A DNA stretch of 64,000 nucleotides from Salpingoeca rosetta (lineage: Eukaryota > Protista > Choanoflagellata), in the NCBI GenBank assembly GCA_033442325.1, contig JAWQFM010000014.1:1630721-1694720 (forward strand). The letters are read 5' to 3'. The notes beneath the pieces are model-generated. The model saw only the letters and a program-made list of their open reading frames with translations. It was not told the origin of the DNA and searched no databases. Positions 1 through 64,000 of this stretch are shown in pieces. Position 1 is the stretch's first letter. Every line of letters begins with the position of its first letter. The position numbers were made by a program, and so were the translations under genes.

Positions 1-3616
<3,616 letters not shown>

Positions 3617-4011
3617 GCAAGTTGCAGGGTGCATCGTTTCATGTTTCACGTTCATATTTCATGTTCATGTTCATCGCCCTCCCACGACCATACCGGGTTA
3701 ACTAAAGGCGTGGTGGTGGTGGTGACGTGCAGTTATGTACAGCAGCAATGGTGGTGAATAAGCGCACTCAAGCGCCCGCTATCAGAAGAAGAAAATAAAC
3801 AACACAGAACGCACAGCAAAGCAATTGGGTGACACACAAGCGCGCAAGTCTAGAATCCGCTGTAACACCAACAGCACGGCAACGAGGAAGGAACACCGAC
3901 GACATCGCAAAGAAATGGAAGGAACAACAGTGATGTGACCTCCCCAATTCCACCATCAACAAAAGCCACAAAACACAAAGCAGCAGCACGAGGAAGGCTT
4001 TCCCCACAGCT

Positions 4012-10767
<6,756 letters not shown>

Positions 10768-11065
10768 GGCTGACTGGCTGGATGGATGTGTGCGTGGATG
10801 GGGGCGGTGGAGGAGGTGTGCTGCTGATGTTGTGGTGTTGGGTTTTGCTGTCGTGCGATGAGAACCCAGCACGGTTGCTGAAAATTAGCTATATCTTGAA
10901 CAGCTCTTCCACAACGCTGAGGTTTGCCGTTGTTCATTGCTCTGCACTCCTCAGCTTTGCGTCGACACCAGCCAACCAACCCAGTCAGCAAAAGGCCAAT
11001 TGCGAGCAGACCACAGCATCCCCCCCCCCCCTTCACTTCTCACGCACATACGAAGCACACGGACC

Positions 11066-11102
11066 ATGGAGCGTGGCGGCTTCTCCTTTGATCTCGTTCA
11101 GC

Positions 11103-11139
<37 letters not shown>

Positions 11140-11637
11140 GTGTGCAACAGATGTTGTTTGCCTGGTGTTGTTGCTGTGTGTTTGCCACTGTGTGTGCATG
11201 TGTGTGTGTCGACAACTTGTTTGTGTTTTGTGTGCGTGTGTGAAATTGGCCATTGCCATTGCTTGTATCGGCTCATGTGGATGCGCGCATGCACTCTGTG
11301 CCGGTGTGAACAGCAACGAGTTCCTGCAGAGCGCAGGACACCATCCTCCAAAGGCGACAAAGACCGGCACAACCATTGCGGGCATCATCTTCAAGGATGG
11401 TGTCGTGCTTGGTGCCGACACCCGCGCCACAGAGGTTGGCGTGTGTGTGCATATGTGTGTGTGCATATGTGTGTGTATGTGTGCATATGTGTGTGTATGT
11501 GCGTGTGTGTGTGTGTGCTCGTGTTTGTCGCTGTTTCCATGCATACATTTCAAACAGAGCCTATGCTGTGGCCTCTGCCCTGTCCTTCTGTTGGCTTGCG
11601 CCATATTCACCCTCATGACCCGTTGTTCCGTTGCTTT

Positions 11638-11681
<44 letters not shown>

Positions 11682-13126
11682 ACTGTCTTTTTCCCTTTCA
11701 CAGGGCACAATTGTCGCGGACAAGAACTGCGCCAAGATCCACTACATGGCGCCCAACATGTAGTACGTATCAACACCACCTCCTTCTTTTGCCACCGCAG
11801 TTGTGTGCTGCCAACAAGCCATTTCTTGTCTGTCTTGTCTGTTTTGCGCGTTGTTTCGCTGCTTCACGAGCCTCGACCCTGTTCATCACAAAACCTTTCA
11901 TCACACAACCTCCATGCTGCAGCTGCTGTGGTGCGGGCACGGCCGCAGACACGGAGATGGTGACGAACCTTGTGTCGTCGCAGCTTGAGCTGCACCGGCT
12001 GGAGACGGGCCGCCAGTCGCGCGTCATCACCGCCCTTCGCCTCCTCAAACAGCGCCTCTACAGGTACACTGCGACCGGCTGGCGGTGACGGTAGAGATGG
12101 CGTTGATCGTGTTGTTGTGTTGACGGTGGTGCTTGGATGTGAGGTTGGGGTGATACCAACGCAAGCGATTGATAATGGTTGTTCCTCATCCCCATGCATG
12201 CTTCCGCTCTACCACCCCCACGACCAACACCAACACCAACACCACTGCTTCTGCGGCGGTGGCGGGCAGGTATCAGGGCCACATCTCTGCTGCGCTGGTG
12301 CTCGGCGGCGTGGATGTGTCTGGCCCCGTCCTCTACAGCATCTACCCACACGGATCAACGGACAAGCTCCCCTTTGTCACCATGGGTGCGTCTGTGCTGC
12401 CGTTCTGTGTTGCTTGCAAGACCACATGCTGCTCTTCATCACTGTCCTCGTCGTTGTTGCGAAACATGTTTTTCTTCCTTTGGTCACGCCTCTGTATCTG
12501 CTCGTTCCTGTGTTGCTACTGGTGCATCCTCACACCATTTATGCACGTGTGTGTGTGTGTGTGTGCGTGTCTGCAGGCTCTGGGTCGCTTGCTGCGATGG
12601 GCGTGTTTGAGGCGCGGTACAAGAAGGACATGGAGCTTGACGAGGCGAAGCAGCTCGTCCGCGACGCAATTGCCGCCGGCATCTTCAACGACCTCGTGCG
12701 TGGCCGTGACTGGTGGTGATAACTGGTGATGCTGATGATTGGTGGTGACTGGTGACTGGTGATGATGAAGACTGGTGGTGATTGGTGGTGATGAAGATTG
12801 GTGATTGGTGGACGTAGCCACGGTCATGATGCTGCTGCAATATGGGCGGTGGTGTCGTGCACGGCTACGACAGCTACTGTGACTTGCTCGACAGGACTGC
12901 TCGTGTGCTCACGTGTTGCTGTTGTTTCTGGTGTGCAGGGGTCTGGCAGCAACGTGGATCTTTGTGTGATCACCAAAGACGGGGTCGACTACATCCGCCC
13001 GCACGATGAAGCGAACAAGAAGGGCGAGCGCCTTGAGACATACTCCTACAAGAAGGGAACAACCGGTACGTTCTACGACGTCGTGCGTGCGTGTGTGTGC
13101 GCGCGCGTGTGTGTGTGCGTGTGTGC

Positions 13127-13190
<64 letters not shown>

Positions 13191-13451
13191 ACTCCGTGAA
13201 TTGCTTCTTTCCTTTGCCTTTGCCTCCGCCACCGCTTTCGTCCATTTTTTCTTCCTTGAATCTCACGATCCACGACCCTGAACCCTCCTCTAATCTCCTT
13301 TCCTGCGACCACCGTGCTCCCCGCCCCCACTTGCCTCGGCGTGAACACGACAGCTGTGGTCAAGGAGCGGGTTGTGCCAATCAAGCCCGTGGTCGTGTCG
13401 GAGGTTGTGTCGCCCGTGCCGCCCCCACGGCCCGAGGAAACACTCGACTAA
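11066..13451 (+). CDS. PSMB7: 20S proteasome subunit beta type-7 (beta2, trypsin-like)
   Basis: [13 protein letters not shown]...[25 protein letters not shown]|[14 protein letters not shown]...[12 protein letters not shown]...[15 protein letters not shown]...GSGSLAAM...[18 protein letters not shown]. The catalytic N-terminal Thr follows the propeptide; stop TAA at 13449-13451. Confidence 0.97.
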
Positions 13452-13829
13452 GCCTTCCATCCAATCAACCAAATCCATCCATCCATCCATCCAACCATTC
13501 CACCCATCCCACAAATCCAACCATGCAATCCCCGACCGCCACCACAGACCATGTTGGTGGTGATGATGACGATGCTCGCTTGGCGTGGCGTTGCGTGTCT
13601 CGTTTTTGCTGGCTTGTGGATGTGGCCGTGCGTTCCTTTTCAGCTGCCACAACTTGCCTGTTGTCGTTCTTTGTCTGCGTGTTATGTGTGCGTGTGTGTG
13701 TGTGACATGTGCATGTGCTGTTTGCGTGTCATCTGAGCGAGTATACGCATCTAAAAACCGCGTTTCATTTCAGCCGAGTGTGCGAGTCACAAACAACAGA
13801 CAGATACATACACATGCACGTGCCAGGCA

Positions 13830-13862
<33 letters not shown>

Positions 13863-14297
13863 CCACACAACATGCAATGACAATTACTATGAGAGACAGC
13901 ATTCACGCACGCGCAAATGTGCACTTGAACCAGCAGGCAATGAATGGGTGAACCAACAACAAATACATAACCAACAATAGCACCACCACCATGGTGATTG
14001 TCACGGTCACAGCAAGTCAGTTGCAGCAGCTGGTGCAGCATACAGGCGCCACCGACGACAGGACAGGGGGGCATGACAGCAATCAAGGAAGCGTGTGTGG
14101 TGGACGGGGAGCAAGTAGTCTCGTCCAGTGCACAATAAAATCGAAAAGCAGAAGGACAAGAGAGAGAGAGGGGAGAAGGAGAGGGATTGACTTTGGCTGG
14201 CACGCATCACACCACGCAAAACACTGGGCACAGTGTCACAGCCACAGCAATGACAGCACAAACAATGCGCACGTGTGTGTGTGCATATAAGTGCGCG

Positions 14298-15226
14298 CTA
14301 CTCTGGCGGGATGTCGACGATGAGCGGGGTGATGTATTCTGAGTGGCGGACGCCGAGCGAGAAGGCCGGCGAGCGACGCTTGTGCATTGTCACCTTCTCC
14401 GGGCTGTGCGCGCCGGGGCCTGGCTTCATCGTCTTGTCTGAGGTGCCGATACAAAGCGCACAGCCGTGGTGCAGTTGCAAACCGCATGGGACGTGAGAGC
14501 ATGACGGGTACGCAGATGCAGGTAAAGAAAATGTGGCAGAAACCATGGCGTCACCGAGTTGGCGTGCAGAACCACATGCGCAGATCGCAAACAAATGCAC
14601 GCAGACACAGACAGACAACCAGACAGACAGACAGGCAGGCAGACAGACAGGCGGACACACGCACACACACACAGACATGCGCATTGCCGGGTGCGTGCTG
14701 ACCTGATGGCGCCTCTGTGCGGCCCGTCATGGAGAATGCGGGTGCCCGCCTGCGCGTGTTTGTGCTGGCGTTGTAGGTGCCGGGCCCGGGCGTCTTCTTT
14801 ATTGTCGACGCGGCGATGCTCCCAACTTGGTGGCGCACCCCCATCGAGTGCGATGGGCCCGAGCGGTGGCGCCCATACACGGACTTGCCCAGCGAACCCG
14901 GCATAGTGTAGTTGTTGGGCGACGGCACCTCCGTCTTGCGGGGGGAGGCAACGCGTGCGCCCATCGAGTAGGCCGGCGACCGCCGCTGGCGGGGCGGCGC
15001 GCGGCCCTCCGTCGCATATGCACCGGGCCCTGGCGAGGCAAACTTCTTCGTCGAGCGCGGGCGGCCGGAGATGGTGAATGCAGAGCCCGAGGTCTTGCCG
15101 TGGCGGGACATGGTTGGATCGACGTAGTGGGGGCCGGGGGCCTCCTGCGTCTTCTTCTCGGCTGTGCGCGCACCAAACGAGAAGGCGGGCGCCACCTTGC
15201 GGGTCCTGTCGGCAAACGAGCTCCCT
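14298..15226 (-). CDS. ODF3/CIMAP1-like SHIPPO (PGP) repeat ciliary microtubule protein; 5' part lost in the assembly gap
   Basis: Repeated PGPGAY/PSPNNY/PGPGTY plus PAFS motifs; C-terminus PGPGAHSPEKVTMHKRRSPAFSLGVRHSEYITPLIVD resembles the ODF3 family. Confidence 0.85.
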
Positions 15227-15373
15227 AGTGACGATTGCGTGTGTGTGTACGAGTGAGTGAGTGAGTGTGTGTGTGTGAGTGCGTGTGTGTGTGTACGAGT
15301 GAGTGAGTGAGTGTGTGAGTGTGTGTGTACGAGTGAGTGAGTGTGTGTGTGTGTGAGTGAGTGAGAGAGAGAG

Positions 15374-16343
15374 NNNNNNNNNNNNNNNNNNNNNNNNNNN
15401 NNNNNNNNNNNNNNNNNNNNNNNNNNNNNNNNNNNNNNNNNNNNNNNNNNNNNNNNNNNNNNNNNNNNNNNNNNNNNNNNNNNNNNNNNNNNNNNNNNNN
15501 NNNNNNNNNNNNNNNNNNNNNNNNNNNNNNNNNNNNNNNNNNNNNNNNNNNNNNNNNNNNNNNNNNNNNNNNNNNNNNNNNNNNNNNNNNNNNNNNNNNN
15601 NNNNNNNNNNNNNNNNNNNNNNNNNNNNNNNNNNNNNNNNNNNNNNNNNNNNNNNNNNNNNNNNNNNNNNNNNNNNNNNNNNNNNNNNNNNNNNNNNNNN
15701 NNNNNNNNNNNNNNNNNNNNNNNNNNNNNNNNNNNNNNNNNNNNNNNNNNNNNNNNNNNNNNNNNNNNNNNNNNNNNNNNNNNNNNNNNNNNNNNNNNNN
15801 NNNNNNNNNNNNNNNNNNNNNNNNNNNNNNNNNNNNNNNNNNNNNNNNNNNNNNNNNNNNNNNNNNNNNNNNNNNNNNNNNNNNNNNNNNNNNNNNNNNN
15901 NNNNNNNNNNNNNNNNNNNNNNNNNNNNNNNNNNNNNNNNNNNNNNNNNNNNNNNNNNNNNNNNNNNNNNNNNNNNNNNNNNNNNNNNNNNNNNNNNNNN
16001 NNNNNNNNNNNNNNNNNNNNNNNNNNNNNNNNNNNNNNNNNNNNNNNNNNNNNNNNNNNNNNNNNNNNNNNNNNNNNNNNNNNNNNNNNNNNNNNNNNNN
16101 NNNNNNNNNNNNNNNNNNNNNNNNNNNNNNNNNNNNNNNNNNNNNNNNNNNNNNNNNNNNNNNNNNNNNNNNNNNNNNNNNNNNNNNNNNNNNNNNNNNN
16201 NNNNNNNNNNNNNNNNNNNNNNNNNNNNNNNNNNNNNNNNNNNNNNNNNNNNNNNNNNNNNNNNNNNNNNNNNNNNNNNNNNNNNNNNNNNNNNNNNNNN
16301 NNNNNNNNNNNNNNNNNNNNNNNNNNNNNNNNNNNNNNNNNNN
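15374..16343. other. Assembly gap (N run)
   Basis: Run of N flanked by microsatellites. Confidence 1.
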
Positions 16344-16354
16344 CACCACCACCC

Positions 16355-16481
<127 letters not shown>

Positions 16482-16974
16482 CTGCGACTGCCATGACACA
16501 ACAGCACCGGCAGGTGGCATGTCGTCTTCGCCATCCCCAACCTCCCTCATGCGCACATCCAACCATTCATCACTGACCACAAACAACATACAACAACACC
16601 TTCTCTGCCACTGCGCCATTCATCAAGCAAGCAAGCAACAAGCAAGCGAAGCGAAGCGCATCGACACTTGCCTGACGACGGACGGCAGCGTTGCTGAGGT
16701 GGAAAACAACACGACAAAATGCAGTGGCGCGAATCGCAACAGCGAAACATACATGACATGACCGTCAGGGAGTGTGTGGACATTCGTGCGCATTATCGTA
16801 TCCACCACAACTGCGAAGGGCGAAAATTTCGAGCCGCCGCCAACTTCAAATCGGGTGGAAGGACATCAATCCAGGAACAGCGGTTCCGTGTGAGTGGTCG
16901 TGGTGTCATTGTCGTGGTGGTGGTGGTTTGGTGTGTTTTGTGCTCGAGCGGGTCAGAGACAGAAAGGAGGGTAC

Positions 16975-17145
16975 AGCAACAGGAACAACAACAACAACAA
17001 GAGCTACAACAGCAGATACAACAACAATAACAGCTACAACAGCAGATACAACAACAGTAACAGCTACAACAGCAGATACAACAACAACAACAAGAGCTAC
17101 AACAGCAGCAACAACAGCAGATACAACAACAACAGCTACAACAAC
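16975..17145 (+). repeat. CAA-rich ~30-bp tandem repeat upstream of the kinesin ATG
   Basis: Repeats of cagctacaacagcagatacaacaaca(a/g)taa-like units. Confidence 0.8.
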
Positions 17146-17188
17146 ACTTTCACGTCAGCAACAGTGGTAGCAATTGAAACAGGCGGAG

Positions 17189-23845
<6,657 letters not shown>

Positions 23846-23856
23846 TGCGCAAGGCG

Positions 23857-23926
<70 letters not shown>

Positions 23927-24706
23927 CACGCTTTCGTATTCCGTTGCGAGCGACTTGATGGCGTGCGCCTGTGTTGCTCGTGACGGTTGTTGTGCTGATG
24001 CCACCATCTGAAGCACCTCCCCAGCTCCGCTTCTCTGTTTTGTGCATTGTTTCGCTGTTGCGACACCACGGTTGCAGTTGCTTTTCCCCCTTCCATTTCT
24101 GTTGTCAATGCTGCTTTCCATCTGTTCATTTTCTCGCTTCAGCATGCACGAACGTGCTGGTCGCTTTGCACGTCGTCACACACACACACACACACACACA
24201 TACACATCCTGCTTCGTTGATTTGCTCTTGTTTGCCTGCTTGCTTGCCCAGACAGCCTTTTTTGGTGACGCCTTTTTTGTTTTTGTTTCTCGTGCACATC
24301 CACCTACGCTCCTATCAACCACGGTTCTCGGTTTCCCAGCACACATACAAACGCGTACGATGCATGCATGCTGAGTGCAGCACCATCATCATCCCACGTA
24401 CACACACACACACACACACACACACATACCTTATCTCTCTGTCTTCCCCATGTTAACGTCTCTTGCGACAGTGTTGCGCGCTCAGCACGACCGCAATTGA
24501 GTAAGAGCTTTCGCTGGTTGACATTCATTTCGCGATACAACACTTAGAAATGCAAACAGCCCAGGCATATCGGGTGACGGCAGCACAGACACACATGACA
24601 GCGACAACGACTACAAAGTGAAACAAACTGAAGAGGAAGATGAGACGCCCCATGCACACACCAACGCAGCCCCCTTGTGCATGTATGTGCATGTGCGAGT
24701 GTGTGG

Positions 24707-26422
24707 TTAGAGACCCAGCGCCTTGACCAGGATCTGCTTGAGCTCCTTCTTGCGCGCGGACGACGGGAACTCAATGTCACGCTCCTTCAAGGCGGCTTTC
24801 AGGTCAACAACCTGTCGGAAGCGGCAAGTGATGAGCGTCGGCGGTGAGAGGAAGAGATGAAGGGAGGAAGAGAGCAAGGCGCGTGAGAACAAGGCACGCG
24901 CAGAGGAAATGCAAGAGCCAAGACACAAACCAGACAAAAATTGCACCATCACAAGACCACGTACCCTCATCTTGTTGACTTCGGTCATTGTCAAATCAGG
25001 CGATTTCTCGCCAGAGGTGACGGCTTCCTCGCCCTCATCCTCATCCTCATCCTCATCTTCATCCTCATTGGCTTCAACTGGCTGTTCCTCCTTCTCTTCC
25101 TTCTCTTCCTTCTCCTCCTGCGTGTCCATGGCCTTACTCTCATCTTCCTTCTTCGTCTCTTCTTCTTCTTGCGCTGCCTGTGCAGCCGCAGCCTTCTTGC
25201 CCTTTCCATGGCTTCGTCTTGGCGTGCGCTTGCCCTTTGAGCTCCTCCTTCGCGACTTCTTCACTTCTTCCTGCTGCGGCTGTGCTTCCTTCTCCTTCTC
25301 TTTCTCCTGCTCCTTGTCCTTCTCCTCTGTTGCTTGCTTCGTCTCAGCCTGTTTGGACGCAGCTGTCTCCTTCGCCTCCTCAGCCATGTCAGCGCCAGTG
25401 GCGGCGGCTTCGCTTGCCTCCTCTTCTGTCCTGGCCTCCTCGGCCTCCTCGGGTCCCTCCTTTGCCGCCTTTGCTGCGGGCGCTTCGCCTGTTGTGTCCG
25501 CATCCGCATCCGCTGCTGCTGCTGCTGCTGTCTCGTCCGCGACTGGCGGGGCGGGCATGGTTGCAGCGAGCGACTGCACCTTTTCCATGGCCATCTTGTA
25601 CACGCTCTGTGCCATGTGCGGCATGTTCAGCACCTGCATTGCGCCCTCCGGCTGTGTGCCCACGTCGCGGTCTGTCTGGCCGTACACCTCGTTCGGGTAC
25701 ACCATGAGGCTGGTTGGCCGCGCCGTGAGCTGCGAGAAGATGGGCTCCAGTTCCTTGCACCGGCTGAACAGCGATGCGCGCGCAAACACGTACAGGCCGA
25801 GGCGAGCACGGGACATGGCCACCACCATACGCCGCACATCCCGCATAAATCCGATGCTGCGCGTACGCACCAGCGACAGCAGCACATAGTCGTTCTGCGA
25901 ACCCTGGTACTTGTCAACCGTCTCAATCTGTGCAAGTGTGGCGTGTGTGTGTGTGTGTATGTGTGTGAGTGAAGGTGGGGAGGGGGTGTTTGGTGCGTGT
26001 TGAGTGGTGTAGCTATGTGTGTTTTGTAAGGGCGTGTGTGACGTGTGTCGAGCGTCGTTTGGTGGAGTTGGTACTGTCAGATGCCAATCACCAAAGCCAC
26101 TGCAATGTCGCACCTTGCTCGGGGAGCCAAAGAGCGGATGACTGGCGCAGCGGGCGCGCACGACATCGTGGAGGAGATCCTTCTGGCCGTTGTACGTCGT
26201 CAGGATGGTGATGCGCGAAGCCGGGTAGCCGAGCAGCCGCATGTACATGTACACCGCAACCACGTACTCTGCCTCGGCAAGGTTCTACACGTGGTGATAA
26301 AGTAGGGGAGGGGGAGGGAGGGGCGTTTGATTGTGAGGGAAGCACAGTTGCTGGTGGCTGGTGGCTGGTGGCTGGTGTTGGGACAACGACAGGAGAGGAC
26401 GTAGCGAGCACGTAATGGAAGC

Positions 26423-26471
<49 letters not shown>

Positions 26472-29400
26472 ACAGACACACAGACACAAAAGCACGTACC
26501 TGGATAAAGTGCGGGGAAGGGACGCTCTCGCCAACGCCGCGGAAGTCGCCCACGTCGACGAGTTGAAAGTCGTACTTGAACCCGGGGTTGGCGCGCGAGA
26601 ACCGGCTCTCACTCTCCACATGCGGCAGATCACCCAGGCCTGGCATTACACGCACAATGGCAGCAACAGCGGTTGGCGGCGCGTTGTGTGTTGTATGTTG
26701 TATGTGTGTGTTGGTACTGTGAGGGTGTGTTTTGTGTTGGGGAACTGAGAATACAAAACAAACGCATGGTGGTTGCTACGTTGGAGCCAGCCTGCATGTA
26801 TGCATGGATGCATGAATGAATGGGTGTGGATGCGCACCTTCGTAGTTCCAGCGGAAGAGGTTTGCGAGGGAGGGACGCATGCGGCCCTGCTTGTCGAGCA
26901 GCACGTGGGGAACGCCAAGTCGCACAAACCGCGTGAACAGCGACTGCTCCATGTTGGAGAACTTCTTGAACGCCGTGTTCTTGATCACGGGCGGCAGCTG
27001 GTGGTGGTCACCGATGAGCATGACGCGCTTGAGGCGGTTGTATCCGTCCTCCGTGTTCTGCAGCATGAGCGGGATAAACGTCTCCACTTCGAGAATCTGG
27101 GCAGCCTCCTCCATCACCACGTTGTCGTACTTGAACCCAAGCTTCACCTGCAGGGGTGTGGCAGCGGTGTGTTCGGTTCGGTTGCGAGGCGTGGATGTGA
27201 GCAGGAGAAGATGACGTCAAGGGAAGGCACGTCACCACCATAGGTGACTGCCGCAGAGGCAGGCACACAGGTAGTCGAAGAGAAACAGTCACACGTACAC
27301 AAAGGCACATCGGAAAAGACACACACAGACACCCACACCCACACAGACACAGACACAGCCACAAAACACACAGAGCGGGTGTGGACGATACGTACGAGTT
27401 CACTGCGAGTGAGGGCTGCGTGTGTGCATGTCATCGCCACAATCTTTGCCTCTTTTGTGAGGAGGTACTTTGAGCGGTCTCTGCCGCGGTGCACCTGCTC
27501 AAACGGCCGGTACTCCCGCAGCGTCTCAAACACGTGGTTCAGGTGCCGCATGCAGCCCAGCGCCATCTCCCAGTCCTCATCAAAGCTGCGGCCGTGGAAC
27601 AGCGGCTGCGGCGCCGTGCTGAAGAACGCTGCAAAGGGGAACTCCGCTGCGAGCATGGCAAGGGCCTCGGAGCCGTCGCCGCCCTGCTTCTGTTCCAGCT
27701 GATGCTGCTGCTGCTGCTGCACGCGGTCGGCGTAGGCGGTCCACAGCGGCTGGATCGCCTGGCGGTGAAAGTGCGCACACGTCTCGCACGTCGACGCAAC
27801 GTCAATCGGGTCTGGATTGCGCAAAAGGGGGAAGAGACAAAGGGTGGGCAGGGGAGGTGAGTATACGTGATGAGTGAGGGTATGGATGGGTGTGTGAGAG
27901 AGAGAGAGAGTGTGTGTGTGTGTGAGTGTGTGTGAGAGTGTGTGTGTGTGAGTGAGTGAGTGTGAGTGAGTGTGAGTGAGTGTGTGTGTGTGTGTGTGTC
28001 TGCCGATGATTGAATGATTCCTGAATCGCGATCTGTACAAGACCACCCCCACGTGCCCAGGGCAACAGCACCATGTAAGCGTACATTGCAAGCTGGCGGC
28101 GAGGCGCTGCACTTCCTCCAGCAGTTCCAGGCGGTGCTGCAGCACAAAGTCGACCCGCCCGTACCTGTCACGGGGTCACATCACAGCGAGAAGAGCGAAG
28201 GCAATGTGAGGACACGGGGCAAAACGGCGGAACGAGACAAAGGGGTAGGGGGAAGCAAAGGAACATTGCACAAGCAGAACAAGATCAAGCACAAGCACAA
28301 GAATAGGGTTACCACCACCACCACCACCACCACAACAACACCCCTGGGCTCCCCCTCCCTTTCCAACCGCTGCCGGCACGCACCTGCTAAAGTCCTTTGT
28401 TGTCTCGAGAAGCTCTTCGCCACGGCCAAGACGCAGCAGGTGGCGTTCCTCAATGTCCAAGTGGATCAGCTTCTCAAACAGCTGGTTCAGCGCCTGGTTC
28501 GAGTGCGTCACAATCAGCGTCCGCTGGTCCGGGTGGTTGTGGTACAGGTTCGAGATAGTCTGAAGATTTTGTGGTGAGGGAGAGGGATTGGTGTTTGGGG
28601 AGGTTGCATGACGGTGAGGGCGGAAGGAAAGGAAGAAACGAGACTGAAAAGCGACGCCCGGGGCACGTACGCGTGCGCGCAAACACACGCATGTATACAG
28701 GTACAGACACACGAACACAGACACACGCACACGCAGGTATGCAGATACAGACGCACAGACACGCACACGCACACGCACACGCACACAGACACAGACACAC
28801 AGACACACACATCTCAACAACAACGCCCTCACCTGCACGGCGACGTCCGTCTTTCCGGTGCCCGGGGGACCGACGACGAGGGTGAGCCCCGGCTGCATGC
28901 CGCTGTGGATCGCCTCCACCTGCGCCGCTGTAAACGGGACCGCGTTGCGCTTTGGGGCGTCCTGCGGGAACGGGCCGCGGTTCTCCTCGTGCAGCGACTG
29001 CACACGAAGCACAGGCCGCTTCTCACCATCGCCACCGTCTGCAGACACGTCCATGGCATCGCCTGTGGCCTTGGGCTTGGCCTTGCCCTTCTTCGCCACG
29101 TTGCGCGGCACGAGCGTGTCGATCTTGCGCTCGGGCATCTCCACAGGGAACGTCAGCGCAAATGGCGGCTTGGCCTTCGCACCGTCATCGCCGTCGCCAT
29201 CGCCGCCCTCATACACGACGTCGTGCTTGGGGAACGCGGCGCGGACGTGGGCGAGGCTGAGGAACGTGTCGTTGAAGTTGAGGTGTGCCAGCTGGGAGCT
29301 GATGTTTGAGTAGTGGGCGGCGGCCGGGTCGCCGTATCCGAGGAAGATGTCGTGCAGCCAGTCTGGCACGACGCAGCGCGTATTCATGAGGTCGCGGATC

Positions 29401-30111
29401 GTCTCAAGCACCGCCTTGAAGTTGTTCTCCTTTGGGTTGCGCCGCACAAACACGTTGAACGTCGAGTACAGGTCCGTCCCGCCCTCTCCAGCATCCTGAT
29501 CACACACACACACACATACACATTGGCGGGGCCAAAAGAGCAGGTGGGTGGGGTTACTTGGAAGGGTTGTGGTTGTGTGCTTGCGTGTTTGATTGCGTTC
29601 GGAGGTGGAGAAACAAGTGCGGTAGTCACGGGCAAGGCACGAACGTCAACAGCGCACACACACACACACACACATGCATACATGCAGACAAGCACATGTA
29701 CATGCGCACACAAACGAAAAGTGCGCGCGCAGGGATGCAGAACGTACGAGGTCGAGCTGGTACTGGTTTGGGTCAAGGATGAGGCGGAATGTGCGGGAGT
29801 TGCCGCGGGGCAACTGCGGGCGCACATCCGGTCGCTCCTCAACCAGCTGGCCGCGCGCATCAAGCATGCCCTCAATCTCGCACCCACGCACAGCAACAAC
29901 CCCAAACTGAGGCGATGGGGTGCGAAAGGGGGGAGGTTATGGTTCGGCGATAGTGATGATGATGGTGAAGTGAGGGAATAGGGATGGTGAAGTGAGGGAA
30001 TAGGGATGGTGAAGTGAGGGAATAGGGATGGTGATGAGGTGGAGCAATAAATGGTCAGACACCGCGCGAGACAAAGCGTCAGGCACTGCAAACACACATG
30101 CAGAAAGAAGA

Positions 30112-30146
<35 letters not shown>

Positions 30147-33100
30147 CACACACACACACTCGCTCACTCACACACACTCACTCACTCGCTCACTCGCTCA
30201 CTCATTCACACACACTCGCTCACTCGCACACACACGCACACACACGCACACACACACGCACACCTGTTGTGGGAAGGGGAGGGAGGTGTCGAGCTCTGCT
30301 GGGTTGAGCATGGGCGGGTGGAGGCTGATGAGAAAGCCGACGTCGTGCTTGCGCAGCGATTCCCACTCCCTACGGATGTGTGATGCCATGTCCAGCGTCA
30401 CCGTCATGTCCGCCCGCACGGACGACGGGTGGTTGAAGCCAATGTGCGGCGCCGCAACCTCGACAACAGCAAAGTCCTGCACGGGCAGCGCCATGCGGGA
30501 CCAGCCGCCAAAGCTGACGATGCCCTGGGCATTGGTGTATGGCCTGAGGCGCGGCAGGTGGTCCTCCAGGTCCAGCCGGATCTCGTACAGGCTCTCCATG
30601 TTGAAGAGCTTCAGGTTGCGCAGGAGGTAGTCGAACAGCGTCAGGAACTGCAGGTTGAGCTTGGGCAGGGCAAGGCACTGGTTGCGGTAGAGGTCTGTTG
30701 GCACGAGGTTCTCGTCCCACAGGAGCTTCTCTGTCGGGAAGAGCGGCATCTCGTTGAGCTCGTCCAGCTGCGACTGCCGCCGCGTGAACCGCGAGCACAG
30801 CACCTCCGTCATCAGCTCGCGCGACATGTGCGCCGTGGACGTGCGGACGGTGGGGCCGCCCATGGCCTCCTCCTCTGCCGTCGTGCTCGTCGGCATGCCG
30901 ATGCACATGTGCGCACACAGCTCGCGAAGGCGGTCGTCGTCCAGCCGCTCAAGGTACTGCACCAGCGCCTGGTGTGTGAAGCGGGGAGGAAGAGGTGGTG
31001 GTGGTGGTGAGGCATGTGTGAAGAAGTGAGTGTCACGAAGGGTGGAGAGACAGGTAATACAACGTGTGGCACACACAATCGCGCGCGCATGCACAGACAC
31101 ACACAAACAAACAAGCACACAAAGAAATAAACACACACACGCGCGCGCATGCACACACACGCGCACACAAACACGCACACGCATGCACACCTGACGGGTG
31201 TTGATGCCGCTGACGTGACTGAAGGCAAAGTCCTGGAGCCGCTCGCGAAAGTGCTGGAAGGCGGCGCGCTGGAGGCGGTGCATCTCGTCGTAGTTGCGGG
31301 CCGTCATCATGTCGTCGGTCAGGGGCTCGCCCGTAAAGTCATCAATCTCAAAGCCAACATAGAACTCAAGCATCTCCGTCAGCTGGCGGAAGAGATGTCC
31401 GCGGTCCTGGAGGGAGAACAGCGCAGAGAGGCGGCACACAGACACCACGTTGCACGCCCGCACCACCGTGTTGAGGTAGCGCCGGGTCGTCAGCAGCGCC
31501 TGTGGGGGAATGGAGTGAAGGAGGGGGGTGGGGGAGTGGGATGTGTGAAGGGAGGGAGGGATGGGTCGTCGTCAACAAGTGGTTGTGCACGTGTGGTTGT
31601 GAGGGAAAAATGCAAACGCTTGCAAATGCATACGAACACACAAACACACAAACACACACACACACACCACACGCACACGCACACGCACAGACACAGACAC
31701 AGACACACACACACACACGTCACCACCACCAGCGCACCTCAATGTCGACGAGGAGCTCGAGAAAGCGCTCGCAAAATGCGATTGCATGGCGGTCGGGGGC
31801 GTCGGCGGTGATTGACTCCAGGGCAGCGAAGAAGCCCTTGATCAGGTCATACACAAACAGATGCTTCTGCAGCATCACCGTCTGTAGCGAGGGGGGCGGT
31901 GGTGGTGTGAGTGAGCAAGAGAATTCAGGATCGATGGACGCCAAAGGGCGATTCAAGAAAAGGTCTGACGCATTTGCATTTTGCTCGGGCACGCGCATAC
32001 GCATGTGTTGTACACAAAAATATGTGTGCGAACTCGCACACACATTCACACACATATCCACACACGCACTCACAAATTCACACATATCCACACGCACACG
32101 CGCACTCACACATACACACATACCTGTTCATCGTCGGGCATTTTCTTGAGGCGCTTTAAGAGCTTCTTCCAGCCCTTTGCGAGGCGCGGATGCTGCTCAA
32201 ACTGCTCCTGGCGCTGCTCCGGCAGCAGGGCGTGCCACGTGTTCAGGCTGATGTACGGCTGCAGAAACTCCCGCATCACCTCGTGCTCCTGCAGACCGCA
32301 ATGGATGCAGGAGAGGCAAGTGTGCATGTGGGCAAACAGAAGAGCAGTCAAGTGAGACGAAGGAACAAGGCAAACACGGAGATGGGCACGTGGAGGTGTG
32401 TAGGGCAGCCGCAAAGCAAACAGGGGGGAAATGGAGGGGAAGGGGAACGAGCAAAGGAGAGGGGAAAGTGACAGGAGGGGTGGGGCAAGGGACCAGAGGC
32501 GTACAAACAGAGACAGATTGAGATGTGCATACACACACTCACAAGCATATCACACACACACAAACACACGAAAGCAAACCATGCGACGCACCAGGCTTTG
32601 GAAGCAGCGAATGAGGAAGATGTTGAGATGCTTGCGTTCGAGGTACGACAGATCTTTGGGGTTGGCGCATGTGGTGAAGGCTGTCTCGAAGAAGGTGAGG
32701 AGCTGCTCCTTGTCTGCAGCGCAGAGCTCGACCCACGGGTCGTGGCCCTCGAGGAACTTCTCGTTGACCATGAGCACCATGCACATGAGGTGTTCATGGC
32801 CACAGTCGGCCGTGAACGTGGGCCACAGAAGGTTTTCCAGCAGCAAGGAGAACTCCAGCGCAGACACCTGCAGCGCACACGAGGATGGGAAGTTAGGTTG
32901 TATTTGATGCACACTGAGCACAGCATAGCGGTGGCGAAGAGACGCCTATGCGTGTGTGTGTGCGTGTGTTTGTGTGCGAGTTTATGTGTGGTTCGCGCAC
33001 ACACGCACAAACACACACACACACACACACACTCGTGTACACGCATATGCACACGCACACACACACACACTCGCTCACTCAACCACACACTCACACACGC

Positions 33101-33341
33101 ACACAACGCTCACAACACACGCACAGTGATCAGATCCCATTACCTTGTGTTGGGGAAAGCGCTTGGCGCGGAGCTCTGTGTAGAGCTGCTTCACGACCTC
33201 TGGCTTTGGCCCTGTCGCGATCTCTGGCCAGTGTTCACTGGCGAGCTTTGCGATGGCCTCTTCATCACGCTGCCGTGCGAGCGCAGCCTTGCTGGGCTGC
33301 CTTGCCGCTGCAGCGTCTGTCTCGTGGTGCTTGCGCTTCAT
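24707..33341 (-). CDS. AQR: RNA helicase Aquarius (IBP160), spliceosomal SF1 helicase with an extended acidic tail and terminal HeH/SAP-like domain
   Basis: [177 protein letters not shown]. Confidence 0.96.
29960..30035. repeat. Intronic 22-bp tandem repeat (gatggtgaagtgagggaatagg) x~3
   Basis: Direct repeat units seen in an AQR intron. Confidence 0.85.
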
Positions 33342-33442
33342 ATCCACCAGCTTCGAACGTACACGGGCGATGAAGAAAATTGTTCAAAATCATCCACAAA
33401 TCGCCAACGTCGTTCACTGGCTGTTTGTCTTGTGTGTGTGTG

Positions 33443-33594
<152 letters not shown>

Positions 33595-33845
33595 CCTTCT
33601 GTGTTTGGCTCCAACACAGACACATGCACGCATGTACGCGTGCACGCGTGTTCTGCTAAGCAATGCTTCGCGCGCCATCAACTTAGAACCCGGCCTGTTC
33701 ATTCATTCATCATTGTTCACAAAGGACACCCACACTTGCTTGCAACCATCAATTAAAGCACACGACTCAGGACGCCAACAAACAAAACACCACAAGCAGT
33801 CATCGCATCCCCTCACACCTTCCATCGCACACAACACGACGCAGT

Positions 33846-36055
33846 TCACTTCTTGAGCGCGCGTGTCCACTCCTGCTCCATGGCCGAGAGCTTGGCGTAC
33901 ACGTGCTTAAGGGTGGCCAGCTTGGGCACACCACGCTTCAGCGACGCGTGGATCTGCTTCTTCTGCTTCAGCTTCTTGTTGGGCAGGTGCGGTGGGTGCT
34001 GCTGTTGCGGTTGTTGTTGGTCTTGCTGATCAGTATGTTGCGTGGTATTTGAGGCGCTGCTTGGTGCATGGCCTCCATTGACGTGCTCTGCCTCCGTCCT
34101 GGGGCCATCGCCTGCGTCACCCCCATCACCACCAACACCACCATCATCATCGTCGTCGGCTGTGGCATAGATGCTGTAGTCGACCTCGTGCGCCTCGCAG
34201 TTCTGCAGCAGCATGGCTGGCAGCGTGCCTGTGATGGCCGTCTCCCTGTCCAGCCACCGCATCTCCTGGTCTGTCAGCAGCACCAGGTTGTATGGCTGCG
34301 CGGGCTTGCTCCGGTCGAACCGCGTGAAGGTGATGTTGCGCGTGGTTGCTCGGTCGCGCTGGAACGCAAACGCCGAGCGCATGCGCCACACCTCCTCCAG
34401 CAGGAACGTGCAGTCAATCTCGTCCGAGACCGGCAGCGCGTCGTCGTCCTTGCCGTTGTTGCCAAACTCCTTCACTTCGTGCCGCACCAGCCTGTTGTGC
34501 GTCTTGTGTGCAAACGTGTGCGACACCATCTCGATCTTGCGCGGGCTGAACGGCTTCCCCGCCAGCTCGCACAGCACATACGACGCCGCGCCAACACCAA
34601 CCAGCGCGGGCATTGTGCCGAGGACAGGCAGGATGCGGATGCGGAAGTTTGGAACGGCGCCGTATGCGTCTGGAGCGTCCATCTGCTCCGGGGTGAGGTC
34701 GGCGAGCTTGGCGGCGGGCTCCTCAGAGGTGTAGATCACCCGGATATGCTCCACGGCAGCACGGAACGCGCGCGCATCTTCAGAGCGAAAATGGAGTTGT
34801 GAAGTATTGGTGAGCGGAGTGGTTGTTGGGAAGGGGGACAGGGATTGTGTGAGGGCGATTGCACTTGGACAACGCACGTAGACATGGAAATGCGCAAACA
34901 GATGGACGTGCGCACATCGACATGGAGCGCGAACAGATGGACGTGCGCACGTAGACATGGAGCGCGAACAGATGGACGTACGCACGTAGACATGGAGCGC
35001 GAACAGATGGACGTACGCACGTAGACATGGAAATGCGCAAACAGACACATGCACACACGCGCGCACGCACACACACACACAGACACACACACAAAAACAC
35101 ACACAGACACACAGACACACACACATGCACACTCACACACATGCACACATGCACACATGCACACATGCACACATGCGCATGTACGCGCAAACGTACTATC
35201 TTCGTCGGATGCGGCCTTGTTGACGACGCGAGACCGAAGTGCCCAGCGGAGCTTGGCGGCGAGCGGATCGCGGCTCGGGTCTGTAATGTCGCCGATGAGG
35301 AGGCGGGTGGGGTCTGACTTTGCGCCAGCACTGAGTGCGCTGAGCACGGTCAGGCCAAGGCGGGAGCAGGCAAGCAGCAGATCAACCTTGGTGTTGACAT
35401 CGTCGATGGCGTCCACAACAAAGCAGGGCCTGCCGCTCAACAGCTCGTCCGCCACGTCGGCGGTGAACATCTCCACGCGAGGGTCCACCTCGCAAGTGGG
35501 CACAATGTCCGCAAAGTGCTCGGCGCAGGCGACGACCTTGGGGCGGCCGACATCGTCGCGCGTGGCGACCGCGTGCCGGTTCAGGGAGGACAGGGTTACG
35601 TTGTCAAAGTCCACCAGACGCAGGCGGCCGACGCCGGCACGCGCCAGCATGTGTGCTGCGTGGCTGCCGACACCGCCGAGCCCCACGACGACGATGAAGC
35701 TCTGCTCCAGCTTCTGCTGGTTCTCGTCGCCGAAGAACATGCGGTTCCGGCTGAACTGCTCTGCCACAACGGCCGGATCGTCTGGCTTTTCTGCGCGGTG
35801 CGCGTGGCGTCCCACAGACACGTGCTCACCAGCCCCCGTCGTGCGTGCAGGCTCCACAAACTGCGGCTCGTCCAACTGCGATGCTGCGGGTTTGGATGTT
35901 GCGGCTGTTGCGGCTGTCGCTGGCGATGCAGCAACGTTTGTTGCTGTGCTGCTGCCACCAGACAGGAACCGGGATGCGAGGGCGAGCGCAGCGCCGCCAG
36001 CCACCGTCCCTGCTGCGAACCACAACAGCGCCTGTCGCTGCTCGCGATCAGCCAT
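33846..36055 (-). CDS. tRNA threonylcarbamoyladenosine dehydratase (TcdA/CsdL, yeast TCD1/TCD2-like), ThiF/E1-like
   Basis: N-terminal hydrophobic anchor (LLWFAAGTVAGGAALALA), EQFSRNRMFFG, VVVGLGGVGSHAAHMLARAGVG, VDFDNVTLSSLNRHAVAT, DAIDD, GAKSDPTR, PNFRIRILPVLGTMPALVG, C-terminal NLVLLT. Two exons (36055-~35198 and ~34779-33846). Confidence 0.9.
34875..35045. repeat. Intronic ~35-bp minisatellite x~5
   Basis: Unit gcacgtagacatggagcgcgaacagatggacgtac repeated inside the TCD intron. Confidence 0.9.
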
Positions 36056-36250
36056 CTTGTGCAGCAGTTGTTACACGGTGTCGAGTGAGCGGATGGATGG
36101 ATGGATGGATGGATGGATGGATGGGGGGAAGATGCGCCACACGTGTTTTGTTTGTCTTTTTGTAAACTGCCGAGTCAGCACTTTCCCACTGCCAGAAGAA
36201 GACGACGAAGACGAAGACGCACCCATCCATACCAATCCTTCAGCAGCATC

Positions 36251-38923
<2,673 letters not shown>

Positions 38924-39210
38924 TGTGATGTGACAGAGCACAGCGCCGTGCTGCTGCGTTGTCTCAAGTCATTGCACACGCGCGCCAACAAGTGAGCAAA
39001 CTGCTGAGGAACACACAACTCATCAACAGCAAGGAGGAGGAAGCACATTCCGTTTGCCCTCTCCTTGAACGGTTCACGACAGCACATAAACAGGTTTTCC
39101 AGAAGCGCAGCCGTTCGCGCATTTTCGAGAACGATGATGATGACGATGCTGAAGAGAAAAGACAAAACCAAAACAAAAGCCACGTGTTTGCAGTGTGATG
39201 ATGGCGGCTC

Positions 39211-39279
<69 letters not shown>

Positions 39280-39478
39280 GTGTGTGTGATGAGAGGGGTG
39301 GGCAACGGTGGTGTGCTCTTGCTTTTCCATCGATGCTTTCCACCACCAGGCATGCGCGTCGCAAAAGGCTTCATTTTCTCCTGGCACACAGCATCGCCCC
39401 CCAGCAACCAGCTTGCTGTTGCTCAACTGTGACAACGCGCGCGCAGCGTGCTAGCGTTGCATCTGGAGAAGGCTCATC

Positions 39479-42737
<3,259 letters not shown>

Positions 42738-43439
42738 TCACAACGATGATTGATAATGTGTCGACGTGTCATGCATGTCATGTCTTCTTCTTGAACCACG
42801 AACCAGCACCACCTTTCTGACCTTCTTCTGCATACGTACCTTTGTCTGTCGTGTCGCCGTTAGTACAATGTAAACATCATGAAATGTAGCGAATGCTCAA
42901 ACCAAAAAAGGCACGCAGCCAACCAACAACCAAAAGCAACACACCCCACCCACTCCTGCTTTCATCCCATCATCACACATCACACATCCCCTTATCTCCC
43001 TCTCCTCACTCCCTCTCTCTTGCTTGTCTTCGTCGGCAAGAGCAGCGGTGGCAACGCACACACGCGGGCGATCCAAGGCGCTGACACACACCCACACACA
43101 CACACACAGCATCAGATCACATCACACACGGCCAACACACTCGCGCGTGCAACTGCCAAACATTACGGCGTCCCAGCTTTTTTTGTGGGTTGTGCTTGAT
43201 CTCCAACACTCAAACACACACACACACACACACACCCGACGCACGCAGACGCAAACACACGAGCCAGCCAGCAGCTGCCAATCAATCAGCCCTTGCTTGC
43301 CACTTGATTGTTCTGAGGCGGCTCGCGCATTTACATTCAGCACGCAGCTCGTGTACCGTCACAGCGCCTGCCTTCACCTCCTGCTTGTCTGCGTGACTGC
43401 TGAGAGGACTCACAGCACTGTCGCTGCACATACGCACGT

Positions 43440-43526
43440 ATGATGGGTATGTGGGGCAGCAGCCGTGCCATCAAGTTTGAGGCACGGGTCTGCATTCGAG
43501 CATTACACGCCCTCCCCTACCACAAC

Positions 43527-43577
<51 letters not shown>

Positions 43578-43799
43578 CTGCCTCTCTCCTGCTTCTCTCG
43601 CTCTCAGCGTCTTTGTGTGTGCAGCGCCAGTCAACCAAGCGCCTGGGTTGTGGAGGCATCAAGTGATCGCCTTTTAACAACTGCCCTCACGCGCTCTCGT
43701 TGCCCCCTTTTCTTGTGCTCCCGTTGCCGTGTCGCCGCTGCAGCCGTGGTATTCTGCAGGGTAAAACACAAGGGCACTCCGTACTTGACATCGAGGTGT

Positions 43800-43843
<44 letters not shown>

Positions 43844-44196
43844 TAACTGCGGGTCGCTACACTGCGCTGACCCGCGTCTGCTTGACGTTGGCCCTGCACG
43901 CGTCAACCCACTCGTCGCTACGCTGCCTCCTCTCCTTTTGCCTGCTCTCGTGTTGTTGTTCGTTCTCCGCAGCCCCCCCCCCCGCCTTGTCTTTGTCCCC
44001 ACTCACTTCTGTGCTTGTGTTCGGGGTTCACCAGAGCATCTGCGAGGTTCAACATGGTGAGGTGGGATGAGACTATATCGTTCCCGGTCAAGACCAAGGT
44101 CAAGAAGAGCGGTACCGTTGCCCGAGACGACGTCACCATAACCGTCTTTCGCGAGGCAAAAGGCGGGCGAAACTCCAAACAGGTGCGTCTGTGCGT

Positions 44197-44278
<82 letters not shown>

Positions 44279-44705
44279 TCACTGATGACGACATACACGT
44301 CTTCGCAACCCCCCTCCCTTCTTTCCTGCTGATCCACTGCAGACGGCAGCTCGTCGTCATCCCGGCCCGTCTCAGAACGTAAGAAACAGCCATCATCATC
44401 ATCATTATTTGACATGCAATGCATGCACTGCATCACTTGAATTGCCGCCTGTGGTGCCTCGTGTGTGCCAGCAATCGCACGTCGTCGTGTTGTCCTCAAT
44501 TCGTCTCTTGCTGCCCTTCGCGTTTCCCCATGCTCAACTGTCTCACCTCGTCACCACGCTGCCCTCAACAAATGATCTGTTCCTGCCATCCCTGTCATCA
44601 TCGCCATCACTGCCAGTGGGCGACCCAAGCGACGACCTGTCAGCGCTATTCGCCACCACCGCCGCCACCCCGCTCTCCCAGCAGGAGCACGCCATGAACT
44701 CGTGA
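43440..44705 (+). CDS. NT-C2 domain protein (EEIG1/FAM102-like); internal exons apparently missing
   Basis: KFEARVCIRALHALPYHN-AVVFCRVKHK...VRWDETISFPVK...ITVFREAKGG resembles the FAM102/EEIG1 NT-C2. The domain stops before its last strands, and exon phase breaks after the (GT)n at 44200-44275. Confidence 0.7.
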
Positions 44706-45322
44706 TGTTTGCCGTCGCTACTGTTGAGCACTGAGGATTTGGGGGAAGAGATCAGGTGGGCGGGGGCAGGAGGATGACATATCATCAGTGCGTGACGCTG
44801 GTATTGGTCTCTTCTGTGGAGTGAGGCTGTGGAGTTGAGGATGTGGAGACAATTTTCTTTCTATGCACGTGTTAACTTGCCCCTTGCTAATGTTCTACTC
44901 GTTTCTATTTGAAGACCAAATGTTCATAACTGCTGCTGTTGATGCTGTTGATGATGCGATGGGTGCTGTTGCGATTGGTGTTGGTGGCTGGACTCGCAAA
45001 CGTAGTCTCAATCGAATACATCTAAGCGAACCAGACATCAGTGGTGCATGTGTGTGTGTGTTTGTGTGTGACCTCAGCCGCAGTTGGTCGCGCTTGCGCG
45101 TGTTGGAGGTTTCAATGTGGACTGGACAGAAGATCACAAACGTCAAATGCAGCCAGACACGGAACCAACGCCCAACGCAGGCGGAATGCCTGAGCGATGG
45201 CACGGCCATGAGATACATATCCCCACAGAAGAACAGAAGGAGAGATGATGTGTTGCAAGTCAAACAAATAACAAGACCTTTTGTAGGGCAGTTGACGCGT
45301 CACATTGGTAGGGCACGTGGCG

Positions 45323-48300
45323 TTAGGAGGCGGAGTTGCCGTGCTTCTTCTTGGCCAGACGCAGAAGCTTGATTGCCTTTCCTACCTTGACGCCGGCCTC
45401 GATGAGCATCTGCTTGGTTAGGTCGCCGTCAGTCGCTGCCTCTACCAAGTCCTCCAGCGTATCGATGCCGTGCTCTACCAGGGCGGACTCGACGTGCGGC
45501 AGCAGCGAGTGGCGGTTGAGCCATTGAATCAACTCGGGCTCAAATGAGCTTGAGGACGAGGGAGACAACGGGGTGGCAGTTGGTGGTGTAACAGGGGTGA
45601 TAGCGGTGGAGATCGAGGACGAAGATGACTGCACGGCAGACAAGTTAGAGGGGTGGAGTGAGACACAGCACGCGTGCCAAGTGGAAGGCGTGGGTCATGG
45701 GTGCATGGGTGCATGTGTGCACGAACACACACACACACACATGCACAAAAAACTATACCTGCGAGGAACTAGATGCAGTTGTTGGTCCCTGCGCTGCTTG
45801 CTGCTTGCTCCTGGCAGAGACGACGACCTGGCGCACCTTCTCCGCAATGTCGCGCAGCTGCGACGTGCGGTCCACAGTGGCATCCATCGCAACCACGGCG
45901 TCAATGTCAAACAGCGATAGCACCACTTCACGCACGCTTTTGTGCTGCTGGGGTGGTGGCAGGTGCAGTACCTGTGATAAGAACTGGTCGAGCTCTGCCG
46001 CCGTGTTCTTGCTCACAACATCCGGCAACTTCGTTGCCAGCCGCTTCAGGCGGTCAAACGAGTCGTACTCGCTCACTTCCGCCGCGCTCATAACATGGTG
46101 GTTGCTGTCGTGCCAGCCACTGCCAACGAAGAGCGGGACGATGCGGCGAAGGCGGATGTTGTCTGGATGCTGGCGAGCAAGCTGCTGCAGCTCCAGCATG
46201 GCCATCCACTCCAACAGCACGTTATCGCACGTGTCAGTGTGGCCGAGCGAGCGCATCTGATGGATGGCACCGACGGAGACGACGGGGCAGGCGACAGTAC
46301 TGTTGTGCAGGGCTGTCATGCACGCGTGCTTGAAGTTGACGCCTGTCTCCAAGTTGTTGGCGTCCACAAAGGTCACCAGTCCGTGCTGGTCCAACTTAGG
46401 GTACAATGTCATCACCAGGCCTCGGTTGCCGCGTTGCCTGTGACGTGGTGGTGAATATCGAAATGAGAAAGGAAGAGAGGGGCAAGGAAAGACACACAGT
46501 TCGCACCGTACACACATACACACACACACACACAAGTCTCACCGGTAGCTGATGAAGGCATCGTATTTGTCCTGCTGACCCATAACTGGCAAGAGTGGAC
46601 CATACTTGGCGACCAGATCCCCTGGTGACAGCAGGTGTGAGCGGCCAACGCGAAGCGCTTTCTTGTTCATGTGGTGGGTGTGCACGTCCTCGAAGAACAG
46701 CAGTCTCGTGTCATTCAATGGCAGCAGCAAGGTGGCCTTGAGCTCGGGGTAGCGCTGCGTGACAGCTGTTGTGATGGTGTCGTGCAGCATGTGCAGCAGT
46801 GTGCGAGGACGTGCAGTCATGATCTTGATCTTGATGCCACCAACAGCCGGCACGAGCTGCATCTCGATCTCAGCAGCATCCATGAAGATCACGGCGTCTG
46901 TGCGGCTCAACATGGGCGGTTCCGTTGCACCGTGCTGCATGTGTGCCATCACGCATGCCAGCACCATCGGGAACAGGCCCTCTGGCAGGAAAGAGGCTTG
47001 CTGCGTGTCTGCAATCTTGACGCTCACACCGCTCTTGAGCTCCCTCAGGCTGAAGGCGACATACGCGGTCTTTTCTTCATATCCAACATATGGATTGGCC
47101 TGCTGTGCTGCTGCCGTGCTCAGCGTGACCGACGAGGACGCCTGTTCATCCTCCAGCGTCATCGGCAGGATGGCTGGGACGAGGTACTGTTGGTGGTGGT
47201 GGTGTTGCTGTTGAGGGCTGGACAGCAGCACCATTGGCGCCGTGTACTGGATACACAACCCGTACTCCATCATGAGTTGGAGAAAGGGCTCAACCATGCC
47301 ACCTTCCAAGTCCCTCCACAGCACATCAAGTAGACGGCGGTGCAGGATGCCGCAGTCAACCAGGTCATCCCACAGCTGCGCGCCAATGGCCCTTGCCTCG
47401 CCATCACGCACGTCGTGGTGCAGGTCAAAGTTACGGATGACGCGGGTCATTGTGTCCACCGCCCACGGCGGACTCAGGATCACATAGTCTTCCATGCCTG
47501 GCACACTGTCGTAGTACAGCACCATGGAGTACAAGTGCAGGAACTGAAGGCAGGCTCTCGTCTCCTGACGTGTACGCAGCCCACATGTGCGTGCAATATC
47601 CACGACCTCGTCAAACGTGAGCAGTGGTCGCTTCTCGTTGCGGGCAATGGCGTTGAGCTTGTCGTAGAGGTGGAGGTACGGCACAGCCACCTCCTGGCTC
47701 ACGTACTCCTGCGCCAGTGCTGTGGAGGAGATGGTTTGGCGCAGGTCCTGGATCATGGGATCATGGATGGACTGGGTGTTGTCGACGGGCCAGAACCACA
47801 GACCATGCTTTTCGTTGTGGATGACGCCAGGGAAAGCGGGGTTGTGGCGCAGGCGGCTGTAGATGCCACGCGAGATGTTCTCGTGCTGTTTCCGCTGACT
47901 AACCACATCAGCGAAGGTGCCGACGATGAGGACGGGTGCGCCCTTGGCGTGGAGGTGGAGGGAGGAGAGCCAGTGCTCCATAAACTCCCACGATTCAGCC
48001 CGCTTGCTCTTGTCTTGGTGCAGCAGATCCTCCATTGAGAACACCAGCAGGTACACCGCGTACCTGGTGGGTGGGATGCGGGTGTATGGAAGGAAGGTGT
48101 GGGTGGGTGAGTCGGGTGAGGAGGGGCTGGGAGGAGTGGAAGTGGGGTGAAGGGAAACATGCAAGCATACTGACGCACACACACACACAGTGACTCACTT
48201 GGTGAGGAAGAAAGGGTGGAAGATGTAGAAGGTAGACTGGCCGCCCAGGTCAAAGATCTTGAACGTGACCCGCGCTTTGCCCTCGCCCATGACCGCGTCC

Positions 48301-48754
48301 ACGTTGAACTCCTTGATGGCTTTCTCCATTTCCTCCGTCGACATGCCGGTCGTGGCGGTGGCGGTGGCGGTGTTATCACGGGCAGCAGCATCACTTTGGC
48401 TCGAAGGGTTCAGGGTGGCATGCTTCTTGGATGCAGATGCTGAGTCATGAGATGCCTTGGTGGGTTTGGGGACAGTCGATGGCGACGTGTGTGAGGATGG
48501 ACGTGGCCGCGTCTCCTTTGCATTCTGTAACTGCTTCTGCTTCAGCTTGGCAGCCGCTGCCTTCTGTGCCTTATCAGATTCCTGCTGTCGCTGCTGCTGT
48601 TGGTGTTGGGCGATGCGGCTCTCCATGTCCTCTTTCGCCTTCATCATCGCCTGCTTCATTTGTAAGTCCACGCCGGATTCCTGCGCCAGCGCCGTGCCGC
48701 AGAGGCTGCGCATCAGCTCCGAGATCTCCGCATCCAGCTCCTGCAAAGGTTGTG

Positions 48755-48850
<96 letters not shown>

Positions 48851-49841
48851 TGAGGGGATGATCGTGTCAACCACCACCTCTTTTCACACCCAGGCGTCGC
48901 ACACATCACATGCTCGCACCAGACAAGGGTACACACCTGCCAGTCGTGAACGTCCATGGACTCGACGATAACGGCGAGGTCAGTTGTGGCGGCGCCATGC
49001 GTGGAGTGCTCGTGTTTGTTGAACATGTGACCCATGAGCGAGTGGAACGTGGAAGTCTTGCCGGCGCGCCCCTGACCGATGAAGATGAGCTTGGCCCTGC
49101 CCGCCATAGTCGCGTTGAAGCGCGCAATGATCTCTCGCATGCGCTGCTGGAGACGCTCCCTGCGCGCCTGCTCGGGCTGCTGCTGCTGGTGGCGGTGGTG
49201 ACGGTTGTGTGAGACATCATGATTATGCTTGATACGAGACCACGGAGAGCGTGATGAAGGAATGGCATGGGTGACGTGATGCATTTGCTTGTGCGTCGCT
49301 GGCAAGCACTTGTCAAATCACTCACGTCTTGCGCTGCTTGTTCTTCTTGCTTCGGTCCGGCGGCAGGAGTGGGCGCAGGTGGCTCTTGTTTTGGCTGCTG
49401 TTGCTGTTGTGGTTGCTCCGAAGGCTTGCCGCCTGGCTTCAGCCCTTGGATGCTGGTGATGGCAGTATGACCGCTGGCTTGTGCCACATCATAGGGCGTC
49501 TCTCCCTGCGTGTGTTGAAAAGGTAAAACGCATGAGTTGAGGAAGGAGGGAAGCAGGGAGAGGGGAAGGACACAGCGCAAAGCAAAGAAGCAGTTGTGTC
49601 ACGTCTTCAGAAACAGCAACACGACGCGAAGCACACCTTCTTGTTCTTGACGGCAGTGTCTGCGCCCTTCTTCAGGAGTAGCTCCACGACGGCGGGCTGG
49701 TTGTGCCTGCAGGCAACGTGCAGTGGCGTGTCGCCCTGTGGATGGGTGGGGGCAGCAAGGGGCATGGCATGTGTGGTGAGGATCTGTTTGAAACGAACAC
49801 ACGGCCGGTGCAACCATGAGCGAGCGCCGTCACACACAAGC

Positions 49842-49886
<45 letters not shown>

Positions 49887-52101
49887 GACCTGTTGGTTGA
49901 TGTCTGTATTGTCCTGCTCGATGAGGGACGTGACAGCGGGAGCGTCGCCATCCCTGCAGGCGGCAAACAGTTGCTCATGCTGCCGCTTCTTCTCCGCGCG
50001 TGCTTCGTTAAAGGCGGTCTCGCCCTCATCGTCGCCACTCCTGTGATCTCACGCGACATTGGACGCAAGCACCACGCAGCGTGTGTGTGTGTGTGTGAGG
50101 TGAAGGCTAAAGCAGGGAGCAAACGACTAGAGTGGAAGCACATGTTGACTGACCAACTCCCTGTGTTGAGTTTTCGGTCGACGGGCAGCGCGGCACCAAA
50201 GGCGCGGGCGGTGGCGGTGGAGTTCTTCTCGATGCTGAACGAGGACACGTGGTGGTAGCGTGTGGTTGGGAACAAGCAGCAAGTGCGGTGTGTGCGTCAG
50301 GAGGGTTGGTGGTTAGGGTTGTGGAGAAATGCAAGCAAGCAGAGAGGAACACACAGTGTGGCGTGCACTCAAAGAGTGGTGATTGGTCACACAAATCCAC
50401 AACAGGACACAGGCGTTCATGAGGCAGGCGCAACGCAATCGACGTACTCAAGCCGAGACAGCGTGCGGTTTTGGTCCAGTGCGGCACCCAGCGCCGCACC
50501 GCCAACCGGGGTGATGGAGTTGTTATCCAAGCTGCAAGTGGCAAGAAATGCATGTTGGAAGAGCAGGGGAACGGGTGGGCAAGCAACAATTGTCAGTGTC
50601 ATGGATGAAAGTGGGTTGCAGATGGATCACGTGCACGTGTACTCGCTCGCACATCAGGTCCTACGACATTGAAGTCACAATGGCGGAAGCAAAGGGGGCA
50701 AATGCAAATTGCACAGGATGTCGCCCTATCCGCGTCGCTCCGCCCTCGACACAACACCTATGTATCCATAAACCTGGTCGCTTTGTAACACTTCGGGAAG
50801 TGAGGTATGCTCATGCCATGATAAGGCTACCATCGGAGAAATTCTTCGCCAACGCCACAGCGCCTCATCGCGGATGGAATTGTTGTACAGGCTGTCAAGA
50901 CGGTATGGTGGATGCCACACAGGGCGATGATGCCACATGGATGAGGAAGAGTGAGTGCGTGCGTGATGATGATTGTTGTGGGTGGCAACACAGTCATCAA
51001 CCACACATGTGCACGTGGTTAGGTGCAACGGCAGTGACGCAGCCCACATGTGTGTGTGCGTGTACACACTCACTAGAGTTCTTTGAGGGCCGTGTTGTGC
51101 TTCAACATCTCCGCCAACGCCACGGCGCCCTCAGGACCGATGGAATTGCCATACAGGCTGTCAAGAGGTATGATGCCACACAGGGCGATGATGCCACATG
51201 GGTGAGGAAGAGTGCGTGCGTGAGTGCGTGATGATGATTGCTGTGGGTGGCAACACAGTCGTTGAACCCCACCCCATCAACCACACATGTGCAAGTGATA
51301 AGGTGCAACCGCAGTGACGCAGCATACATGTGTGTGTGTGTGTGCGTGTCCACACTCACTTGAGTTCTTCGAGGGCCGTGTTGTGCTTCAGCATCTCCGC
51401 CAACGCCACAGCGCCCTCAGGGCCGATAGAGTTGCCTGCCAGGCTGTGCAGACACACACGAAACGCGGGGAGCGAAGGTGAACAGACGTCCAAACATGCG
51501 CCAGCAGGAGAGGAGAAAGGGGTGCAACACGCAACACCGCCACCCCAATCAACCATGCATGTCACACGATGCAGATTCATCATCACCACGCACTAGAGTC
51601 GTTTGAGGCAGGTGTTGTCCTTGAGCGCCTCTGCCACCGCACGCGCCCCAATGACGCCGAGGCCATCACCACCCAAGCTGTAATTCCAAATGGTGTGTGT
51701 CATGAAATGAGCAAGAAGACTGAGGATCGAGAGAGCAAAAACATGAGGGTGCCAGTCACAACCTGCCACAACCACACATAGTGTGTCCAGGCGGTGCGAG
51801 GGGACAGGACACGCACATGTGAACACCCAACAGCAAGCTACACCACGCTCATTGCAACACGAGGACAATCGAAGCAGAGAGAGAGGGGGGAGAATCAGCA
51901 CAAGCACAACCACAAGAGTCCTTGTGTCCAACACATGCATGTTCCAACATGTCGTTTTGGTTGCTTTTGCACTCACCTCACATAGTCCCCACACGTGTTG
52001 TTGGCGATGGCCCTGATCTCTTCCTTCACCCCATCCTTCACCTTCGTCTGCGCCAGCAACGCCTCCACCTCCCTCCTCGCTCTCTTCTCTTCGCCGAACA
52101 T
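45323..52101 (-). CDS. Roco-family protein LRR-ANK-Roc-COR-TIR-SAM (no kinase domain)
   Basis: ATG at 52101. RI-type LRR exons (LxxNxIGPEGAVALAEMLKHNTALxEL). Ankyrin repeats (GDTPLHVACRHNQPAVVELLLKKGAD). Roc motifs KLIFIGQGRAGKTS, FDLGGQSTFYIFHPFFL, PVLIVGTFAD. COR (LQFLHLYSMVLYY, YLVPAILP, FLPEGLFPMVL). TIR (YDAFISYR...FVDANNLETG...CDNVLLEW...IVPLF). SAM (LIQWLNRHSL...EHGIDTLEDL...LIEAGVKVGKAIKLL). Stop at 45323-45325. Confidence 0.9.
50846..50891 (-). pseudogene. Decayed LRR pseudo-exon
   Basis: Intact acceptor, then LYNNSIRDE followed by a 1-nt deletion (gaggcgct vs gagggcgct). Truncated after ~46 nt, with no matching donor. Confidence 0.75.
50846..51443 (-). repeat. Tandem duplication of LRR exon plus intron units (~270-290 bp)
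   Basis: Introns 50892-51073 and 51158-51359 are closely similar; exons 51074-51157 and 51360-51443 are near-identical. Confidence 0.9.
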
Positions 52102-53614
52102 GGCGGCGCGTCGTCTTTTCTCCTTGTGGCTTGTTGTGACGTGTTTGTGAGCGGCTGGCTGGAAGAAGACGACGACAAAATGGACGACAACAACTCAACG
52201 CGCTGCTTTGTTTTCCTTTGTGTTGTGTGTTGTTGTTGTTTGGCGACTCAGCCATTGGACGATTCGCAAAACCTTACAGAGGTTATCCGCAAAGCAGCGC
52301 TTCCGTGGAAGATGTTCGTCAACAATCTCTTCGAGCCCTCGTTGTCGACAGGAACACAACAAACAAACAGGATGAAGTGCGTCCAGCCAGCCAGCCGGCA
52401 AAAACTCGCTTGTCGCGCCGAAAGGAACAACAGCCGCGCCCTCCTCGCTTCTTTGGTCTTGCCTGGTTGGCACAACACACCAATGTCTGTAGCCACATCA
52501 ACACCACAAACATCACCGCCGCTCCACCATCACCACCGTCAAGCGGGTCTCATCATTTTCATCGAGCCATTTCCTGAGGAAAGAACAGGTCAGCCACACA
52601 ACCCACAAACAACGCCCCCAGCCCAACACACATCAACACACACACATCCACACACACAGCAGTGCCCATACGCAACAGGAAGCCAAGCCAACCAAACAAC
52701 AGCCAACCCCTCTGCACATCAAACAACACCCTCCAGTTACAAGCCAAAATCAAACCACACACAGCAGCAGCAGCAGCACACATCCACCAAACACACCAAG
52801 AACGTGTTCAGCCGTACACAGCGCCATACAATGAAAAGAACAGGCAAGCACAAGAAGGGCGTGACATAAGCAAGCAAGCAAGCAGGCAGGCGAGAGGGAG
52901 AGTGAAGGAAGGGAAGAACAGAACAGAAGAAGAGAAGAGAAGAAGAGGGAAGAGAGCAAGAAACGGAAACAAGAGGAATGCGACAGAGGAACCGACAGAC
53001 ATTCAGCCATTCGTTCAACTGGTGCACAAGTTGACACGACACATCACAACATGGCGACTATGCGGACGAGCTAAGTGCCTCAACAGCGCGCTGCACGCGG
53101 CGTGCACCTCCGGGGTCCTGCGTCAACTGCCCCAACACACCGTGGGCAGGCGAATCCTGCATGTTCTACGAGAGGAAACGACACGAGGGCGTGAGAATGA
53201 GGAGAGGAAGGAGGAGGAAGGAGGAGGGAGGAAGAGGGGGATGGGAAAGTACACGAAGTACACGACAGTCGCTTATATTCGAGGCAGCAAACACCCACAC
53301 ACCCACATCACATCAATCACACACAACACAACCCACGCACCATGAGGCTGTGTACATGCCCTGGCAGTGGGCCTTTCGACGGCGGCCGCGGGGGTGCCAA
53401 CACCTGCACAAACAAACGCCCGCACAATCTTCACCGGGCTCTCAGGCGCGGTCACGCGTGGATCTCGCCTACAGAAGCAACAACAAAAGGAAGGAGAGGG
53501 AGGTACAGGAAGCAATGGGGGAGGGGACGTGGGTCAGTCGGGAACAAGAACGACAGGCGGCAGAGCACACCACCGACACATGCAGCACGACCAGGCCATG
53601 CACACACACACATA

Positions 53615-53661
<47 letters not shown>

Positions 53662-53919
53662 ACAAAACACAGTCGTAGCGCTCACGCTTGGGGGACCTCG
53701 ACGAGGTATGTGAAGATGTTTGTTGTTTCATCGTCTTCTTCTGTGAGGAGCCGCCCGTCAAGATGATGCGTCATCTTCTTTGTTGTACAATGGTTGGTGG
53801 AGGATGGGTGGATGAGGTAGTGAAGAAGCAACGACGAGGAGGTGACAAGAGCAGCAAACCACCGCAGCAGGAGGACGACGAAGGAGTGTAGTACTGCATA
53901 CCACCCCATCACCACACAC

Positions 53920-53989
<70 letters not shown>

Positions 53990-54642
53990 CCCCAGCGTCT
54001 CACCTCGTGCCTTCTTTTCTCACACATTTGTGTGTGCGTGTATCGCCCTGCTCGTGTCATGAGGGCTTGGGAACAGAACGGCCACCGTCCTGTGCAAATC
54101 ACATGCATGTGCACATGCGCAAGCACAAAGAACCAAATTAGCACGAATCACACCACGCAGTGAGCCAGCATGGCAGAAACAAACCACATCCACCTCCTTT
54201 GTCACATTCACATCACCCACATCACCACCTGTGCACGCACATTCCAAACACAGATACACACCACCACCACCACCCCCACCACAAGCATCACACCTGCACA
54301 TGCGTGTGCGTACGCAAGTCCACATCCACCACAAATCAATCACCACCATCATCATCATTCATCGTCATGCGAGGGAACGGCACATCGACGCACATTACAC
54401 CCCCTGTACGTGTGCGTGTGGGGAAAGAAGTGAGTTGGACAGAAACAGGCTGTCAACTACAACAAAAACCCATTTGTCTCCACCAACAGACACAAAGACA
54501 TGCAAACCTACACATCACAAATCACACACCCCCGCGCGTGCGTGATGTTTGATACCCAACACATTGAAAGTCAACTCACGTCAGCGCCCACCACCATGTC
54601 ATTTTACTCTTCACTCTTGTTGCAGTCGCTGCTGTTTGGTGT

Positions 54643-54742
54643 NNNNNNNNNNNNNNNNNNNNNNNNNNNNNNNNNNNNNNNNNNNNNNNNNNNNNNNNNN
54701 NNNNNNNNNNNNNNNNNNNNNNNNNNNNNNNNNNNNNNNNNN
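54643..54742. other. Assembly gap (100 N)
   Basis: Run of N. Confidence 1.
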
Positions 54743-54861
<119 letters not shown>

Positions 54862-55078
54862 TCCCTTCCTTCCTGTGTGACCTTGCCTTGCTGCATGCCC
54901 GCATTTGGGAGTGAGGATGGCTGGATGCCTTCTGCCCGACAACAACGCGCGGTGCGGCTGCAGGGTGCACTTGGTTGCCAAGAAGACCCGAAGCAACAGA
55001 AACTGAAGAAGACAAGCAAGGACAACCAGGGTTGGCTTCGCGAAGCATGTGCACATCCAAAGGCACACAGACAGCCAC

Positions 55079-56294
55079 ATGCAACAGCCAGCGGCCTCAC
55101 CACAGCAGCAACAGAGAGCACAACCGCGCCAACTACACTCGCCAAGTGAGAGCCAGAAGGGACCTTGCCATCACAGCCGGTACGAGCAAGAACAGCGATC
55201 CCAACGCACAAGTGCTCTGGGCCAGCCCCCTCAAGCGACTGCCATGATCCGCTCGTACAAGCGGTTCAACGAGTTCCTCGACGGGAAGAAGGCACGCGAG
55301 GAGAGCCGTAAAGGAAAGCGTCTCTCCGGGTACAAGCTTCAAAGGCAACTCGGACAAGGCGCCTTTGCCAAGGTCGTTCAAGGCCGGCACTCCATGACTG
55401 GAGGTGAGCAAGACGATATGGCACACGCACACACGCGCGCGCAAAAGATACTGCCACAGACATAATACAAACACATGCACACACGTACGCACAGACACAA
55501 GTGAACCCCACAAATACAGCATACGTGCACAGACACATGCGCGCGCACATGCATACATAAACACGTACACACCCTCGCACGTGCACTCATGGCTACATGT
55601 GTTTGCGCTGTTCGTGTGCTGTATGTCACCACGAATTGTTGCAGATGATGTCGCGATCAAGCGGATCTTGAAGCCGTACTCCAACGATGCTGCCCGCACC
55701 ATCATGAATGAAATCTACCTCATGGCCAGGCTCAACCACCCAAACCTCGTCTTTCTCTACCAGGTGCGTGTGCATGCGGCCATGGTCTGATGTGTGCAAT
55801 TGTCGTGCGCTTCCTCTCACGACCGGACATCAACCCTTTGTTCTTCCTTGCTTTCCAGGTGGTGGACACGCCGGCAGAGACAGCGCTCGTGCTGGAGCTT
55901 GGCAAACTTGGCACCTTGAACGAGCATCTGGAAAGAGGTGAATATGCAAACAACACTACAGCACTGCCCAGCACCTGTACGCACGCCCTCCCAGCGAACG
56001 GCTCGCAAACACCTTCATTCGCACACACACACACGCACATATGCACACGCACACGTATATTTACACGCACACACGCACATTTATACTGACACACACACAC
56101 TCTCTCTCTCTCTATCAACATGCGTATACGTGCGTCGTCTTGGTTGTGTGCTGTTGCCAGGCATAGACGGTCCTCTAGTCACGAACATTCTCAGGCAAGT
56201 GATGGATGGCGTTCGACACATGCACACTCTTGGCATTGCTCACCGTGACATCAAGGCGGATAACGTGTTCATGGCCACCCCAACCAGACCGCTG

Positions 56295-56374
<80 letters not shown>

Positions 56375-56614
56375 CTGTGTGTGATTGCACGCCGTTTCAT
56401 CTCCGCCTGTCTGTCTGTGTGTCACTTCATCTATCCCTCTCTGCCTTGCTCATCTATGACAATGTGTACGTACATGCACCGCTTGAACGTTGCCTGCTTT
56501 CGTTTATCACCATCATATTCCGTGTCCTCACAACAAACATCGCACCATGCTCAGGGCGACGGCGCAGTGCCTGTGCACATGGCCACCAAATCAACACTCT
56601 GCACACTCATCTGA
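55079..56614 (+). CDS. CAMK-group Ser/Thr kinase, NIM1K-like; DFG and C-lobe exons not found
   Basis: GKRLSGYKLQRQLGQGAFAKV, VAIK, NEIYLMARLNHPNLV, LVLE, HRDIKADNVF. The kinase sequence ends at 56293 before DFG; start codon and last exon are tentative. Confidence 0.75.
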
Positions 56615-56867
56615 CCCACCCTTGACTTGGAATGCACCTTGCACTTGTGGCAATACACGCTCACGCACACTCACGCAAGCGCGTGAGCACATGCAATACA
56701 GCGCGTGCCTCTCTCGTCCGACTGCACACACGTGCAAGCGACCGACAAGAATAAACAATCCCAGCACGTCACAGCAGACCACATCGTCACAGCTGTCATC
56801 ACCTGCCCATACGCAACAACACAGCCACACACACGCACACTGCGCAGCACACGCACACGCGCGTCTA

Positions 56868-58844
56868 TTAAGCAAACGCCCGACACCGCACCGCGAGATC
56901 GTATTCAAATTGCGCGGCAGGCGCCCGCTGTTGCTGCTGTGGAGGCATTCCGCTGAGCATCATTTGATTGTGGTGGTCGTCGTGATGGGATAGCAGGCTC
57001 ATGCCGTCATTGAGGGAAGGTGTGGTGGAGGAGATGTGTGAGGTCTGAAGTCGCTTCGTGTCCGCTGTTGTAAACGTCTCGGCCCTGTTGAACACAAACC
57101 ACGGCTGCTGCACGCGTCCTGCAGGAGGGAAGACGACGGACACAACGCATTGTCCATGAATGTTCGTCGATCAGAGGCACTGAAATGACAACGCCTAGAT
57201 CACTTGCCCTCACTCGAGTTCACTCACGCACAGACATATGACACGTACAACAAACACACACATAGATCATACACATACACACTTACACACACATACGCAC
57301 ACTTCGTTCACGCATATACACGCACACACGAACACGCGCGAACCAAAAAAAGACAGACCTGGGTTGACGGCTGCGTCCTCTGCATATGCGTACGGCGCTG
57401 GGTGGCGAACGAGGTCGGATATGAGCCAGGCCCGGCGCCCTTCATGAAACCAAAGATACAGGCCGTTGTCGCGGTGGCGATAGACGGGCCTCGACGCGCT
57501 CACCTCGTCGACTTGTCGGTCGTATACGCCATTGATCTAACCATGATGGGTGTGGTGACGTTGATTGTGATGATGCGAATGCCATGGTAGTGGTGGTGGC
57601 GGTGATGCAGGAGTAGTGTCAAGGGACAATGAGATGTCCAGTGAGAAACAACGTAATCGCTGGGCCTGCACGTGCTGGTGACAACTCGTTTTGTGTTTGG
57701 TGCAGCCCATGGCCGCACGCGTACACCCACGCACCTTTGCAAACGGCCTACGAGGATGTCTGCCACCAACAACAACAGCATCTGGAAGCGAAGCCAGGGC
57801 TGTGCTGGTCTCTCGCTGGGACGGCAGCGTGGCGGGCTGGTGCTTGATGGTCGTTGCCTTGCACATACCTTCAGCTTTCGGCAGCAACCAGTACCACTTT
57901 GGGCCTGCCACGTCTCCTCCCAGCACGTGCCGAAGGCCCATCGATAAGCAGCCAGCACATCCTGTATCTGCGCCACGGATAAGCAGACATGTTAACAAAC
58001 ACACAGACATGTGAGTACACTCATGCAGCGCGCTCACACAAATGAGATTGTGTGCTTGGGAAGACAAGAGCGACAATTCCTCTTCTTTGTTGTATGAACG
58101 TCAGCAACGCTTCACGAGATGAGGAGATTCATGCATCCTCTGTGATGTGATGGGATTGGCACTGCTGCTTCTGTTCTTATGTGGGTTCTTCTCTCATGCG
58201 CACGTGTGCGTGCAAGCATACGCACCGTCTTGGTCGATGGGAGCGCTGCAGACGACGGCGACATGCAGTCGAAACTGTGCAGCGTGCAGCCACAGGTCCT
58301 GCAGGTCAAACACAAACTCCTGCCAACGAACGCGTGAAATCAGGCGCGTAGGTGAGCGAACAGTGTACACACTTCTTTCGCCAACAAATGTAGAGCACGA
58401 ACACGCATGTGAAGTACATGAGTGGACACCCACGTCATGTGGTTGTCTTGCTTTGATGCAAGGGCTTCTTCACGCGCACTCGCACCGCACGCGTACCTCA
58501 TCGATGACTGGGTTGAGAGTGGAGCGGTGATGCTTGGATTGATGCTGCAGCATCATCGCTGGCTCTGATTGTTGATGCTGTCGTTGTGAGCTGCTGGTTG
58601 TTGCGGGAAATGGCGCGAAGAAGGCGCTGTCCAGCTGCTGCCGAGAAGTGGTTGCTGGCGCCACACACAAGCGCACGTTGAAATCTGTTTCAAAGTCCTC
58701 GCTCATGAGCGCGACCAGCTCCCGACACGCTCGGACATGGCAGAACAGGCGCCGTGATAAAGGCTCAACCTCAAACCCGAGCAAGATGCGGCCACATCGC
58801 AGCGCACCAGGCTTCACCGTCTCGTAACGCATTCGCCTCGACAT
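56868..58844 (-). CDS. C2-domain protein (RGS3/PKC-type C2) with an uncharacterised aromatic-rich C-terminal domain
   Basis: Five in-phase exons: GRILLGFEV...LFCHVRACRELV...STLNPVIDE|EFVFDL...LHVAV|GCLSMGLRHVL...WYWLLP, then VVVGG...|INGVY...RPVYRH...LYLWF...WLIS...AYAEDAAVNP|GRVQQPWFVF. Confidence 0.7.
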
Positions 58845-59212
58845 GGGTGGTGTATGTGTGTGTCTGTGTGTGTCTGTGTGTGTCTGTGTGTGTCTGTGTG
58901 TGTTTGTGTATGTGTGTGTGCGAGCACTTTTTGTACAGTTGCTACTGTTGCTGTTGTGCTCTCACTGGCGCCTGTTATTGTTGCTGTTGTTGTCGTTGTT
59001 GTCGTTGTTGTCGTTGTTGTTGTTGTTGCTGTTTGTTGTTGTTGTTTGTTCGTGGGTTGTACTGGGTGGCTTTGTTTCGTACGGGTGCTGATAGTTTGCG
59101 GATATCATTGGTGATTCATCGATACATCGCTGCCACACCCTCTGCCTCAACCCCTCAATTTTCGCCGCCGCCACAACAACACACACCTCCACACACACCT
59201 CCACACACACCT

Positions 59213-59370
<158 letters not shown>

Positions 59371-59463
59371 GATGATGGCAGGCGACGGCTTGTCGGTGCG
59401 CTTTGCCCGCCCTTTTGCTGGTGTGTGTTGTGGGGAGCAACCCCCTCACATGGGCCTGGCTGG

Positions 59464-59563
59464 NNNNNNNNNNNNNNNNNNNNNNNNNNNNNNNNNNNNN
59501 NNNNNNNNNNNNNNNNNNNNNNNNNNNNNNNNNNNNNNNNNNNNNNNNNNNNNNNNNNNNNNN
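59464..59563. other. Assembly gap (100 N)
   Basis: Run of N. Confidence 1.
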
Positions 59564-60138
59564 GCGGGCTTGACCCGTCCTTCCATCCTGCAAACTGCTC
59601 TGTGGATGTGTATGACCCTGACGGCGTCGACGCAGACATGCTGTCGGAGGTGGCCGTTGGCACGTCAGACCGCACCACGCGCGATGATGCTGGGCAGGGC
59701 AGCCATTCCACCACTGCTAACACGGCTGCATCGGAGACACGTGCGGGTGGCGTGAAGGCTGAAGAGCCGGACCCAGACAGCAGCGCCAACAGCCGAGGAG
59801 GAAGAAGCGTATCTGGGGCATCGTCACAGTCGCAGCCGGATGCAAATGTGAAGACAGAGCCGCCAACGCCCTCCGAGAACCCATTGCCTGCCGACACGAT
59901 CCCGGCTGCAGCCACGGTGGTGAAGAAGGAAGGGGAGGGCAACGATTTGGTGCTTGTTATCAAGGAAGAGAGCAGCGCCAACAACAGCAACAACAGCAAC
60001 AACAGCGCCGCTGACAACACCGGCACCAACATGCAAACGGATGGTGAACATGGTGATGGTGATGACATCAAGGAGGAAGGGAACGATGTGGGAGGTGGTG
60101 CGGAAGGTGACCATCCAAAGAAGAGGGCAAAGAGATAG
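59564..60138 (+). CDS. C-terminal exon of a hypothetical acidic low-complexity protein ending in an NLS-like PKKRAKR
   Basis: Open frame from the gap to TAG at 60138 with coding-like composition. Several VKxE/IKxE (SUMO-consensus-like) motifs; no recognisable domain. Confidence 0.55.
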
Positions 60139-60674
60139 ACGACGTGTGTTGTTGTTGCAGAGGTGACCTTGCGGCGGAATGCTCCCTTTCGCTGTTTGTT
60201 TGTGTGATTGGAGCTGTTACTGCTGATGAGATGGTGGTGCGTGCACAGTGGTGCTTGCAGACGGAGATATGTTGACCACAGACAGCGGTGCCATGTGTTC
60301 ATGTGCCTTGCTTGATTCAGGAAGGGTGTTGTGACTGCTTTGCGTTTTGTTGTTATTTTGTATGTGAGGGTTGAATGTGCTCACAAAGCATCGTTGTTGT
60401 GGGTGATTTGACCTAAGCGATTGCATTGTAATTCTTCTTCGCTCGTTCATTCACCTTGCAGTTTGTTTATCTGCGTTACCTGTGCTGTTTGATTCATTCA
60501 TTTCCTTTTCTTCGGTTACGGTTACTCGTCAAAGCGCTCTGTGCATAACATAATGACACCCCTCTTGTTCATACACGCAAAACGTGCATGTGGCGAGGCA
60601 GTGCAGGAAGTAAGCGAGTTGGTGACAAAAACATGCAACCCTGGAACAACGGTAATGTTGTTGTCATGGTGGCG

Positions 60675-61032
60675 TCACACAAGGCCAAATCCTTGCGCGT
60701 TGTCGATGGCCGTTTGAACGCTTGTAGATGAAAGAGAGAGGATCGGGCGAGTGAGTGTTCAAAGGATGAAGAACGAGTTGCGCGGAAAGAACAAAAGTCG
60801 CACACAGACGAAGACACACGCACACACACACACAGACGAAGACAAACACACACACATACGCACGCACACGGGCTCACCGCTGTCTCAGCAGCTCTTCTGT
60901 CGGGTACGCGGGAAGGACGAGGCGGTTGAAACACGTCATTGCCGTTGGCAGCCGGCTGTGGAGCGAAAAGGATTGAATCAATCGTGAGTGACGTGGTGTA
61001 GCGAGCAAAATGCGGGCAAGGGCCATGCGCGG

Positions 61033-61111
<79 letters not shown>

Positions 61112-62590
61112 CGTGCGTGTAATGCATATTCACATTCACACGCCCACGTGTGCGCATCTTTGCACCTGAAATTTGTGTGCTCTGCACGTTGAATGGTAAA
61201 ATGTAGCGACTGCAGTCCACCAAGTGGGACTCGCGCGGAGCCTGTGCGCATATACATGTGTTTGTGCAAGTGTGTTGTGTTAGAGCGTTGCTCCCTCGCA
61301 GGCTGGTTCAACCATGAAACACCATTGTCTACAAATCATGTTCACGCACACACACACACACACTCATACACGCACACACCTGAAACGAAGAGGAGGAAGT
61401 TTCGCTTCCCTTCGTCGTCCAAACTGTCAAGGAACCGCCACAGGTGCTGGATTGTGTCGTCCGACTCTGTACGTGTGCACCATGGTGTGCAAATCATGCT
61501 TGTGAACGTCGTGAGCACGGGCCAATGTACGAACAGGAAAAAAACAAAACAAAACAGACAACCTTGCTGCAACAACAGGCAATCAAGCTGGCTGACTGAA
61601 GCGAATTCATTTGCGTTCCAAATCAACCAGCGTTCATGGCACGCGTGTGAGCTCACGGCCGCACCTTCGTAGCCGATGTACGCAGCGGATGGCTTCATCG
61701 TGCTCAAGTCAATGTCATCCCTTCAAATGCGCCGTGGTGGCGAGAAACACGCACGTGGTGAACCCAAGACGACGCTGATGATACGCAACACAACAAAGCA
61801 GATGCAAGCACAGGCAGACAAGAGCAGAGCTACACGCACATGGACACATACGCAAACACACGTACATACGCACGTAAACGAGCGCATGTGCACACCTGCC
61901 GCAGATCATGACTTGGAGCTCTGCTGGTGTGCAGAGGTTGACGGCCCACCCGGCCATCACCGCCATGAACCCGTTGCGAATCGCTCCCATTTGCTGCGCA
62001 CCAAGAAGCAACCACAACCAAGCTCGAGCATGAGTGTGGAGACACAGCGGCTGGTGTGCAAGGTGCTGCGTGTGCGAATGTCTGATGCGCTGCAGTCCCA
62101 GCCGTACCTGTTCCATGCTCTTGTGCAGCACAAACTCGATGTAGTCCTTGACGTACTGCTGTCGCGTCTCGTTTGTGACAACAATGTCGTTTCCGCCCTC
62201 GATCAGCGGCTGCTCAATGGCCTCCCCCAGGTACCTTTGGCACATAAGTGCGATGAGAAGACAAGAAGACAAGTGCGTGTGTATATATGTGTGTGTATGT
62301 GTGTATGTATGTGTGGGTGTGTGTGTGTTGAAGGCGATGCAGGTCGTGTTGCCCAGTGTTCACTCAATGTTCAGTTCCACGTACATGTCGGAGACGGAGT
62401 ATGTGCTGCAGATGTCCGTTTCAACATCGCCCGGGTACTCCAGCAGCTGGCGCGAGCAGCACGGAGAGGGGGCGGGGCATGGCCGGTGAGGCAGAGCCAG
62501 GAAAGCGTGGTGAGTCTATTCGCACACGTACACACACACGCACACACGCACACACACACACGCACACACACGTACACACACACACGACAC

Positions 62591-62630
<40 letters not shown>

Positions 62631-63014
62631 CACACATACACAGGCACACACACACATATATATATATATATATACATGTACACATACACACAAGTGACCC
62701 CCATCCCGTTTGTTTCCAAGCACCTGGTCGAGACCGTGTGCAAGGTCGGGGAACATGGCGCGGAAATCAGACGCGTCCGCACGGCGATCAAGCAGCTGCT
62801 TGTAGAAGGCGAGCTGCAGTCACAGGGGTGTGGCGGTGTGTTTGGTGGCCGTGTGTTGAATGGAGAGGGGTGAGAAGGGGGAAGCAAGGCAAGGCAAGGA
62901 GGTGGCTGGGAAAATGGCGATGCTAGATGAGCAACACCCACCCACCGACACCCACACACCGACACACCGACACACCCACACACCCACCCACACCCACACC
63001 CACACCCACACCCA

Positions 63015-63100
<86 letters not shown>

Positions 63101-63905
63101 AACACACACACGCACGCATGCATGCACTGACCGGGAGGTTGAGGCGGATGTTGACGCTGTTGTAGAGAGCAAGGCCGACGAGAACACCAAAGTAATAGAA
63201 GGAGCGGAGGGGCTCGTGCGTATGTGCTGAGAAATGAAAGCAATGCAACAGCAGCATGGGTAGAACAGTACAGTGTGTGTGTTGGGGGGAAGGAGTCAAA
63301 AGTCATACGACGTGTGAACAGATGGCAGTGACGTGCTGGGGGTGGCAGGGACGAATTGTCACAGACCGGCTGCAATGTTGAGAGCACACGGGCTTTGTGA
63401 GTACACGGACAGTGGCACGAAGTGTGCGTGGTGACAAGACAAACCGTTGATCCAAATGAGGGTGTTGCCTGCGATGGGCTTGAACATGGTCGTCTCAGGA
63501 GACAGCAGTGCAGCAAAGACGCTGCGGAAAAACTCCTTCTGCACTCCTGCGGACAGCGGCGAGGCGGAAGAGGGAGAACGACACGCCGACATGATGTGGG
63601 ACGCGATGAGAAAGTGGAAGAAAAAAAAAAGGGGGGGGGGGTGAGACGTCGTCAATACATCGGAGAATTGTCCATGTGTGCGTGTGCGCATGGTAGAGAT
63701 GTGGTATTGTGGCTGTCGTGGTGGTCAAAGAGCGCGTGAGCTGAGGGGTTCGCACCGCCGCAGCAACAGCACAAGGCATGGCGTTCAATGGGCAACTTTG
63801 CAACAAAGAGTGGAAGAATAAATTTTCGTTTCGCACCTCCAAGGTCAATGCCTTGCTCGCCAGACTGCGCATATCGCACTTTCAGCGGCCGATGGAAATC
63901 CTGAG

Positions 63906-64000
<95 letters not shown>
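60675..64000 (-). CDS. HECT E3 ubiquitin ligase (UBE3A/HERC/HECTD2-class), 5' partial
   Basis: PLKVRY..GEQGIDLGGVQKEFF, FYYFGVLVGLALYN, LAFYKQLL, FPDLAHGLDQLLEYPGDVE, VTNETRQQYV, ELQVMICG, IQHLWRFL, FLLFVSGSARVP, catalytic RLPTAMTCFNRLVLP, ending AQGFGLV*. Confidence 0.93.

What the first reader, a model, noticed from the sequence alone, without database searches (positions are those of the whole stretch)
46090..46575. TIR domain retains the catalytic glutamate position
Seen: KYDAFISYR|QRGNRGLVMTLYPKLDQHGLVTFVDANNLETG...HTDTCDNVLLEWMAMLEL...IVPLF. By eye this aligns with the SARM1-type pattern DVFISYRR...VFIDVEKLEAG...CKDWVHKEI...IVPI. The Glu (GAG at 46209-46211) sits at the position of the NADase catalytic residue. 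Inference: an enzymatically active TIR rather than a scaffold TIR.
Basis: partly seen in the sequence, partly recalled or inferred. Interest (0 to 1): 0.7.

Follow-up and report, generated by a model that had tools for sequence, protein, structure and literature searches.

The report
Enzyme-type TIR domain of choanoflagellate Roco gene
This is the TIR domain of a large GTPase-switch protein of the choanoflagellate Salpingoeca rosetta. It keeps the NAD-cleaving catalytic glutamate, but an 88%-identical sister gene was already shown in a 2026 preprint to make cyclic ADP-ribose through that same residue, so the reading is right and mostly known.

Summary
The quoted peptide is real and lies on the minus strand. 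A 105-nt GT..AG intron (46438-46542) splits it after ISYR. GAG at 46209-46211 encodes E1174 of the annotated Salpingoeca rosetta protein PTSG_12317 (UniProt F2UAG1, 1425 aa, 14 exons: LRR-ANK-Roc-COR-TIR-SAM-like).

The spliced domain passes both Pfam TIR thresholds. Its AlphaFold2 model (pLDDT 93.8) matches human SARM1 TIR over all 140 residues (Z 14.2, rmsd 2.3 A) and plant RUN1 TIR (Z 15.9). A 50-sequence family profile aligns the LLEW Glu onto SARM1 E642 with posterior about 0.9.

That Glu is present in 146 of 149 distant cluster representatives and 24 of 25 S. rosetta paralogues. The second Glu six residues later is poorly conserved.

A bioRxiv preprint (10.64898/2026.04.20.719644, Table S4) expressed the TIR of the paralogue F2UB80, which is 88% identical here. 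It lists residue 1118, the same alignment column, as catalytic, and scores the domain active and cADPR-producing.

This copy itself is untested, and an immune role is inferred. It is not a SARM1 orthologue.

The scan had already reached the same conclusion on several sister genes of this genome.

The parts
45326..52101 (-). Coding region of S. rosetta PTSG_12317 (F2UAG1, 1425 aa), 14 exons: LRR - ANK - Roc - COR-A/COR-B - TIR - SAM-like
   Evidence: Exact mapping of P0152 onto the window; Pfam domains; accessions.
50150..51679 (-). Five LRR exons of about 84 nt, one RI-type repeat each (51679-51596, 51442-51362, 51156-51076, 50530-50450, 50233-50150)
   Evidence: Exon mapping; LRR_6 hits, E 2.8e-14.
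49637..50036 (-). Ankyrin-repeat exons (aa 183-267)
   Evidence: Ank_2, residues 205-283, E 1.3e-11; exon mapping.
48198..49185 (-). Exons 10-11: Roc GTPase, with P-loop GQGRAGKTS and DLGGQ
   Evidence: Roc hits; sequence.
46543..48062 (-). Exon 12 (aa 592-1098): end of Roc, COR-A (720-890), COR-B (947-1042) and TIR strand betaA (KYDAFISYR, 46543-46568)
   Evidence: COR-A E 3e-17 and COR-B E 4e-4; model strand at residues 6-11.
46438..46542 (-). Intron of 105 nt, GT..AG, phase 2, with a (TG)n tract. It splits the TIR after ISYR.
   Evidence: Sequence; same position in 20 paralogues; spliced out in P0152.
45759..46437 (-). Exon 13 (aa 1099-1324): TIR from alphaA to alphaE (to about 45798), then a short linker
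   Evidence: Translation; 100% identical to P0152 1099-1324; AF2 model and fold matches.
46209..46211 (-). GAG = E1174, the predicted catalytic glutamate (motif D-N-V-L-L-E-W, first turn of alphaC)
   Evidence: Aligned to SARM1 E642; present in 146 of 149 distant representatives and 24 of 25 paralogues; same column as F2UB80 residue 1118.
46191..46193 (-). GAG = E1180 (in MLEL), the alternative Glu considered and rejected as the catalytic residue
   Evidence: Only a negative-scoring fragment paired it with the L6 Glu. It is conserved in only 82 of 150 representatives and 14 of 25 paralogues.
45629..45758 (-). Intron of 130 nt, GT..AG, phase 0
   Evidence: Sequence; P0152 mapping.
45326..45628 (-). 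Exon 14 (aa 1325-1425): Ser/Thr/Pro-rich linker and C-terminal SAM-like domain; stop codon at 45323-45325
   Evidence: SAM_2 scores 20.7 bits on the ORF and 20.1 bits on P0152:1300-1425, against a cut-off of 20.5, so the hit is borderline.

Best explanation
The stretch encodes the TIR domain (aa 1090 to about 1311) of the S. rosetta Roco protein PTSG_12317. It is an enzyme-type TIR, and E1174 in the first turn of helix alphaC is the catalytic glutamate that attacks NAD+.

By analogy with its 88%-identical paralogue F2UB80, the isolated domain should cleave NAD+ and release canonical cyclic ADP-ribose. This is inferred.

In the full protein, TIR activity is probably held off until the protein self-associates. 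The LRR/ankyrin end would be the sensing or binding part, the Roc-COR GTPase the switch and dimeriser, and the C-terminal SAM-like domain a further oligomerisation module that brings TIR domains together to form composite active sites. All of these steps are inferred.

What is shown: the gene structure, the TIR fold, the position and conservation of the Glu, and the activity of a paralogue in E. coli (published). What is inferred: activity of this copy, how it is activated, and any role in defence.
For: Sequence and splicing.

Pfam thresholds are passed on the spliced domain.

A profile search of PDB sequences finds SARM1 TIR at E 8e-9, with the family's Glu aligned to E642 at posterior class 9.

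The AF2 model has pLDDT 93.8 and pTM 0.91, with alphaC at residues 85-102. All top Foldseek hits are TIR domains. VIA-align gives Z 15.9 to RUN1, Z 14.2 with rmsd 2.3 A over 140 of 140 residues to SARM1, and Z 13.6 with rmsd 2.0 A to AbTir.

Conservation of the Glu: 146 of 149 distant representatives and 24 of 25 paralogues.

The published assay of F2UB80 lists catalytic residue 1118 with 'Active' and 'cADPR' both marked yes. P0154 is F2UB80, and it is 88% identical to this TIR in the same register.

Roc and COR domains are present and the P-loop is intact.
Against: This copy was never assayed. It differs from F2UB80 at 27 of 230 positions.

In the preprint's Table S4 many TIRs that carry the Glu have no 'Active' entry, so the Glu is necessary but not sufficient.

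The aromatic residue four positions before the Glu in SARM1 (W638) is Asn here.

No expression, GTPase, oligomerisation or infection data were available. The SAM hit is borderline.

No residue-level 3D superposition could be printed with these tools, so equivalence of the Glu rests on the profile alignment, the secondary structure and the preprint's TM-align call on the paralogue.
Confidence: 0.8

Rival explanations
1. The TIR is an NAD+-depleting executioner like SARM1 (killing the cell by NAD+ loss) rather than a producer of a cADPR signal.
For: The betaA-alphaC motifs are SARM1-like, with 24% identity over the full SARM1 TIR. A related TIR of the same 'LxEW' family from Guillardia theta (L1IYH1) is marked as depleting NAD+ in Table S4.
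Against: The NAD+-depletion column is empty for the S. rosetta paralogue F2UB80 in Table S4. The preprint states that most of its cADPR-making TIRs did not deplete NAD+ even after overnight expression.
Confidence: 0.2
2. The TIR is a scaffold only: the Glu is kept for structural reasons and the domain signals by protein-protein contacts.
For: Many Glu-bearing animal TIRs in Table S4 have no activity recorded. W638 of SARM1 is not conserved.
Against: The 88%-identical paralogue is active, and the preprint states this depends on the Glu. The Glu and its neighbours D, L and W are nearly invariant at 22-40% overall identity.
Confidence: 0.1
3. This copy is a decaying, non-functional member of a large recently duplicated family.
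For: There are more than 40 paralogous TIR loci, some up to 98% identical. A few are truncated or carry a stop. One paralogue has Gln and one has Met at the Glu position.
Against: All 14 exons are open and match the annotated protein exactly. Every conserved TIR position checked is retained.
Confidence: 0.05

Closest known systems
S. rosetta PTSG_12359 / UniProt F2UB80 TIR (assayed in bioRxiv 10.64898/2026.04.20.719644)
   Same: Same gene family and the same LRR-ANK-Roc-COR-TIR architecture class. It is 88% identical over the 230-aa TIR, with the same intron position and an identical HTDTCDNVLLEWMAMLELQQLARQH stretch. The listed catalytic residue 1118 falls in the same column as E1174.
   Different: It is a different locus (contig C13 versus C14 of the assembly). 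There are 27 substitutions in the TIR. The proteins are 1352 and 1425 aa long. This copy has not been assayed.
Human SARM1 TIR (for example PDB 6o0q, 6o0u; catalytic E642)
   Same: Same fold: Z 14.2, rmsd 2.3 A, all 140 residues aligned, 24% identity. The motifs (D)xFISYR, FxD..xLExG and S.GA(L/I) are shared, and the Glu lies in alphaC. A SAM domain sits in the same protein.
   Different: This is not an orthologue. The architecture is LRR-ANK-Roc-COR-TIR-SAM rather than ARM-SAM-SAM-TIR. The alphaD region is about 85 residues longer. W638 is replaced by Asn, and a conserved Trp follows the Glu instead.
Plant TIR domains of TNL receptors (RUN1, RPV1, RPP1, L6)
   Same: These give the best structural scores (Z 15.9-14.0, 157-166 residues aligned), because the long alphaD region is also matched. 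They have a catalytic Glu in alphaC and sit on a switch NTPase with LRRs.
   Different: In plants the switch is an NB-ARC STAND ATPase, not a Roc-COR GTPase. In plants the TIR is N-terminal. Sequence identity is 14-18%.
LRR-ROCO candidate immune receptors of brown algae, and TPR-ROCO-TIR of Chondrus crispus (PMC11378527)
   Same: LRR-Roc-COR core, one LRR per exon, and a large family. ROCO-TIR fusions are reported in other eukaryotes.
   Different: Brown-algal LRR exons are 72 nt and those proteins lack a TIR. Here the LRR exons are about 84 nt and the protein ends in TIR plus a SAM-like domain.

Membership tests
TIR domain (Pfam PF13676 TIR_2 / PF01582 TIR) | Score above the curated Pfam threshold | tested here: met
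   On P0152:1086-1315, TIR_2 scores 31.8 bits (cut-off 28) and TIR scores 24.8 bits (cut-off 21.3). Exon 13 alone, which lacks betaA, fell short at 24.0 bits.
TIR domain (Pfam PF13676 TIR_2 / PF01582 TIR) | Flavodoxin-like five-strand alpha/beta TIR fold | tested here: met
   The AF2 model has pLDDT 93.8. All of the top 50 Foldseek hits are TIR domains. VIA-align gives Z 12-16 to TIR structures, covering them fully.
Enzymatic (NAD+-cleaving) TIR | Glutamate at the alphaC catalytic position (SARM1 E642, ThsB E85, RUN1 E100) | tested here: met
   The profile alignment puts the Glu on SARM1 E642 with posterior class 9. The Glu lies in the first turn of alphaC. It is in the same column as F2UB80 residue 1118, which the preprint assigned by TM-align to ThsB E85.
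Enzymatic (NAD+-cleaving) TIR | Glu-dependent NAD+ cleavage or cADPR production | not testable with these tools
   Published only for the 88%-identical paralogue F2UB80. Not measured for this copy.
SARM1 orthologues | ARM - SAM - SAM - TIR architecture | tested here: not met
   Pfam finds LRR, ANK, Roc, COR-A and COR-B before the TIR, one borderline SAM after it, and no ARM.
ROCO proteins | Roc GTPase immediately followed by COR | tested here: met
   Roc E 9e-17, COR-A E 3e-17, COR-B E 4e-4, in that order. The P-loop and DxxGQ motifs are present.
LRRK-type kinases (the UniRef name 'non-specific serine/threonine protein kinase') | Protein kinase domain | tested here: not met
   No kinase family appears among the 16 Pfam hits at E <= 0.01 on P0152. 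The database name looks like a carry-over from Roc-COR similarity.
NLR / STAND immune receptors | NACHT or NB-ARC STAND NTPase | tested here: not met
   No such domain is found in P0152. The switch module is Roc-COR.

The most novel reading that the evidence does not exclude
The family of more than 40 LRR/ANK-Roc-COR-TIR(-SAM) genes could be a choanoflagellate innate-immune receptor repertoire analogous to plant TNLs. It would be built on a Roco GTPase switch instead of a STAND ATPase. Exon-modular LRRs would sense a pathogen cue, GTP-dependent Roc-COR and SAM assembly would switch on the TIR, and cADPR would act as second messenger to an unknown effector. That would place enzymatic TIR signalling in the closest unicellular relatives of animals.
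Probability: 0.35. Interest if true: 0.7.

Novelty: new member of a known kind. Interest (0 to 1): 0.3.

Why it matters
The finding adds one more intact, Glu-bearing copy to a family whose TIR activity has just been demonstrated. It supports the view that NAD+-processing TIR enzymes coupled to sensor and switch modules existed before animals.

The open questions concern the family rather than this residue: what activates these Roco-TIR proteins, what reads cADPR in a choanoflagellate, and why the genome keeps more than 40 copies. S. rosetta is genetically tractable, so these questions can be tested.

Tried and rejected
1. phmmer of exon 13 alone against PDB sequences found no TIR.

2. A profile of 26 paralogous exon-13 translations, without betaA, gave only E about 0.5 hits to Hydra TRR2 and flax L6. 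It also gave a negative-scoring fragment (-1.9 bits) that paired the L6 catalytic Glu with E1180 rather than E1174. That alternative was rejected after the betaA-containing profile aligned E1174 to SARM1 E642 and after conservation counts.

3. I looked for an intron-less paralogue that would give a contiguous TIR by reference. All 20 loci keep the intron. L010 reads through its intron without a stop, but I did not use it once the public spliced protein was in hand.

4. I built no joined exon model myself. Exons were searched separately by reference. The spliced sequence used for Pfam, alignment and folding is the public protein P0152 returned.

5. tblastn mapping of P0152 missed most short exons, so I replaced it with exact peptide matching.

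6. PF27087, listed among the precomputed domains of these proteins, is not in the local Pfam library, so it remains unidentified.

7. F2UAG1 does not occur in the held text of the preprint's supplementary tables, three of which were cut when stored.

8. I suspected a PARP-like tail in P0002, but Pfam does not support it.

9. SARM1 orthology and the kinase annotation were considered and rejected.

Full report
WHAT IS THERE

The region lies in a eukaryotic, intron-rich gene on the minus strand. Translation of 46544-48188 ends in ...GQQDKYDAFISYR. After a 105-nt intron (46438-46542; GT..AG, phase 2, with a (TG)n tract) the next exon (46437-45759) continues QRGNRGLVMTLYPKLDQHGLVTFVDANNLETG...HTDTCDNVLLEWMAMLEL...IVPLF.

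A second intron (45629-45758) leads to a last exon, 45628-45326, with a SAM-like domain and the stop codon.

The assembly is 55.4 Mb in 68 contigs. All close database proteins are Salpingoeca rosetta PTSG_* entries.

The window's own product is P0152, which is PTSG_12317, XP_004994017.1 and UniRef100_F2UAG1, 1425 aa long. Exact peptide matching places its 14 exons at 52101-45326.

Pfam on P0152 finds, in order:
- LRR_6
- ankyrin repeats
- Roc (E 9e-17)
- COR-A (E 3e-17)
- COR-B
- TIR_2 and TIR

A borderline SAM_2 hit lies at the C-terminus (20.7 and 20.1 bits against a cut-off of 20.5). There is no kinase domain, so the UniRef name 'non-specific serine/threonine protein kinase' is not supported.

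Exons were searched separately by reference, and the spliced sequence used below is the public record returned.

IS IT A TIR, AND WHERE IS THE GLU?

Exon 13 alone lacks strand betaA. It scored just under the Pfam threshold (TIR_2 24 bits) and found nothing in the PDB by phmmer. With betaA included (P0152:1086-1315), both TIR models pass their thresholds: 31.8 against 28 bits, and 24.8 against 21.3 bits.

A library-wide HMMER search with a paralogue profile found 740 proteins at E <= 1e-3. From these and the paralogues I aligned 50 full domains, 22-87% identical to the query (A2).

The A2 profile hits solved TIR chains: L7 at E 5e-9, SARM1 at E 8e-9 and Roq1 at E 1e-8. The printed alignment to SARM1 pairs D-n-v-L-l-E-W with D-W-V-H-K-E-I, so the family's Glu falls on SARM1 E642. 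The posterior class at that column is 9.

AlphaFold2 with A2 gave a confident model, with pLDDT 93.8 and pTM 0.91:
- betaA at residues 6-11
- alphaA at 14-30
- alphaB at 48-57
- betaC at 59-66
- a short helix at 68-78
- alphaC at 85-102

The Glu is model residue 89, in the first turn of alphaC.

All top Foldseek hits are TIR domains. VIA-align gives:
- RUN1: Z 15.9, 166 residues aligned
- C. elegans TIR-1: Z 14.2
- human SARM1 TIR: Z 14.2, rmsd 2.3 A, all 140 residues aligned (561-700 on model residues 5-219), 24% identity
- AbTir: Z 13.6, rmsd 2.0 A

The tools do not print residue-level 3D equivalences. The Glu assignment therefore rests on the profile alignment, the secondary structure, conservation, and the published call on the paralogue described below.

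WHICH GLU?

An early, weak profile without betaA produced a negative-scoring fragment that paired the L6 catalytic Glu with the second Glu, E1180 in MLEL. Conservation settles the question:

| Residue | 50%-identity cluster representatives from other organisms | S. rosetta paralogues |
|---|---|---|
| E1174 | Glu in 146 of 149 | Glu in 24 of 25 |
| E1180 | Glu in 82 of 150 | Glu in 14 of 25 |

D1169, L1172 and W1175 are equally constrained, which gives a family motif D-N-x-L-x-E-W.

PUBLISHED EVIDENCE

Its text reports cADPR-producing TIRs outside Metazoa, including one from S. rosetta. It states that in all cases a point mutation of the catalytic glutamate abolished cADPR production. The Figure 3 legend lists LRR, Roc and COR among the domain architectures.

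Table S4 row 33 gives the following for F2UB80_1:
- S. rosetta protein of 1352 aa
- TIR at 1034-1255
- catalytic residue 1118
- Active: yes
- cADPR: yes
- NAD+-depletion column empty

F2UB80 is P0154/PTSG_12359, the paralogue at contig C13 (locus L016). Its exon translation in alignment A1 reads the same, by eye, as the ordered construct.

BLASTP of the two TIRs gives 203 of 230 identities (88%), with no gap before the Glu. Position 89 of both segments is the Glu, and 1030 + 88 = 1118. The preprint assigned that residue by TM-align to ThsB E85.

It has not been tested for this copy. The same table shows many Glu-bearing TIRs with no activity recorded, so the strong argument for this copy is its 88% identity to an active one, not the Glu alone.

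CONTEXT AND LIKELY MECHANISM

The genome holds at least 46 matches to this TIR, from 33% to 98% identity. All 20 examined share the intron after ISYR. Of 26 annotated S. rosetta relatives, most carry LRR, ANK, Roc and COR.

The likely logic, inferred by analogy with SARM1, plant TNLs and ROCO proteins, is as follows. The repeat end binds a cue or a partner. Roc-COR acts as a nucleotide-dependent switch and dimeriser. The SAM-like tail adds oligomerisation. The clustered TIRs then form active sites that turn NAD+ into cADPR.

A role in defence is plausible. LRR-ROCO families with one LRR per exon are regarded as candidate immune receptors in brown algae, and ROCO-TIR fusions exist in red algae (PMC11378527). 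That role is untested here.

The gene is not a SARM1 orthologue and not an NLR.

NOVELTY

The protein is annotated, the family's TIR activity is published, and earlier follow-ups of this scan reached the same conclusion on sister genes. This is therefore one more member of a known kind, and interest is low to moderate.

Noticed in passing
P0172 (PTSG_12997; not in the window): A 2282-aa paralogue whose precomputed domains include a PARP catalytic domain (PF00644) has Gln instead of the catalytic Glu (NVLLQW). This is a naturally Glu-less TIR next to another NAD+-using domain.
   Followed up: partly
L029:1588-2031 (G000:C4:1058497-1058919): A divergent paralogue has Met at the Glu position (AVLLMW). 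A second divergent copy, L030, keeps the Glu (ELLLEW).
   Followed up: no
L010:1153-3414 (minus strand): In the paralogue on contig C23 the intron after ISYR has no stop and keeps the frame, giving a 753-aa open frame through COR, the intron and the TIR. Intron retention there would insert about 38 residues between betaA and alphaA.
   Followed up: no
window 50150-51679: Five consecutive exons of about 84 nt each encode one RI-type leucine-rich repeat. This resembles the one-LRR-per-exon ROCO genes of brown algae, which use 72-nt exons.
   Followed up: partly
window 45326-52101 (database annotation of P0152): UniRef names this protein and most of its paralogues 'non-specific serine/threonine protein kinase', although Pfam finds no kinase domain. 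The name is probably carried over from LRRK-type Roc-COR similarity.
   Followed up: yes
window about 42000-42400 and about 54650-54750: Runs of N (seen as X in translations) are flanked by (CA)n/(TG)n tracts. Nearly every intron in the window carries such a dinucleotide repeat.
   Followed up: no
window 39479-42750 (plus strand): A multi-exon DnaJ/Hsp40-type gene (J-domain motif HPDK, cysteine-rich zinc-finger repeats) lies downstream of the Roco gene.
   Followed up: no
window about 55200-56300 (plus strand): Exons of a protein-kinase gene (GQGAFAKV... and HRDIKADN motifs) lie upstream of the Roco gene.
   Followed up: no
P0152 and its paralogues (precomputed domain list): A Pfam accession, PF27087, is listed for most family members but is absent from the local Pfam copy. 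What it covers is unknown.
   Followed up: partly
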